Origin: a virus
Length of the DNA: 64,000 nucleotides
Virus record (IMG/VR): IMGVR_UViG_3300042898_000852
Span: 1-64,000 of that record
Strand: one strand, 5' to 3'
The notes under the pieces are model-generated. The model ran no database searches, was not told where the DNA came from, and saw only the letters and a list, made by a program, of their open reading frames with translations. Each line of letters begins with the position of its first letter. The stretch's first letter is position 1. Both the position numbers and the translations under genes were made by a program. Positions 1 to 64,000 of this stretch are shown here, one piece after another.

Positions 1-458
1 GCCACAAGATGTTTGAACATGTCATGAGTCATACCAAACACATCTTCTATAGCTTTTTGTGTTTCTCTGCTGTCACCTTGACTTTCGTCTTGATCTAGAT
101 TTTCTTGTTCTCGTCCATTGACAGTAAACTTTAAAACGTTGGGCTTACGACCACGTTCAATATGATAGTCCACTCCGTCTTTTTCAAAACTCATGGTAAC
201 CAACATGCCTTTGTTGTTGATTTTGTTTACAAGATTATCTTTCTTGATGTTGGTTAATGCATTGCCATAGATAGCATAACTCAGGCCGTTGATGATTGTG
301 GTCTTGCCTGTGCCATTTCGAGCACCGCTATCGTCACCACCTAGATCAAGATTCTCGCCTAAGACTAATGTAAGTTGTCCTCGATCAAAATCAATGGCCT
401 GTGTTTGTGCGCCTACGCTCATGAAATTACGCACGGTTAAATTCTGTATCTTAATCAT
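1..458 (-). CDS. Recombination endonuclease ATPase subunit (T4 gp46 / SbcC-Rad50 family); 5' part only, runs off the window edge
   Basis: Manual translation MIKIQNLTVRNFMSVG...GARNGTGKTTIINGLSYAIYG contains the Walker A motif. The ATG overlaps the gp47 stop (ATGA at 455-458). Not in the ORF track because it is truncated. Confidence 0.93.
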   Translation of the reverse strand, partial: MIKIQNLTVRNFMSVGAQTQAIDFDRGQLTLVLGENLDLGGDDSGARNGTGKTTIINGLSYAIYGNALTNIKKDNLVNKINNKGMLVTMSFEKDGVDYHIERGRKPNVLKFTVNGREQENLDQDESQGDSRETQKAIEDVFGMTHDMFKHLV

Positions 459-1465
459 AGGTCGTTATATATCTCCAACAGCAGACTCTTTTCAAAGGTA
501 TCGCTGTCAATGGCGTTTATCTGATTCATCACAATGGTGTCTACACTTTCAAAGTTGATATCAATCGGAGTTGAGTTAGCATCAACTTCAACTTTTTCCG
601 GAATTAACATGAGTTCTCGCAGTTTGTACTGCGGCATAAATGTTTCTTTGATGAAATTGGCTTCTTCAAAACTGAGAGGCAAATCAATAGTCACACGACA
701 GTGCATACGTTCTCGTAGCAATTGATCTGGTTTGTCAATGATCTGACTCAGTTTATATGTTCTAAAGGTAGGCTGACTAGGCCAAGACTTAAACTCAGGC
801 TCTCCACCCCACTCTAGCATCATCATACCACGATCGTCATCGCCTGCATCGGCATAGTTGTGAGGAAACGCATTACCGATATAATGTATGTTTCTACTGT
901 GTTGACGTTTGTGAAAGTGTCCTGTAAACACATATTCCTGATTTACAAAATGCCCAGACTGAATTGTGCCATGATCTGGCATCTGTATCATGGCATTCAT
1001 ATAAAAGCTAGGCAGTTCCAAATGTCCAAACATATATCTGCTTTTGATGTTAGGAATGTCCCGCCACTCATCGGCAACCAGCCAAGGCATAATAGTAACA
1101 TCGCCTAGCGTTAGCGTTTCTCTAATCGGAATAATATTAGGAAACAGGCGCATAAACTCTACGGAGTTAATCTCACGTTTGTCTTTGTAGAACAGATCGT
1201 GATTGCCTAAGATGAAATAGACTTTCTCAAATGATTGACTCAACTTCTCTAAGTTGCTGACAGTATAATTCATAGTACTAACATCTGTAGTACTACGATT
1301 GTGGTGCCAGTCACCTAGAAAGATAGCAGTTTCACAACCCTGTGCTTGAGCAGTATCACAAAACCAAGAAACAAAATCTTCGCAATCTTGATTGTGTGTG
1401 CGACTACCACCTTTTAGGCCAAAATGTATGTCAGTAAAACAAGCTACTTTTTTAAATAGGTTCAT
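455..1465 (-). CDS. Recombination endonuclease nuclease subunit (T4 gp47 / SbcD-Mre11)
   Basis: Metallophosphoesterase motifs DIHFG, GDWHH, GNHD, GHLE, GHFH; adjacent to gp46. Confidence 0.95.
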   Translation of the reverse strand: MNLFKKVACFTDIHFGLKGGSRTHNQDCEDFVSWFCDTAQAQGCETAIFLGDWHHNRSTTDVSTMNYTVSNLEKLSQSFEKVYFILGNHDLFYKDKREINSVEFMRLFPNIIPIRETLTLGDVTIMPWLVADEWRDIPNIKSRYMFGHLELPSFYMNAMIQMPDHGTIQSGHFVNQEYVFTGHFHKRQHSRNIHYIGNAFPHNYADAGDDDRGMMMLEWGGEPEFKSWPSQPTFRTYKLSQIIDKPDQLLRERMHCRVTIDLPLSFEEANFIKETFMPQYKLRELMLIPEKVEVDANSTPIDINFESVDTIVMNQINAIDSDTFEKSLLLEIYNDL

Positions 1466-1480
1466 AGAATCTCCTTAGTT

Positions 1481-1510
1481 ATTGTAACACATCTACAACA
1501 ACTAGGTCAA
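1481..1510 (-). promoter_or_regulatory. Sigma70-type promoter for gp47/gp46
   Basis: Minus strand TTGACC-N18-TACAAT with extended TG, followed by TAAGGAG SD. Confidence 0.6.
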
Positions 1511-2364
1511 TCCCAATCACTGCCATCCACTGAACTGGTACTAACAGCCCCACTGACTCCGTTTCCACTATTCTGTCGAGTCCAGCTTGGATTCATTCCA
1601 TTCATTTCTAGAATATCATCTCGAATATTTTGATTGCGTTTTTCAATATTAATGATTCTAACAAATGAGTTAGTAACAGCCGCAGTGTAGTAGGCAAAAG
1701 GATTGTCTGATTTTGATTCATCAAACTGTAAGCCAATCTGCGTTAGCTGTAAGATGGCCTGCCCACGCATTTCGTCGTTGTAAGTATATCCTCTAACATT
1801 GCCACGAGTGGCATATCTTTCACATAGTTTTATAAACATACGAGCTAGATTGTTAGTCATTTGTCCGTGTTCTTTGTTGAACTCGCCATCGAGTAATCCA
1901 CCTTTCCAATGGCTTTTTCCTACACAGATTAAATTGTCGTTGTCATCAAATTTCCAGTGCTGAAAAGGAGGAAAGTTAACTTTGTCGTGACTGTCAGCAG
2001 TATTCTTTAGAGTCTTTTTGCGCCCCGGCGCCAGCGGAATATGATCAAAAGTCATCACGCGAAATACTAAATCTTGCTTTTGCACCTTGCGATAGTCTAC
2101 TTCAAATTCTTTAATGGATATTTTTTTACCCCCGGCAATTACTGCCGCCTCGTGAGCCTGTTTGGCCATTTTTACAGCTCTGTTTCTTTTGGCTTCTGCT
2201 ACAGTTCTCACATTGATTTTTGCAAGATTAACAACAATAAGATCGTATTCGCTGTATTCGGGCAGAGTAAAACTACAATAGGTATTTTTACTAAGATGTA
2301 TTTCTCGGAGCAAATCCTTGTTGGTAAGGTATTTGATCTTGGGTGGCTGGACAATGATAGTCAT
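1507..2364 (-). CDS. Late-transcription sigma factor (T4 gp55-like)
   Basis: YLTNKDLL N-terminus; GYTYNDEM...FDESKSDNPFAYYTAAVTNSFVRII matches the gp55 family; gp55-47-46 order as in T4-like phages. Confidence 0.85.
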   Translation of the reverse strand: MTIIVQPPKIKYLTNKDLLREIHLSKNTYCSFTLPEYSEYDLIVVNLAKINVRTVAEAKRNRAVKMAKQAHEAAVIAGGKKISIKEFEVDYRKVQKQDLVFRVMTFDHIPLAPGRKKTLKNTADSHDKVNFPPFQHWKFDDNDNLICVGKSHWKGGLLDGEFNKEHGQMTNNLARMFIKLCERYATRGNVRGYTYNDEMRGQAILQLTQIGLQFDESKSDNPFAYYTAAVTNSFVRIINIEKRNQNIRDDILEMNGMNPSWTRQNSGNGVSGAVSTSSVDGSDWD

Positions 2365-2410
2365 TAAGTGTTATTCCTTTTAGTAATATAATAGCACATT
2401 TTACAAAGAA

Positions 2411-2416
2411 TAAATA
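2411..2416 (+). promoter_or_regulatory. Late promoter core (TAAATA) heading the baseplate operon
   Basis: TAAATA in the divergent intergenic gap; the same core recurs before many structural genes and resembles T4 TATAAATA. Confidence 0.65.
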
Positions 2417-2435
2417 GACAAAACGGATATTAATT

Positions 2436-3464
2436 ATGTCATTGTCTATAAACCCTATTAAAAATCTAGCATCAAGCATCGGCAGTAGTCTTGGTAATCT
2501 AGCCAATGCTGCAAATCAGTCTGCTGGCAATTTCAGTATGCCTAGTGTAAATTTTGACAAACAACATCTAGATGCCACTGTCAATAGACTAAGTGGTGGT
2601 TTTGGCAGCAGCTTGAATGGTATCACTGGCAAATTAAATTCATCTAGTGTTAGTAATTTATCCGGAACTGTGCAAAATTTTGCACAAAATGGTTTGACAT
2701 CACTGTCAGGAGTTGCAGGTAGTTTTGCCACAGCTGGTCGAGGTGTTATTGAGAACATCGCATCAGGCGGTAGTGTTGCTGGATTAGCCACTGGATTATT
2801 GAACGGTGCAGGACAACAAACTGCTGCCGCATTGGCAAGTATAGGACTTGATTTGATCAGTGCCGCTAGAGCAAAAAATATTCCCAGTACAGCCACTCTA
2901 GCACTAGGCGAAGAAGCTTCAGTGGTGCAGGTATATCCCGGTAAGGAAGGTGATTGGCGTATAAAAATTTATTCAGTATTTGGAGAACTAGTTTTTCCAA
3001 CAACACCAACATTTAGTTTATCAAACAAAGCAAACTACAACAATCAAGAGTTAGTCCACGCAAATTTTCCACACCCTGTTTATAAAAACAGCACTTCGGA
3101 CGATATTTCAATCAGCGGAGAGTTTCCAGTTGAAACCGAAGAAGACGCTGCTAATTGGTTGCGTACCATTGCTCTAGGTCGTGGCCTTACCAAAATGTTT
3201 TATGGCAAAAGTTCTTTTCAAGGAAATCCTCCTCCTATTTGTACCTTGTCGGGATATGGTGCAGTTTTAAAAGATATTCCCGTAGTAATAAAATCTTTTC
3301 AGGTTGATTTCAAAGATGATGTTCACTATATACTTGCAGCTGGTTCATCTGTACCTAGATTAAGCACCATACAAATTACCTGCCAACCTGTATACAGTAA
3401 AAGTTCTCAAAGAGGATTTGATTTCCAATCGTATGCCAAAAACGGCGGCAACATTCCTTTCTAA
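2436..3464 (+). CDS. Baseplate / tail-tube initiator protein (gp48/gp54-like) with a G/S/N-rich N-terminal extension
   Basis: C-terminal LVFPTTP...ISISGEF...PPPICTLSGYG...PVVIKSF pattern typical of tube-like baseplate proteins; lies before gp53. Confidence 0.6.
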   Translation: MSLSINPIKNLASSIGSSLGNLANAANQSAGNFSMPSVNFDKQHLDATVNRLSGGFGSSLNGITGKLNSSSVSNLSGTVQNFAQNGLTSLSGVAGSFATAGRGVIENIASGGSVAGLATGLLNGAGQQTAAALASIGLDLISAARAKNIPSTATLALGEEASVVQVYPGKEGDWRIKIYSVFGELVFPTTPTFSLSNKANYNNQELVHANFPHPVYKNSTSDDISISGEFPVETEEDAANWLRTIALGRGLTKMFYGKSSFQGNPPPICTLSGYGAVLKDIPVVIKSFQVDFKDDVHYILAAGSSVPRLSTIQITCQPVYSKSSQRGFDFQSYAKNGGNIPF

Positions 3465-3467
3465 TAT

Positions 3468-3779
3468 ATGGCAATTTATAAAAAAACTAGTCCCTGGTAT
3501 ATTACCAAACAAAATACACTTTACTTGGAATTATTGACTCTAAGAACAATTCCAACTTCCGATGATGATTTCAAATATGTCATTGAAAATCAATACAGAC
3601 ACCGCCCAGATCTATTGGCATTTGATCTTTATCAGGATGCAAAATTATGGTGGGTGTTTGCACAAAGAAACAGATCAATACTAAAAGATCCCATCTACGA
3701 TTTTTCTCCCGGAACTACAATTTTTTGTCCAGCTAGAGCCAATATTGATGCTGCCTTGTCAACCACTGCTGGAAATTAA
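3468..3779 (+). CDS. Baseplate wedge protein gp53-like (LysM/Tail X)
   Basis: YRHRPDLLAFDLYQDAKLWWVFAQRN motif. Confidence 0.85.
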   Translation: MAIYKKTSPWYITKQNTLYLELLTLRTIPTSDDDFKYVIENQYRHRPDLLAFDLYQDAKLWWVFAQRNRSILKDPIYDFSPGTTIFCPARANIDAALSTTAGN

Positions 3780-3781
3780 TT

Positions 3782-5698
3782 ATGGCGTTACCTAATATCT
3801 TAGAACAATTTACCTCATACAATTGTTTGTTTACATTTTCTTGTGCTAGTCCAGCACAGCTAAATTCTCAATCTTATCGCAGCGGCCCATTACCTAATGT
3901 CATTGTATCAAGTGGAGGTCGAGACGGTGCTGCAAGAGTACAAACAGCCTACGGTGCTCCTGAATATTACATTGACAATGTTTCAATAACAAATTTTGTA
4001 GTGCCTACTAAAGGCACAGGGTCGGGACCTTGGTCAAAACTTGAATTTGAACTATTTGAACCTTATAGTATGGGACTATTTCTTCAAAGCTGTCAGGCGG
4101 CCGCAATAAATTCGGGATACAAAAGCTATCTTGAGAATGCCGCCTATGTATTGAGACTGGAATTTCAAGGTTGGACAGGCCCCAGTTCCACTATGACTGT
4201 GGGTCCGTTTAATTGGTTGGTAAAATTAATGAATGCAAATTTTACAGTCAATGAAGCTGGCAGTACCTACAAGATAGAATGCTTCCCCTATAATCATGTG
4301 GCACTATCGGAGCAGATGAACAAGGTTTTCAACGACGTAAAACTTGTAGGCAAAAACAGTAACGAAGTACTAGTTGATCATCCTGAATATAGTTTGGTAT
4401 CCTTTTTAAATAAACGCGAAAATCAACTAGTAAAAGATAAGAAAAAAACCTATGAGGACAAATACAATATTGTATTTGTAGGAGATAATCCCTATGGCCG
4501 CGGCCCCGGCAATGATCTAGAGTTTACACCAGAAAGCCAAGGCGGAACTGAAAAACCCAAACGTGCAGGAGACATCTACGATGAAGCCAGCGGAAAAATC
4601 ATTAGAGGAAAAATGTCTATCAATCCCAAAGAAAAGTCTCTGCAATTTAGTCAAGATACCAGTATCACAAACATCATTGATCAGGTTGTTCTCAGCACCA
4701 AAGAAGCTAGAGATCGAGTAACCAAGGAAGACCTAATTGATGATCAAGGCCGTGTAACTTGGTGGAAAACTGATGTTGATGTTAAACTTTTTGAGAAACA
4801 ATTTGATCCTAAACTTAAGGATTATGCTAAAGATATTACTTTTAGAGTGCAGCCTTATAAAATACATCACAGTGCTTACCTATCGCCAGAAGGCACAAGT
4901 AAAGGAATAGCAGGCTGCAAAAAAGCCGCACAAAAAGAATACAACTACATATACACTGGTCTAAACACAGATATCATTAAATTCAACATTGACATTAAAA
5001 ATATGTTGTTCACAGCCATAGATCCCAACAAGGTTGAAGACTCTGGCGGAGTTGCTAGTGATTCTACAGGTCGATCAGTAACCGGCCCCAAGATGTCCAG
5101 CAAACAAGCCGAAGGAGCCGCAGCTCCGTCAGTGGGAGGAAATGCTGCTCCTGCAAAATTTGATATGGTCACGGGAAATCTTCCGTTTAAAGGTGGATCG
5201 GGTCAAACCAGTACCGAACAAAAAATTGCCAATGAATTTTATATGGCCTATCTAAATAGTGTGGGAAATCAAGTTAATTTAGATTTAGAAATTTTAGGTG
5301 ATCCTTATTTCCTTCCTGAAGTTGGATACAGTAATTTTCATAGTGATAGTGATGATCAAGTAACTGAAAATGGAACCATGAATCACGAAGCCACTGATAT
5401 TTGGGTGGTGGTAAATTTTAGAACTCCCGCAGATCCAGATGCCGGAGCCGCAGCAGCAAATTTTCCCGGCGGCTATTATTTTCCCGAAGGTCAAAGTCCC
5501 AGTCCGTTTAGCGGATTGTTTAAGGTTACAAAAGCAGAAGCTAGATTTAAAGGAAATTTATTCACACAGGTAATATCAGGTTTTAGAATTCCTGCTCAAG
5601 ATCAAGGTGGTAGTGGTGGCGGTGTTTTTCCAACAACGACAGATAAACCGGAACCAGATAGCGGAACGTACATAAACAATCCCGGAAGCGCAATATGA
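3782..5698 (+). CDS. Baseplate hub protein (gp27 / GpD-like)
   Basis: LEILGDPYF and FSGLFKVTKAEARFKGNLFTQ C-terminal motifs; between gp53 and gp5. Confidence 0.7.
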   Translation: MALPNILEQFTSYNCLFTFSCASPAQLNSQSYRSGPLPNVIVSSGGRDGAARVQTAYGAPEYYIDNVSITNFVVPTKGTGSGPWSKLEFELFEPYSMGLFLQSCQAAAINSGYKSYLENAAYVLRLEFQGWTGPSSTMTVGPFNWLVKLMNANFTVNEAGSTYKIECFPYNHVALSEQMNKVFNDVKLVGKNSNEVLVDHPEYSLVSFLNKRENQLVKDKKKTYEDKYNIVFVGDNPYGRGPGNDLEFTPESQGGTEKPKRAGDIYDEASGKIIRGKMSINPKEKSLQFSQDTSITNIIDQVVLSTKEARDRVTKEDLIDDQGRVTWWKTDVDVKLFEKQFDPKLKDYAKDITFRVQPYKIHHSAYLSPEGTSKGIAGCKKAAQKEYNYIYTGLNTDIIKFNIDIKNMLFTAIDPNKVEDSGGVASDSTGRSVTGPKMSSKQAEGAAAPSVGGNAAPAKFDMVTGNLPFKGGSGQTSTEQKIANEFYMAYLNSVGNQVNLDLEILGDPYFLPEVGYSNFHSDSDDQVTENGTMNHEATDIWVVVNFRTPADPDAGAAAANFPGGYYFPEGQSPSPFSGLFKVTKAEARFKGNLFTQVISGFRIPAQDQGGSGGGVFPTTTDKPEPDSGTYINNPGSAI

Positions 5699-7470
5699 TT
5701 GAAAAAAGAGAAGACCAACGAGAAAATTCACAGGGTAGTCTTACCGGTGCTCCTTATTTGGCCAAAATAATAGGTCATGCAGATTTGTTGTTTCAAGGCG
5801 GGCTCGAAGTTGTGCTTATTAGAGATTCTGGAAATCAAGTAGGTAATGAAAGCCAAACCTATTTTGTAAAATATGCCAGCCCGTTTTATGGATGCACACC
5901 TTTTGAGTTTACTGGACAAAATGTCACAGCAGATGATGCCCAGATGAGCTATGGATTCTGGGGCGTTCCTCCTGACACTGGTGTAACTGGCATTGTGCTT
6001 TTCATAGACGGAAAACCAGATCAGGGATATTGGGTGGCAAATGTTCAAGATAAATTTCAAAATCACATGGTCCCTGCTATTGGCGGAACTACTGTATATA
6101 AAACAGATGAAGACTACAAGCAAGCAGAACATCCGTTGCCGGTAGTTGAACACAATAGAAAAGCCAATGAAGGTGACAAGAATTTAGAAATTGATAAAAT
6201 ACCTAGAGCTGTACATCCTATCGCTAGACGATTTAAAATCCAAGGACTAACTAGAGATGAAGTAAGAGGCACTACTACTTCTACATCAAGACGAGATGTG
6301 CCAAACATGGTGTTCGGAATGAGCAGTCCTGGGCCTGTAGATAGAAACGGCAAGAAAAAGTTTTTGGGAAATAGAGAAAGTCCTACGCCAGTTCCGGTCC
6401 CAGTTCAAAGACTTGGCGGAACACATTTTGTCATGGATGACGGCGATGATAGATACTATAGAGAAACAAAACCTACTGACGGATCTCCTACCTATGTAAA
6501 AAATCCCGAAGGACTAAAAGATATTCCCTACAACGAACATTTTAGAATTAGGACTAGAACAGGACATCAACTGTTATTCCATAATAGTGAAGATTTGATT
6601 TATATCGGAAACAGTAGAGGCACAGCCTGGATTGAATTTACCAGCGACGGTAAAATTGACATCTATGCTGAGGACAGTATTAATATTAGAACCAAACAAG
6701 ATTTTAATTTTGTTGCCGATCGTGATATTAATATGGAAGCAGGCCGTAATTTTAATATCAAAGTAAACGGAGAAATGCATACCCATGTGATAAAAGATCA
6801 CATTTTAATTGTAGATGCTAATCAAAAAATACACATTAAAATGGATGTTGATAAAACTTACGATAAAACTTATAAGCATAATGTAAAAGAAAATGTAGAT
6901 AAAGTTTATCAACAAAATTTTACGCATACAGTTTATAATTCAGTTAATGAAAATTTTGCAAGTCAAGGCGGAACAGTTAAAAATTCTAATGGTGGAAATA
7001 CGGATGTTACTATTAATGGAAATATAAAAATATCTCACAATGGAAGTTTAGATCATACAGTTACAGGCGACAGAAAAGTAACAACCGGCGGAACCCTTCA
7101 CATAAATTCGTCAGGACAACATATAGAAACTGCTTCTCAGATTCACATGAACGGACCAACAGCTGCCGCAGCTGCCGCAGCTGCCGCACCCGGAAGTGCA
7201 GCTCAAGCAGTGTTACCAAAAATATTAAAGACACATAGCCTTCCGGATCTTCCTGCACCTAACGAAGACGATGTGGATAAAAAAGTTATAGTGAGAAGAA
7301 TGCCCACAGCTGAACCGTACCCCTTCCACGAAAATCTAGATGCTACAAAAGTCAAACCAAGTCTAACAGATCGAGACGTAGATGGCCGCTACGAGGGAGA
7401 AAGTTCTAGTATGAGAACCCCACCAGTTGATTGGCGCAAATATAAAAAACCAAGCGATACTCCGTTCTAA
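5695..7470 (+). CDS. Baseplate central spike (gp5 / VgrG-like), no lysozyme domain evident
   Basis: N-terminal OB-fold (YASPFYG...SYGFWGVPPD); RIRTRTGHQLLFH...IEFTSDGKIDIYA; beta-helix repeats ending IHMNGP. Confidence 0.85.
   Translation: MIEKREDQRENSQGSLTGAPYLAKIIGHADLLFQGGLEVVLIRDSGNQVGNESQTYFVKYASPFYGCTPFEFTGQNVTADDAQMSYGFWGVPPDTGVTGIVLFIDGKPDQGYWVANVQDKFQNHMVPAIGGTTVYKTDEDYKQAEHPLPVVEHNRKANEGDKNLEIDKIPRAVHPIARRFKIQGLTRDEVRGTTTSTSRRDVPNMVFGMSSPGPVDRNGKKKFLGNRESPTPVPVPVQRLGGTHFVMDDGDDRYYRETKPTDGSPTYVKNPEGLKDIPYNEHFRIRTRTGHQLLFHNSEDLIYIGNSRGTAWIEFTSDGKIDIYAEDSINIRTKQDFNFVADRDINMEAGRNFNIKVNGEMHTHVIKDHILIVDANQKIHIKMDVDKTYDKTYKHNVKENVDKVYQQNFTHTVYNSVNENFASQGGTVKNSNGGNTDVTINGNIKISHNGSLDHTVTGDRKVTTGGTLHINSSGQHIETASQIHMNGPTAAAAAAAAAPGSAAQAVLPKILKTHSLPDLPAPNEDDVDKKVIVRRMPTAEPYPFHENLDATKVKPSLTDRDVDGRYEGESSSMRTPPVDWRKYKKPSDTPF
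7162..7188 (+). repeat. Perfect tandem repeat (GCTGCCGCA)x3 encoding poly-Ala in gp5
   Basis: Read directly from the sequence. Confidence 0.9.
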
Positions 7471-7481
7471 GGAAATAAATT

Positions 7482-7916
7482 ATGGCAAAAATATACACTA
7501 ACAAAGTCATTGCAAAAAACAAAGCCAGCATAGGAAATGCAAATTCTGGCAACTTTCGATACAAGGGATTTAGTTCTAAAGAATTCAAACGAAACTACAA
7601 GTTATACGATGCAGAATTGATCAAACAAGATCTTATCAACCATTTCTATATTAGAAAAGGTGAAAAACTAGAAAACCCCAAATTTGGAACAATTATCTGG
7701 GATACACTATTTGAGAATTTCACCCCAGAAATAAAATCGGCAATTGCCAAAGATGTTGAAGAAATTATTAATTTTGATAAACGTGTAAAAGTAAACTCAG
7801 TGTCCATAGACAGTACTCAACAAGGTATACGTATAGAAGCAGAAATAGTAATCCTTCCATTTGATATAACCGATACACTACGTTTGAATTTTGATAGAGA
7901 TAACACAATAACATAA
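7482..7916 (+). CDS. Baseplate wedge gp25-like
   Basis: LIKQDLINHFYIRKGEKLENPKFGTIIWD...FDKRV motif. Confidence 0.9.
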   Translation: MAKIYTNKVIAKNKASIGNANSGNFRYKGFSSKEFKRNYKLYDAELIKQDLINHFYIRKGEKLENPKFGTIIWDTLFENFTPEIKSAIAKDVEEIINFDKRVKVNSVSIDSTQQGIRIEAEIVILPFDITDTLRLNFDRDNTIT

Positions 7917-7944
7917 AATGCGCATTTTATTTTTACGATAAATA
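7913..7944 (+). promoter_or_regulatory. 18-bp perfect palindrome ATAAAATGCGCATTTTAT (7913-7930) followed by late core TAAATA (7939-7944) upstream of gp6
   Basis: Read directly from the sequence. Confidence 0.55.
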
Positions 7945-7962
7945 TCAGTATAGGGAAAGAAA

Positions 7963-10900
7963 ATGACCACTACGTCTCGACAGAACAATTTAATTTTAAA
8001 CCAGGACTGGAAAAGAATTTATCAGACCTTTAAAAATGCTGACTTTAAAAGCTATGATTTTGAAAATCTGCGTAGAGTTATTATTACCTATCTCCGTGAA
8101 AATTATCCAGAAGATTTCAACGATTACATTGAAAGTTCAGAATATCTAGCACTGATAGATGCAGTAGCGTTTTTAGGGCAGAGTTTGGCCTTCCGTACTG
8201 ATCTAGCCAGCAGAGAAAACTTTTTAGAACTAGCTGAAACCAAAGAATCTGTGTTGAGACTGGCACGACTGATTTCTTACAACAGCAGAAGAAATATTCC
8301 TGCACAAGGCCTAATTAAATTTGACACAGTGTCTACCACTGAAGGGGTATTAGACAGCAACAACAAGAATCTTGCCAGCCAAACAATCATATGGAATGAC
8401 CCTACTAATTCAAATTGGCTAGAGCAATTTATTCTAGTTATGAATTCTGCAATGGCAGACAACACTGAATTTGGTAGAAGCCAAGGTACAGACACAATTC
8501 AAGGCATTGACTCACAACAGTATAGATTTAGATCTAATTTTACAGATGTACCAATTTTTAACTTTGAAAAAATAGTAGCCAGTAGAAAGATGCCGTTTGA
8601 ATTGGTAAGTACCAGCTTTGTTGGCGCAGAAGATTATTATGAAGAACCGCCTATTCCGGGCAGTCAATTGGGATTTATCTATAGACAAGACGGCAAAGGC
8701 AGTGCTAGTGCTAACACTGGATTTTTTATGTTGTTGAAACAGGGCAGTCTAGAATTAACTGATTTTAGCGTTGATGTTCCTACTACCAACGAAGTGGTTT
8801 CTGTTGATGTTACTGGAATTAATGATTCAGATGTTTGGTTGTTTGCCACAAATTCAGACGGTACACAGGCATCTGAATGGACCAAAGTCAGTAGTATTAC
8901 AGGCAGCAACATTGCCTACAACAGTATCAATTCAAACATAAGAAATATCTATAGTGTGATTACCAAAGAAGATGATAAAATTGATTTGGTATTTGCAGAT
9001 GGTACCTATGGCAACTTGCCCCAAGGCGCTTTCAAAGCCTATTATAGAGTTAGCAACGGGCTAAGTTACACAGTTAGTCCCGCTGAAATGCGAGCAATTA
9101 ATATCTCTGTGCCTTATATAAACAAAGCAGGAGTGAGACACGAACTATTAATTAGTTGTAGTTTGAAATATACCATCAGCACTGCAACAGCTTCAGAAGA
9201 CATTGACAGTATCAAATCTCGCGCTCCTGCAATTTATTACACACAGAATCGCATGATCACCGGAGAAGATTATAATCTAGCTCCATTGTCTAGCAGCCAA
9301 GATATTTTAAAGGTCAAAGCTATTAATCGAACCAGCAGCGGCATTAGTAGAAATTTTGATGTAATAGATGCCAGCGGAAAATACTCAAGTGTAAATGTTT
9401 TCGCAGACGATGGAGTAATATACAAAGAACAAACAGAAAGAACAGAGTCTTTTAAGTATACTAATAGAATTGACATTATAAATTATATTAGAAACAATAT
9501 AGAACCCCTGTTGACCAACACGGATGTGTATAATTTTTATCTAACAAATTTCACTAAAATACAATTTACAGATTCAAATACACTTTGGGCTCAAACTACT
9601 AACGATGTAAATTCATCCACAGGTTATTTTATCAACAACATAGATCAATCATTGTTCAAAGTTGGAACATATACCACTAACTCTTTGAAATATGTGTTTG
9701 CGGGAGCACTAATTAAATTTGAACCTCCTGCAGGTAAGGCCTTTAAAAAGGGTGCAATTGTCAACATCAGTGCAACAGATGTAGAACAAACAGATAGAAT
9801 TTGGGTCAAGGTTGTTAAGATTACAGGAGATGGAACTAACGCCGGCCGCGGAGTATTAGCCAACGGACTTGGCCCTATTGTGTTTAATGATGTTGTACCT
9901 AGCGGAGCAATTGCAACACGGATCGTTCCTAGATTCATCAACAACTTGCCAACGGCTCTAGAAAATGAAATGACCAATCTCATCAGTTTAAATGTGAATT
10001 TTGGCCTAAGATATGAGTCTATAGAAAGTTCTTGGAAAATTATTACATCTGCAAACATTGATCTATTAAATGATTTCAGTCTAGGTCGTGCTGGAGACAC
10101 TACTAACAGTAATCTAGACACTGCCTGGATTATAGCGTTTGTTAGACAAGCAGACAGTTACAATGTAAGAATTAGAGGACTAGATTATATTTTTAGAAGT
10201 CTAGAACAGAACAGATTTTATTTTGATGTAAATCAAAAAACCTTTGATAGAAAAACTGGAAAAGCAGTTAAAGACAAAGTTAACATTCTTGGCATCAATG
10301 CCGACAATGGGTTGATTACTGCATTAAAAAATGACAAAACATTTGAAGTTAGTGATGTAATTAAATTTGAAGATGGTTATCAAAGCGCCAATGAAATAAA
10401 ACTGTCATTTGCTGATAGTGACGACGATGGCGTTATTGACAATCCTGATTCGTTTGAACAGATAGTTGGCCAAGATCTAGATCTAAAATACTTGTTTTTT
10501 TATAAAACAACAGATGCTTCCGGGTACACAACCTACTCTTATGTTGATAACGTCAATGACACTATCCTAATTAGACAAACTGAAAGTAATATCATTATTT
10601 CTGATTATGCCAACGGTCAATTAATTTATTTTTATGCCAGTAATGAAAACAGAATAAAGCGTGTTGATCTAGGCACTAACACATTGATAATCGAATCTGA
10701 TTACAAAGCAGTGATAGGTCGAGCAGACCTCAAATTTCAATATATTCACAATGCCAACATTGATCGAAGAATAGATCCTAGTGTAAGTAATATAATGGAT
10801 ATTTTTCTTTTAACAAGAACCTACGATACTGAATTTAGAAAGTATATATCGGGCGCCATAAGCCAACCCGAAGTTCCGACCAGTGACGCATTGAGAATAG

Positions 10901-11364
10901 CATTTGGTAAACAGTTGAATTTAATTAAATCTATTAGTGATGAACTAATCTATCATCCTGTGAATTACAAAATTTTATTTGGAAGCACGGCAGATCCTAA
11001 ACTTCAAGCACAATTCAAAGTAGTTAAAAATCCCTATAAAACAATTAACGACAATGATCTAAAGGTAAGAATAGTCACTGCAATCACCAGTTTCTTTGAT
11101 ATTAACAATTGGGATTTTGGAGACAGATTTTACCTAGGAGAATTAATTACATACATCACTAACGAAGTTGCACCGGACGTCAGTAATCTTGTGATTGTAC
11201 CTAGACAACCAGATCAAACATTCGGTAGTCTATTTGAAATACAAAGTCAACCAGAAGAAATTTTTATCAGCGGCGCAACAGTAGATGATATCGTGATTGT
11301 TACAGCAATTACCGCGGTTGAAATACGTGCAGAAGTAGCATCTATAGTAAACTCAACACAATAA
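7963..11364 (+). CDS. Baseplate wedge gp6-like
   Basis: DFENLR...FNDYIESSE, ENFLELA, FADGTYG, EDIDSIKSRAP...QNRMITGEDY motifs. Confidence 0.9.
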   Translation: MTTTSRQNNLILNQDWKRIYQTFKNADFKSYDFENLRRVIITYLRENYPEDFNDYIESSEYLALIDAVAFLGQSLAFRTDLASRENFLELAETKESVLRLARLISYNSRRNIPAQGLIKFDTVSTTEGVLDSNNKNLASQTIIWNDPTNSNWLEQFILVMNSAMADNTEFGRSQGTDTIQGIDSQQYRFRSNFTDVPIFNFEKIVASRKMPFELVSTSFVGAEDYYEEPPIPGSQLGFIYRQDGKGSASANTGFFMLLKQGSLELTDFSVDVPTTNEVVSVDVTGINDSDVWLFATNSDGTQASEWTKVSSITGSNIAYNSINSNIRNIYSVITKEDDKIDLVFADGTYGNLPQGAFKAYYRVSNGLSYTVSPAEMRAINISVPYINKAGVRHELLISCSLKYTISTATASEDIDSIKSRAPAIYYTQNRMITGEDYNLAPLSSSQDILKVKAINRTSSGISRNFDVIDASGKYSSVNVFADDGVIYKEQTERTESFKYTNRIDIINYIRNNIEPLLTNTDVYNFYLTNFTKIQFTDSNTLWAQTTNDVNSSTGYFINNIDQSLFKVGTYTTNSLKYVFAGALIKFEPPAGKAFKKGAIVNISATDVEQTDRIWVKVVKITGDGTNAGRGVLANGLGPIVFNDVVPSGAIATRIVPRFINNLPTALENEMTNLISLNVNFGLRYESIESSWKIITSANIDLLNDFSLGRAGDTTNSNLDTAWIIAFVRQADSYNVRIRGLDYIFRSLEQNRFYFDVNQKTFDRKTGKAVKDKVNILGINADNGLITALKNDKTFEVSDVIKFEDGYQSANEIKLSFADSDDDGVIDNPDSFEQIVGQDLDLKYLFFYKTTDASGYTTYSYVDNVNDTILIRQTESNIIISDYANGQLIYFYASNENRIKRVDLGTNTLIIESDYKAVIGRADLKFQYIHNANIDRRIDPSVSNIMDIFLLTRTYDTEFRKYISGAISQPEVPTSDALRIAFGKQLNLIKSISDELIYHPVNYKILFGSTADPKLQAQFKVVKNPYKTINDNDLKVRIVTAITSFFDINNWDFGDRFYLGELITYITNEVAPDVSNLVIVPRQPDQTFGSLFEIQSQPEEIFISGATVDDIVIVTAITAVEIRAEVASIVNSTQ

Positions 11365-11368
11365 GATT

Positions 11369-14300
11369 ATGGCAAAAGATATTTTCCCTCAAAGTCAGTT
11401 ACCGATTCGTAGAACTGTAGAACTCCTACCAGAAGTCTTTCAGACCGAAACCAATGCAAAATTTATGTCTGCAGTTGTTGATCCATTGGTTCAACCTGGC
11501 ACATTATCTAAAACAGTTGGCTATGTAGGTCGTAGATACGGTAAAACTTATAATGGTTCGGATGTATACTTAGACACAGATGCAACTCTTAGAAGTAGAT
11601 ATCAATTAGAACCTGGCGTCACAGTCAAAGACAAAGATAAAGTAGAAAATTTTTATGATTATATTGATTTTAAAAATCAATTAAAGTTTTTTGGTAACCA
11701 TCTAGAAAGAGATGATCTAATCACAGATCAAGATCATTATTCTTGGAATCCACCAATTGATTGGGACAAGTTTGTAAATTTCCGTGAATATTATTGGGTA
11801 CCAGATGGTCCCCCGCCTATCACGATATTCGGACAACAACAGTCTATAACCAGCACATATAGAGTAAGATTAGGAGTAGGATCGTCTTGGATATTCTTCC
11901 CAGACGGACTATCATTGAATCCCACCCTCACACTCTATAGAGGACAAACATACAAGTTTCAAGTCAATGCGCCGGGTGAGGGTTTTGTTATTAAAACTGC
12001 TTATGATACAGGGTCATTAGTTTACAAACCTTATCTACCATATCAACAAGGTCAATTTGCTGTATTCAACAACAAGTTATGGAAAGCCAAAACTTTTATT
12101 GCAATCACTGATGGAAGCACCATAGATGAAGACAGCCAGGATTGGGAATATGTTGAAGCAGCTAGTCAGGCCACTGCATTAGACTATAATACAGGAATCA
12201 CCGGTCAAGGCGCAACCAATGGCACCTTGACTTTTACTGTGCCTTTCGATGCACCTGATGTGTTGTTTTATCAAAGCGCCACAGACATCAATAGATTTGG
12301 CAGGTTCCTTATTGCTGATATTGAATCAAATACCAAAATAGATATTACTAATGAAGTTGTTGGCAAAGCCACATATGTCAGTAGTAACGCTATTACATTT
12401 ACCAACGGTATGAAAGTTAGATTTTCTGGTCAAGTGACGCCTACAAAATATTCCACAGACACTTGGGTAATAGAAGGTGTTGGAGAATCTATTAGGTTAA
12501 TAAGATTTCAAGACTTGTCCCCTCCAACTCTTAGCACAACAAGTTTAGAAGTGTTGTTTGACGACGGCGGATTTGATACAGAGCCTTTTGATGATGCGGC
12601 CACATATCCAGAATCAAAAGACTACATTACAATTAATAGAGCTAGTCAAGATTCAAATCCTTGGAGCAGATACAATAGATGGTTTCACAGATCAGTTCTA
12701 GAACAAGCACACGCCCTCAACAACAGCGAGTTTGACTCAATTGAAACAGCTCGAGCCAAAAGACCTATTATTGAATTTTCTTCAAACCTACAGTTATTCA
12801 ACCACGGTAGCCTAGCAAAAACGCCAGTTGACTTTATTGATACTTTTACCACTGACGTTTTTTCAACCATAGAAGGCAGTATTGGATACAATGTCGACGG
12901 GGAAGAATTATTTAATGGTGCTAGACTATTGGTCACAGCAGATACTGATACACTGGCCAACAATAGAATTTATACAGTAAACTTTATAATTCACAACAAT
13001 CGCAGACAAATCAATTTGGTAGAAACTGTCGACGCAACTTCTACCATTGGTGACGGAGTGTTTGTTAGACGAGGTTTACTAAACAAAGGAATAATGTACC
13101 ACTTTACTGGTACATCTTGGGTCCCTAGTCAAAAGAAAACCGCAGTAAATCAAAGTCCATTATTTGATGTATTTGATGATAATGGTGTCAGTTACGGAGA
13201 CATGGATACATATCCTGTTAGCAGTTTCTTAGGAACTAAACTAGTAAGTTATAAAGTCGGAAACAGTATTATTGATAAAGAATTAGGATTTAGTCTAAGT
13301 TATCTAAACATCAACAATGTAGGGGATATTGAATTTAATTTTGATTGGGATGTAGATACATTTGATTATCACTCTAGTAAAGAAGTATTTTTTAAAACCA
13401 TAAGACAAGGTTATTACAAATTTACACATACCGGAAGTTATGCTAACGGATGGCTTAAATCTGATCGAACATATTTACAGCCGGTAATTTACAGTACCAC
13501 AGTTGCTGAAGTTTCAACACGAATCGTCAGCAATGGAATCAAATGGACAGACGTTCAAGACAGTGAAATTTCCAAAATTTTAATCTACATTAATGGAATA
13601 AAATATTCTGGAAGCTACACTAGAAATCAAAATATTTTTACGTTTCCTAATAGTTTTAAAATAAATGACATTGTTACAGTTAAGGTTTTTGCAGATGCAG
13701 ATCCTCATCTAGGATATTATGAGATTCCAGTAGGACTTGAAAAAAATCCGTTAAACGGAGAAGTAAAAACATTTACTCTAGGACAGGCAGTTGACCATGT
13801 TTCAACAGCAATAGACCTATTCGAACAATTCAGCGGTGCATATCCAGGTGTGAGCAATTTGAGAGATCTTACTGGGTATCAAAATCTAGCACGAAGATTT
13901 TTAAAACATTCGGGAATTACACCTACAGCAATAATGTTGCTGTGCGACAAGCACGTAAACATTATTAAATCTATTCAATTTGCAAAAAAATCTTATACAG
14001 AATTTAAAAATAACTTTATTAAATTTGCTGAAACTGCCACATACAATCTAGATCCTGTTGAATTTGTTGATGATATATTGGCCACTATGTCCAAAATTAA
14101 AACACAAAAAGATGCGTTTGCAGATTCTGACATGGTAGGTAGTGGCGCCTACAATCTCAAAGAATACATTGTAGAAGACACAGAAATCACGACCTTTGCA
14201 CTGAATACAAAATTTAATTTAACTCAACTTAGTAGAACAGCAGTTTATATCTATATCAACAATACGCAGTTGACACACGGTATTGATTATACATTCAATG

Positions 14301-17300
14301 ATACGTTTGGATTTGTTAGTATTTCTAAATCTCTAGCAGAAGGAGATGTTATTCAAATAAAAGAATACGTTTCTTCAAGTTTCTGTTTTATTCCACCAAC
14401 TCCTTCAAAATTGGGTCTATATAAAACTTTTATTCCGTCTTTGTTTTTAGATGATACTTATGTGACGCCAATTAATGTTATCCAAGGACATGATGGCAGT
14501 ATCACAGTGGCCTACGGTGATTTTAGAGATGATGTGCTATTGGAATTAGAAAAACGCATCTACAACAACATCAAGCAAGTATACACAGAAGATTTGTTTA
14601 GTCAAGATGCTATCCTTGGAGGATACTACGGATCATCTACATATACCAAACAAGAATTAGACAGCGTGATTAGTTCTGAATTCCTAAGATGGTTTAGTGA
14701 AACAAATGTAGACTATCTGACCAACACATTTTTTGACAGTGAAGATTCTTTCACATATACCTATTCAAATATGGGAGACCCAACCGGTCAGCTAAATTTG
14801 CCCGGATGGTGGAGAGGAGTGTACACCTGGTTGTACGATACTGATAGGCCACATCGTTGTCCTTGGGAAATGTTGGGATTTAGCCAACAACCTAGTTGGT
14901 GGGAAGATCAATACGGTGCTGCACCGTATACAAAAAATAATTTACTATTGTGGGAAGATCTAGCAAGTGGTATAATTCGCCAAGGACCTCGAGTAGGAAC
15001 GTATGATAGATATAAAAGAGCCACTCTGCTAAATCATATTCCTGTAGACGGTGACGGCAACCTATTAAGCCCATTTGAATCCGGAGCAGCTACTAATTTT
15101 GTTTTATACAACAACAAAGGCACATTTAAATTTGGTGATCTAGCTCCGGTGGAATATGCCTGGCGCAGCAGTAGTGATTATCCATTTGTTATTATGCTGG
15201 CTCTATGTCTAATGAGACCTTATGAATTTATCATTGAAACTCTTGATAAATCTAGAATCAAAGTTAACAAAATTGGTCAAACAGTTAATAAAAACACAAA
15301 TTTATTCTTTAAAAATTCGGACATTGTTATTCCGACGTCCGGAGGCAATCAAACTTCTGGACTTGTAAATTATGTTGTAGATTATTTGAGGTCAAGAGGA
15401 CTAACTGAATCTGTGCTTCAGAAGAAAATAGACAATCTAGATGTCAATTTATCTACCAGATTAAGCGGATTTGTAGATCAGAGTCAACAAAAATATATTT
15501 TAGACAGTAAAAATCCCAGCGCCAGCACCAGTAATATTTTTCTTCCTCAAGAAAATTATGACATTAATTTTAATATCAGCGCACCAATTTCCAGTCCAAG
15601 TTACAGTGCAGTAGTAGTTGAAAAACTAGCTAGCGGCTTCAAACTTTTTGGTTATGACATCAGCGAACCTTATTTTAAATATTTTGAAGCTGTCAAAAGC
15701 GCCAATGATCCTTTGCTGTCAGTTGGCGGCGTGAGTGAAAATTTTATCGATTGGGAAGCCAACAAGATTTTTGGTAATGGAACAATAATTAGAGTATCTG
15801 ATATTTTTTACAGATGTATTAAATCACACACAAGTGGCATAGAATTTGACGCACAATTTTGGCAAAGAATCGCAAAATTACCGTTAGTAGGTGCAGTAGA
15901 AGTTTTTAGAAGAAGAACGGTAAACAGTGCCGCAGTAAAAGAACTACCTTACGGCACAGTATTTTCATCTCTACAAGACATAGCAGATTTTATCATAGGG
16001 TATGATGCATATCTACAATCACAGGGATTTGAGTTCACCGGCTATGACGGAAATCTAGAATCGGCTAAAGATTGGATAACATCGATAAAAGAGTTGTTGT
16101 TTTGGTCAAAACATAAATGGGCCGAAAGTTCACTAATCACGTTAAGTCCAGCTGCTGCAAAAATAGAGTTGAATATTGATATCGGAGTTGCTGACAATCT
16201 GCTTGATAGCTTTTATGATTATAATATTTTAAAAGTTGATGGAACCATTTTGCCTGTGGAATTTATAAATGTCAACAGAGAGTTTAAAAAAATAACGGTA
16301 GATGTTGTCAACGACTCGGACGGCATATACTTTTTTAGATGTTATTTTGTTTTGAAAGAACACGTAACAATTTTTGATGATCGTACAGTTTTTAATGATG
16401 TGTTATATGACAAGCCAACAGGCTATCGTCAAGAACGTATAAAGAGTCGCGGATTCCGTACAGTTGACTGGGACGGTGATTATACTAGTCCGGGATTCTT
16501 GTTTGACAATGTCAATATACAGATATGGCAACCCTTCACAGATTACAAACTAGGTGACATTGTCAATTATAAATCTTACAATTGGACCAGCCTTGTAAAT
16601 CAACAGGGTGCTATTCAATTCAAAGACAGTAATTGGACTAAATTAGACACAACTCCTGCCAAAGGATTGATCAGCAATTTTGATGTCAGAGTCAGCCAGT
16701 TTGAAGATTACTATAATGTAGATGCCGACGGCGCCGGCGCCAGTCAGCGTGAACTAGCAAGACACCTCATAGGATATCAAACTAGAGAATATTTACAAAA
16801 TCTTGCAGAAGATAATGTTACTCAATTTAAATTGTATCAAGGATTTATTAGAGAAAAAGGCACAGCCAATGCTGTGGTCAAGGTTTTTGACAAGCTCAGC
16901 AGAATCACTGCCGACAGCATTGTGTTAGATGAAGAATGGGCATTTAATGTTGGTAGATTGGGAGGCATAGATCAACTCAACGAAATAGAATTTGAAATTG
17001 TCAAAGATAATCTACTAGTAAATCCTCAGGCCATAGTTATTACTAACGGACCAATTTCTAAAAATTCATTGGACAAATATCTAAGAGTAAATCAAACTAA
17101 CTTTACTAGGTCCTTGATTCCTTATAGTGTTGACATCAATCCATTGACCGTCTATCAAGGAATTACTAGAAATGCTGGATACGTTAAAACAGATCAAATA
17201 GAATTATTTGTAAGATCAAGAGAAGACATATTATCACTGGATATTTCGTCTTTGGTTGAAAATTCTCATATATGGATTACCTTTGATAATGCATCTTGGA

Positions 17301-20300
17301 CAGTGTTGAGATTAAACCTCAACACAGCCCTAATAATTGAAGACATCGTCAAAGATTCTACCACAAGCGTAATTACTGTAACTGTGAGTCGAAAACACGG
17401 ACTAACAGTAGATGAAATTGTAGGCATAAAAGACATTGTAAATTTCACCGGATTTTATAAAGTTGTAGCTGTTACTGATTATACCTTTGGTGTCCAAGAC
17501 GGCCCCGGTCCTGTGCCAAGTGCTCCAGATATAAGTTCTATACAATACAACATATATCAGTTGACACAATCCAGATTTAATTCTTATCAAGACCTTGGAG
17601 ATCAAACCGCAGCTCTGTTAAAACAAGGATCAAAGTTATGGATCGACAACACCGACGCAACTGTAGGCAATTGGGAAGTTGTTGAAAAACAAAGACTGTA
17701 CGTTGAAAAACCAATCACCAATTTTGGAGCCACTGATCCCAGAAATACAGGAAGAGCTGTGGTATATGCTGACAACCTCAAACAGGTTATTACAGGAATA
17801 CCCTCTGCCAACTCTGTAATGGTTTACTCAGAAACTGTCACAGGATTATCTGTAAAAGAAATACTACAACCAGAAACTGAATTTACAAATACAACGGCAA
17901 ATAGTTTTGGAGATGCCATTGCTATCAGTCCTGATAATGTTTGGTTAGCAGTAGGAGCTCCTTTGGCTTCTGGAGTACCTAGTAGATTCAAAGGAATTTA
18001 TGAGGACAGCTATATAGATCCACTTATACCAGCAGCATCTTATCGTGCCGGCGATATAGTGTTGCAAAATGGAAAATTATGGGAAGCCACTAACGATCAA
18101 CAGCCCGGCGATGGCAGCACCAATACTCTGAACACATTGTCTGTGAATTTTAGAAATGAAGATTGGAAACTGGTTGACGTAGTCTATGCCAATTCATCGG
18201 GATCGCTAGGACCAGTAAAACAAGGTATGGTGGTTCTATACAAACGAAAAAATAATGCATGGGAATTGCAACATACAATTCTTAGCCCTCGAATTGAAGC
18301 AAATGAAAAGTTTGGATCGAGTATCTCTATTGGAGTTTCTGGCGCAAATTATTATATGTCAATCTCTGCTCCTGGATCTCTTAACGATCTAGGCAGAGTT
18401 TATCTTTACAAATATACTGGTACAACAGCAGGATCAACAACACAGATTCTGACGTTTAATGGAACCAGTGCTGTAAATTATGCAGTGAATACAATTACGT
18501 TTTCAAGAAATCATAATTATATTACCGGCCAACTTGTGAGGTATCTCAACGGCACATATGCCGGAGATGATAAATCTCTAGCTACATCGCCTCCACCACC
18601 TGAAGATTACACAATCTTATACGCAATAAGAATTACAGATACTGTTATACAATTGGCAACTTCAGTAGTAAACGCCACAACCGGAACAGAAATTGATCTC
18701 AAAGATTTTGGTATAGATGATTCAAGTTCCCATACCTTAATCAGCACAGCGACTGTTGGTTGGAAACAGATGGGAGATCCTGAATACCGAGGACTTTATA
18801 CTAGTAGCGTTAGTGCTATTTACAGCCAAGGATCTAAAGTTTGGTATGAAGGAAGAATATATCAAGCACTAGAAGATACCTATGGTGACGGAACATCACT
18901 TGATTTATCTACCAGCAATTCTTGGCAGGTCCTAGATGAATCAGTAACTGAAGTTTCATTACCATCTAACATTGCCTTGATTGACAGTGGAAATGTTCTT
19001 CCAATTCTTCAAGACAGCTCTACAGCTATTCTGGGATCGATATATCCTTTGGTCACAGCTGGCAATTTTAAACTAGGTGAAATCTATAGAATTGAAGATT
19101 ATGGTACTACAAATTTTCAACTTATCGGTAATAATCCTGCAGCTGGTGACGGCCTAACGTTTAAAGCCACTGGAGTTGGTTCAGGTACAGGTACAGCAAG
19201 ATGGATATCCTATCAGTTTGCAGAATTGATTAAAGCTGGTGATATGTTTGGCCAAAGTCAGGCCATGAGTCGAGACGGCAGTGTATTAGTAGTCGGGGCT
19301 CCTGAAAGTGACGGAATATACATTGCCAACTATAAAGGAGTATGGACAGATTATCAAACATATTACGAAGATGATATAGTAAAATATAATGGAGATTATT
19401 ATAGATTAGTCGACTATGATCCTCTTACAGGCGGCGAAGCAGATTCGTCTGAAGATTCTACTTATATAACTACTAGTAAAAATGATGTGCCCACAAACAG
19501 CAGTCTACAAGGTCCGTGGACTTTTGTTAGCTCTGAAATTTCTAATCCTTCTGGGAAGATTTTTATCTATAAAAGAAATACCAATGATGTTTACGAACTA
19601 GCTCAAACTATCACTGCTGGGTCGTTGATTGAAATTAGCGATGTATTAAATATTGACAACCTAAATACCGGAGACAAGTTTGGAGCAGCAGTAGACATTG
19701 ACTATAACGGAACTACAATTATTGCCAGTAGCCCACAAGCAGATGTAAAATCCACCGATCAAGGTGCAGTGTTTGTGTTTAAGTCCGCACAGTCGGATAC
19801 TATTTCTTATAGATTGAAACAAAGACTAATCAGCCACGAAAATTATGCCAACGAGTATTTTGGGTCTGCTATCAGCATTAGTCCCGCAACAGAAAAAATA
19901 GTTGTAGGTGCCAGTAATGCCAGTTTTAACCTGTTTACAATATATGATCAAGGTTCAACATCTTTTGATAATACTAACACCACATTTAGTTCTGACGAAG
20001 GCAATACAGGCCAGGTCTATGTGTTTGAAAGAAAAGATCAAACATATCACCTAACAGAAAAATTATATGTACCAGACCTACAAGACTGGGAATCATTTGG
20101 TTCTAGTGTAGACTGTGTGGGATCTGTGATAGCAGTGGGATCTCCTACATATCGAGATACAGTTTATAGAATAGGTGTTAATTTTACAACTACTATTCTA
20201 TTGGGAGCCAGCGGCAATAATGCACTCACAGTAGATGTAATAATACAAGACGGAGTTATTGTATCTGCTATAGCTAAAGATTCTGGAGCTGGATATACTG

Positions 20301-23300
20301 TTAGTGACTTCGACGATGATACCGATGCTATTGAAATTAATGGATCTGCAGACAAAGCTCGTATCAAAGTACAGTCGATGTCTGCTGGTACTATAACTAA
20401 GTTGTTTGTGTCCTATGGAGGTAGCGGATATACCGGCAGCGCAGAAGTTATTGAAACTGGCCAGGTTAGATTGTTTACTAAAGATACAACTAAAAATCCG
20501 TGGAATACCATCGCCTCAAGACAAGACCTAACTGATATAGAATTGTTTAAAAACATTTCAATATACGACAATGAAACCAATGTGAAAATTTCAGATATTG
20601 AAATAGTTGATCATTACAAATTAAAAATACTAGGTGCAGCCGAACAAGAATTAAAATTCAAAACGCTGTACGATCCTGCAACATATACCAACGGCACCGA
20701 TCAACAAGAAGTTGATGAATCCCAGGCCTGGTTTGAAAAACACGTTGGAGAACTGTGGTGGGACCTAAGTACTGCCAAGTGGTTGCTCTATGAACAGGGT
20801 GATATTTCCTATCGAATTGGCAACTGGAATCAATTAGCCTACGGCGCCAGCATAGATGTGTATGAATGGGTAGAATCAAAATATTTGCCCAGCAGATGGA
20901 ATGTGTTAGCAGATACAACTGAAGGTCTTGCACAAGGAATTTCAGGCCAGCCGCTATACCCGGATAACACAGCGTATTCTGTAAAGATTTTAACCAATTC
21001 TTCAACAGGTGAAACTACAGATACAAAATATTATTATTGGGTCAAGAATAAAAATATAGTGCCAAAAAATGTTCCAGGCAGAAGAATTACAGCATTGGAT
21101 GTAAAGAGCTATATTGAAAATCCAATAGGCACAGGACAGCCTATACTATCTCCGATAGCCGCAGATACTTTATTGGCTTTCAATTTTGAATCTTTGATTT
21201 CTTCAAATACCGCGTTGATTAATATTCAATATAGAAAAAATCTAAAAGCCTTGAATTCTATTCACAATGAATATCAGTTATTGACCGAAGGGGTTGCAGA
21301 CAGTCTCCCAACAGAAACCCTAGAAGCCAAATGGATAGACAGTTTGGTAGGGTATGACCTTGCTGGTAACATAGTGCCGGACGCCGGTATACCTATCAAG
21401 CAGCGATATGGTCTAAGTTTTAGACCCCGTCAGACAATGTTCAAAGATAGATTTGCCATTTTAAAAACAGTAATTATCAACATCAATTCAGTATTAAAAA
21501 CTCGAGCGTTTTCCGATACTTTGAATTTTATCAATCTTGGATCAGTTGATCCAGAACCTTCCAGTGTATTAAATCAATATGATGTACGTGTGGACACACT
21601 AACTGATCTTGCAGAAGTAGGAACAACAAGAGTTAAAAAAGCTGTGCTTAGAGCTAATATTGTTGACGGAGAAATTGATACTATTGATATCACAGATTCT
21701 GGATTTGGTTATAGAAATGCTCCATTTGTCAACATTGAAGGGAATGGACAAGGAGCCACAGCACGAGTCACTATAGACAGTCAAGGTAGAATAAATTCTG
21801 TCACAGTGTTGTCTAAAGGTCGTCGCTACACATCAGCTGTAGCAGAAATAAGATATTTTTCTGTGTTAGTTGCACAAGATAGTTCGATCAATAATTATTG
21901 GAGTATCTATTCCTGGGATGATATAAGAAAAACTTTCTTTAGATCTAAGTCTCAGGCATTCAATACTAGCAAATATTGGGAATACATTGATTGGTGGCAA
22001 GATGGTTACGGAGTAACTTCTAGAATAGTCAAAGAAATCACCGACCTTTATCAAGAACCTTCAATTTCTGTCAAGGTTGGAGATCTAATACGTATCCAAG
22101 AATTTGCCAATGGCGGATGGGCAGTATTAGAAAAAACTGATCCAACCCAAGGAAATATTCTAGATAATTACATTCTTGTTGGCAGAAAAAATGGTACCAT
22201 CAATTTAATTATTGATGATCTAGTGTCGGTGCAAAATATAGGATACGACAATACCATTGCCTTTGATGCTGATGTATATGATATAAATCCCACACAAGAA
22301 TTACGCAATATATTAAAAGCGGCCAAAGAAGATATATTCACAGAAGACCTTAGAGTAGAATGGAATAAATTATTCTTTACCAGTATTCGATATGCGTTTG
22401 TAGAGCAGCCGTATATTGATTGGGCGTTCAAAACAAGTTTCTTAAATGCCACTCACAATGTTGGAGATTTAGAGCAAAAAATAAATTATAAAAATGATAA
22501 TTTAGAAAATTTCCAAGAATACATAGAAGAAATCAAACCCTATAGAACCACAATTAGAGAATATATTTCTAAATACACAGATAGGGACATTTCATATTCG
22601 GGAACCACTGATTTTGACCTACCTCCAGAGTACTCTACTCAAGATGGAAAAATATTACCAATTAGATCAAACAGCGACAGATTCACTAGTTATCCTTGGA
22701 AATGGTGGACTGACAACAACGGATACGTTGTTACTGAAATTACTGTGTCTAACGGGGGTGCTGATTACACAGAAGTCCCTAGTGTAATAATCGAAGGCAA
22801 CGGCACCGGCGCAACAGCTCAGGCATTTGTGGCCAATGGCAGTGTTGTAGCTGTAAAGGTTCTAACCAAAGGTCAGGGTTATACACAGGCCCCTAGTGTC
22901 AGTCTAGTTGGCGGCAATGGTACCAGTCAAAGCATTGCCAAAGCTGTGGCCACAATTGGTGAAACTGCGGTAAGAACATTTGATCTTACTGTGAAATTTG
23001 ATAGAATTGCTAAACAAGGAATATACCAAACATTTACCAAATCTGAAATTTTTACAGCCACAGGAGTTTCTGCAGTTTTCCAATTGCAATATGCACCTAA
23101 TAGAGACAAGAGCAAGATTTCAATAACTAAAAATAATCAAATTGTATTGAACAGTGAATATACAATCACATTGTATACTTCCACAACGGATACATATAGC
23201 TTGATCAAAGGCAAACTAATTTTCAATACAACCCCAACTCTAGGTGATATAATAGAAATCAACTACGAAAAGAATGTAGAATTATTTGACAGTATAAACA

Positions 23301-26059
23301 GAATCGAAAACTACTATTCACCCACTGACGGAATGCGAGGCAATGAACTGGCACAACTAATGACCGGTATAGATTTTGGCGGTGTACAAATTCAAGGAAC
23401 AACTTTTGATGTTACCGGCGGCTGGGATGCTCTTCCGTGGTTTACTGACAGTTGGGACAGCGTGGAATCTAACAGTGATTTTTATTATGTGGCCGACGGA
23501 AGTACTATTGCAGTAACATTGCCATTTATTCCTGCAGCGGGAGAACAGATTTCTGTATATTGGAAACCTTCGGGAACCAGGATTCCGGGCGATATACAAA
23601 CACTCGGCGGCACCACAAATCCACAAGTTATTATAGAATCAGGAATCACTGCCCCTAAAACAATTAGAGTAGATGATCCTAATTGGATTCAAAATTGGGA
23701 TAGCTCAAATGCCACTAATCCCAACGCCCAGATGCCTACATTTGTAGGAGATGGATCTACTAGAGTAGTTGAAATCGGTCAATATATCAGTGTAGAACCA
23801 GGTGATACATTGATCTTCCGCAAGTTAGACAGTGACGGATCAGTGACCATCACCGACGTAAATCTTTTAGATACTAAATTGAGTGGCGGATCACTATCAA
23901 ATATTAGTGGTGCGTATCAAACAGCCAACGGCCTCACAGCCGAAGAAATTGTCGTAGACGGCGATAAATTTATTAGCCCAGATCAAGTGCCAGCGCCCGA
24001 AGAAAACATTCCCGGCCAAGTGCTAGAAAGTGTAAGCATCAAAGTGTTCCACACCTATCCTCAAGGATCTGCCCTGATACAAAATACCATTGCATATTCG
24101 GACGGTGTAAAATTTAAATATGCCATAGGTATTAATATATTAGAAAACAATTCAGTAATTGTTTACATTAATAAAATCAAACAAGAACTGGTTCAAGATT
24201 ATATTATAGACTATGAAACCAATGAGGTGGTATTTAATTATGTACCGATCAGTACCACCATAATTGAAATACTGGCATTTGGTCTAGGCGGTATACATTT
24301 ATTAGATTATCAAGAATTTGTTGCAGACGGTGCAACTACATTGTTTTTAACTAAAGCAATTTTCAGTCAAACTTCGTCAATATTAGTTACAGTCAACGGT
24401 GATGCCGTTGATGCTGGATTCCTAGACAGTGCTGATTTTACAGATACACTAGATAAAACTTTAGTACAGTTTGGTATTGCTCCGGCTATTGACAGTGTGG
24501 TCAAGGTGGTATGTCTAGGACCCGGCCTAGATGCAGACTCCACAGGACAGAGTATAATTAGAGTTAATAATCAAACTATTGTCTACGATGGATCAACCAC
24601 TAGATTTGTAGTAGACAAATTTGTTAATTTATCTAGGGCCTCCGCGGTATCTAACTTACTGATAAACATTAATGGACAACAGATCAAAGGACCTGATACT
24701 GTGTTAACAGTCTACGACGGAACCAACAATCAAATTACTATTGGAGTAGATCCAATAAGATTTCCAGGTTCAATAACTTATCCTGATATTCGAGTATTTG
24801 TAAACAACGACCCAACGATTCAGGTGGTAGACTATACGCTTAATTCTGGATCTAATATTATTACAGTGCGTTCAGATATTCTAGATATAGGTGATGTTAT
24901 TAGAATTGTTGTTACCGCATTTGCAGATTATCAAATAGACAGTGATGAAATTGTTTTCACAGATGCAATTATGGCCACTCTGGAAAACAATGATGACAGC
25001 ACTGCAAAAGATATAATTGAAATTGTTTGGTTTAGTGAATATCCTAGTATGGATATTGTAGCTGATCAATTTGCAGGCGGAAAAGTTCAATATCAACTTT
25101 CTAGAACTCCTATAAATTCAAATTATGTATGGGTCTATGTAAACGGAGTGAGACAAACACAGGACCGTGATTTTAGTGTATCTTTGCCGAGAGGTGTGGT
25201 ATATCTAGATGTTGAAACAACTACCGAAGATGATGTAAAAATTGTTGAATTTGGCAATGACGTATATAGATTTCCTAGTGCATATGAAATTTACAAAGAC
25301 ATGTTAAACATATACCATTTCAAACGCTACAGCAGAAATGATGTTAAACTAGCCGTAGCATTGAATTACTACGATCAAAGTATTACAGTGGTCAATGGTG
25401 ATCAACTGTATGACCCGACCGACCGACCAGTATCAGGTATTGTATACATCAACAACGAAAGAATAGAATATTTACAAAAGTCTGGAAATGTACTTACACA
25501 GCTTCGTAGAGGAAGTCTAGGAACTGCTATTGCAATAATTCACGAAGCGGGTAGTTTTGTAACAGACAGCGGCCCATTAGAAACTATTCCGTATAATGAA
25601 ACACAACACCGTTTGGATTTTGTCAGCGACGGTAGTACATTATTAGTTGGTCCTTTAGATTTTGTTCCTACACAAGGAACTAGAAGTTCATGGTACCGTG
25701 GAATTGACATTGCAACAGGTGGCCCCAACATTCCTGTAACACACGGACCGTGTGATCAATTGGAAATATTTGTAGCTGGTACTAGATTACGTAAAAACCC
25801 TGTCGATGTATTTGATGAAGATCTAGGCCCTAACGGAAGCAAAGAAATAGAAGCAGAATTCAGTGTAGATGGAACAAGCTCTTATATAAGGCTAACAAAA
25901 GCAATACCGGCGGGCACCCGTATCACGGTAATTAGGAAAACAGGAAGAACTTGGTATGATCGAGGTGTTACAACGGCATCAGCCGGAAGAACTCTACAGA
26001 AAAATGCTACTGCGATCAGCAATTTTATTTTACAAAAGACAACCATCATACCAGAATAA
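11369..26059 (+). CDS. Giant baseplate wedge / virion structural protein (gp7-like), 4896 aa, with FG-GAP propeller, CBM5/12-like modules and Ig-like repeats
   Basis: Follows gp6; LLPEVFQT N-terminus; FIREKGT and IKPYRT gp7-type motifs; repeated FG-x-AI-x-S...VGAP blades; Y-x2-G-D-x-V-x-Y-x-G-x2-Y modules. Confidence 0.75.
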   Translation: MAKDIFPQSQLPIRRTVELLPEVFQTETNAKFMSAVVDPLVQPGTLSKTVGYVGRRYGKTYNGSDVYLDTDATLRSRYQLEPGVTVKDKDKVENFYDYIDFKNQLKFFGNHLERDDLITDQDHYSWNPPIDWDKFVNFREYYWVPDGPPPITIFGQQQSITSTYRVRLGVGSSWIFFPDGLSLNPTLTLYRGQTYKFQVNAPGEGFVIKTAYDTGSLVYKPYLPYQQGQFAVFNNKLWKAKTFIAITDGSTIDEDSQDWEYVEAASQATALDYNTGITGQGATNGTLTFTVPFDAPDVLFYQSATDINRFGRFLIADIESNTKIDITNEVVGKATYVSSNAITFTNGMKVRFSGQVTPTKYSTDTWVIEGVGESIRLIRFQDLSPPTLSTTSLEVLFDDGGFDTEPFDDAATYPESKDYITINRASQDSNPWSRYNRWFHRSVLEQAHALNNSEFDSIETARAKRPIIEFSSNLQLFNHGSLAKTPVDFIDTFTTDVFSTIEGSIGYNVDGEELFNGARLLVTADTDTLANNRIYTVNFIIHNNRRQINLVETVDATSTIGDGVFVRRGLLNKGIMYHFTGTSWVPSQKKTAVNQSPLFDVFDDNGVSYGDMDTYPVSSFLGTKLVSYKVGNSIIDKELGFSLSYLNINNVGDIEFNFDWDVDTFDYHSSKEVFFKTIRQGYYKFTHTGSYANGWLKSDRTYLQPVIYSTTVAEVSTRIVSNGIKWTDVQDSEISKILIYINGIKYSGSYTRNQNIFTFPNSFKINDIVTVKVFADADPHLGYYEIPVGLEKNPLNGEVKTFTLGQAVDHVSTAIDLFEQFSGAYPGVSNLRDLTGYQNLARRFLKHSGITPTAIMLLCDKHVNIIKSIQFAKKSYTEFKNNFIKFAETATYNLDPVEFVDDILATMSKIKTQKDAFADSDMVGSGAYNLKEYIVEDTEITTFALNTKFNLTQLSRTAVYIYINNTQLTHGIDYTFNDTFGFVSISKSLAEGDVIQIKEYVSSSFCFIPPTPSKLGLYKTFIPSLFLDDTYVTPINVIQGHDGSITVAYGDFRDDVLLELEKRIYNNIKQVYTEDLFSQDAILGGYYGSSTYTKQELDSVISSEFLRWFSETNVDYLTNTFFDSEDSFTYTYSNMGDPTGQLNLPGWWRGVYTWLYDTDRPHRCPWEMLGFSQQPSWWEDQYGAAPYTKNNLLLWEDLASGIIRQGPRVGTYDRYKRATLLNHIPVDGDGNLLSPFESGAATNFVLYNNKGTFKFGDLAPVEYAWRSSSDYPFVIMLALCLMRPYEFIIETLDKSRIKVNKIGQTVNKNTNLFFKNSDIVIPTSGGNQTSGLVNYVVDYLRSRGLTESVLQKKIDNLDVNLSTRLSGFVDQSQQKYILDSKNPSASTSNIFLPQENYDINFNISAPISSPSYSAVVVEKLASGFKLFGYDISEPYFKYFEAVKSANDPLLSVGGVSENFIDWEANKIFGNGTIIRVSDIFYRCIKSHTSGIEFDAQFWQRIAKLPLVGAVEVFRRRTVNSAAVKELPYGTVFSSLQDIADFIIGYDAYLQSQGFEFTGYDGNLESAKDWITSIKELLFWSKHKWAESSLITLSPAAAKIELNIDIGVADNLLDSFYDYNILKVDGTILPVEFINVNREFKKITVDVVNDSDGIYFFRCYFVLKEHVTIFDDRTVFNDVLYDKPTGYRQERIKSRGFRTVDWDGDYTSPGFLFDNVNIQIWQPFTDYKLGDIVNYKSYNWTSLVNQQGAIQFKDSNWTKLDTTPAKGLISNFDVRVSQFEDYYNVDADGAGASQRELARHLIGYQTREYLQNLAEDNVTQFKLYQGFIREKGTANAVVKVFDKLSRITADSIVLDEEWAFNVGRLGGIDQLNEIEFEIVKDNLLVNPQAIVITNGPISKNSLDKYLRVNQTNFTRSLIPYSVDINPLTVYQGITRNAGYVKTDQIELFVRSREDILSLDISSLVENSHIWITFDNASWTVLRLNLNTALIIEDIVKDSTTSVITVTVSRKHGLTVDEIVGIKDIVNFTGFYKVVAVTDYTFGVQDGPGPVPSAPDISSIQYNIYQLTQSRFNSYQDLGDQTAALLKQGSKLWIDNTDATVGNWEVVEKQRLYVEKPITNFGATDPRNTGRAVVYADNLKQVITGIPSANSVMVYSETVTGLSVKEILQPETEFTNTTANSFGDAIAISPDNVWLAVGAPLASGVPSRFKGIYEDSYIDPLIPAASYRAGDIVLQNGKLWEATNDQQPGDGSTNTLNTLSVNFRNEDWKLVDVVYANSSGSLGPVKQGMVVLYKRKNNAWELQHTILSPRIEANEKFGSSISIGVSGANYYMSISAPGSLNDLGRVYLYKYTGTTAGSTTQILTFNGTSAVNYAVNTITFSRNHNYITGQLVRYLNGTYAGDDKSLATSPPPPEDYTILYAIRITDTVIQLATSVVNATTGTEIDLKDFGIDDSSSHTLISTATVGWKQMGDPEYRGLYTSSVSAIYSQGSKVWYEGRIYQALEDTYGDGTSLDLSTSNSWQVLDESVTEVSLPSNIALIDSGNVLPILQDSSTAILGSIYPLVTAGNFKLGEIYRIEDYGTTNFQLIGNNPAAGDGLTFKATGVGSGTGTARWISYQFAELIKAGDMFGQSQAMSRDGSVLVVGAPESDGIYIANYKGVWTDYQTYYEDDIVKYNGDYYRLVDYDPLTGGEADSSEDSTYITTSKNDVPTNSSLQGPWTFVSSEISNPSGKIFIYKRNTNDVYELAQTITAGSLIEISDVLNIDNLNTGDKFGAAVDIDYNGTTIIASSPQADVKSTDQGAVFVFKSAQSDTISYRLKQRLISHENYANEYFGSAISISPATEKIVVGASNASFNLFTIYDQGSTSFDNTNTTFSSDEGNTGQVYVFERKDQTYHLTEKLYVPDLQDWESFGSSVDCVGSVIAVGSPTYRDTVYRIGVNFTTTILLGASGNNALTVDVIIQDGVIVSAIAKDSGAGYTVSDFDDDTDAIEINGSADKARIKVQSMSAGTITKLFVSYGGSGYTGSAEVIETGQVRLFTKDTTKNPWNTIASRQDLTDIELFKNISIYDNETNVKISDIEIVDHYKLKILGAAEQELKFKTLYDPATYTNGTDQQEVDESQAWFEKHVGELWWDLSTAKWLLYEQGDISYRIGNWNQLAYGASIDVYEWVESKYLPSRWNVLADTTEGLAQGISGQPLYPDNTAYSVKILTNSSTGETTDTKYYYWVKNKNIVPKNVPGRRITALDVKSYIENPIGTGQPILSPIAADTLLAFNFESLISSNTALINIQYRKNLKALNSIHNEYQLLTEGVADSLPTETLEAKWIDSLVGYDLAGNIVPDAGIPIKQRYGLSFRPRQTMFKDRFAILKTVIININSVLKTRAFSDTLNFINLGSVDPEPSSVLNQYDVRVDTLTDLAEVGTTRVKKAVLRANIVDGEIDTIDITDSGFGYRNAPFVNIEGNGQGATARVTIDSQGRINSVTVLSKGRRYTSAVAEIRYFSVLVAQDSSINNYWSIYSWDDIRKTFFRSKSQAFNTSKYWEYIDWWQDGYGVTSRIVKEITDLYQEPSISVKVGDLIRIQEFANGGWAVLEKTDPTQGNILDNYILVGRKNGTINLIIDDLVSVQNIGYDNTIAFDADVYDINPTQELRNILKAAKEDIFTEDLRVEWNKLFFTSIRYAFVEQPYIDWAFKTSFLNATHNVGDLEQKINYKNDNLENFQEYIEEIKPYRTTIREYISKYTDRDISYSGTTDFDLPPEYSTQDGKILPIRSNSDRFTSYPWKWWTDNNGYVVTEITVSNGGADYTEVPSVIIEGNGTGATAQAFVANGSVVAVKVLTKGQGYTQAPSVSLVGGNGTSQSIAKAVATIGETAVRTFDLTVKFDRIAKQGIYQTFTKSEIFTATGVSAVFQLQYAPNRDKSKISITKNNQIVLNSEYTITLYTSTTDTYSLIKGKLIFNTTPTLGDIIEINYEKNVELFDSINRIENYYSPTDGMRGNELAQLMTGIDFGGVQIQGTTFDVTGGWDALPWFTDSWDSVESNSDFYYVADGSTIAVTLPFIPAAGEQISVYWKPSGTRIPGDIQTLGGTTNPQVIIESGITAPKTIRVDDPNWIQNWDSSNATNPNAQMPTFVGDGSTRVVEIGQYISVEPGDTLIFRKLDSDGSVTITDVNLLDTKLSGGSLSNISGAYQTANGLTAEEIVVDGDKFISPDQVPAPEENIPGQVLESVSIKVFHTYPQGSALIQNTIAYSDGVKFKYAIGINILENNSVIVYINKIKQELVQDYIIDYETNEVVFNYVPISTTIIEILAFGLGGIHLLDYQEFVADGATTLFLTKAIFSQTSSILVTVNGDAVDAGFLDSADFTDTLDKTLVQFGIAPAIDSVVKVVCLGPGLDADSTGQSIIRVNNQTIVYDGSTTRFVVDKFVNLSRASAVSNLLININGQQIKGPDTVLTVYDGTNNQITIGVDPIRFPGSITYPDIRVFVNNDPTIQVVDYTLNSGSNIITVRSDILDIGDVIRIVVTAFADYQIDSDEIVFTDAIMATLENNDDSTAKDIIEIVWFSEYPSMDIVADQFAGGKVQYQLSRTPINSNYVWVYVNGVRQTQDRDFSVSLPRGVVYLDVETTTEDDVKIVEFGNDVYRFPSAYEIYKDMLNIYHFKRYSRNDVKLAVALNYYDQSITVVNGDQLYDPTDRPVSGIVYINNERIEYLQKSGNVLTQLRRGSLGTAIAIIHEAGSFVTDSGPLETIPYNETQHRLDFVSDGSTLLVGPLDFVPTQGTRSSWYRGIDIATGGPNIPVTHGPCDQLEIFVAGTRLRKNPVDVFDEDLGPNGSKEIEAEFSVDGTSSYIRLTKAIPAGTRITVIRKTGRTWYDRGVTTASAGRTLQKNATAISNFILQKTTIIPE

Positions 26060-26066
26060 ATACACT

Positions 26067-26729
26067 ATGAATAATAATTTCAACGAGCTCGATATGCCCA
26101 ACGAACAAAAACAACCAGAAAAAACACCCAACGAAAGTGGTGGATTCCACGTCGAAGGACACATAAAAATATTTGATCCCCAAACAGGCGAGGTATTTCA
26201 AGACAAACGCAATGCCATTCATTATGAAAATATGAGTGTGGCAATGGTCAACAGTCTTAGTAATCAAGGCCAAGGCTGGATTTATCAAATGGTTTTTGGC
26301 AACGGCGGAACCACAGTAGACCCAACTGGACTGATTAGCTATCTAACACCAAACACTGTAGGAGTTAACACCAGTCTGTATAATCAAACCTATGCCAAAG
26401 TGGTGGATAAAAATGCTACAGAAAATACAGATCCTATTAGAAATAAAATGGAAATTAGGCATATAAGTGGAGCCACTTACAGTGATATTATTATTAGTTG
26501 TTTGTTAGATTACGGCGAACCAGACGGACAAGATGCATTTGACAACAGTCAAGATATGAGTGGTAATTTTGTTTTTGATGAATTGGGTCTAAGATCGTAT
26601 AGCGACAGCGGCACAGGCAAATTATTAACCCATGTGATTTTTCACCCTGTTCAAAAATCTCTGAACAGACTATTACAAATTGATTATACAATTCGTGTAC
26701 AGAGTTTAACTGGATTCACGGAGGTGTAA
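26067..26729 (+). CDS. Virion structural protein (baseplate-associated)
   Basis: Start reassigned to the ATG at 26067, just after TAAATA (26057-26062); FDELGL...LLTHVIFHPVQKS motif typical of baseplate proteins in such phages. Confidence 0.65.
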   Translation: MNNNFNELDMPNEQKQPEKTPNESGGFHVEGHIKIFDPQTGEVFQDKRNAIHYENMSVAMVNSLSNQGQGWIYQMVFGNGGTTVDPTGLISYLTPNTVGVNTSLYNQTYAKVVDKNATENTDPIRNKMEIRHISGATYSDIIISCLLDYGEPDGQDAFDNSQDMSGNFVFDELGLRSYSDSGTGKLLTHVIFHPVQKSLNRLLQIDYTIRVQSLTGFTEV

Positions 26730-26732
26730 TAA

Positions 26733-28814
26733 ATGCCATATATTGTAAATTTTACTGATAACGAAAATAAGACACCGATCACGGTGTACGATAACACCTC
26801 AAACACAGATACCAGCTTGACATTTCCAGGAAGAAATGTAACTGGGTATGGTCAGACTATTGGTCAAAATTTTCTAGCCCTGTTAGAAAATTTTGCAGGC
26901 CCGGCTCAACCAGTCAACCCTACTGAAGGACAGTTATGGTTTGATACCAACACAAGAACACTACAAATCTATGACGGTGTTGGTTGGAAAGCAGCCAGCG
27001 ACATTCAAAAGAGTGTTGTAGCTCCTTCTGTTGAACAAAGCAAAGTTGGCGAACTTTGGGTAGATACCGTAAATCAACAATTATATGTTTTCTCAGGCAC
27101 AGACTGGATTTTAGTTGGACCTAATTTTTCAACAGGACTATTGAGCGGCCCGCTAGTTGAGCAGATTGTAGACACCAACAATATTACCAAAGTAGTTTTA
27201 ACCTTTTATGTAGAAGATAAACCGGTTGTAATTATCAGCAAAGACAGTTTTACTCCAAAAAATTCTATCACAGGATTCCTTGCAGTAAGATCAGGAGTGA
27301 ATATATCATCTACAACAGATCTAGGACTGGGTGGATTTAGTCCCAAACTGTACGGAACAGCCACTTCAGCAGACGGATTAAATGTCAGTGGTGTGGTGAT
27401 TGACAGCGGTAAATTTCTTAGATCGGATATCACTAATACCACTGAATTTGGATTGAACATTAGAAACAACTCAGGTATCAATATCGGAGTAGACAGTTCA
27501 TTTAATCTTTCTAATTCAGCTACCGCTGCTAAAATCTATAATTCCTCAGCAGGTAGCAGTATTGATATTCAACTGAACAGTGACGGTATACCTAACACAA
27601 TATTACGAGTAATTGATAATAAAGTTGGAGTTAATAATCTCAGCCCACAAGAATCGTTGGACATAATTGGTAACACTAAAATTAGTGGAAACTTGATTGT
27701 TGATAGCACAGTAGGAACCACTAATCTCAGCAATGGTTCAATTAGAACTGCTGGGGGACTAGCTGTAACCAAAAATGCATTAATCGGTACAACTTTAGAA
27801 GTAGTCGGAACTACTACCGCACGGAATATTGATCCAGCACTGAATGATACTTTTGAATTTGGTAGTGCTACCAAGCGTTGGAAAACAATCAGAGCACAGA
27901 CTATTATTGCAGAAACTGTGGAAGGAGTACTTGGAGGAGATATCAGTGGTAATGCTGTTACTGCCACAAGTTTACAAAACACCACAGCATTCTCTATCAC
28001 AGGAGACATAGCTTCAACGGCTCCAATAACTTTTAACGGCAGCACAGGCGGTTATACAAAAACATTTAATACAACACTTTCTTCTTCTATCATTAGTAGT
28101 AAAGCAGAACCTATTCCTAATAGATCTAAAACAGATGATTTTGTTTTGGTTTTTAGATCAAGTACCAGCGGCCTGCTTAAACAATCTAGAGATACATTTA
28201 TAGCTGATTTAGGATTGCCAATTGGTGCTATTCTGCCTTATGCAGGTTCTAGTGCTCCTTATGGATTTTTGTTTTGCGATGGTGGCGAAGTAGAAAGAGG
28301 AAAATTTTCTGATTTGTACGATATCATTGGCACAACCTACAACGGTGTTGATCCGTTAGTTGGAGTTAATACTTTTAGAATTCCCGATCTAAGAGGTAGA
28401 TTTGCTCTAGGAAGAGATAATATGGACAACGGTATCACAGTGCCTAACAGCACTGGTGGATATGTAGAAGGCGGTGGCGGCGCGGTAGGAAGAGTATCTG
28501 GAACTGAACCACAAAATATTGGTCAAGGCAGCGGTACATCAACTCAAACACTGTTGATTAGAAATCTTCCAGATCATGAACACGATATGGTAGGTAGCAC
28601 CGGCGGACAATATGCTGCGGTAAAATTAGACACCGCTTTGCCAACTGATTTTGGTGCATTTTTAGATGCAGGGCCAACAGCAGCAGGTAAATTCAATTAC
28701 CTTCCTAATTCAGGGGGTATTAAAACTACAAATCCGTTAAGCGAAGCATTTTCATTAATGAATCCGTTTCTAACAATAAACTACATTATTAGGTCAGGAC
28801 CTCCTGCATTCTAA
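26733..28814 (+). CDS. Tail fibre / baseplate protein with C-terminal tail-collar domain
   Basis: PIGAILPYAGSSAPYGFLFCDG...FRIPDLRGRF...NPFLTINYII collar motif; shares an N-terminal module with three downstream paralogs. Confidence 0.85.
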   Translation: MPYIVNFTDNENKTPITVYDNTSNTDTSLTFPGRNVTGYGQTIGQNFLALLENFAGPAQPVNPTEGQLWFDTNTRTLQIYDGVGWKAASDIQKSVVAPSVEQSKVGELWVDTVNQQLYVFSGTDWILVGPNFSTGLLSGPLVEQIVDTNNITKVVLTFYVEDKPVVIISKDSFTPKNSITGFLAVRSGVNISSTTDLGLGGFSPKLYGTATSADGLNVSGVVIDSGKFLRSDITNTTEFGLNIRNNSGINIGVDSSFNLSNSATAAKIYNSSAGSSIDIQLNSDGIPNTILRVIDNKVGVNNLSPQESLDIIGNTKISGNLIVDSTVGTTNLSNGSIRTAGGLAVTKNALIGTTLEVVGTTTARNIDPALNDTFEFGSATKRWKTIRAQTIIAETVEGVLGGDISGNAVTATSLQNTTAFSITGDIASTAPITFNGSTGGYTKTFNTTLSSSIISSKAEPIPNRSKTDDFVLVFRSSTSGLLKQSRDTFIADLGLPIGAILPYAGSSAPYGFLFCDGGEVERGKFSDLYDIIGTTYNGVDPLVGVNTFRIPDLRGRFALGRDNMDNGITVPNSTGGYVEGGGGAVGRVSGTEPQNIGQGSGTSTQTLLIRNLPDHEHDMVGSTGGQYAAVKLDTALPTDFGAFLDAGPTAAGKFNYLPNSGGIKTTNPLSEAFSLMNPFLTINYIIRSGPPAF

Positions 28815-28824
28815 AGGATAAAAA

Positions 28825-30648
28825 ATGGCGTATTCGATTAATAAAACAGACGGAACACTATTAGCTACTGTGGCTGATGGTCAAGTTGATGACCTAACAA
28901 CTGACATTACCTTGATAGGAAAAAATTACAGTGGCTTTGGTGAATCGTTAAATGAAAATTTTATAAAACTTTTAGAAAATTTTGCAGGCACCGGTAGACC
29001 TGAGCATCCAATTAGGGGACAGCTATGGTTTGACTCTAGCGAAGCAAAACTAAAAGTTTACACGGGTACAGGATTTGTTCCAGTAAGCTCGGCTAGTATT
29101 TCAAATTCTCAGCCCAGTCAACCGGGTGCCGGAGATCTATGGTTTAACAACATCAGTAAACAACTATACTTCTATGACGGTGTTAGTTTTATTTTGCTTG
29201 GTCCTGCTTATTCTCAGGCACAGGGACTTAGTGGATTCAAAGTTGAAACTATTTTAGATTCGTTAAATGCATCCCGTGTTGTAACCTATCTATACAATAA
29301 TGGAATTTTGTTAGGAATATTTGCCAAAGACACATTTACTCCTAAATTAAACATTGAAGGTTTTAGTGGAAGTATTATTCCTGGATTTAATGTCGGAACA
29401 CTAGCGGGCATAAAATTCAATGTCACCGCAACCAACGCAGATCGACTTGACACTGTCATTGCATCCCTTTATGCTCGACGTGATCAAGCAAACAATTTTG
29501 CAGAGCCGTTAATTATTACCAATAACAGCGGACTTAATGTAGGAGCTGGAACTGAAGGAGCATTTAATGTTGCCGCCGGCAATGTGAGATTGTACAATAC
29601 AGCTTCAAATAAAAATCTCAGTTTTGCTGTACAAAAGGGAGTTGTTAGCGAAACAGCTGTTAACATTATTTCACCAACTCGAGAAATAAAAATTTATGAT
29701 GGGTTTACTGATAGTTTAACCACAGTTGGGGGTAATCTAACAGTGGTAGGCGATCTTGTGGTTCAAGGAAATACAACCACAATCAATACCAGTGTACTTA
29801 CTATTGAAGATAAAAATGTTGTTTTAGCCAGTCTTGGCGATAGTTCTTCCAATACCGACGAATATGCTGACGGCGGTGGAATTATTCTAAGGGGAAATAG
29901 TGACCATGAATTTACTTGGGATAAAAATGTTGGATGGTTTAGCACAGAAAATATTAATTTAGCCGCCGGACAAAATTATAAAATTGCTGGAAATACAGTG
30001 TTAACTTCAACACAATGTTTTTCAAGTTCTTTTCCTAATTTGAACAATGTGGGAACTTTGGTAAATTTATCAGTAGACAATATTTTTATAGACAATCAAC
30101 GAATATCTACTATAAGTTCTTTAGATCTAGAACTAGCGCCAGATGGCAGCGGGAATATTGTATTAATTGGTTCACCTTTGCTGACGGGATTGATTACTAC
30201 TAGTCAAAATTCACCTGTACAAACTACTGAAAATACTGGATCAATTGGCACTGCATTGGGTGCTACTGAATTATCTGAAGCCACAAACAAGAAATATGTT
30301 TTGAATGTGGTAAGAACTCGATCACTAGTATTCAGCATAGATGTATCAGATTTTCCAACTGACGGAGATATTGCTATAATTTTAACAAGTCTGGCTCCTG
30401 TAAACGAATATGAAAACGGCACATTAGCTAGAATTTTGTGTACAAGACTAGCAAATATAAGTTCTACTGCTACTACCAGTCTCGGAGCCCCGTCTACCGC
30501 TGAATTTGTTACCCCAACAGGCACTGCATTTGCTATAACAAATCAAACAATTGTGAGTCCTATTACTGTTGGTGCTCAACCTATCAGCGTTTTTAGAACT
30601 GTTAAAACTTTTATACTACAGGCCGGTGTCTGGACATTTAGCTCTTAA
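28825..30648 (+). CDS. Tail fibre-like protein (paralog 2)
   Basis: Shared N-terminus GKNYSGFGESLNENFIKLLENFA...GQLWFD; GNLTVVGDLVVQGNTTT fibre motif. Confidence 0.75.
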   Translation: MAYSINKTDGTLLATVADGQVDDLTTDITLIGKNYSGFGESLNENFIKLLENFAGTGRPEHPIRGQLWFDSSEAKLKVYTGTGFVPVSSASISNSQPSQPGAGDLWFNNISKQLYFYDGVSFILLGPAYSQAQGLSGFKVETILDSLNASRVVTYLYNNGILLGIFAKDTFTPKLNIEGFSGSIIPGFNVGTLAGIKFNVTATNADRLDTVIASLYARRDQANNFAEPLIITNNSGLNVGAGTEGAFNVAAGNVRLYNTASNKNLSFAVQKGVVSETAVNIISPTREIKIYDGFTDSLTTVGGNLTVVGDLVVQGNTTTINTSVLTIEDKNVVLASLGDSSSNTDEYADGGGIILRGNSDHEFTWDKNVGWFSTENINLAAGQNYKIAGNTVLTSTQCFSSSFPNLNNVGTLVNLSVDNIFIDNQRISTISSLDLELAPDGSGNIVLIGSPLLTGLITTSQNSPVQTTENTGSIGTALGATELSEATNKKYVLNVVRTRSLVFSIDVSDFPTDGDIAIILTSLAPVNEYENGTLARILCTRLANISSTATTSLGAPSTAEFVTPTGTAFAITNQTIVSPITVGAQPISVFRTVKTFILQAGVWTFSS

Positions 30649-30672
30649 GTTAAATACATAAGGAGCGAATCA

Positions 30673-32484
30673 ATGCCATACATCATAAACAAATATAACG
30701 GGTCAGAACTTGTTGTTCTTCAAGACGGAACTTTAGATACTTCTACAAGTATTGGGTTACTTGGTAGAAATTATGTGGGCTACGGTGAAGTACAGAACGA
30801 AAATTTTCTATTTCTTTTAGAAAATTTTGCCGGAACAAATCCTCCTGCTCGTGCGGTAGAAGGTCAAACCTGGTATGATAGTGTCAATAACAAATTAAAT
30901 ACCTATGACGGCACCAATTGGGTGCCTGTGGGAGCTGCTACAGCTTTGGAAAATGCACCTTCTGGACCAACTGAAGGTGCTCTTTGGTATAAAATTTCAA
31001 CCAAACAATTGTATGTTTATTCTACTATATCAGGTTGGACGCTTGTAGGACCTGAGGGAGTATCTGGCTTTGGTGAAACACGGATCAAAGCAGCAATTTT
31101 AAGAGATGTTAACAGTATCAATCATGCAGTGTTATTGGTATTGGTTAATGATGAAGTATTGTCCATACACAGTTCAGATACTTTTACAATCAATGCTTTA
31201 GACGCTATTATTGGTTTTAATGAATTACAAAAAGGTGTTACACTGTCAACAAACACCGTAATCAACGGTAATCTTTTAGGTAATTCGTCCACTGCCACTA
31301 GATTACAAAACGGAAGATTTATCAACGGTGCTTATTTTGATGGTAACAATGATATTACTATTACTGCTAATACTCCTGCTATCCTTACTAGAGGCACATA
31401 TTTAACAGGCAGTAATTTTAACGGCAGTGCAGCTGCCACTTGGTCAGTAGATGCATCGTCGATCAATACCATAGGTAAGGTAGTTGCTAGAGATAGCACA
31501 GGCAGTTTTGCAGGCGGCACAATCTCCGCAGATCAATTTATTGGACCATTAACAGGCAATGTTACTGCAATATCTGGTACTAGTTCATTTTATAGTCTTG
31601 TAGCTAACAATATACAGGGTTTTACTTTCAGCGGGCTTGCAGCGCAGGCCAGCACACTAGCGCCCGGACGAGCCATTAATGGTGTGCAGTTTAACGGATC
31701 GCAAGATATTACAGTTACAGCCGCAGCTAACACCTTGAGTGGAACAACTCTAGCTGCTGGCATAATTGATTCATCGTTGACTTCGGTGGGAACATTAGCA
31801 GGTGTCTCAGTTACTGATGCAGGAGCAACCATAGGAGATGCAGGAGAAATACATTTTTTTATAAATGGAAACGCTCCTACTTTAGCTATTACTAATGGTC
31901 TGGGTCTTACAATCACTATCAATGATGCGTTTCAAACCGGCGATGAAGCAAGTTTTGAGTTTATTTCAAGCTCTGTAGCACTTGCTGCCGGCGGCACATC
32001 AGATCCTACTTTTGTAGGAGATGCTAACAGTAAATGTAATATAGGACTACCGGGACGAACGTTTGGCAGCGTATATGCAGATATTTTTAACGGTGTTGCC
32101 ACCAGCGCACAATATGCTGACTTGGCTGAAAATTACACAGCAGATGCAGAATATGCCCCGGGTACAGTGCTAGAATTTGGTGGTGAATTTGAAGTTACAC
32201 TGGCACAAGATGGTACTAACAGAGTAGCAGGAGTTGTCACTACAAATCCTGCTTATTTAATGAACAGTAACTGTCAAGGAACATATGTGGCAGCTGTGGC
32301 TTTACAGGGAAGAACACCTTGTAAAGTTAGAGGCCTGATAAGAAAGGGCGATATGTTGATCAGCGGTGGAAACGGGTTTGCTAGAACTACCCAAACTCTA
32401 CAAATGGGCACTGTTATAGGCAAAGCACTGGGTGATTTCGATGGCATAGAAGGCATAATCGAAGTTGCTGTGGGTAGATTATAA
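30673..32484 (+). CDS. Tail fibre-like protein (paralog 3) with C-terminal YADLAE chaperone-like domain
   Basis: Shared N-terminus; INGVQFNGSQDIT repeats; ATSAQYADLAENY...GRTPCKV; TAAATA at 30651-30656. Confidence 0.75.
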   Translation: MPYIINKYNGSELVVLQDGTLDTSTSIGLLGRNYVGYGEVQNENFLFLLENFAGTNPPARAVEGQTWYDSVNNKLNTYDGTNWVPVGAATALENAPSGPTEGALWYKISTKQLYVYSTISGWTLVGPEGVSGFGETRIKAAILRDVNSINHAVLLVLVNDEVLSIHSSDTFTINALDAIIGFNELQKGVTLSTNTVINGNLLGNSSTATRLQNGRFINGAYFDGNNDITITANTPAILTRGTYLTGSNFNGSAAATWSVDASSINTIGKVVARDSTGSFAGGTISADQFIGPLTGNVTAISGTSSFYSLVANNIQGFTFSGLAAQASTLAPGRAINGVQFNGSQDITVTAAANTLSGTTLAAGIIDSSLTSVGTLAGVSVTDAGATIGDAGEIHFFINGNAPTLAITNGLGLTITINDAFQTGDEASFEFISSSVALAAGGTSDPTFVGDANSKCNIGLPGRTFGSVYADIFNGVATSAQYADLAENYTADAEYAPGTVLEFGGEFEVTLAQDGTNRVAGVVTTNPAYLMNSNCQGTYVAAVALQGRTPCKVRGLIRKGDMLISGGNGFARTTQTLQMGTVIGKALGDFDGIEGIIEVAVGRL

Positions 32485-32528
32485 TAAATCTACTCAGATA
32501 AATAATAGAATAATATTGGAGTAGATTG

Positions 32529-34277
32529 ATGGCATATCAAGTAGACAAATTTAATGGCACGTTTTTAGTCTCAGTAGAAGACGGTACCATTGATACCACT
32601 ACTGATCTACGCTTCTTAGGTAAAAATTACGCAGGCTATGGCGAAGTACAGAACGAAAATTTCTTACACCTTTTAGAGAATTTTGCCAATACTTCTGCTC
32701 CACCGAGAGCTGTGTTAGGTCAAGTTTGGTACGACAGCACAAACAAAAAGATTAAATTCTATGATGGATCTAGATTTAGAACATCTGGCGGATCGGAAGT
32801 TAGTGCAACAGCACCTTCCGGACTTGTTGCAGGAGATTTTTGGCTAGACACTACCACTGAGCAACTGTATGTATCTAATGGTACATCCTTTGTGCTGGTA
32901 GGACCGCAAATAGCAGAAGACCCCGGAGCCACAGCTGTAGAAGTGGTGGTAGTAAAAGATGTCAGTAACGTAAATCACACAATTATTAAATTTACTGTTA
33001 GCAGCGATACGCAATATATAATGAGCAAGACTGCGTTTACATTGAGTCCGTCAGTGAATCCTATTACTGGTTTTAGTGAAATCAAGAAAGGTCTTACTTT
33101 AATCAATACTCCGTCTACCGGGGTGACCACAGATGATCATATTCATTGGGGCACAACTTCTAATGCAGCTAAACTAGGAGGATTTGCAGCCAGTGAATAT
33201 CTAAGAAATACCAATGCACTGTTTCCAAACGGTGCCAAGTTTTATGATGTTGGTTACACCTTGGGTGACACTGATGATTTAAAAGTATTTGTTGAATCCG
33301 GTGATCAACCGATTATTTCTAATCAACTAGGATCTTCTGGATCTCAAACAATCACAGTGAGAATTGTGACATCTGGCGGTGATAGAGACTATGTATTTGG
33401 TGCAGATGCCATCTACCCAGCAGCAAACAATGCAAGAAATCTAGGTGCTACATCTGCAAGATGGGCCACAGTGTTTGCTACCACATTTAATGGGGCTCTT
33501 ACTGGCAACGTCACTGGCAACGTCACTGGCAACGTCACTGGCAACGTCACTGGCTCAGTCAACGGATCGTTGACTGGTAATATAATTTCGTCCACAGGAG
33601 TCACTGTATTAAATTCCGGTGCAGGTGCAGGTACAGCGGTATATGTGGGATCTGTAAACGGAACGGCCAGTAATGCCTTGCAATTGAATAATAAAATACA
33701 AGATGTTACTGCTGCTGCCGATACCATTGCGCTAAGAGATGCTAGTGGTAATCTAGTGGCCAATCAATTCACCGGCACAGCTACCCAAGCAGACACACTA
33801 TTGTGGAGCGGCTCGTATAGAACAGCAGCTAGTACTTCAACAGCTAACACTGTTGTGATTAGGGATGCAAGTTCTAACATTTATTGTAATGTTTTAAATG
33901 GAACTGCTACTTCAGCACAGTATGCTGACCTTGCAGAAAAGTACCTAACAGATCAAGAATACGATACCGGCACAGTGGTAGTTGTCGGCGGCGAAAAAGA
34001 AGTCACTGCTAGCACTTGGGGTAAACGTGCTATTGGTGTAGTAAGTGCTAATCCTGCATTTATGATGAATCGAGATCTAGAAGGCGGTACATATATTGCC
34101 CTTAAAGGTCGAGTTCCAGTAAAAGTAATAGGATCAGTTAAAAAGGGAGACAATCTAATAGCAGCCAATGACGGTTGTGCTTCTGTAGCAGTTCACCATT
34201 CCAGTGAAGTGTTTGCAGTGGCATTAGAATCTAATAGCGATACAAGTGTGAAACTTGTTGAAGCTGTAATATTGTAA
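32529..34277 (+). CDS. Tail fibre-like protein (paralog 4) with C-terminal YADLAE domain
   Basis: Shared N-terminus; (TGNV)n repeats; ATSAQYADLAEKY...GRVPVKV; TAAATA at 32499-32504. Confidence 0.75.
   Translation: MAYQVDKFNGTFLVSVEDGTIDTTTDLRFLGKNYAGYGEVQNENFLHLLENFANTSAPPRAVLGQVWYDSTNKKIKFYDGSRFRTSGGSEVSATAPSGLVAGDFWLDTTTEQLYVSNGTSFVLVGPQIAEDPGATAVEVVVVKDVSNVNHTIIKFTVSSDTQYIMSKTAFTLSPSVNPITGFSEIKKGLTLINTPSTGVTTDDHIHWGTTSNAAKLGGFAASEYLRNTNALFPNGAKFYDVGYTLGDTDDLKVFVESGDQPIISNQLGSSGSQTITVRIVTSGGDRDYVFGADAIYPAANNARNLGATSARWATVFATTFNGALTGNVTGNVTGNVTGNVTGSVNGSLTGNIISSTGVTVLNSGAGAGTAVYVGSVNGTASNALQLNNKIQDVTAAADTIALRDASGNLVANQFTGTATQADTLLWSGSYRTAASTSTANTVVIRDASSNIYCNVLNGTATSAQYADLAEKYLTDQEYDTGTVVVVGGEKEVTASTWGKRAIGVVSANPAFMMNRDLEGGTYIALKGRVPVKVIGSVKKGDNLIAANDGCASVAVHHSSEVFAVALESNSDTSVKLVEAVIL
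33501..33554 (+). repeat. Perfect tandem repeat (ACTGGCAACGTC)x4.5 encoding (TGNV)n
   Basis: Read directly from the sequence. Confidence 0.95.
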
Positions 34278-34286
34278 GGATTTAAA

Positions 34287-35174
34287 ATGGCTGCAGGTAC
34301 AGGATCAATAATTGAAGCAGTAGACTATAATACAATAAGAACAAAAATTATTGGTATTATGGGAACAGGAGCCGGCCAATCGGGCTACGGCCAAACACTG
34401 TTAAGTTCGGCTGTGGCCTTTGGCAATACAGTGACAAAAGTACAATGGGACAATTTGAGATTTGACATATTCAACGCTAGACTTCATCAAGATGGCTTAT
34501 CACCAACTATTGTCAATGCAGTATCAGGGCAACCTGTGAGATTTGGTGCAGGACATCCCAACAATCAATACAACACTCAAGCAGATACTGCAATTGCAAA
34601 TAAATTTAATATAGGCACTGGCCAATTTGTTGTTGAGTCAGCCACGTCGGCTACTCGTTCTACAGCATGGAATTCAAGTCTTACAGCAACAGTTACAGTG
34701 ACTTTTTCCACAGCTGATCAAGCTCGTCACTTTTTTAACAGCGGCAGCAAGGTAAGGTGTGCAAGTTCTAGAACAGGTGGTACAGCAAGTCCACAAAATT
34801 CTTCATGGTCAAATATACTAGATACTGCTGGTACAGTGGCTTTTGGTGGAAATACCGCAGTATTGAATTTTTATAATTTGACAAATAGTTATCAAACATT
34901 TTTTAACTTGACCTCTAGTGCTCCGTATTCAGCAAATCAATATAGAATCGAAGTGGTTTCAAATGTGGCTGACAACAGTGTGGGCGGCGCAACTGTTTTG
35001 ACCTTTAGAGTCACGTATACTGATACCTATTCGAATTCTCCAGATAACGTTGATGGTACATTGACTCTTACTGTAGATGAATTAAGAGCATCAGGTACAC
35101 TGCAACCATTAGGGACTGGGCCATTTGTTATAACAAGACCCGGTTACTCCATCTCTGGTATATCTGGCTCTTAA
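34287..35174 (+). CDS. Virion structural protein (paralog A)
   Basis: S/T-rich; DYN...GYGQT, ARHFFNSG motifs shared with the next gene. Confidence 0.65.
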   Translation: MAAGTGSIIEAVDYNTIRTKIIGIMGTGAGQSGYGQTLLSSAVAFGNTVTKVQWDNLRFDIFNARLHQDGLSPTIVNAVSGQPVRFGAGHPNNQYNTQADTAIANKFNIGTGQFVVESATSATRSTAWNSSLTATVTVTFSTADQARHFFNSGSKVRCASSRTGGTASPQNSSWSNILDTAGTVAFGGNTAVLNFYNLTNSYQTFFNLTSSAPYSANQYRIEVVSNVADNSVGGATVLTFRVTYTDTYSNSPDNVDGTLTLTVDELRASGTLQPLGTGPFVITRPGYSISGISGS

Positions 35175-35180
35175 CACCCG

Positions 35181-35188
35181 TATAAATA
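35181..35188 (+). promoter_or_regulatory. T4-type late promoter TATAAATA
   Basis: Exact T4 late consensus in an intergenic gap. Confidence 0.75.
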
Positions 35189-35215
35189 GTCTTATGAAAA
35201 GGATTAAGGACTACA

Positions 35216-36121
35216 ATGGCTGTTAATGATCTTATAAAGACCACAGACTACAATAATCTACGTGCCAACATAATTGATATCATTGGCAACGGTTCAGCTA
35301 CCTATGGATACGGTCAAACTTTGCAGAGTTCAGACAAATCTACCCACGAAAAGATTAGTCAAACTGATTGGGATTTACTTCGATTTGATATTGTAAATGC
35401 AAGAACACATCAAGATGGAGTAGCACCAACAATCACAGATATCGATGAAGGTCAACTTTTATCTTTTAGTAATAACACTCAGTATAGCGGAGTAATTACG
35501 CCTGCCGTAACAAATAGATTCAATATAGGTTCAGGTAGATTTTTGACTGAAAGTGCAGTGAGTTCTACCAGGTCCACACAATGGAATAGTTTAGTTGTGT
35601 GTGAAGTCACAGCAACTTTCGCCAATGCCAATCTATGTCGTTGGTTTTTTAACAGCGGAGGACAGATTAGAATTCAATCTTCTAGAATCGACGGAGCCGG
35701 CACTGCTCAAAACAATGATTGGTCTAATTTAACCACCACCGCCGGAATGCAAGCATTTGGAAGTCAAACACCGTCTGCTGGATTTAGTCCAATGAACGGT
35801 CAAAATTTTTATAGATTAACTAACTCTTATCAAAATTTCTATACTTTATCTTCATCCGCCCCATATTCGTCAAATAGTTATAATTTAGATGCCAAGTGTG
35901 ATGTTGCAGATAATTCTGCTGGTACAGCTACCACGGTGTTTATCCGAGTTAGATTTGTTGACAATTACACTGATCCAGGAGCACCAGGCCCCGACGACAT
36001 TATCGACGGAACACTAACAGTTACAGTTACTGAAAAAAGAGCCACAGGATCTTTAGTTCCATCTGGAACCTTCACTATCACTAGACCCACATATTCAATC
36101 ACCGCAATCGGCGGAACATAA
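35216..36121 (+). CDS. Virion structural protein (paralog B)
   Basis: Clear paralog of 34287-35174 (RFDIxNAR.HQDG, FFNSG, FYxLTNSYQ, SSAPYS). Confidence 0.65.
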   Translation: MAVNDLIKTTDYNNLRANIIDIIGNGSATYGYGQTLQSSDKSTHEKISQTDWDLLRFDIVNARTHQDGVAPTITDIDEGQLLSFSNNTQYSGVITPAVTNRFNIGSGRFLTESAVSSTRSTQWNSLVVCEVTATFANANLCRWFFNSGGQIRIQSSRIDGAGTAQNNDWSNLTTTAGMQAFGSQTPSAGFSPMNGQNFYRLTNSYQNFYTLSSSAPYSSNSYNLDAKCDVADNSAGTATTVFIRVRFVDNYTDPGAPGPDDIIDGTLTVTVTEKRATGSLVPSGTFTITRPTYSITAIGGT

Positions 36122-36139
36122 TTTTTCATCGATGACAGC

Positions 36140-36158
36140 AGCATATAAATAATATGCT
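36140..36158 (+). promoter_or_regulatory. Late promoter TATAAATA (36144-36151) embedded in the inverted repeat AGCATAT-N5-ATATGCT; heads the glycosyltransferase cassette
   Basis: Read directly from the sequence. Confidence 0.7.
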
Positions 36159-36177
36159 ACTATAACTGAGGATGATT

Positions 36178-36528
36178 ATGGACGACCGTTTACAAACTGC
36201 ATTGGATTTTTCTAAGTATCGCCAAACACTTTCAATACAACGAAGGCTTCTAAAAGAAAAACTACAAGCTAAATTAACCTATGGCACTGCCGGTGGCATT
36301 TTTTACATTGATCATTCTTTAATTTCTTTTGTACAATTATGTATTGATCAAGGGAGAGTATCTGGTATACCGTTAATTGATAGCAATGAAAATCCTGTCC
36401 TAATCGATGACTTAATTAAATTTCGAGATGAAATTTTTGATAGATATTTCTCAGCTAGTTTCCAATATATGAGCGAATATGACGCTATTAAAAAAAGTAG
36501 AACAGTTGAAAAATTAGTAGATTTATGA
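36178..36528 (+). CDS. Hypothetical protein, first gene of the glycosyltransferase cassette
   Basis: ORF with GAGG SD; ATGA overlap with the next gene. Confidence 0.7.
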   Translation: MDDRLQTALDFSKYRQTLSIQRRLLKEKLQAKLTYGTAGGIFYIDHSLISFVQLCIDQGRVSGIPLIDSNENPVLIDDLIKFRDEIFDRYFSASFQYMSEYDAIKKSRTVEKLVDL

Positions 36529-37382
36529 AAAGAGGAATATTAATATTTGCTCACAACAGCAGAGACGTCGATTATGCTTTAATGTCTTTGGTATCTGCAA
36601 AGTTTGCAAAAGCAAATTTACAAGTTCCTGTATCTTTAGTAGTTGATAAATTTACTGTGGAATGGATGCAGACATCTAATATCTATAATCTTTCTCAGGA
36701 AATTTTTGATAAAATTATAGAAATTGAAAAACCAGTAACTCAAAATACTCGTGTGTTACACGATGGATATACTTCTAAAACAGTTCCTTTTGTAAATTCA
36801 AATAGGGCTTCAGTTTGGGATCTTACTCCATATGACAGAACATTATTAATAGACAGTGATTTTTTGATAATGTCTGACAGACTCGAAGAGTATTGGGAAG
36901 TTGATTCGAGTGTAATGTTATCTTCATCTATGCAAGATGTTAGGGGAGATAGGAAAGGTATTTTAGATTCTTGGGTGTCTGAAACTGGAATTGCCTTATA
37001 TTGGGCTACCACAGTGATGTTTACTAAGAATAATGAATCTAAAATATTTTTTGATCTAGTAGATGTTATTAGAACAAACTACAATTATTTTGCAGACTTA
37101 TTTAGATTTAATCCTAAACAATACAGAAATGACATTGCTTTTAGTATAGCAAAGCATATGCTAAATGGCTTTGAAACTAGAGGAGAAAATCTTCCTCCGA
37201 TACTAACATTATTAGATAAAGACCTAATTCATTCTATTGACAAAAATCAACTGCGTGTTTATCTAAATGACAATATGTCTGAGGATCATGTGGTTATTGC
37301 ATCAATCAAAGATTTAGATGTTCACGTAATGAATAAACAAAGCATAATTAGGAATGCAAAAGAATTTTTGGAAATACTATGA
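36525..37382 (+). CDS. GT-A fold glycosyltransferase (GT8-like)
   Basis: GILIFA N-terminal strand; TPYDRTLLIDSDFL (DxD); RNDIAFSIA. Confidence 0.75.
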   Translation: MKRGILIFAHNSRDVDYALMSLVSAKFAKANLQVPVSLVVDKFTVEWMQTSNIYNLSQEIFDKIIEIEKPVTQNTRVLHDGYTSKTVPFVNSNRASVWDLTPYDRTLLIDSDFLIMSDRLEEYWEVDSSVMLSSSMQDVRGDRKGILDSWVSETGIALYWATTVMFTKNNESKIFFDLVDVIRTNYNYFADLFRFNPKQYRNDIAFSIAKHMLNGFETRGENLPPILTLLDKDLIHSIDKNQLRVYLNDNMSEDHVVIASIKDLDVHVMNKQSIIRNAKEFLEIL

Positions 37383-38218
37383 CTTTTGGATATCTTATTG
37401 TAGTTTCTAAAAACGATTCGGTTGATTATTTAAAATTGGCCTATGCTCTAGCATTAAGCATTAAAAATACTCAACAAAAAGGATTTGACAAAGTAGCATT
37501 AGTAACCGATAATATTGAAGATGTTAAAAAACTAAAAAGTTCCTGGGTGTTTGATAAAATTATTGAATGGAATCAAGAAACTTTTTGGGATGGTCGAAGT
37601 TGGATGGATAAATTAAGTCCTTGGGATCACACTATATGTCTAGATGCAGACATGTTGTTTTTTAGAGACTGCAGACATTGGGTTGAATACTTTATTGAGA
37701 ACACTGAATTATATATTCCCAACAAGGCGTATACCTATCGCGGAGAACTTGTAAAAGATTCATATTATAGAAAAACATTTGAACGTAACGATCTACCTAA
37801 TTTATATTCTTTTTATACATTCTTTAAAAAAGATTCTAAACTAGCTGAAGAATTCTTTTTACTAGGTAGGTATATTTTAAAAAATCCTAATGAATTTAAA
37901 AATCTATTTCTAGAAAATTATCTTCCAAAAGTTGTAGGCACAGACGAAGCATTTTCTCTAGCTGCAAAAATTTTAGACATTCAAGATGATATAAGCTATG
38001 ATTTAGAATTTCCCAAGGTAGTACATTTAAAACCAATGATACAAAATTGGCCGTGGCCTGCTGATAAAGTTTCTGATCATGTTGGATTTTATTTTGATCT
38101 GCAAGGTAAATTAAAAATTGGAAATTATCAGCAACAGGATATTGTTCATTACAACGAAAAAAATTACATAACCGACGAAATCACTAACATTTTAGAGGAA
38201 ATATTATGGAAGAAATAA
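37379..38218 (+). CDS. GT-A fold glycosyltransferase (GT8-like), paralog of the previous gene
   Basis: YLKLAYALALSIK; SPWDHTICLDADML (DxD); TDEAFSLA; VHLKP. Confidence 0.75.
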   Translation: MTFGYLIVVSKNDSVDYLKLAYALALSIKNTQQKGFDKVALVTDNIEDVKKLKSSWVFDKIIEWNQETFWDGRSWMDKLSPWDHTICLDADMLFFRDCRHWVEYFIENTELYIPNKAYTYRGELVKDSYYRKTFERNDLPNLYSFYTFFKKDSKLAEEFFLLGRYILKNPNEFKNLFLENYLPKVVGTDEAFSLAAKILDIQDDISYDLEFPKVVHLKPMIQNWPWPADKVSDHVGFYFDLQGKLKIGNYQQQDIVHYNEKNYITDEITNILEEILWKK

Positions 38219-38796
38219 TTGATTTTGACAGTTGGTTACAACAATATACTGCACCACAAGTAGAATACTGGGCAATTTTTGAACCTACTACTGGTGAAGT
38301 CACTGGAATTTATCCCGATTCTGCTGCTGATGATAAACAATATAAAATAAAAATTGATAGCGATCTGGCAGAAGATATACATAACGGAATAATTCAAATG
38401 AGTTCTTGTTTTGTAGATATAGATTCCGAAACAATTGAAATTGTTACTAAGCACAGTCTTATTAAAATTGACGATGTTTTGCATAGAGTAATTGATAAAA
38501 AATATAGGGCAACTCAAAAAAATGATATTATTATTCAATTTAACGAATTAGAAAATAAAATAATTTTTGTTTTATACAGTTCAACTAACACTAGAAAAAT
38601 ACATCGGGACGGCAGTACTGAAATGCAGTTTTTTATCACCTCCTATAATGATCCACATAATCTTTACCAAACAATAACTTTTCAACTAAAAGATTTAGAA
38701 CAAGGTTCTAAAGAATTTATATACACTGGCCCCCACAAACGATTTAGTATTTTTACAAGAAGAATATTAAAAAATTATGTTTTTGAAAAAATATGA
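38206..38796 (+). CDS. Hypothetical protein in the GT cassette
   Basis: ORF overlapping both neighbours. Confidence 0.7.
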   Translation: MEEIIDFDSWLQQYTAPQVEYWAIFEPTTGEVTGIYPDSAADDKQYKIKIDSDLAEDIHNGIIQMSSCFVDIDSETIEIVTKHSLIKIDDVLHRVIDKKYRATQKNDIIIQFNELENKIIFVLYSSTNTRKIHRDGSTEMQFFITSYNDPHNLYQTITFQLKDLEQGSKEFIYTGPHKRFSIFTRRILKNYVFEKI

Positions 38797-39689
38797 AAAC
38801 CATAGAACTAGATATTGTATTTTTAAGCTATGACGAGCCTAATGCAGATTTACATTATGCAGATCTATGCAATAAAGTTCCTTGGGCTAAACGAGTACAC
38901 GGAATAAAAGGCAGTGATGAAGCACACAAAGAAGCTGCAAGACAATCAGAAACAGATTGGGTTGTTACTATAGATGCAGACAATATTGTTGACACAAAAT
39001 TTTTTAACACAGAGTTTGATTCCGATCAAAAAAATTTACAAGTAGTTAGCTGGTTAGCACGTAATAGAATTAATGGATTAAGATATGGCAATGGCGGCCT
39101 TAAAATTTGGCGTAAAGATTTTATTCTAAATATGAAAACGCACGAAGCTAGTAACAATGAAAGAGCACAGGTAGACTTTTGTTGGGAACAAGGTTATCAA
39201 CAATTTAAAGAGTGCTATAGCGAAACAGTTATCACAGGATCGCCTTTTCAGGCCTGGAGAGCAGGATTTCGTGAAGGAGTAAAAATGACATTGCTTGACG
39301 GAGTTCGAGTCCCGCCGGATGAAATTCGTGAACGAGTGTGGTGGCATAACTTACATAGACTGCGTATGTGGTCAACTGTGGGCTCACATGAAGAAAATGG
39401 TATATATGCTGTCTACGGAGCTAGACTGGGTACTTGGTTAGCAAATTGCACTAAGTGGAATTATGTGGAAGTTAGAGATTTTGAAATCCTTAAAGATATT
39501 TGGAATCAATATGGACGTCCGTACGAAAAGGTTAATCAAGAAGGACTGGTTGAAGAAATAAAATTACTTGGTGAAAAAATTAAATTAGGATTGGGATTTG
39601 ATTATCCTTATTTAGATCCCAAACAAAGTAAGTATACCTTGGACTTGTATAACGAAACAATAAATTTAACAAATACCTATTTAAAATGA
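38793..39689 (+). CDS. GT-A fold glycosyltransferase (GT2-like)
   Basis: DIVFLSYDEP, RVHGIKG..AH, VTIDADN (DxD), YGNGGLK, AWRAGFREG. Confidence 0.7.
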   Translation: MKTIELDIVFLSYDEPNADLHYADLCNKVPWAKRVHGIKGSDEAHKEAARQSETDWVVTIDADNIVDTKFFNTEFDSDQKNLQVVSWLARNRINGLRYGNGGLKIWRKDFILNMKTHEASNNERAQVDFCWEQGYQQFKECYSETVITGSPFQAWRAGFREGVKMTLLDGVRVPPDEIRERVWWHNLHRLRMWSTVGSHEENGIYAVYGARLGTWLANCTKWNYVEVRDFEILKDIWNQYGRPYEKVNQEGLVEEIKLLGEKIKLGLGFDYPYLDPKQSKYTLDLYNETINLTNTYLK

Positions 39690-40774
39690 TCTACGATATT
39701 TTTTATGTAAGCAAAAACACCGTTAATGACACCAAGTGGCTATCTTTTAATAAAAGATTTCCATTATCTCAAAAAATTGAAAATATAAAATGTTTCTCAG
39801 ATATTTCTAACAAAACATTTACTAAATTATTTTGGGTAGTTTGGGATGATTTAATTATTTCGAATGATTTTAATTTTAATTATATTGTTCCAAAATGGGA
39901 TGAAAAATATATTCATGTTTTTAAAAATGCAGAGCACTTTGATGGCGTAGCATTATTCTCAAAATATTCAGATGTAAGTGACAAAGAATTTGAAAAAAGA
40001 TTTTACAGAAATCACAAAAAAATAGATATAATTGCCAGCAACCCAACAGACACTGAACTTTATGATATAGTGTTTATCAGTTATAATGAGCCGACCGCTG
40101 ATATTAATTTTATAAATTTAAAATCAAAATTTCCAAGAGCTAAAAGAGTTCACGGAATAAAAGGAATACACCAAGCACATATTACAGCTGCCAAACTAGC
40201 AGATACCTGTATGTTTTGGGTAGTAGATGGTGATGCTGAAATTTTAGAAGATTTTAATTTTGATCATGAAGTATCTACTCATGAAAAAGATATCGTACAC
40301 GTTTGGCGTAGTAAAAATCCTATTAATGATTTAGTATACGGATATGGTGGTGTGAAACTATTGCCAACTTTGTTGACTATGGGTATGGATGTATCTAAGC
40401 CAGATATGACAACTAGTATATCTAATAAATTTAAAGCAGTTAAAGCTATATCAAACATCACGGCATTTAATACTGATCCGTTTAACACTTGGAAATCAGC
40501 GTTTAGAGAATGTTGTAAATTATCTAGTAAAATTATTGATAGACAAAAAAGCGAAGAAACATTGTATAGACTTGACGTATGGTGTACGCTAGGTATTGAT
40601 CGACCGTTTGGACAAGATGCGATTGCCGGAGCAATAGCAGGTAAGGAATATGGTAGTGCAAATATAGATAATTTAGAAGCACTAAAAAAGATTAATGATT
40701 TTGATTGGTTAAAAGAATATTATGAACAACAAACAAAAAATAAACCTCAAGCAGGCATCAATCGTCTTGACTAA
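39686..40774 (+). CDS. GT-A glycosyltransferase with a degenerate N-terminal duplicate domain
   Basis: C-terminal domain DIVFISYNEP...FWVVDGDA...YGYGGVKL...WKSAFRE; N-terminal domain YDIFYVS...FWVVWDD...GVALF. Confidence 0.7.
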   Translation: MIYDIFYVSKNTVNDTKWLSFNKRFPLSQKIENIKCFSDISNKTFTKLFWVVWDDLIISNDFNFNYIVPKWDEKYIHVFKNAEHFDGVALFSKYSDVSDKEFEKRFYRNHKKIDIIASNPTDTELYDIVFISYNEPTADINFINLKSKFPRAKRVHGIKGIHQAHITAAKLADTCMFWVVDGDAEILEDFNFDHEVSTHEKDIVHVWRSKNPINDLVYGYGGVKLLPTLLTMGMDVSKPDMTTSISNKFKAVKAISNITAFNTDPFNTWKSAFRECCKLSSKIIDRQKSEETLYRLDVWCTLGIDRPFGQDAIAGAIAGKEYGSANIDNLEALKKINDFDWLKEYYEQQTKNKPQAGINRLD

Positions 40775-40819
40775 TCAAATCACAAGACAGTCGTTAGGCC
40801 TAAATAAGAAAAAACTATA

Positions 40820-42076
40820 ATGACATCATCTACCCTATGCGCCGTGCCATGGATGCATTTAAATTTTGAACCTAACGGAAAAGTTGTACCATGTTGTTTA
40901 ACTTCGGCACACAACTACTTTGCAGGTGACCTCAATACTCAATCTATTGAGGAGATTTGGAATAGCAATAATATGAAAAATCTCCGTAAAGATATGATAA
41001 ATGGTGTTGAGCCTAAAGTGTGCGATAAGTGTTTCAACAGAGAAAAGGTAACTGGTGAAAGTGGCAGATTTTATCACAACCACGACTTTCCAGAGGTAGT
41101 GGCAAAAATTCCAAACATTACGTTAGCAGATGGAACGTGTACTACTATGGAGTTAAAGTACTGGGACTTCCGTTTTAGTAATCTTTGCAATTTCAAATGT
41201 CGAAGTTGTGGCCCACGTTATAGTTCAGCCTGGGTCCCAGATGCTAAAAAACTAGGACACACTGATCAAGAAAAAGTATGGAACATCGATTCGATAGATA
41301 ACCAAACCAATTTTGATTTTCTTAAAGATCAAATTGATGTTGTTAAACGCATTTATTTTGCGGGTGGTGAGCCGTTGTTAATGCCTGAACATTGGCAAAT
41401 TTTAGACATGCTGGTAGAGAAGAAACGTTTTGATGTCAAGCTAAGTTATAATACCAATGCGTCCGTATTATCCTATGGCAAAAAGAATATCATCGATTAT
41501 TGGAGTCAATGGCAGTTCGGTAAACTGGAAGTATGGCCAAGTATTGATGAAATAGGTGAACGTGCTGAACTAATTCGCTCAGGTACAGTATGGTCCAAGG
41601 TAGAAGAAAACTTAAAAGAACTTGCTAAACACGCTAACATTATGCTTCGCCCAGGGCTTACTATTGGTGCGTGGAATGTACATCGCTTACCTGAAATTAT
41701 TAATCATTTGATTAGCATCGGGGTAATTAGATCTCACCCAACGTCTAAGAATAGCAATTACAATAATTTCTTTATCAACTTGCTAGAACATCCTGTCCAC
41801 TATCATGTAAACATCCTCTCCGACGAATATAAAGAACAGATATCTGCTAAACTAAAAGCGTTTGTTATCGAACATAACAAAAAGTATAATACAGATATTA
41901 CAGCAACATTTAAACACATCTTGCACGAATTAGAAAAGCCGTTTAACTTAGAAGCCGCAAAGGAATTCTTAAAGATAACTAGTCAATTGGATATACTGCG
42001 GAACGAAGATACATTTAAGATATTGCCAGAAATGGAAGATGTTAGACGTAGTGTTTTAAAGACGTTTGATGTTTAA
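40820..42076 (+). CDS. Radical SAM enzyme with N-terminal SPASM/twitch domain
   Basis: CAVPW...GKVVPCC...CDKC twitch domain; CNFKCRSC (CX3CX2C); FAGGEPLL; YNTN; own TAAATA at 40801-40806. Confidence 0.9.
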   Translation: MTSSTLCAVPWMHLNFEPNGKVVPCCLTSAHNYFAGDLNTQSIEEIWNSNNMKNLRKDMINGVEPKVCDKCFNREKVTGESGRFYHNHDFPEVVAKIPNITLADGTCTTMELKYWDFRFSNLCNFKCRSCGPRYSSAWVPDAKKLGHTDQEKVWNIDSIDNQTNFDFLKDQIDVVKRIYFAGGEPLLMPEHWQILDMLVEKKRFDVKLSYNTNASVLSYGKKNIIDYWSQWQFGKLEVWPSIDEIGERAELIRSGTVWSKVEENLKELAKHANIMLRPGLTIGAWNVHRLPEIINHLISIGVIRSHPTSKNSNYNNFFINLLEHPVHYHVNILSDEYKEQISAKLKAFVIEHNKKYNTDITATFKHILHELEKPFNLEAAKEFLKITSQLDILRNEDTFKILPEMEDVRRSVLKTFDV

Positions 42077-42127
42077 GATAACAAAATGTATTAAACTTTG
42101 CAGAGATCCAGTTTTTAAACAAATTGT

Positions 42128-42433
42128 TTAAAACAATTTTTTAGTTTTGTCAGTTATGTCTTGCTTCAGCCGTTGAATATCTATAGTAAAATCTACTTTA
42201 GTAATTTCTTCTTTATATTCTTGAAATGTATCCAAGAGTTTTTCAGCAACGATGTCATTGGTTGCATTGCCAAGCTGCTCTTGAATATCTATTTCCCATA
42301 TTCTACCATTGTTAAATTCTAATCGAACACTTTTTAAATATGCCACCGGCATGGTGTTCATATACATATCTTCAAAAACTTCCGGCCACTCCTTAACCAA
42401 ATGACTAGGTGGCCTAAATAAATGTTTAGGCAC
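42128..42433 (-). CDS. Hypothetical phage protein
   Basis: ORF in a tightly packed minus-strand operon. Confidence 0.7.
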   Translation of the reverse strand: MPKHLFRPPSHLVKEWPEVFEDMYMNTMPVAYLKSVRLEFNNGRIWEIDIQEQLGNATNDIVAEKLLDTFQEYKEEITKVDFTIDIQRLKQDITDKTKKLF

Positions 42434-43034
42434 CTTCGGTTTCTTTAGATTTGGTAGCTTTCTTTGCTGGAGGATCTAAATCGTCTGCTTGTTTTCTCAG
42501 CCTAGCTGCTTCTTTGTACATGGCATCTGCTTGACTTCTAAAATTGCGAGCTATGTCACGATCAGTAAGTACTTCATTAGCTGAGGCAGGTACACTAGTA
42601 GATTCTTGAACTGTTTTTGCAGGTTCTTTCTTAGTAGGAGCACCTTTGGTAAACGTATACAAATCATCTATTGCACAATTTTTTTGTTCTGCAATAAATG
42701 AATTTAGTTCATGCAACGAAATTTCTGAATTCGGAGTGGGCGTCATGATAACAGTATCAGTGGCCACTTTTATCAAACGATTATCTGCCTGCAGGGCCTG
42801 TAGCATAGGGCGGCCGTCGGGGAATGGTCGAGTAAAAAGAATTTCTCCGAATTCCCATGCATCTTGTGCAACATCTTGATCTACAAGATCAATGATTGCA
42901 TTGTGATATTGATCTGGCAACGGAGATGTTTGCACAACCAATGCCATATTTGACTCACCGGGTAAGGTTCTAAAAACTACAAGAACTTTTGATCCTGTGT
43001 TTTTTATCTTACCTACGTGTTTGAGATTTTTCAT
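42426..43034 (-). CDS. Hypothetical phage protein
   Basis: Start MKNLKHVG at 43034 with AAGGA SD. Confidence 0.75.
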   Translation of the reverse strand: MKNLKHVGKIKNTGSKVLVVFRTLPGESNMALVVQTSPLPDQYHNAIIDLVDQDVAQDAWEFGEILFTRPFPDGRPMLQALQADNRLIKVATDTVIMTPTPNSEISLHELNSFIAEQKNCAIDDLYTFTKGAPTKKEPAKTVQESTSVPASANEVLTDRDIARNFRSQADAMYKEAARLRKQADDLDPPAKKATKSKETEGA

Positions 43035-43035
43035 A

Positions 43036-43257
43036 TTATTCCTTTTTGGCTGCAACAGATTCTAGAAAGGTATTTAACTTATTGTAAGCCTTACCTACTG
43101 CTTCTAATTCTGCAGCTTTGAACGCCCCTCGACTACTGGCAACTTCTAGAATACTACGCAAGGAAGCTAGGTCGCTGAGATTAAGATCAGCACTTGCAGC
43201 ACTTGGTGGTTGTTGAGGTTGCTCTTGTTCTGGGGTTGTTGTTACTTCTTGGTCCAT
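43036..43257 (-). CDS. Hypothetical phage protein
   Basis: Start MDQEV with AGGAG SD; RGAFKAAEL motif. Confidence 0.7.
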   Translation of the reverse strand: MDQEVTTTPEQEQPQQPPSAASADLNLSDLASLRSILEVASSRGAFKAAELEAVGKAYNKLNTFLESVAAKKE

Positions 43258-43529
43258 TAGTTTCTCCTTAGATATGGGCAAGCTAACATAAAATATGTTA
43301 GTTCTTTATGATCTTCAAATCCCGCAAACATTGCGGATTTCAATCTGCTGTCGTTTTCTATACTTGAAAGTTTCACGACAGCATATCTACCTTTTAATTT
43401 GATTCGAATCCAGTTTTCAACTTCGTTTGTAAAAAAATTTATCTCTTCAAGTTTAATTTTTCCAAAATGTGGAGGCATCACTTGAAGTGATCTTTTGTTT
43501 AAAATTTCTAAAGGATTATATTCGATCAT
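43257..43529 (-). CDS. Hypothetical phage protein
   Basis: Start MIEYNP lies 8 nt after TATAAATA (43538-43545, minus strand). Confidence 0.65.
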   Translation of the reverse strand: MIEYNPLEILNKRSLQVMPPHFGKIKLEEINFFTNEVENWIRIKLKGRYAVVKLSSIENDSRLKSAMFAGFEDHKELTYFMLACPYLRRN

Positions 43530-43562
43530 TGTGAAAATATTTATAGATAACAAATAAATTGT

Positions 43563-43955
43563 TCAGGATTCTTGGCTAAGTCTTTGATGCATTGCTTTGG
43601 CATAACCCATTTTTCTTACATCTCCGTGAAACAGATATAATTCAAATGCAGATTTTTCTTTTAGAACAACAATGTGTTTTTTGGTTAAGTGATAGGGAGA
43701 TTCGATAAATTGATCTAACCAAACTAGTATTTGTGGAGTTATACTAATTTCTTTTAATATTTCAACTTTATATGTTTTGATTTGAGAATAAGTTTCTACA
43801 AATTCTAGTCCTTGATCAGTGAGTCTTAGACCGCCACAGTCTTTACCTCTGACATTTTGCCACCAGGCACTGCGGAATTTTTTTATGATATTCTCGTCAA
43901 AAGATTGACCAGCAGCTTTGAGGAATACCGAAGTATAGGTATCCTTTAAATCCAT
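43563..43955 (-). CDS. Hypothetical phage protein
   Basis: ORF in operon; GLRLTDQG motif. Confidence 0.7.
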   Translation of the reverse strand: MDLKDTYTSVFLKAAGQSFDENIIKKFRSAWWQNVRGKDCGGLRLTDQGLEFVETYSQIKTYKVEILKEISITPQILVWLDQFIESPYHLTKKHIVVLKEKSAFELYLFHGDVRKMGYAKAMHQRLSQES

Positions 43956-44240
43956 TTAGTCTACTCGCTCTCCAGCATTTAACTTAAACACTGCAAAGTC
44001 TGTGGTCTTAAACAACTTGTTTAACTTTTTGGCCAAGTTTCTTGCGTGTCCTGGATTACTAAAACTGACCTTTTTGTATTTCGGGCCAGGATAACTGGAT
44101 ACCATACTACCACTTTTTAAGTTGAAAGGTTGTTCTTTGTAAAACACAGCCCAAATGGCATCGCTATCGAGAATTTGCTCAACTTTGTATGTTTCCTTGT
44201 TGGTGTATTCAAGAATAACTTTGGGTTTTGGTCTACTCAT
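43956..44240 (-). CDS. Hypothetical basic phage protein
   Basis: MSRPKP...YPGPKYKKVSFSNPGHA; preceded by a late promoter and hairpin. Confidence 0.75.
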   Translation of the reverse strand: MSRPKPKVILEYTNKETYKVEQILDSDAIWAVFYKEQPFNLKSGSMVSSYPGPKYKKVSFSNPGHARNLAKKLNKLFKTTDFAVFKLNAGERVD

Positions 44241-44243
44241 ATC

Positions 44244-44278
44244 TATACGTGTAATAATAAAGCACGTATATATTTATA
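44244..44278 (-). promoter_or_regulatory. Late promoter TATAAATA (44271-44278) plus 8-bp hairpin TATACGTG/CACGTATA over the translation-initiation region
   Basis: Read directly from the sequence. Confidence 0.7.
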
Positions 44279-44279
44279 C

Positions 44280-44531
44280 CTAACTGAAGTTGCCCCCATC
44301 AAATTTAACATTGATATTGGTAGTAGATTCACGTATTTCCGCCAGCATTGCGTGTATTTCCTGAACGGTTTTTCCTAATTTACTAGTCATTACTGCTAAT
44401 TCTTGGGTAAGCTCTCTTGCTTCTTGAATTGTTAATCTTATATCTTTTTGCTGACCACGCTCTGCAACTGCTATGCGTTGAATAAGTTTTTCAACGCCTG
44501 GTAACGTATTTGGAATGTTATTTTGAGACAT
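44280..44531 (-). CDS. Hypothetical phage protein
   Basis: ORF; C-terminal DGGNF. Confidence 0.65.
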   Translation of the reverse strand: MSQNNIPNTLPGVEKLIQRIAVAERGQQKDIRLTIQEARELTQELAVMTSKLGKTVQEIHAMLAEIRESTTNINVKFDGGNFS

Positions 44532-44994
44532 TAGCTAATACCTGTTTCATTTCAATTTCGGATTGAAACGGACCTTGATACTCATACCTTTGTAATGTTA
44601 TCAATTTAGGGCAAAAACTTTTTACCCATCCTTTATCAAACCGTATCACATAAAAGCCTGCACAGTATAAACTCTTGCTATCGCCGCTTTTTGTAAACAA
44701 CGGTAACTTTCTTTTTATATCATACATTGCATTGTGCGGCTCGGCACTTGTGGCATAACCGTGAACTTCGTTGGGTAATGCATCGTTGGCTTCTTTAATA
44801 ATTTTAGCTACAAAGAAATTTTTACCAAATTGTCTAGTAAGGCTTTCTTTTGTGTCGTAGATTTTTACACCTAATTCATTGCTCATAACAAATCTATTAT
44901 CTTCATTTTTTCTTAGAGTGGCGAACTTTTCACCATCTCGTTCAACAATCCAAAATTTATCTTTAATAATTGGCTTTGCTTGTATATCGGACAT
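44518..44994 (-). CDS. Hypothetical phage protein
   Basis: Start MSDIQAKP with GGAG SD. Confidence 0.7.
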   Translation of the reverse strand: MSDIQAKPIIKDKFWIVERDGEKFATLRKNEDNRFVMSNELGVKIYDTKESLTRQFGKNFFVAKIIKEANDALPNEVHGYATSAEPHNAMYDIKRKLPLFTKSGDSKSLYCAGFYVIRFDKGWVKSFCPKLITLQRYEYQGPFQSEIEMKQVLANVSK

Positions 44995-45037
44995 GTTATT
45001 CTCCCAGCAGTCAACAGTTTTTGATTGACACGTATCT

Positions 45038-46045
45038 TCATACGGACAAAGTTTTAATTTCATTTGAATACCTCGCATTCAGTGGCTCAGCATATGCCTG
45101 TGCCTGATCAGCAATCTTTTTAAGATCATAAAGATTACAAAATTTCATTAATCTAATTCCAACTTGACTGATATTTTTATTTGCACCTGTTGCTGTAGCA
45201 ATTGTTTCTGTAATGATGTTTTTAATTTCTTCGGGCTGTGCAGAGAGATCAATTAAAATACGATTACGTTCGTAATCATCTAACACACGATGTTCTTTAC
45301 CTTCGTGGTCGGACCAACGCTGAAGCATGAGATTGTTCCACGAGTAGCCTTTTGAGTCTCGGTCACCGTAGGCTTCACGGAGACCAACCTTATTCTTTGT
45401 GCCTTTTTCCCGTACTCCCGGATATGCAGAGAATACATTGTCTGAGGTATCGCCTCGCATACACTTCTCAAAGAGTAACCACTGAGGGTCCGGAATGGCT
45501 TTTGGCTCTTGAGTCTTTTTATCAATAACTCTCTTACCTTTTGCATCAAATATACCTTCATGTGTGATAGTAGTTTCCATAACACCGTTAAATTGTTTAA
45601 CATTGGGTGCAATTAGTTGTACAAAATCTGTGTCTGTCGAAATGATCACGTGATTGTCGTTTGGATGACTCTGTATCCAGCCAGCAATAAGATCATCTGC
45701 TTCTAGGCGTGAATGTTGTAAGACTGTGCAATTTGTCTTTTCTGTCACAAATTCTTTAAAAGTATCAAAGGCTTCCCAAAACACTTTCTCTTCTTCTGCT
45801 TCTCGTTCTGTATGTGCTGCACGACTAGCAGCTCGTTGTGCTTTGTAAGGCTTGTAATGATCTTTACGCCAACTGCGTCCCTCTAAACAGAATACTACAT
45901 GACTTCCACTAAAGTCTTGCCAGGCCTTTTTAATGCTGTTTAGTGTAATGTGAAAAGCCATGCCTAACTTAATGTCAGCATCACCGTTGATAACGTGTCT
46001 AGCACGAAAAAAAGTATTAGCAGTATCAACTAAAATATATGTCAT
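45038..46045 (-). CDS. rnh: RNase H / 5'-3' flap exonuclease (T4 Rnh-like)
   Basis: ILVDTAN, YKAQR, EADDLI, ISTDTDF, GDTSDNV motifs. Confidence 0.92.
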   Translation of the reverse strand: MTYILVDTANTFFRARHVINGDADIKLGMAFHITLNSIKKAWQDFSGSHVVFCLEGRSWRKDHYKPYKAQRAASRAAHTEREAEEEKVFWEAFDTFKEFVTEKTNCTVLQHSRLEADDLIAGWIQSHPNDNHVIISTDTDFVQLIAPNVKQFNGVMETTITHEGIFDAKGKRVIDKKTQEPKAIPDPQWLLFEKCMRGDTSDNVFSAYPGVREKGTKNKVGLREAYGDRDSKGYSWNNLMLQRWSDHEGKEHRVLDDYERNRILIDLSAQPEEIKNIITETIATATGANKNISQVGIRLMKFCNLYDLKKIADQAQAYAEPLNARYSNEIKTLSV

Positions 46046-46482
46046 AGATTCTTTTTTCTAACAGAGTTGATATCAATAACGCCAGTATTTACAGCGCCAC
46101 CAAAATCACCATCAACTACTACATTAGCACACAGTTCACGGAACCAACGATCCACAATTTCTTCGTCTTTGTCACCGTCAAAACCATATCCCTCTTGCTT
46201 TAATTTTAACACAAAAAGCTCGTTCCAGTCAAGCTCAAAAAAGCCATTACGTATGTTATCTTTGTTGATGTGTGTATTAAGCACCCCTACCCACGGTTCT
46301 TTCAATTTGGTTGCTCGATCTTTTGGACTTAGTTTGGCAGTTTCTTCTGCTTCTACAGCACGTTCTGCAGATGCAACTGCGTCTTTAGCAATCTTTGTGG
46401 ATTCTTCAGCCAACTGTACTGCTGCTGCTGTTTCGGCCTTGAGTTTATCAATGCCAAATAATTTTTCTACAAATCGTCTCAT
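46042..46482 (-). CDS. Hypothetical phage protein
   Basis: EPWV...GFFELDWN...IVDRWF; TGATG coupling to queE. Confidence 0.7.
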   Translation of the reverse strand: MRRFVEKLFGIDKLKAETAAAVQLAEESTKIAKDAVASAERAVEAEETAKLSPKDRATKLKEPWVGVLNTHINKDNIRNGFFELDWNELFVLKLKQEGYGFDGDKDEEIVDRWFRELCANVVVDGDFGGAVNTGVIDINSVRKKNL

Positions 46483-47327
46483 CAAGTACCCCACTCATTT
46501 TTAAATAACGGCACTTGTAATCTATCACTATAACGCCATCCACGTTTCATAGCTGCCAGTGCCACATTCTTTGCGTTGAGTGTATAAACACTTTCCACAC
46601 CACCAACTGGCATTAGATAAACATGCCCGTTAAATCCAGCATTACGGAATGCACCCACAGCACATTCAGCATCTGAAATATCCTGCTCTGTTGCAACAAC
46701 AAATTTAAGATAAACTGTTCCTACTTGTTCATACTCACACACAATTTCTGGACAGATAGCTTCCTCCCACTTCTCTCCACTTGCTGGAAGTTTAGCACTT
46801 ACACTGAATGTAAGTTCTTTATTATCTGTCCATTCAATTAGATATTCTTTAAATTTAGGATCAAGTTTTTGAGTACCATTTGTTTCAAAAGTAATCTCTT
46901 GCAAGTCACGCATCTTAGGATGATCTAGTAGATCTGGATAAGCACGTTGCCACCCTAACAATGGTTCGCCGCCTGTAATAACTAAGTGTTCGTCAATCCA
47001 ATGATCCTGCGGAAGCATTTCCATAATTCGATCTACAATAGCTTCGCTAGTAAGCATAGGCGACAAATCTTTAAAGCGTGGATCCCAACTAGCATAGCTG
47101 TCACAGCCTGTGCTAACAAGTGGCAAATCTTTATAATCCTTGTAAGGAATATTGTCGTGAGCAAAAGCAATAGTTTCAACTTCTGTACTTATTTCACCCC
47201 GCGGCATACCGAAGCCTGCACATTTAAAGTTACAGCCGAAGGTTCTAAGGAACACACTGGGCACCCCCATATATCTACCCTCGCCCTGTATAGAGTAGAA
47301 AAGTTCCGCTATTTTAATCTTGCTCAT
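46482..47327 (-). CDS. queE: 7-carboxy-7-deazaguanine synthase (radical SAM)
   Basis: ELFYSIQGEG, FLRTFGCNFKC, CDS, VITGGEPL, ETNGT, YSDRLQ motifs. Confidence 0.92.
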   Translation of the reverse strand: MSKIKIAELFYSIQGEGRYMGVPSVFLRTFGCNFKCAGFGMPRGEISTEVETIAFAHDNIPYKDYKDLPLVSTGCDSYASWDPRFKDLSPMLTSEAIVDRIMEMLPQDHWIDEHLVITGGEPLLGWQRAYPDLLDHPKMRDLQEITFETNGTQKLDPKFKEYLIEWTDNKELTFSVSAKLPASGEKWEEAICPEIVCEYEQVGTVYLKFVVATEQDISDAECAVGAFRNAGFNGHVYLMPVGGVESVYTLNAKNVALAAMKRGWRYSDRLQVPLFKNEWGT

Positions 47328-47781
47328 GCTCAACCCCACTTTTAAATATATTTGACCATTTTTTTAATTTGGCAATTTTGTTACCTGCTGCCGCAAGCAC
47401 TTCCTCTTTATCTACTATATTATGATCAATACAAAGATCGATCATGGCCTGTAAATCTCCTAGTTCTTCTGCTAGATGTTGTCTGTTAGTAAGTGGCTTA
47501 CCGGGTTTGACATTATCTAAACCGAATCGACTTATCTTGCTGATAGCAACAATTACTTCTGCACATTCCTCTTGAGTAATGTCTAGGATTTCTTTTTCTT
47601 TATTATTCATATTACTAGTATACACTCTTTTTGTCAAAGACCAAGAGCCATTTTGATTATCTTTCCAGTCTAATACATCACCTTCTTTCCAACCTGTTTC
47701 TTCGATCATATCTTCAGGGAATGGTAGTATCAAGTCACCGGTTTCGGGATCGTCTTGTAGTTCAATTGTCCAATTTTTCAA
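47314..47781 (-). CDS. AbrB/MazE-like domain fused in frame to a MazG-like NTP pyrophosphohydrolase (internal ATG at 47610)
   Basis: TTG start after AGGAG; GDLILPFPEDMIEETGWKEGDVL (AbrB-like); QEECAEV...EELGDL (MazG-like). Confidence 0.7.
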   Translation of the reverse strand: MKNWTIELQDDPETGDLILPFPEDMIEETGWKEGDVLDWKDNQNGSWSLTKRVYTSNMNNKEKEILDITQEECAEVIVAISKISRFGLDNVKPGKPLTNRQHLAEELGDLQAMIDLCIDHNIVDKEEVLAAAGNKIAKLKKWSNIFKSGVEHEQD

Positions 47782-48283
47782 TGCTAACTCCTGATTTTTT
47801 AAGGAACTCGATTCCTGCATCGTCTCTATAGTTTTCACCGTAGTAGACACCATTTATGCCAGACTGGTATATAAGTTTGGCGCATTCAATACAAGGGGCA
47901 TGAGTAATAAAAATATCAGCACCAAGCCCACTTTCATTGGACTTTGCCAATTTTGCAATAGCATTTGATTCAGCATGAAGTACTTCTGGTTTAGTTTTTA
48001 AGGCATATCTTCTAGCATATCCTAGATCGGGATCGATATCCTCTTCTTCAAATGGCCATCGATCATAAATCTCTTCGGGGCTTAGCCAACCCCCAGCATC
48101 ACCGCCCATGTACTCTTTGTGCTCACAATCATTATTCCAACCTGCCGGCATACCATTGTAGCCAATACTAATAATACGATCATCTTTAACAACAATAGCA
48201 CCAACGTGCAATCTACGTGCGTGACTAAGTTCTGCGAATACCTTTGCGGTCTTCATATAAGTTTGTTTGAACTTTTCCTTCAT
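47762..48283 (-). CDS. dCMP deaminase
   Basis: VGAIVV, GYNG, HAESNAI, PCIECAK motifs. Confidence 0.93.
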   Translation of the reverse strand: MKEKFKQTYMKTAKVFAELSHARRLHVGAIVVKDDRIISIGYNGMPAGWNNDCEHKEYMGGDAGGWLSPEEIYDRWPFEEEDIDPDLGYARRYALKTKPEVLHAESNAIAKLAKSNESGLGADIFITHAPCIECAKLIYQSGINGVYYGENYRDDAGIEFLKKSGVSIEKLDN

Positions 48284-48464
48284 TTTGTTTCTTCCATTCT
48301 TGTTGTTTAAGTTCTCGACATTGCTTTTTTACTTCTACGGGAATATCAGGATGCCATTCAGCCATACCACAATCGTATACTCTATATTCAGGCATTGGTG
48401 TCAGACTGAGTACTACTACCCACATTAAAAATCCTATTGCAAATCCCACTAGATATTTTGTCAT
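48225..48464 (-). CDS. Small membrane-anchored hypothetical protein
   Basis: N-terminal hydrophobic helix; YDCxxAEWHPDIP...C. Confidence 0.6.
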   Translation of the reverse strand: MTKYLVGFAIGFLMWVVVLSLTPMPEYRVYDCGMAEWHPDIPVEVKKQCRELKQQEWKKQNEGKVQTNLYEDRKGIRRT

Positions 48465-48655
48465 AGTCTATCACTTAGTAATAGATTACACATTAATACA
48501 TCTTGTTCTGTTTTAAAGAAAAATTTCATATAGTCTGCAGAAACTTCTGTGGTATATCTATGTCCCGGCAATCCGAAATGTTCAATTACCATAGCGCAAC
48601 TTTCGTTCCACCATTTATTTTCCTGCGAGTTCCAAGTTAGATTAACGACGTTCAT
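48461..48655 (-). CDS. Hypothetical phage protein
   Basis: WNESCA...FGLPG motif; coupled ORF. Confidence 0.6.
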   Translation of the reverse strand: MNVVNLTWNSQENKWWNESCAMVIEHFGLPGHRYTTEVSADYMKFFFKTEQDVLMCNLLLSDRL

Positions 48656-48833
48656 CAACTAATACTTTTCTAAACCTATGTGTAAAACTTTCTTTTAGGC
48701 ACGAATATTCGAGATTGTCTCGGAGACGCATATAGTGTACCCAAGTTTGATTTCCTATATCAACTACATAAATTACTCGAAAATATTCTCGAGCCCCTGC
48801 TTCCCACACTTCGCCATTACTAACTTCTTGCAT
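48642..48833 (-). CDS. Hypothetical phage protein
   Basis: Start MQEVS; YSCLxESF motif. Confidence 0.55.
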   Translation of the reverse strand: MQEVSNGEVWEAGAREYFRVIYVVDIGNQTWVHYMRLRDNLEYSCLKESFTHRFRKVLVDERR

Positions 48834-49287
48834 TTTTAGCCCTTTCAGATAGATATGTTTCATTATGAATCCACCTGTTATTTACTAAAAATCCCCATTC
48901 ACGCTTTTGCGGCCCTGGCATAAACATAGTCCAGGCAGTCACACTAGGATCAAGCTCAATACGATGATAGCTGTTAGCCCTACATACACGAAAATGGCCG
49001 GGTCCTCGCCATTTACATATCTCATTAAATTTACGACCCTGTTCGTCAAATTGAGGAATCCATTCATAATATCCACCTTTAAGTATTAGTGTTGCGTATG
49101 GCCAAGGATGATCATGAACATCATCTGGATCTGATTTAAGAAATTTATGAATAAAAACATTAAACGGAAACCAATCTCTATCTTTTAGAAAAACGTAATA
49201 TCTTTCAAGATATGGCTGATCGTTCACACGATCCATTATGATTCTTTTACGTTCTAATCGTTCTAAAAAATCGAGAAACCATTTCAT
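48820..49287 (-). CDS. Cupin-fold metal-binding protein (possible dioxygenase)
   Basis: HDHPW...GGYYE...HRIEL cupin metal motifs. Confidence 0.7.
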   Translation of the reverse strand: MKWFLDFLERLERKRIIMDRVNDQPYLERYYVFLKDRDWFPFNVFIHKFLKSDPDDVHDHPWPYATLILKGGYYEWIPQFDEQGRKFNEICKWRGPGHFRVCRANSYHRIELDPSVTAWTMFMPGPQKREWGFLVNNRWIHNETYLSERAKNARS

Positions 49288-49508
49288 TTACAAGTCTCCA
49301 GAAATTCATTTAACCTATGGGCAGCCTCGTTAAAATCTACAGCCCAAACCTTTGCTTTAATTTGATTATCAACAATACTCATATCAAACGGAACAACGCC
49401 ATTAAATCTGAAGTTATCTGGGACTTCGGTAGTGACAGTAAACTCGTGCAAGTTCTTCGCTCTAAAAATAAGATTAGTTGCCATGTCTACTGAATTCATA
49501 TTATCCAC
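49284..49508 (-). CDS. Hypothetical phage protein
   Basis: Coupled ORF. Confidence 0.6.
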   Translation of the reverse strand: MDNMNSVDMATNLIFRAKNLHEFTVTTEVPDNFRFNGVVPFDMSIVDNQIKAKVWAVDFNEAAHRLNEFLETCK

Positions 49509-50010
49509 CTTGTGTTGAGTCTTTTGGAAATACTTCGCTGAACGGCCACGATGTATTTGGATCTGGGCGAGATTTAAGTTTTACATTTTCTTCAATAACT
49601 GTACCATCATCTTCGCACAGGTCAATTTGATACGGTGCAATAATATGTACGGCAGTGTCTTCTTCTGCCCAATCATGCTCGCCGTCAAATAACCAACCTG
49701 CTCCACCTTCGTAGTAGAGTTCTTTTAGTTCTTGCTGTTCTAGTTCACCAATGTCATCACTGAATTCCCACTCAACGCTAACACTGTCATCAAACTCACA
49801 GCCCCAACCACAATCGGTTCGAGCATAGGCAACTGTATCACCTTCCCAGGGAAGATTGCAATCTAAATCACCTTCGACAAAACCTTGACCCCAACGATAT
49901 GTTTCGTCAATGTTAAACCAACTGACGCTATCATCGGGGTTCCTACGATACATTTCTACATGGTAGACAATGCTTTTCTTTTCTAATGGTTTGATTACGT
50001 ATACAGTCAT
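49501..50010 (-). CDS. Acidic hypothetical phage protein
   Basis: ORF in operon. Confidence 0.65.
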   Translation of the reverse strand: MTVYVIKPLEKKSIVYHVEMYRRNPDDSVSWFNIDETYRWGQGFVEGDLDCNLPWEGDTVAYARTDCGWGCEFDDSVSVEWEFSDDIGELEQQELKELYYEGGAGWLFDGEHDWAEEDTAVHIIAPYQIDLCEDDGTVIEENVKLKSRPDPNTSWPFSEVFPKDSTQGG

Positions 50011-50011
50011 A

Positions 50012-50125
50012 TTAGAGTTCCATAATAAAATATTTCGATGCAGGATATTGCGTCTGCAACCATTCTAACAGGCCTTCTTCAACTGGCAAACGAACGCTGT
50101 CAAATTTGTTAGTAATGTATCTCAT
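50012..50125 (-). CDS. Small 37-aa ORF (MRYITNKFDSVRLPVEEGLLEWLQTQYPASKYFIMEL), below the ORF-track cutoff
   Basis: ATGA overlap with the folE stop; ends 1 nt before the next ATG, filling the gap. Confidence 0.65.
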   Translation of the reverse strand: MRYITNKFDSVRLPVEEGLLEWLQTQYPASKYFIMEL

Positions 50126-50868
50126 CGCGGTGCAAACTCCTGTTGTAGTTTAATATTGTCAAAGAATTCTTTCTTTGTATGTGGATCATCTTTAAATGAA
50201 CCTTTCAATACAGTAGTCTGTGTTAGACTTGAGTGTGCCATGATGCCGCGATTCTCACAACAGCCATGAACTGCCTGCACGTAGACTGCTACGTTTTCTG
50301 ATTCGGTTGCTTTGCTGATTTCGCGGGCGATGTCGTTGCACAATTCTTCTTGTAATGTTCCACGACGAGCACACCACTGTGCTATTCTGGTATACTTTGA
50401 GAGACCAATAAGTTTATTAGCGGCAATGATACCGATGTAGGCAACCCCAGAAACAGGCTGGTGGTGATGAGAACACATACTTCGTAGCTCACTACGTACC
50501 ACAAGCATACCCTCGTAACGGTCGGCGCTGTCATTTGGAAAAGCTGTTGCATCTGGTGCCGGATCATATCTACCTGCCATTACTTCGTTAAAATACATTT
50601 TAGCAAGACGTCTTGCGGTACCTTTACTATTGGGATCGGTTTCGCGATCAATAAGTAATTTATCAAGCACTTGTTCAAATGCAGGTGTTGCTTCGTCAAT
50701 TAGTTTCTCTAGATCACCTTGCCAAAGGTATTCACTAATATTGTCACCGGCCCAAAATCTTTTACCATCACGTTTCATTTTAAAGCGAATATGGTCGCCT
50801 AGGTAAGCTTCTGAATATCCGCCATCGCCTGCCATTGCGTCTAGGCCTGTTTCTGTTTTATCTGTCAA
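50122..50868 (-). CDS. folE: GTP cyclohydrolase I (TTG start)
   Basis: TARRLAKMY, SMCSHH, IGLSKYTR, LQEEL, HGCCENRGI motifs. Confidence 0.95.
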   Translation of the reverse strand: MTDKTETGLDAMAGDGGYSEAYLGDHIRFKMKRDGKRFWAGDNISEYLWQGDLEKLIDEATPAFEQVLDKLLIDRETDPNSKGTARRLAKMYFNEVMAGRYDPAPDATAFPNDSADRYEGMLVVRSELRSMCSHHHQPVSGVAYIGIIAANKLIGLSKYTRIAQWCARRGTLQEELCNDIAREISKATESENVAVYVQAVHGCCENRGIMAHSSLTQTTVLKGSFKDDPHTKKEFFDNIKLQQEFAPR

Positions 50869-50908
50869 TTTATATTCTCCGAGTTAGTGTCGTGGATGAC
50901 ATACATTA

Positions 50909-52009
50909 TTATTTTAACATCTTTAATAGTTGAGTGCAACTAAAAAAGTTTTCTTTCAGTATATCTACTTGTTTATTTAGGCTAGGCAAGAATTTTTCGT
51001 AATTATTCATGTATTGAATAATCTTATTACAAATATCAGGTCTGTGTGCCTCGTATGCACTATAGCTTTCAGTCCATTCGCTAGGATATTTAAATGTATC
51101 TAATGCCATTTCGCTGTAGCTTAGTCTATCGGGAACCATAGGAATCGCATCTACAATAGCACCTTCATACCAACTGATGCCAAGCGTTTCTTGTAGGTTA
51201 GCACTGAATATCAGTTTAGCTTCTCCTAACAAATTGTGATATTCATTTTTGGTCAACTGTTGATCTTGACAAACAACAAATTCATATTGCGGCAACTGAT
51301 GTTTTAGATCACGGAAAATTTCTACCTGCTTCTCAGGAGCAATTCGATGTGGGAACAAGATAAGATCACGCTTGGGCATACCTTTGTACATTGCTAATGT
51401 ATCCTGCATATACTCCATGGGCCAACCTGTGCGTACAAACTTAGGATACTCGCCTGCAAGTATTTCTTTAAGTTCTTCTTCGTACCAAGGATTTTCTACA
51501 GAATGCCCATTGTTCAACAGTTCTCTATTAAACATTTCTATATGAAAGTCAGTGGCAAAGTAGTTGTGATCAAAGGCTGAAAAGAATGATTTCTCTGCAT
51601 TACGCACCCAAGGCTTATTACCAACAAGTCTGCCTAGAAAGTCTTGAGGATCATAACTGCCAGCATGCCACAAGCCATGTGTAACAACTGGAATGCCCAG
51701 CAGTTCACTCATGTACTTGAGATTGATGATGCCAGGGTGCCAAGCATCAGTAAATAAGAAGTGATCATTGGCGCGAATGCTTCCGTCGCAAAATAACCGA
51801 CCCATCTGCTCAACTTGACTAGCCTTGTAGATATTAGTGCCGCCAAAGTTGAGAAATGCCCCAGGAGTGGTAGCACTAGGAATATCCGTAGGACCTGATA
51901 TAATGTTGACATTGTGTCCTGCCTTTCGTAGGAGGGTAGGTACATGAGTCTTCCATTGACCAGTGTACCTTGTCTCGACTGCTTCTAGATCAACGAGAAA
52001 AACTGTCAT
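50909..52009 (-). CDS. GT-B glycosyltransferase (GT4-like; resembles the QTMAN/GTDC1 C-terminal domain)
   Basis: Likely start MTVFLVDLE at 52009; FPHRIAPEKQ...EYHNLLGEAKLIFSANLQETLGISWYEG...PMVPDRLSYSE contains the EX7E motif. Confidence 0.8.
   Translation of the reverse strand: MTVFLVDLEAVETRYTGQWKTHVPTLLRKAGHNVNIISGPTDIPSATTPGAFLNFGGTNIYKASQVEQMGRLFCDGSIRANDHFLFTDAWHPGIINLKYMSELLGIPVVTHGLWHAGSYDPQDFLGRLVGNKPWVRNAEKSFFSAFDHNYFATDFHIEMFNRELLNNGHSVENPWYEEELKEILAGEYPKFVRTGWPMEYMQDTLAMYKGMPKRDLILFPHRIAPEKQVEIFRDLKHQLPQYEFVVCQDQQLTKNEYHNLLGEAKLIFSANLQETLGISWYEGAIVDAIPMVPDRLSYSEMALDTFKYPSEWTESYSAYEAHRPDICNKIIQYMNNYEKFLPSLNKQVDILKENFFSCTQLLKMLK
50911..50939 (-). promoter_or_regulatory. Sigma70-type promoter for folE
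   Basis: Minus strand TTGCAC-N17-TAAAAT with extended TG. Confidence 0.55.
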
Positions 52010-52265
52010 TGCGCTGACGGAAGTTATTGTTTCCGCTACGATTGTACTCGCCGCGATTGTTAGTGTACTCACCACGTGGACGACGTGGGCGTGTGCTGTA
52101 GTAATAATTATTCCAAATCTGACTATCTCTATTGTAGAGATTAGCCTCGTTAAAATCACACAGTTCAAAGCGACAGAAGTCTTTAAACTTTTCCAGATCA
52201 TCAAAGATTTTAACAATGTCTGGACGATCTTCGAAATACGAAACGTTTTTATAATTCTTAGCCAT
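51990..52265 (-). CDS. Hypothetical protein with an R/N-rich, probably disordered C-terminus
   Basis: AGGA SD; this frame explains the region better than the 5' extension of the GT ORF. Confidence 0.7.
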   Translation of the reverse strand: MAKNYKNVSYFEDRPDIVKIFDDLEKFKDFCRFELCDFNEANLYNRDSQIWNNYYYSTRPRRPRGEYTNNRGEYNRSGNNNFRQRNDSFSR

Positions 52266-52279
52266 TTTAGCTTTTCCTA

Positions 52280-52669
52280 TTAATACTTAATAAATGAACC
52301 ATTTTCTCCGTCTTCGGAGACCTCAATCCAAACCTCACGGTTGGGATACTTTTTGGAGATAGCGTCATATAAATCACCTGACATCATCTCACAACTCTTG
52401 TAGTCTAACGCTAGTATACTATCTTTATAAAGATTTAGCAACCATCGTTTGAACTGAATAAACTCAATATCGCGATCATCGTGTGTTACACCTATCCAAA
52501 CTTTAAAGTGGAAGATATGGCGATGCGGATAGCCTAGAAAACTTACATCATACTCGTCACCTGTAGCAAGATTAGCGTCTGTAAGTGCGGCTGGATATTT
52601 GTGCATACCTTCTTTGTTAAAGGTAACCCAAATCATTTTGTTTGGTCGAATGTCTTGTTTAATAATCAT
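52280..52669 (-). CDS. QueD-like T-fold protein with the DpdL-type motif (putative CDG decarboxylase rather than canonical QueD)
   Basis: LGYPHRHIF matches LxxxHRHxF and lacks the QueD CxxxHGH motif; SCE and EVSEDGEN T-fold motifs. Confidence 0.75.
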   Translation of the reverse strand: MIIKQDIRPNKMIWVTFNKEGMHKYPAALTDANLATGDEYDVSFLGYPHRHIFHFKVWIGVTHDDRDIEFIQFKRWLLNLYKDSILALDYKSCEMMSGDLYDAISKKYPNREVWIEVSEDGENGSFIKY

Positions 52670-52893
52670 ACTGATAACAATCCTTTGGCAAATGTTTGAA
52701 TTTCTTCTTTAGTCATATGGAAGTTATAGGTGCTGGTAAAATCTACTTGACCGTTGTCATTGAGGCATTCTTGAATAACATCAAGAGATAAGCAACCTTT
52801 AGGACTTACTGCTTCCCATGATTCTACACGCACTCTAAATGCAGAATCTTCTTTAACTGTAAACTTTTTTACTTTTAAACTTTCGTGTTTCAT
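52666..52893 (-). CDS. Hypothetical phage protein
   Basis: Coupled ORF. Confidence 0.6.
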   Translation of the reverse strand: MKHESLKVKKFTVKEDSAFRVRVESWEAVSPKGCLSLDVIQECLNDNGQVDFTSTYNFHMTKEEIQTFAKGLLSV

Positions 52894-53252
52894 CTCAAAC
52901 TCTCCATAGTGATAATTTTTGCTAGCTCTTCACCTAGGTCTTTATCGTCTGTGACCACGTGCAGACTGTGTCTATGATCGTCCTTTTGACGATCATACTT
53001 GGTTGTTTCAATAATAGTTCCACCACCAGCACTGTAAACATTTAATCTAAACCCTTGTGACTGAATGTTTGGCCCTTCACTGTCAACGCTGATAACATTT
53101 CCACTGTAATCGGCACTATCATCCATTATCCAGTTTCGAATTCTTTGTTTAAATGTTAGTTTCATAGGTTTATTTGTCATGTATGATCTGGTCATTGATT
53201 TCTGCAATCGATTAACGGACTTAGCAGTCGAGGCATACGGGTTTGTTGCCAT
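52890..53252 (-). CDS. Hypothetical phage protein
   Basis: Coupled ORF. Confidence 0.65.
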   Translation of the reverse strand: MATNPYASTAKSVNRLQKSMTRSYMTNKPMKLTFKQRIRNWIMDDSADYSGNVISVDSEGPNIQSQGFRLNVYSAGGGTIIETTKYDRQKDDHRHSLHVVTDDKDLGEELAKIITMESLR

Positions 53253-53785
53253 TATTTGATAATCTCATCTTTGCCATATTGATCCCAACTAGTAAACTTA
53301 TTTCTATCTAGTAGGTCATGGAGGTTATGGCACCACACTCCGGGATTAGTTGCTTTAAAATCTTTGTCGTCTATCTTTATTGTAGCATTATATCCCAGCT
53401 GTTGTAAATAGGGCAGTTTAACCGAAATCTGTGGAATGAACTGACGCTTCTCAACCAGACCGCTTTCAAGAAGTCCTTCTACTTGTGCTAGATCTAGATC
53501 TAGTGTACACCAAAATTCATCATCGGCATCTAGACAAACATAGATCATATTTTCCCAAAGACGCCATTGATCTGCATCGTTGAATTTTAGATTAGGAAAA
53601 CTTTGATTAGCACCAAAGTAGATGTGAGTACATCTATGGTTGCGAGCAAGTTCCATGATCATATACTCGTCGTGTACACCTGTTACAAACAAAGTTTTCA
53701 TTCCGTAAGCAGGAGTCTTTTCGATCTCGATTCCTGTAAAGAATGTGATGCTGTCTGCAACACCTGATTCGTAATTTCTTTTCAT
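53252..53785 (-). CDS. Enzyme-like hypothetical protein in the deazaguanine cluster
   Basis: FFTGIEIEKTPAYGMKTLFV...HIYFGANQSF...KIDDKDFKATNPGVWC; alpha/beta pattern. Confidence 0.7.
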   Translation of the reverse strand: MKRNYESGVADSITFFTGIEIEKTPAYGMKTLFVTGVHDEYMIMELARNHRCTHIYFGANQSFPNLKFNDADQWRLWENMIYVCLDADDEFWCTLDLDLAQVEGLLESGLVEKRQFIPQISVKLPYLQQLGYNATIKIDDKDFKATNPGVWCHNLHDLLDRNKFTSWDQYGKDEIIK

Positions 53786-54198
53786 TCTGCAAACCTTTCT
53801 TTCATACGTTGTTGACGTTCTGCTTCGTGATGATCACAGAGAGTCTTAATCCACCCACCTTGTCTACTTTTACCAGGAGCACCACATTCTTCACAACTGG
53901 CATCGGCCCACGTTTCCGCCATACGAACCATTCCATTGATATTTTCGTCACCACCATCGTAGTAGAAACGTAGTCCGCCAAACTTCTCTTTAATCTGTGC
54001 TACTGTTACCTGCGGCACTACTTCAGACTGTTTGTTCTTCCAATCAATATGATGCTGAATATTACTGCACAACTTTTCTAGAATTGGCCACCAACCTTCA
54101 CCACATGCAAATCCACCATACTTACCACTAAACATCTTTGGAAATCGTTCTTCCATGTGTTTGGCAAAAGCGTCATATTTTTCAAATTCGTCACTCAT
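53782..54198 (-). CDS. Hypothetical phage protein (QIKEKFGGLRFY motif, C-terminal CxxC Zn site)
   Basis: GEGW, QIKEKFGGLRFY, CEECG...TLC motifs. Confidence 0.7.
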   Translation of the reverse strand: MSDEFEKYDAFAKHMEERFPKMFSGKYGGFACGEGWWPILEKLCSNIQHHIDWKNKQSEVVPQVTVAQIKEKFGGLRFYYDGGDENINGMVRMAETWADASCEECGAPGKSRQGGWIKTLCDHHEAERQQRMKERFAE

Positions 54199-54386
54199 TA
54201 CCAAGTACTCACGTCAGTGTTATCAACTTTAATATCCTTGCCCAGCAATTCAAAATGAACTGTTGTGGTAGGCCCAATACCACTAGAGTGTTCCTCAACA
54301 ATTTCAAATTGAGGAACCTCCGGAAAACGATTGGCAATATCTGTCAATGTTTTAATTTGAGTCTGTGTTAATATATATTTTTTCAT
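54198..54386 (-). CDS. Hypothetical phage protein
   Basis: SSGIG motif; TAATG/ATGA coupling. Confidence 0.6.
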   Translation of the reverse strand: MKKYILTQTQIKTLTDIANRFPEVPQFEIVEEHSSGIGPTTTVHFELLGKDIKVDNTDVSTW

Positions 54387-54592
54387 CGCTCGTCATCAAA
54401 GTCAACAGTTTCGTGATCGTGTTCCCATTGCTTACGTCTTAGTATAGCAAGTTCGTCTCTTAAAAGCAACCTCTGTTTCTTCAATTCTTGCATTTTCATA
54501 TCTTCAAACAGTCCATTCTTTTCTAGTGTATCGATTTTTTGGTCCAACACTCTATGAGATTCCTCTAAATGTTTAATTCTGTTTTCGTACAT
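54383..54592 (-). CDS. DUF465/YdcH-like coiled-coil protein
   Basis: LEESHRVLDQKI...LKKQRLLLRDEL pattern. Confidence 0.7.
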   Translation of the reverse strand: MYENRIKHLEESHRVLDQKIDTLEKNGLFEDMKMQELKKQRLLLRDELAILRRKQWEHDHETVDFDDER

Positions 54593-54601
54593 AGTTACTC
54601 C

Positions 54602-56137
54602 TTATTCAGCTACAAGTTTATCCAATTCACCATCTTCACGATCGTCGTTCCATGAGTCTTTATCTTCGCTGCCTTCTTCGTAGAACAGGTCATTAGAGAT
54701 ATTTGTAACACCACCACGTAGGCGTGAGCCTTCCAAATTCTGCATAAAGCCTCTGGTCTCTGCATCAGCAATCATTTCAAATGCAGATTCTTTGTTAGGA
54801 CAATTAAACAGTTCTTCAACAAAGCGATCAAAGTACAAGATGTTGCGTGGAACCCAATCACTGTACTCATCACTCATATCACGATCTTTGTTTTTCTTCC
54901 ACATTCTCCAGTCAGGTCGAATCTTAGCTTGTTCAATATCTGCCAAGTTGTTAGCACGTTGTACAGCAACAATGTGTTGATAGACATTATGTCCCATCAT
55001 TAGTGCATAACCGAAGCTATCCCACGATGTTTTGCCTTCTTTACCGATCTTGTTTAACATTCCTGGCTTGTAATGACACACATCTGAAACATTAAGTCTA
55101 CGTCCAATTTCGCTTTCGAACGGAAACGGAATGTCTGGACGTGATGCAAGTGCTTTGTTATCTGGGGCCTTGTCCATAATAACACTCCAACGCTTGGCTG
55201 TATGCTGACTGTTAGTATAGACCAGTCCGTGTGCAGTTGCAATAAACGGTGATGCACAGTCAAAGCTGATGGTAAAGTTAGGATTGACGTGTTTACGGAT
55301 CTGACGTTGAATACTGGTCAAGTAGCATGACCAATCTAACTGTGCAGTACCCAAGAAGTGCATCCAATCCTTGCCTTCTAACATACCGTCGAAGCGCATA
55401 GTGATCAATCGGCGAAGAGTAATATGCATCTTGCACATGTTAGCACCGCCCATCGCCCAACCTTCGGCGGCTTTATCGCCCCAGACAGTCTTGTCACTGA
55501 ACTCTTTAACGCCTTCATACCATGCTTCAGCAGTATCCCAGTTACTGCCCTGTAGAACGTTTAAGAACTTAGTAGCACCTAAACGATTTTCTAAGAAGTA
55601 CTTGTTGTTGTGACGAGTTTTTTCTAGACAGTCTTCAAAAGACTTCAATCCAGTCTTTGGGGAGTGAATATGATCGCAGGCCCAAGTCGGAACGTCAAGC
55701 ATCATTGACCAGTCAGCAGTTAATTCAAGCCAGTTAAGAATATCATCTCGAGTTTTGTTAGCTGCTTTACCTTCAAAGTCTAGCCAATCAAACTTAAGAA
55801 TACCTTTACCAATCTGATAACCGCCAGAGTCACCCAAGATCATTGTCTTGCTACGATCACGTTGTTGAATCATTGAATCATGATCCATTGTTTTAGTAAG
55901 ATCTAATTGTGCGTGACCTGCTGAATACAAACCATACTTGTAATAAAAGTATCCTTGCTCCGGGTTTAAAAAGTTCATACCTTCAATGCCACGATCAAAT
56001 CCTTTAGGAATACGATCTTTAGGTACGAACTCTTCCTTACGTTGTTTTGCAATGTAAGTGCTGTAGAAACTACTGATTGCAGGCAAATAGACTGCGTAGT
56101 CTTTCTGTAGGGGTGTTAAATCAACTGGTTGTTTCAT
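54602..56137 (-). CDS. dpdA: TGT-fold transglycosylase, DpdA-like (7-deazaguanine insertion into DNA)
   Basis: GDSGGYQ (TGT DSGG motif), MMLDVP, VLQG, GWAMGG, HFLG, SFDCASP, HN; clustered with folE/queE and next to replication genes. Confidence 0.82.
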   Translation of the reverse strand: MKQPVDLTPLQKDYAVYLPAISSFYSTYIAKQRKEEFVPKDRIPKGFDRGIEGMNFLNPEQGYFYYKYGLYSAGHAQLDLTKTMDHDSMIQQRDRSKTMILGDSGGYQIGKGILKFDWLDFEGKAANKTRDDILNWLELTADWSMMLDVPTWACDHIHSPKTGLKSFEDCLEKTRHNNKYFLENRLGATKFLNVLQGSNWDTAEAWYEGVKEFSDKTVWGDKAAEGWAMGGANMCKMHITLRRLITMRFDGMLEGKDWMHFLGTAQLDWSCYLTSIQRQIRKHVNPNFTISFDCASPFIATAHGLVYTNSQHTAKRWSVIMDKAPDNKALASRPDIPFPFESEIGRRLNVSDVCHYKPGMLNKIGKEGKTSWDSFGYALMMGHNVYQHIVAVQRANNLADIEQAKIRPDWRMWKKNKDRDMSDEYSDWVPRNILYFDRFVEELFNCPNKESAFEMIADAETRGFMQNLEGSRLRGGVTNISNDLFYEEGSEDKDSWNDDREDGELDKLVAE

Positions 56138-56504
56138 GTTCTCTCGCTAATTTTGCTGTAATGTCTAATTGACGTTTTGCCTGTTCTACGTTTTCTAATG
56201 CTATTTTAACAGCCTTGTTTTCATTTGCCAAGCTCTTCCACATCATTTCTTCGTTACGTTTCTCACGGGCCCAATCTAATAAAGATTCTGCTTCACCATT
56301 TAGACCTACACTGGCATAATACATATTCAGTATAACCCAATTAGATCCGTCAAACACTTCCATATTTTGATTAGAAGTGTTATAACGCATATTGCCAACA
56401 CCTTGTGCTCCGTTATAGCCTCCGCTATAGCCGTTCACATGGGTACTGGTATTACTGCCAGTGACTTGAACATAACGACTCGAAGAAGTAATGTTCTTAA
56501 TCAT
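56121..56504 (-). CDS. Hypothetical phage protein
   Basis: GNMRYN...MEVFDGSNW motif plus coiled coil. Confidence 0.65.
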   Translation of the reverse strand: MIKNITSSSRYVQVTGSNTSTHVNGYSGGYNGAQGVGNMRYNTSNQNMEVFDGSNWVILNMYYASVGLNGEAESLLDWAREKRNEEMMWKSLANENKAVKIALENVEQAKRQLDITAKLAREHETTS

Positions 56505-56506
56505 AT

Positions 56507-57244
56507 TTAGGCCGCCTGTGCTGGAATGATATATTTGTAAGTAGCAAGTCCGCTGTCCAAAGTAATCTGAATAGCACCTTCATTGCTCAAGGACATCTTT
56601 GTGTTGTTGACATCTGCAATCTTGAGAATACTCAAGATTGGTAGCACTGGCCAAGTCCAACCACGATCTAATTTACCAGTAATGCCCATGGCAAATATAA
56701 ACTCTCCGCCGTGTGTTGAAGCATCGCCAAAGATAAATTTCAATTTATCACCATCAGTCTTTGCCAAGAATGTTGGATGTTCGTTGTTAGCACCTGCTTG
56801 AAAGTTGAAACGTTGCACAGCACTAACTGTGGGTTCAACCTCCACGTCCCACTTAACACCTCGAAACTTAACTGTTTTCATTTTTTCATTAATGATCTCA
56901 GTATTCATAAAACGATAATCGTTTTTAAAATCGCCATCTTTGTTTTCAAAGTGTAGACCAGTTGGAATTGTTTCGCCATTGCGATCTGCGGTAGTGATAC
57001 TAATCTTGGCATTTTCTTTGTACTCAGCACCGTCTAACAAATATTTTAATTTGTTTAGTTGCGGCATACCAAATACACCCATCATATCTGGATACGGTGC
57101 ATTAGTTTCAGCTTCCATAATCACTGAACGGTCCTCAGCCATTGAATTGATCACGGTTTTATTTTGATCGCCGGTGACTTTAACTGTGGTTAAAAAGCCT
57201 AGGTTCTGTGTGTGCGATACGATATCTTGTAAAATGTCTTTCAT
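56507..57244 (-). CDS. DNA polymerase sliding clamp (gp45-like)
   Basis: 245 aa, directly downstream of the polymerase; C-terminal GAIQITLDSGLATYKYIIPA is clamp-like. Confidence 0.7.
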   Translation of the reverse strand: MKDILQDIVSHTQNLGFLTTVKVTGDQNKTVINSMAEDRSVIMEAETNAPYPDMMGVFGMPQLNKLKYLLDGAEYKENAKISITTADRNGETIPTGLHFENKDGDFKNDYRFMNTEIINEKMKTVKFRGVKWDVEVEPTVSAVQRFNFQAGANNEHPTFLAKTDGDKLKFIFGDASTHGGEFIFAMGITGKLDRGWTWPVLPILSILKIADVNNTKMSLSNEGAIQITLDSGLATYKYIIPAQAA

Positions 57245-57267
57245 TGAAAGTTCTCCTGTATATTAAG

Positions 57268-57296
57268 ATTATATTTAGATCTAGAGTAAAAAGCAA
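57268..57296 (-). promoter_or_regulatory. Composite promoter: sigma70 TTGCTT-N17-TATAAT overlapping late core TAAATA (57272-57277)
   Basis: Read directly; followed by AGGAG SD of the clamp gene. Confidence 0.65.
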
Positions 57297-57303
57297 CCGC
57301 AAT

Positions 57304-59973
57304 TTACTCAAAGTCAAACAATTTTGCAAATGTGTTATCACTGCGAGTTGAACTGATATCCCATTCCAAGACACCAATCAAGTTTTCTAGCTTTTCATCG
57401 ATGACTGCGTTTTCCATTTCAGCATCGTTGAAGGGCAAGTCTTTGAACCATTGAGGTAATCTCAGTTCATCTACCGGATAGGCCACTGATGTATACCCCA
57501 TTGGATTATCTTTGACCTTGCAGACAATGACTTTAGCACCGTCTGTAATGGCTACAGAGTATTTGTCATCCATCATACGTTTCAAAGTATTCCAGTTAAG
57601 ACTTGCTCGAACGTGTCCGGGCATGTTAGTCTTACCTGCTTTCTTTTCTTTGTCGCGATATTGAGAAATGTTATTGGCACGTTTTGGACTACCCTTCTCC
57701 CAACCCGGTCTAGTTTTAAATTCAGTGCGGAAGTTAGTGATATATTCTAACACTTCCTCCTTACCTGCACCGTTGAGCACTTTAGTAAGTACTTCACTAA
57801 GAAAATCTTGAATTACTACAGGAGTATCAGATCTTTTTAAATCAAGTCCCATTGCTTTGATTTTTCCAGGAGTACCCCCAGTGTCTGTTCTTTTTCCTTC
57901 TTTGTCGTAATAAAGGACTGCATATCTCTTCTTGGTGATGAATAGTCCTTTGGAAGCAACAATCTCGCGACCTGCTTTGATGACCTCTCCTCGAGACTTC
58001 GGGCAGTGAAAAGCATCTTGCATAAATTTTGGGAAAGTTCCATTGACAGTTTCTCCTATAGTATCATAAAGTTCAACAACTGATTCCTTACTCCAAGGAA
58101 TTGCTCCTTTCTCAATGTCCTTCTTTAACGTAGCATACGCTGAGAAGTAACAAGAGTCTGTGTCACCGTAAATGATTGCTTTGCCTATATGATCATTTTC
58201 TCCGGTGATAATTTCGTTTACTTTACCTGCCATGTGACGAGCAATGGCACGCCCTGTAAGTGTAGTCGACTGTCCAATTCGATTGTCAAAGAAACGGCAA
58301 CCTGGATTCAAAATAGCACCATACAGGCTGTTCAAGTTAATTTTCTTGACCAACTGACGTTTGTCCCAATATTCTTCTTCAATTTTATTACCGGCTGCAA
58401 TACAATCCTTTAACTTAGCCTGCATGTCTTTACGTTCAGCATACCACCGCTTGAGTAGTCCTGGAATGATACCTTCTTTCTCATAGGTAAAGATTGTACC
58501 GTTTGCTGAAAGCATCCAAGGCTGATTACTTTCAAAGATTAGATCATAGGCCTGTGCTGCACTTAGTGTATCTACTCCTCCATCTTCCCAATCAATAGTA
58601 ATTTCTCTTCCAACATTTCGTTCTAACACAGCGGAATATTCTAGTGAACCAAATACGCCTTCCCATGCTGATGCAAATGATTTACCTTTAGCAATTTCGG
58701 CAGCAATATAATCTTTAGTACCATCTTGACGCAGTTGTCCTACAATAGTTTCCGGACCCATGTTCAACGCTCTAATTGCAGAGGGATACAATGAATTAAT
58801 GTCTAATGAGCCAATCCACTCGTGAATGCCTTTTTTGGGATAAGCAACATAAGCACCAGCGGCTTGATTACTAAATCCTTCCTCTCGACTTATTCTATTA
58901 GGAACAATCATTCCGCGTTTGTGAGCTTCGTTGATAATGGCCTGCTCTGTAACAGCCACCGCACCCATTGTTGTTTGAAGTAGCACAGTACATTCATGAG
59001 CCAGTGTGTTAGCAAGGGCTAAGAACTTTAATTTCTTGTCCAACTTTTCCAATAGCATACAGTCTTGTCTATTGTATTCGATAAATCTACGGAAGTCATT
59101 GTTGTACAATTGATCAAGTGTGCCTTCGTAGACAGTTTTATTTTCTCCAATCTCCATCTCACCGATAGCATCTAATCGATATGTATGACGTTCTTCATAT
59201 GTGTATTTTCGATATAGTTCGAGACTGTCTAAGTGTACACGACCTATAAGATCATATGTAACCGCAGCCTTGCCATACTTTTCGTATTCACGTTTCTTGG
59301 GGAATTGATTCCATAAACAAAAACGTCTTGTATCTTCTTTACTGAGCACTTTGGTAACACGATTAACTGTATAAGGAATATCAAAGCCTTCTGAGTTCCA
59401 ACCACTCAGTACATCCGCATCTTGTATTAAATCCAAGAACATGTCTAACATATCTGCTTCGTTATCAAACAAATAAGTGTTAGGAAATTCTTCGACCTGC
59501 TTCTTAGCTTCTTCCATACTCAACGTTTTGGGCGGAATTGCCAAACAGATCATGGTCTGCATCCATTGTAGGTAGACAGCAATGGCAGTGATTGGCATAA
59601 ATGCATCTTCTGGTGATGCATAGCCACGTTCTGGATCAAAGTCTACCTCAATGTCAAAGAACGCTATGTTTAATTTTGGTGCGTCTTGATTGAGATAATG
59701 ATCTTCCAGGCAACGATATATGGGATTGATATCACTTTCAAACAGTTTTTTGTTTGAATGAATTGCAAGTTCTTTGCGATGTTCTTTGACATTTTTGGAA
59801 CTCACTCTTGAAAGAGGTTGTCCAAAAATACTTGTGAATTTACCCTTGGCGTCTGGGTAATAAAATATATGACGGGCAGGGTATTCTTTGTAATGCCGTT
59901 CGCCTTTATCATTGCGCTCAACAACATTGATGATATCCTGCTCTCGATTATAGAAAGCGTCTACGTAACTCAA
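57304..59973 (-). CDS. Family B DNA polymerase (gp43-like), TTG start
   Basis: Exonuclease motifs FDIEV, GWNSEGFD, YNRQD; polymerase motifs DINSLYPS, KINLNSLYG, YGDTDS, KKRYA. Confidence 0.97.
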   Translation of the reverse strand: MSYVDAFYNREQDIINVVERNDKGERHYKEYPARHIFYYPDAKGKFTSIFGQPLSRVSSKNVKEHRKELAIHSNKKLFESDINPIYRCLEDHYLNQDAPKLNIAFFDIEVDFDPERGYASPEDAFMPITAIAVYLQWMQTMICLAIPPKTLSMEEAKKQVEEFPNTYLFDNEADMLDMFLDLIQDADVLSGWNSEGFDIPYTVNRVTKVLSKEDTRRFCLWNQFPKKREYEKYGKAAVTYDLIGRVHLDSLELYRKYTYEERHTYRLDAIGEMEIGENKTVYEGTLDQLYNNDFRRFIEYNRQDCMLLEKLDKKLKFLALANTLAHECTVLLQTTMGAVAVTEQAIINEAHKRGMIVPNRISREEGFSNQAAGAYVAYPKKGIHEWIGSLDINSLYPSAIRALNMGPETIVGQLRQDGTKDYIAAEIAKGKSFASAWEGVFGSLEYSAVLERNVGREITIDWEDGGVDTLSAAQAYDLIFESNQPWMLSANGTIFTYEKEGIIPGLLKRWYAERKDMQAKLKDCIAAGNKIEEEYWDKRQLVKKINLNSLYGAILNPGCRFFDNRIGQSTTLTGRAIARHMAGKVNEIITGENDHIGKAIIYGDTDSCYFSAYATLKKDIEKGAIPWSKESVVELYDTIGETVNGTFPKFMQDAFHCPKSRGEVIKAGREIVASKGLFITKKRYAVLYYDKEGKRTDTGGTPGKIKAMGLDLKRSDTPVVIQDFLSEVLTKVLNGAGKEEVLEYITNFRTEFKTRPGWEKGSPKRANNISQYRDKEKKAGKTNMPGHVRASLNWNTLKRMMDDKYSVAITDGAKVIVCKVKDNPMGYTSVAYPVDELRLPQWFKDLPFNDAEMENAVIDEKLENLIGVLEWDISSTRSDNTFAKLFDFE

Positions 59974-59979
59974 ATTTTT

Positions 59980-60051
59980 CTCCTATGCAATTTACGGCTT
60001 GCAAATACCAGTGTGCGGATTATGGCCTCGCCTACCTTCTAACTTTATTTA
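59980..60051 (-). promoter_or_regulatory. Polymerase leader: late core TAAATA, two hairpins with related loops, AGGAG SD (putative translational operator)
   Basis: Minus strand TGCAA-GCCGTAAA-TTGCA (59986-60003) lies 1 nt upstream of the SD; a weaker GCGAG-GCCATAA-TCCGC lies at 60015-60031. Confidence 0.5.
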
Positions 60052-60339
60052 ACTAATTAGCATCCGGACGAGTCCGACGGTGTCGATTGCGGTAAGCAAG
60101 ATATAATTAGCCAGCATACCAAAGGAACGACGACTATAAGCACACCAAGCGTATATAGCACAACCTGCAATCCAAATGGGGTACAAGACCAGAAGAGGAG
60201 GATTAGGCACGGTTGCGGCCATAGTGATAGAACAGCCAATAGATATAGCCCAAGCAAGGACCTCAAGACAAAAACGTACTCTATGACTTTTGTAGTCCTC
60301 TCGGATCCAGCTAAATGTTCCACCTAGTATCTCATTCAT
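60049..60339 (-). CDS. Small membrane protein (about three TM helices)
   Basis: Hydrophobic segments throughout. Confidence 0.7.
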   Translation of the reverse strand: MNEILGGTFSWIREDYKSHRVRFCLEVLAWAISIGCSITMAATVPNPPLLVLYPIWIAGCAIYAWCAYSRRSFGMLANYILLTAIDTVGLVRMLIS

Positions 60340-60599
60340 TCCGGTAGACGTTTAGTGACACCGAGAATCATTTCAATGTCATTCCATTCTTGTTCGTGGT
60401 CTTTCCAGTTGTCTTTGTGTGCAATTCGAATTGCCTTGTTTATGATACTGGGTTTGATCTGCAGTTCTTCTGCCACAGCTTTAACAGTTTCTTTAAGACC
60501 CTCTTGCAGATCTTCTAATTCACGAAGCACATTAGAACCTTCACTGATCAAACGTTCTAGTTTGGCTTTTTCTTCGGGACCGTACATTCTTGTTGACAT
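60336..60599 (-). CDS. dsDNA-binding protein (T4 DsbA / GapR-like)
   Basis: LERLISEG...LKETVKAVAEELQIKPSIINKAIRIAHK helical pattern. Confidence 0.65.
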   Translation of the reverse strand: MSTRMYGPEEKAKLERLISEGSNVLRELEDLQEGLKETVKAVAEELQIKPSIINKAIRIAHKDNWKDHEQEWNDIEMILGVTKRLPE

Positions 60600-60618
60600 A
60601 ATTCTCTCCTATAGGACT

Positions 60619-60647
60619 ATTATATAGTCAAAGAAAAAGCCGGTCAA
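60619..60647 (-). promoter_or_regulatory. Strong sigma70-type early promoter TTGACC-N17-TATAAT for the replication/modification operon
   Basis: Near-consensus hexamers with 17-nt spacer. Confidence 0.75.
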
Positions 60648-60662
60648 CTAATTGCCGGCTTT
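60630..60662 (-). terminator. Rho-independent terminator after the internal-protein genes
   Basis: AAAGCCGG/CCGGCTTT stem with a T-tract on the minus strand. Confidence 0.8.
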
Positions 60663-60685
60663 ATGTTACCAAACGGCAAATCTAT

Positions 60686-62113
60686 TTAACTAGATCCGTC
60701 TCTGCTCATTCCGACTTGGCTCAAGATCATAATACTTAGTACGCCTGGAATAATTAACCAAGCTGGGCCACCGAAAATTCCTGCGATCGTTGCGGCTGCG
60801 CCTCCTAGTATTCCTGTTAAACTTGTAAGTTTTTCGCCCAAGGTTGCACTTGGATGCCAAGCATCGATGCCACCTAATGTTCCCATACCGCTCTTTGGAT
60901 CTTTTTTCTTCTGACCAAAGAAGTCACCAATTGGACCTTCTTCAATGGATTCACTAGCAGCTTCTGGTTTAACACCTAGTGCCTTAGAAATTGCTTTGAT
61001 ATTTGCTAATGTAAAATCGCTTTTATCTGCACGGTCTTTACCTAACACTTGTTTAGCAACTGATGCCATTTTATCTTTTTCTTCATCTGAAAGTTTTGGT
61101 GCTAGTTTAGACATCAGCATGCTTTTGACTTTGTCCATCGTGCCTTCATCTAAACGTGAGCGATTTTCAACTATTTTTTTTTTCGACTCGCTCAATACAT
61201 CATACATTTCAAATGCACCACCCATACGTTCGTAGACCATACCAGCATAAACATCAGCCTTCATGCCTTCGCCAATCTTGGTTTTAGCAACACGTTGTGC
61301 CCAAGCCCACAGTTGATTGTCTACGGGATCAATCTGTTGCTGGCCACCACTTTCAACAACCAGTGCCATCATTTCTTTGAATGATAGATTAGATTCAATT
61401 GATTCTTTAACGGTCTTCTTTTTTCCAAAGAATTTTTCTTGAGCAGCACTCATTCCCTTCTTGCCGGCTGGCTTGTTACCGCCTTTGTCAGCAACTGCCT
61501 TCTTCATTGGCTCTTTCTTGTCACCGTCTTTGTCCATGTCTAAGAAGTCTGGCTTAGCACCTTCGTCCATGATCTTGGACATCTTCTTTTTCTTATCTTC
61601 TTTTTTCTTCTTGGCCTCAGCGGCGCTTTCTTCTTTCTTGGCCTCAACCATCTTCATGAACTTGCTTTTGAATTGTGGCTCAATGCTTTCTACTTTCTTG
61701 CCATCTTTAACACGAGTCACTGAACCCTTGCCGTGTGCTTTTTCATAGTCCTTGCTGTCTTTGGCATGGGCTTTGTCTGCTGCCTTGTCGCCTTCCTTGT
61801 CTGCTGCACTTTGTGATTTAGCATTTGACTTAGGTTCAGTATGCGGGTCATCGCTGAAACGATTTGGATTTTGTTTATGCTTGGTTACGCCTTTTGTTGA
61901 ACGATCAATAGTTCCACCTGTAGACGATTTTTCTTCTTTTACATCTTCTTCTTTCTTCTTCTTGGCTTCAGCAACATAAGTTGTTTGGCCAGCTAGAACA
62001 CGAAGTTGCGCATCTTCGTTGAGCTGCACAGCTTTGTCTAGTACAGGGGCTGCAGGAGTTGTCGGTGGTGCTTCCATCCCGTCAAGTTTGCTGAGTATTG
62101 CTTTAAAGTCCAT
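60686..62113 (-). CDS. K/E-rich probable internal head (ejection) protein with C-terminal transmembrane hairpin
   Basis: Many hydrophobic-X-E sites (QLNE, YVAE, MVE, VKE, VVE, LSE, IVE, LDE); PDFLDMDKDGDKKE motif; hydrophobic C-terminus. Confidence 0.55.
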   Translation of the reverse strand: MDFKAILSKLDGMEAPPTTPAAPVLDKAVQLNEDAQLRVLAGQTTYVAEAKKKKEEDVKEEKSSTGGTIDRSTKGVTKHKQNPNRFSDDPHTEPKSNAKSQSAADKEGDKAADKAHAKDSKDYEKAHGKGSVTRVKDGKKVESIEPQFKSKFMKMVEAKKEESAAEAKKKKEDKKKKMSKIMDEGAKPDFLDMDKDGDKKEPMKKAVADKGGNKPAGKKGMSAAQEKFFGKKKTVKESIESNLSFKEMMALVVESGGQQQIDPVDNQLWAWAQRVAKTKIGEGMKADVYAGMVYERMGGAFEMYDVLSESKKKIVENRSRLDEGTMDKVKSMLMSKLAPKLSDEEKDKMASVAKQVLGKDRADKSDFTLANIKAISKALGVKPEAASESIEEGPIGDFFGQKKKDPKSGMGTLGGIDAWHPSATLGEKLTSLTGILGGAAATIAGIFGGPAWLIIPGVLSIMILSQVGMSRDGSS

Positions 62114-62114
62114 T

Positions 62115-62426
62115 TTAGTTTCCTTGATTTTTTCTGTTCTGCCACTGATCTTTGAGGCTTTGTTTTACTGAGTTTTGAATAGATTCTTCAAAATCTCGAG
62201 GTCCTGATTCAATTTGTCCAGCTGCCATTTTTTCATATTCCATATAGTGATATACGGAACTGATATAATCAGCAGCTTTGGTAATTTTTGATTGTACCCA
62301 TCCATCTAATTCGTCGTTTTCTCCGATCAGTTTAAACAATTTGGCAGAGTACTGATTGAGCTTATATAGCTCAGCTCTGGCCATTTTGGCTTCGTGATCG
62401 TCGACTGGTTGTTTTTCTAGGTCCAT
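62115..62426 (-). CDS. Hypothetical late protein
   Basis: DHEAKMA...WVQSKITKAADY; TAAATA 5 nt before the ATG. Confidence 0.65.
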   Translation of the reverse strand: MDLEKQPVDDHEAKMARAELYKLNQYSAKLFKLIGENDELDGWVQSKITKAADYISSVYHYMEYEKMAAGQIESGPRDFEESIQNSVKQSLKDQWQNRKNQGN

Positions 62427-62434
62427 AAATGTAT

Positions 62435-62617
62435 TTATCTTCTTATAATAGATTCGCTGGGAGACTTACGTTTTCTTTTTGCAGTGTTATTTTGTTTATA
62501 ACTGCCGCCAAATAGTGTGCCTACAGCTGAACCCGTGCCACCTTTAATAAACGTGGCTCCCATACCAGCACTTGTAGCACCTGCTGTAGCTGTTTCCAAC
62601 AGTTCTTTAATCTTCAT
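62435..62617 (-). CDS. Small probable internal head protein
   Basis: MKIKELLE N-terminus resembles a capsid-targeting sequence; TAAATA 5 nt before the ATG. Confidence 0.55.
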   Translation of the reverse strand: MKIKELLETATAGATSAGMGATFIKGGTGSAVGTLFGGSYKQNNTAKRKRKSPSESIIRR

Positions 62618-62621
62618 ACTG

Positions 62622-62957
62622 TTATTTATTTTTCTTGGCGCGGCCTGCTTTCATGTTAGCTAACCAATGTGCTAGTTGCCCTTTACGCCCACCAGATTTA
62701 GCAGTTTTACGTAAACTACTTACTGATGCTTTAGTATTAATACCATGACGTTTAGAATCACCTTTATCTTGTGGATTCCGCCCGTCAGCAAAGTTTTCGT
62801 GCTCTACGCTTTCTCCGCCCCCACCATCGCCACCTTCACCTGAGTCTCCGCTGTAGCCAGCATAGTATCCATAGCCGCCGTACGGTCCCGGTCCGTAAGC
62901 AGCCCAACGGGGTCGCTTACGTTTTTTTCTTTCAATTATAAATTCTACAGCTCTCAT
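62622..62957 (-). CDS. Probable internal head protein, Gly/Tyr-rich and basic
   Basis: [10 protein letters not shown]-terminus; ENFADG...AHWLANMK motif. Confidence 0.55.
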
Positions 62958-63313
62958 TCGTGAAATTGATGATCGTCATGATAATTATCGGCTACAGAGA
63001 AACTTGAACCACAGCCACAGGATGTTTCTGCATTAGGATTACTAATACTAAATTGACTGCCTGATAGATCTTCTTTATAATCTATACTGGCACCCTGCAG
63101 ATATTGCATACTGGTAGCATCAACTAATACTTTAAAGTTACCTACAGGAAATTCGAAATCGTCTTCATTTTGTTCTTCGTCAAGAGTGAATCCGTAGCTC
63201 ATACCACTACATCCTCCACCCTGCACAAACGTACGAAGTTTAAGATTTGGGTTGCTTTCTTCAGCAAGAAGATCGGTAATTTTAGACTGAGCGTTTTCTG
63301 TAATTGTAATCAT
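62954..63313 (-). CDS. erpA: A-type Fe-S cluster carrier (ErpA/IscA/HesB family)
   Basis: [34 protein letters not shown]. Confidence 0.92.
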
Positions 63314-63510
63314 ATTGGTTTTTCTCCTGTTAGGTATGGCTTACTAAACCATAATTGAAACCATTCTTTTGTGCCTGGTTGAATATTATGTTTTTTCATT
63401 AGTTCGCCTTTTTCATTGCCTGTAATACTTATATTGCTGCCGTCGTAGAGTTGATAGCCTTTGAATTCATTAATGCCTGCTAATTTTTTAATATGTTCCA
63501 GCTCATCCAT
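63310..63510 (-). CDS. Hypothetical phage protein
   Basis: Likely start [13 protein letters not shown] at 63510; [13 protein letters not shown]. Confidence 0.65.
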
Positions 63511-63511
63511 A

Positions 63512-64000
63512 TCACATTCCGCCGCCCACAAGGTCTCCTGGTTTAGCCGACTTATTTTTCTTAGCACCATCATTGCGCCACTGGCCTGCTGGTCCTTCCT
63601 TGTGTCCAATCTTGGCGCCAGCAAACATGGAACCCTCGCCGACCTTAGTATCCATTTGTTTTAATAGTTCTTGTGCCTTTTCAACACTAATCATATATCT
63701 ACCAAAGCGATCGGGATTGGCAGCCTTTTGTAGATACTGTTTACTAAATCCAGTCGGTGTCGCAGCCGCCGGTGCATCAGCCGCCGATTTATTGTCAGAT
63801 GGTGCGGTTACTGTTGCTGTGGGTTTAAATCCACCAGTGTAGCCACCTTGTCCATCGGGTGTAACTCTAGCATTAGCACTACCTGCACCAAATGCCATAG
63901 CCCCTGCAAGTCCAGCAGCAGCAGCACCTTGTTTAATTCCTTTCCAACTAACTTCATCTAAACTTTCTGTAGCTGTTTCGCCTGTAATAGAAACGGTCCA
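63512..64000 (-). CDS. 3' part of a probable internal head protein, truncated at the window edge
   Basis: Open frame to the edge; KLDEVSWKGIKQGAAAAGLAGAMAFG; VGEG site; ends AKPGDLVGGGM. Confidence 0.55.
   Translation of the reverse strand, partial: WTVSITGETATESLDEVSWKGIKQGAAAAGLAGAMAFGAGSANARVTPDGQGGYTGGFKPTATVTAPSDNKSAADAPAAATPTGFSKQYLQKAANPDRFGRYMISVEKAQELLKQMDTKVGEGSMFAGAKIGHKEGPAGQWRNDGAKKNKSAKPGDLVGGGM

Follow-up and report, generated by a model that had tools for sequence, protein, structure and literature searches.

The locus analysed here raises the question of whether a phage that carries genes for replacing guanine in its DNA by a deazapurine also places a sugar on that base. The window is a stretch of 64,000 nt within IMGVR_UViG_3300042898_000852; searches covered the 77.9 kb contig, a fragment that amounts to ~22% of a jumbo phage genome; PA5oct and Phosso are relatives of this phage. 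An earlier note had described a run of modification genes at 46482-56137, and this run is real, with all of the named genes found on the minus strand. The order on this strand is family-B polymerase, clamp-like protein, DpdA, DpdL, glycosyltransferase (GT), FolE, cupin-like protein, dCMP deaminase, MazG, and QueE, with two small ORFs in between:

57304..59973, minus strand: family B DNA polymerase (PF00136, 2.7e-34; PF03104, 4e-20), start of the gene run, context
56507..57244, minus strand: sliding-clamp-like protein, 245 aa, assigned by homology only, to a Phosso gene annotated as sliding clamp
54602..56137, minus strand: DpdA-like DNA-guanine transglycosylase, 511 aa, large subfamily, predicted from TGT fold and motifs
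53252..53785, minus strand: 177-aa protein, function not assigned, between DpdA and DpdL, travelling with the module in the clade
52280..52669, minus strand: DpdL, T-fold protein similar to QueD and proposed to decarboxylate CDG (LGYPHRHIF motif; phrog_17812, 1e-28)
51990..52265, minus strand: 91-aa ORF with a basic C-terminal tail, predicted from sequence, filling the DpdL-GT gap
50909..52009, minus strand: GT4-like retaining GT-B glycosyltransferase, 366 aa (AlphaFold2, Foldseek, conserved motifs)
50122..50868, minus strand: FolE, GTP cyclohydrolase I (PF01227, 5.2e-39; phrog_2197, 5e-44)
48820..49287, minus strand: cupin-like protein, 155 aa, clade-specific, with phrog_4786 'cysteine dioxygenase' (1.7e-35) as its sole family support
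47762..48283, minus strand: dCMP deaminase (PF00383, 6e-21), context
47314..47853, minus strand: MazG-like nucleotide pyrophosphohydrolase (PF03819, 8e-5), context
46482..47339, minus strand: QueE, 7-carboxy-7-deazaguanine synthase (phrog_2076, 2e-51)

The region is best explained as a DpdA/DpdL-type module for 7-deazaguanine modification of DNA, lacking QueC, in an uncultured jumbo phage. The polymerase is ~50% identical to those of PA5oct and Phosso, and the clamp-like protein, which has no Pfam match, is ~34% identical to the annotated sliding clamp of Phosso and to PA5oct EST35_0314. The 511-aa protein has no sequence match in Pfam, PHROG or PDB; its AlphaFold2 model (pTM 0.76, core well predicted) retrieved tRNA-guanine transglycosylases as all of its best 50 Foldseek matches (top match 3.1e-7), and the motifs GDSGGYQ (D103) and SFDCASP (D293) are invariant across its family. 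The model, its matches and the motifs thus bear out the predicted TGT-fold DpdA-like protein, which belongs to a large subfamily of 400-570 aa and is connected by a chain of profile matches with proteins of ACP17, BUDD, and PhiXhv-12. The top NCBIfam matches of QueE are all QueE models, the best at 2e-16, below the curated cut-offs. No Pfam match for QueC, QueD or QueF was found anywhere in the 77.9 kb contig, as the earlier note had stated for the window; however, the lack of QueD in the window stems from the fragmentary contig and carries little weight, since in a 98%-complete relative a canonical QueD is encoded ~50 kb away from the cluster. The T-fold gene is present as described; its motif LGYPHRHIF matches the LxxxHRHxF signature as defined in PMC10516641, and it is homologous to phiST gp040 and to the DpdL of ACP17. 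By its sequence it is therefore classed as DpdL, a QueD paralog, and the CDG/DG-type base proposed earlier can be narrowed, with 7-deazaguanine a likelier product than CDG.

The GT most likely starts at the ATG at 52009, and not at the ORF-opening TTG at 52216; the 3' end of the 91-aa ORF, which has no family match, overlaps this start codon. The AlphaFold2 model of the GT (pLDDT 95) is closest to GT4-type retaining GT-B enzymes, with BshA as the best Foldseek match (2e-10), followed by MshA, glycogen synthase, and PglA. The GT is matched by 1073 clusters at 50% identity, and 40 of 58 family members match PF00534. Residues R222, K227, E274 and E282 (ExxxxxxxE motif) are conserved and, together with H115 and G117, are invariant or nearly so across the 58 members, which range from 28 to 90% identity, so that the enzyme looks catalytically intact. 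The median pI of the GT family is 5.7, on the acidic side; this counts for little against the reading proposed below, because DpdA proteins are acidic too although they have to bind DNA. The label 'queuosine-mannosyltransferase-like' given to this protein at first is not confirmed: the GT does not match PF12038 (QTMAN_N) at E-values up to 10, and it is a generic GT4-like enzyme that is not demonstrably related to QTMAN.

The GT is a conserved member of the deazaguanine module in many unrelated phages. A tblastn survey of isolates with the GT returned 22 phage records from six lineages. The GT adjoins DpdA and/or DpdL in Phosso, the PA5oct-like phages, ACP17, Xanthomonas BUDD, and Burkholderia BCSR5; DpdL is its neighbor in the window (where the 91-aa ORF alone intervenes), Phosso, PA5oct, and ACP17, and the GT abuts DpdA in PA5oct, ACP17, BUDD, and BCSR5, the Phosso DpdA being located elsewhere in the genome. 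In IMG/VR the same association with DpdA and/or DpdL recurs in ~150 loci (80 close and 69 more distant), surveyed over the 10 kb around the GT. DpdL was found in 71 of the 80 close loci, in 55 of 61 loci whose GT is only ~34% identical to that of the window, and in 4/4 and 3/4 loci of two further GT groups. The test of co-occurrence and synteny with dpdA, folE, and queE that the earlier note had proposed is thus strongly positive in both isolates and metagenomes. Conversely, DpdL occurs without a GT in phiST, RHph_I1_18, and Ahp1 (profile search, whole genome).

Such a position could reflect co-regulation with early DNA-metabolism genes, the GT target being unrelated to deazaguanine, for instance a hydroxymethyl-pyrimidine in DNA, a protein of the phage or its host, or a precursor of the cell envelope. 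Family members are labelled 'glycosyltransferase involved in cell wall biosynthesis' in some sources, the substrates of the related folds BshA, MshA, and PglA are small molecules or sugars linked to lipids, and in PhiXhv-12, the one isolate context opened with the GT outside the cluster, the homolog lies ~95 kb from the DpdA gene, beside GlmS and a deacetylase. However, PhiXhv-12, the one opened among the five records of its group, itself encodes the same large DpdA (6e-89), QueE, and FolE; all 17 of the 17 GT-bearing records outside its group fall within the 28 DpdL-bearing records; and the adjacency to DpdA/DpdL persists across lineages with different gene orders and with polymerases that share only ~26% identity. 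Moreover, the thymidylate-synthase-family enzyme (PF00303), the known hydroxymethylase family, has no match in the window's contig and was found in none of three GT-carrying genomes (the 98%-complete relative, ACP17, and BUDD), which makes a hydroxymethyl-pyrimidine an unlikely target. We consider an unrelated target decidedly unlikely. The adjacency to DpdA in four isolate lineages, and the inactivity of large-DpdA subfamily members expressed without the GT, would also fit a GT-fold protein that lacks transferase activity and only assists the large DpdA, structurally or in handling DNA; this is highly improbable, as the expected donor-binding and catalytic residues are near-invariant over the 58 members and a vibriophage with a large DpdA, QueC, and QueF has no GT.

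Other genes of the run show a narrower distribution. The 177-aa protein, without a profile match in Pfam, NCBIfam or PDB, was found between DpdA and DpdL in 67/80 close loci, and its ACP17 homolog is directly upstream of DpdA. The cupin-like protein, with an invariant HDH...H pattern, occurs in 66/80 close loci, in many of them as the gene that immediately follows the GT; no homolog was found in Phosso, PA5oct, ACP17, BUDD or BCSR5. MazG is encoded in 39/80 close loci and was found in none of the other GT-bearing isolates, and dCMP deaminase in only 13/80 close loci. These three enzymes, which the earlier note had counted with the cluster, are indeed present in the run but lie outside the module common to the lineages.

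The steps catalyzed by FolE, QueD, QueE, and DpdA are established for these families. What is said below on acceptor, sugar donor, timing, and persistence of the sugar in DNA is inferred. FolE and QueE, with a QueD from another part of the genome, would convert GTP to 7-carboxy-7-deazaguanine, DpdL would remove the carboxyl group, and the TGT-fold DpdA would exchange guanine in DNA for the resulting deazapurine. The GT would transfer a sugar from a nucleotide-sugar to the deazaguanine-derived base, whether this is already inserted into DNA or still free and awaiting DpdA; with either timing, a deazapurine bearing a sugar would be present in virion DNA. We regard such a base as the best reading of the locus and hold it at about even confidence. 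Of the earlier proposal, a glycosylated CDG/DG-type base analogous to mannosyl-queuosine, the GT linkage stands, a relationship of the GT with QTMAN is not supported, CDG is less likely than 7-deazaguanine, and the sugar on the base is retained as a prediction. If true, it would be a sugar-bearing purine in DNA, previously undescribed in the searchable literature, where we found neither a report of glycosylated deazaguanine in DNA nor a description of a GT-containing deazaguanine module. In keeping with this reading, PA5oct DNA resists five restriction enzymes with G-containing sites (PMC12191111), and ACP17 dpdL and dpdA on their own gave no dDG in E. coli (PMC10516641).

Some points weigh against a sugar-bearing base. 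7-Deazaguanine has no hydroxyl group, so that C- or N-glycosylation or a hydroxylated intermediate is required, and no retaining enzyme of the GT4 type is known to us to do this. Candidate handle-making enzymes vary by lineage, a cupin-like protein here and a radical SAM enzyme elsewhere. A conserved neighborhood points to a shared pathway and does not thereby give the acceptor.

The linkage data are compatible with any role in the pathway, including a transient sugar that solubilises, activates or protects the free base before DpdA uses it, or else a part in detoxifying or sequestering the base; either would leave plain 7-deazaguanine in the final DNA. dDG is the sole known product of DpdL systems, and ACP17 dpdL and dpdA expressed in E. 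coli yielded no dDG; the authors suggest that further enzymes may be required (PMC10516641), and a biosynthetic helper could be what is missing. However, phiST reaches 100% dDG with no GT homolog, and VP1, whose dDG replacement was complete by HPLC-MS, does not appear in the set of GT-bearing records, from which we infer that it lacks one; dDG can therefore be made and inserted without the GT. In addition, no sugar-removing glycosidase was recognised in the module. Such a role without a lasting sugar is rather unlikely, and the persistent sugar remains our preferred reading.

Among known systems, Cellulophaga phage phiST uses FolE, QueD, QueE, DpdL, and DpdA3 to produce 2'-deoxy-7-deazaguanosine, its DNA being measured as plain dDG (Cui, Hutinet et al. 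2023, PMC10516641). The window shares with it FolE, QueE, DpdL with LxxxHRHxF, a TGT-fold transglycosylase, the lack of QueC, a MazG gene in the vicinity, which in phiST is next to DpdL, and a location beside replication genes; however, phiST has no GT, its DpdL is only ~30% identical, and its 259-aa DpdA3 is unmatched by the profile of the window's DpdA family. The Pseudomonas jumbo phage PA5oct (Wroclawvirus; genes EST35_0316 to EST35_0322, annotated as hypothetical) has polymerase, a clamp-like gene, DpdA, GT, DpdL, and QueE in the same block, with identities of ~50% for the polymerase, 44% for DpdA, 38-39% for the GT, and 55% for DpdL; the gene order differs, with the GT preceding DpdL and abutting DpdA, and no homolog of the cupin-like protein or MazG was found. 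Queuosine mannosyltransferase (QTMAN/GTDC1) places a sugar on a derivative of 7-deazaguanine in tRNA, much as is proposed here for DNA, and the QTMAN C-terminal domain belongs to the same broad superfamily as PF00534. In contrast, the window GT, compared here at the level of domains, gives no match to the N-terminal PF12038, and QTMAN acts on the cyclopentenediol hydroxyl of queuosine, a group that the window pathway cannot make. The T4 alpha- and beta-glucosyltransferases, which modify 5-hydroxymethylcytosine, are not among the 50 best Foldseek matches of the GT, and within the viral library a cyanophage protein with the name 'DNA alpha-GT' comes no higher than 32nd. The pathway also differs, as the 5-hydroxymethyl-pyrimidine route is missing (no PF00303 in the contig or the 98%-complete relative) and the acceptor would be a purine analog without a hydroxyl; nevertheless, both systems place a GT-B enzyme in a phage DNA base-modification pathway, and the proposed logic would be the same, a non-canonical base entering DNA and then being decorated with a sugar.

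The GT4-like GT-B glycosyltransferase (GT) encoded in the studied phage fragment is strongly linked to the genes of 7-deazaguanine DNA modification, and this linkage, tested independently through co-occurrence and synteny across phage genomes, is the main result of our analysis. The genes concerned lie in a minus-strand run arranged as the earlier note had described it, the identities of which were checked by profiles, folds, and motifs:

50909..52009 (-), GT, 366 aa
51990-52265 (-), open reading frame of 91 aa
52280..52669 (-), DpdL, a T-fold paralogue of QueD
53252-53785 (-), 177-aa protein
53782-54204 (-), 140-aa protein with CxxC pairs
54602..56137 (-), DpdA, a TGT-fold protein of 511 aa

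The original observation of this gene run was essentially right, with three corrections substantiated below: the T-fold protein proves to be DpdL, the GT belongs with generic GT4-like enzymes, and the lack of QueD is probably an effect of the fragment. The window constitutes the initial 64 kb of a 77.9 kb IMG/VR contig with a CheckV completeness of 22%. Identities of 30-52% link the polymerase, a clamp-like gene, the 5'-3' exonuclease, and several small genes to their counterparts in the Pseudomonas jumbo phage PA5oct and the Sinorhizobium jumbo phage Phosso, and close relatives are found on contigs of up to about 353 kb; thus, the source is an uncultured jumbo phage. A megablast search of the region against the phage collection gave no match. 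The phage is highly abundant in metagenomic data, in which searches gave more than 8000 protein matches for the GT and about as many for DpdA, the best 120 of each being approximately 80-98% identical.

The GT was identified by tblastn in 22 isolate records. It abuts a DpdA of the large subfamily in PA5oct, Acidovorax phage ACP17, Xanthomonas phage BUDD, and Burkholderia phage BCSR5, and these DpdA proteins are chained to one another by profile matches; in Phosso, DpdA is located elsewhere in the genome. The GT adjoins DpdL in the window (with the 91-aa open reading frame between them), Phosso, PA5oct, and ACP17, while FolE and QueE are encoded no more than a few kb away in all lineages but PA5oct, near the cluster of which FolE was not found. 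Outside the PhiXhv-12 group there are 17 GT-bearing records, each of which also belongs to the set of 28 records that carry DpdL. Among the metagenomic IMG/VR loci, many of which are truncated by contig ends, 71 of the 80 close ones encode DpdL no more than 10 kb from the GT. The corresponding counts are 55 of 61 for a group whose GT shares only about 34% identity with that of the window, and 4/4 and 3/4 for two further groups. PhiXhv-12 is an apparent exception, in which the GT (locus L006, 123041-124144) lies beside GlmS and an LmbE-type deacetylase, and DpdL was not found; this phage still encodes the same type of large DpdA (6e-89 with a local profile), a QueE annotated as 'GTP 3',8-cyclase' (1.6e-42), and FolE, with further coordinates at loci L173:4555-6261 and L174:11391-12290. 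This arrangement hints at an amino-sugar variant of the system. In addition, one viral contig encodes two GT paralogues, one beside FolE and one beside DpdL (L087:1584-2639 and L087:10001-11092), which could mean two successive or alternative sugar transfers.

Neither the GT nor DpdA gave a match when searched directly against Pfam, PHROGs, NCBIfam, or PDB sequences, and fold prediction was needed for both. The most probable start of the GT is the ATG at position 52009; at the resulting length of 366 aa, its homologues of 364-367 aa align over 99-100% of the protein. A model derived from an alignment of 58 diverse members (28-90% identity) has a pLDDT of 95 and comprises two Rossmann-like domains, the nearest folds being BshA, a GT4 enzyme of Bacillus anthracis, MshA, glycogen/starch synthases, and PglA (E 2e-10 to 1e-7), all pointing to retaining GT-B enzymes of the GT4 type. 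The family profile matches the glucosyltransferase chain 8xsg of PDB (4.4e-4), and 40 of the 58 members match PF00534 (Glycos_transf_1; best 1.3e-8), the window protein itself not being one of them. The residues R222 and K227 in PHRIAPEK and E274 and E282 in ETLGISWYE, an ExxxxxxxE motif, are invariant or nearly so. We take the former two to be the Arg/Lys pair that binds the donor phosphates and the latter two to be the ExxxxxxxE glutamates of GT4 enzymes, and their conservation suggests an active enzyme. The label 'queuosine-mannosyltransferase-like' given to this protein by the earlier note was not confirmed: PF12038 (QTMAN_N) is unmatched in the contig at E values up to 10 and is not among the families matched by any of the 58 members. 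Judged by this domain and by the fold, the GT is a generic GT4-like enzyme that is not demonstrably tied to queuosine mannosyltransferase in particular. Two of the distant GT queries retrieved no viral contigs, and the overall charge of the family was uninformative with regard to DNA binding.

The 511-aa protein has no Pfam match at E values up to 10, including the TGT model PF01702 and the DpdA model PF23859, and no PDB match by either sequence or profile. Its AlphaFold2 model (pTM 0.76, confident core) retrieves tRNA-guanine transglycosylases as all 50 of the 50 best Foldseek hits in PDB (best 3.1e-7, probability 1.00). Moreover, the putative catalytic aspartates, D103 of the DSGG motif (GDSGGYQ) and the nucleophile D293 of the FDC motif (SFDCASP), which presumably correspond to Asp102 and Asp280 of the Zymomonas TGT, are invariant in 25 sequences, four of which are only 25% identical. 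Since curated sequence models and PDB sequences give no match, membership in the TGT/DpdA superfamily is assigned by fold and motifs only, and these identify the protein as a predicted DpdA-like transglycosylase. The T-fold protein of 129 aa contains LGYPHRHIF, an instance of LxxxHRHxF, and can be aligned to both phiST gp040 and the ACP17 protein. Of 12 aligned DpdL homologues, 10 preserve this motif, that of phiST among them; in PA5oct and Ahp1, Phe takes the place of Arg (HFH). Cui et al. (2023) separate DpdL (LxxxHRHxF) from QueD (CxxxHGH), and their assignment of DpdL as a 7-carboxy-7-deazaguanine (CDG) decarboxylase is a published proposal only, activity having failed in E. coli (PMC10516641). 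The true QueD of a relative shows the Cys form.

Among the remaining genes of the run, FolE matches PF01227 at 5e-39 (134 bits vs. a curated cut-off of 27). The assignment of QueE is based on a match to phrog_2076 among the PHROG profiles (2e-51) and on its five best NCBIfam matches, which all represent QueE models and, at 2e-16 to 5e-10, fall short of the curated cut-offs; the matches to the radical SAM families PF13353 and PF04055 are weak. The dCMP deaminase is clear (PF00383, 6e-21), the MazG match is weaker (PF03819, 8e-5), and the cupin is identified solely by a PHROG label and a conserved HDH...H pattern. The latter three proteins were rejected as members of the shared module, being clade-specific or merely sporadic. 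The 270-base gap between DpdL and the GT contains the 91-aa open reading frame, which has a plausible ribosome-binding site, overlaps the start codon of the GT with its 3' end, and encodes a C-terminal tail that is basic and rich in Arg and Asn; it matches no family. In 67 of 80 close relatives, the gene for the 177-aa protein separates DpdA from DpdL, and its homologue lies directly upstream of DpdA in ACP17 (L003:8236-8721); this protein may also belong to the module. The 140-aa protein likewise has no family match, and its CxxC pairs suggest a zinc ribbon; 30 of the 80 close relatives encode it in the interval from DpdA to the 177-aa protein. Profile searches against PDB sequences with the 177-aa protein and the cupin-like protein returned nothing.

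QueC, QueD, and QueF, reported as missing by the earlier note, are indeed absent from the entire 77.9 kb contig. A canonical QueD (1.5e-14) is encoded about 50 kb from the cluster in a 98%-complete relative whose GT is 90% identical to that of the window, and QueD was found in three of five long relatives, including this one; its absence from the contig is therefore probably due to the truncated sequence. The same relative (G001) encodes a 310-aa PP-loop protein at about 71.4 kb (L104:991-1923), which matches only positions 4-68 of the QueC model, adjoins a fatty-acid desaturase, and lies far from the deazaguanine cluster. We do not take it for QueC, with some uncertainty remaining. As established for these protein families, FolE, QueD, and QueE convert GTP to CDG, and DpdA swaps a base in DNA.

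Sugar transfer onto the deazapurine is the most likely role of the GT, a reading to which we assign an even chance. It is favored because an apparently intact transferase is locked into the module, because the GT is not needed for making or inserting 2'-deoxy-7-deazaguanosine (dDG), and because the known alternative DNA acceptors are unlikely. To our knowledge, every glycosylated DNA base is a hydroxymethyl-pyrimidine, as in T-even phages, base J, and arabinosyl-hmC phages; such acceptors are considered unlikely here since the near-complete relative, ACP17, and BUDD all lack PF00303. The weak point of the deazapurine reading is its chemistry, as 7-deazaguanine has no hydroxyl group to accept a sugar. 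The sugar might be attached, either in DNA or on the free base, by C-glycosylation of the electron-rich pyrrole, by N-glycosylation, or through a handle provided by variable partners. One such partner may be the cupin-like protein, a clade-specific candidate for making a hydroxyl handle, and another may be a radical SAM enzyme of 440-460 aa. In many close loci (L072:11095-11553, L054:11434-11913, and others), the cupin-like gene comes immediately after the GT, its start overlapping the GT stop in L072; in the window, FolE and two small open reading frames separate the two genes. The radical SAM enzyme is found in the distant GT group (L105:8679-9998, L119:8576-9937, L132:8344-9693, L134:8595-9989), in which the gene order is QueE, FolE, DpdL, radical SAM enzyme, GT, and a protein of 326-415 aa. 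For this last protein, ESM Atlas gives a DpdA lead (score 0.93), and its hhalign comparison with the DpdA profile is not significant. We do not name the acceptor atom because the candidate partners differ between lineages while the GT is constant. The interpretation offered by the earlier note, a deazaguanine that is inserted and then glycosylated, is supported in part: the linkage is strong, and the sugar-bearing base is a prediction. We tentatively propose, with slightly less than even confidence, a new class of DNA bases, namely a 7-deazaguanine whose sugar could be held either by a C-glycosidic bond to a pyrrole carbon or by a handle that cupin-like or radical SAM enzymes provide in particular lineages, installed by a GT4-like enzyme coupled to the large DpdA subfamily.

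If this proposal is true, a sugar on a deazapurine would represent new nucleic-acid chemistry, perhaps with an unusual glycosyltransfer to carbon or nitrogen, and the first case, in any genome, of a purine analogue bearing a sugar. Its occurrence would also be broad, as the GT family comprises more than 1000 sequence clusters, most of them viral. Such a base might explain the failed E. coli reconstitution of ACP17 DpdL and DpdA, as well as two properties of the candidate therapy phage PA5oct, namely its resistance to many restriction enzymes and its detection by END nucleases. Phage resistance to restriction and CRISPR, bacterial sensing of modified DNA, and virome sequencing artefacts would all be touched by the result, and the family can be tested directly in the cultured phages PA5oct, ACP17, Phosso, BUDD, and BCSR5. 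No report of a sugar-bearing deazaguanine in DNA was found in the searchable literature, the coverage of which excludes most subscription journals. Cui et al. (2023) make no mention of a glycosyltransferase (PMC10516641), and a preprint on END nucleases deduces, from restriction resistance together with the QueE and PTPS genes, that PA5oct has a modified G, the base not being identified there (PMC12191111).

The systems that lack the GT delimit its distribution. The DNA of phiST was measured as 100% plain dDG (PMC10516641); by whole-genome profile search, phiST, RHph_I1_18, and Ahp1 have DpdL, and neither the GT nor a large-type DpdA was found in them. Complete dDG replacement has been reported for Vibriophage VP1 (bioRxiv 2025.10.29.685425), and no Vibrio phage is among the GT-bearing records. 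The 349 kb Vibrio phage 2.275.O._10N.286.54.E11 (L175, 330216-337242) encodes a large DpdA with QueC, QueF, a Gat-like aminohydrolase, a YhhQ-like transporter, and FolE, and no GT was found in it; a 370-aa protein follows its DpdA. Every phage with a chemically known deazaguanine is without the GT, VP1 being judged by the list of GT-bearing records. Therefore, as seen from phiST, RHph_I1_18, Ahp1, VP1, and the 349 kb Vibrio phage, the GT follows QueC-less systems that use the large DpdA. The system described here is a new form of the DpdA deazaguanine systems already known.
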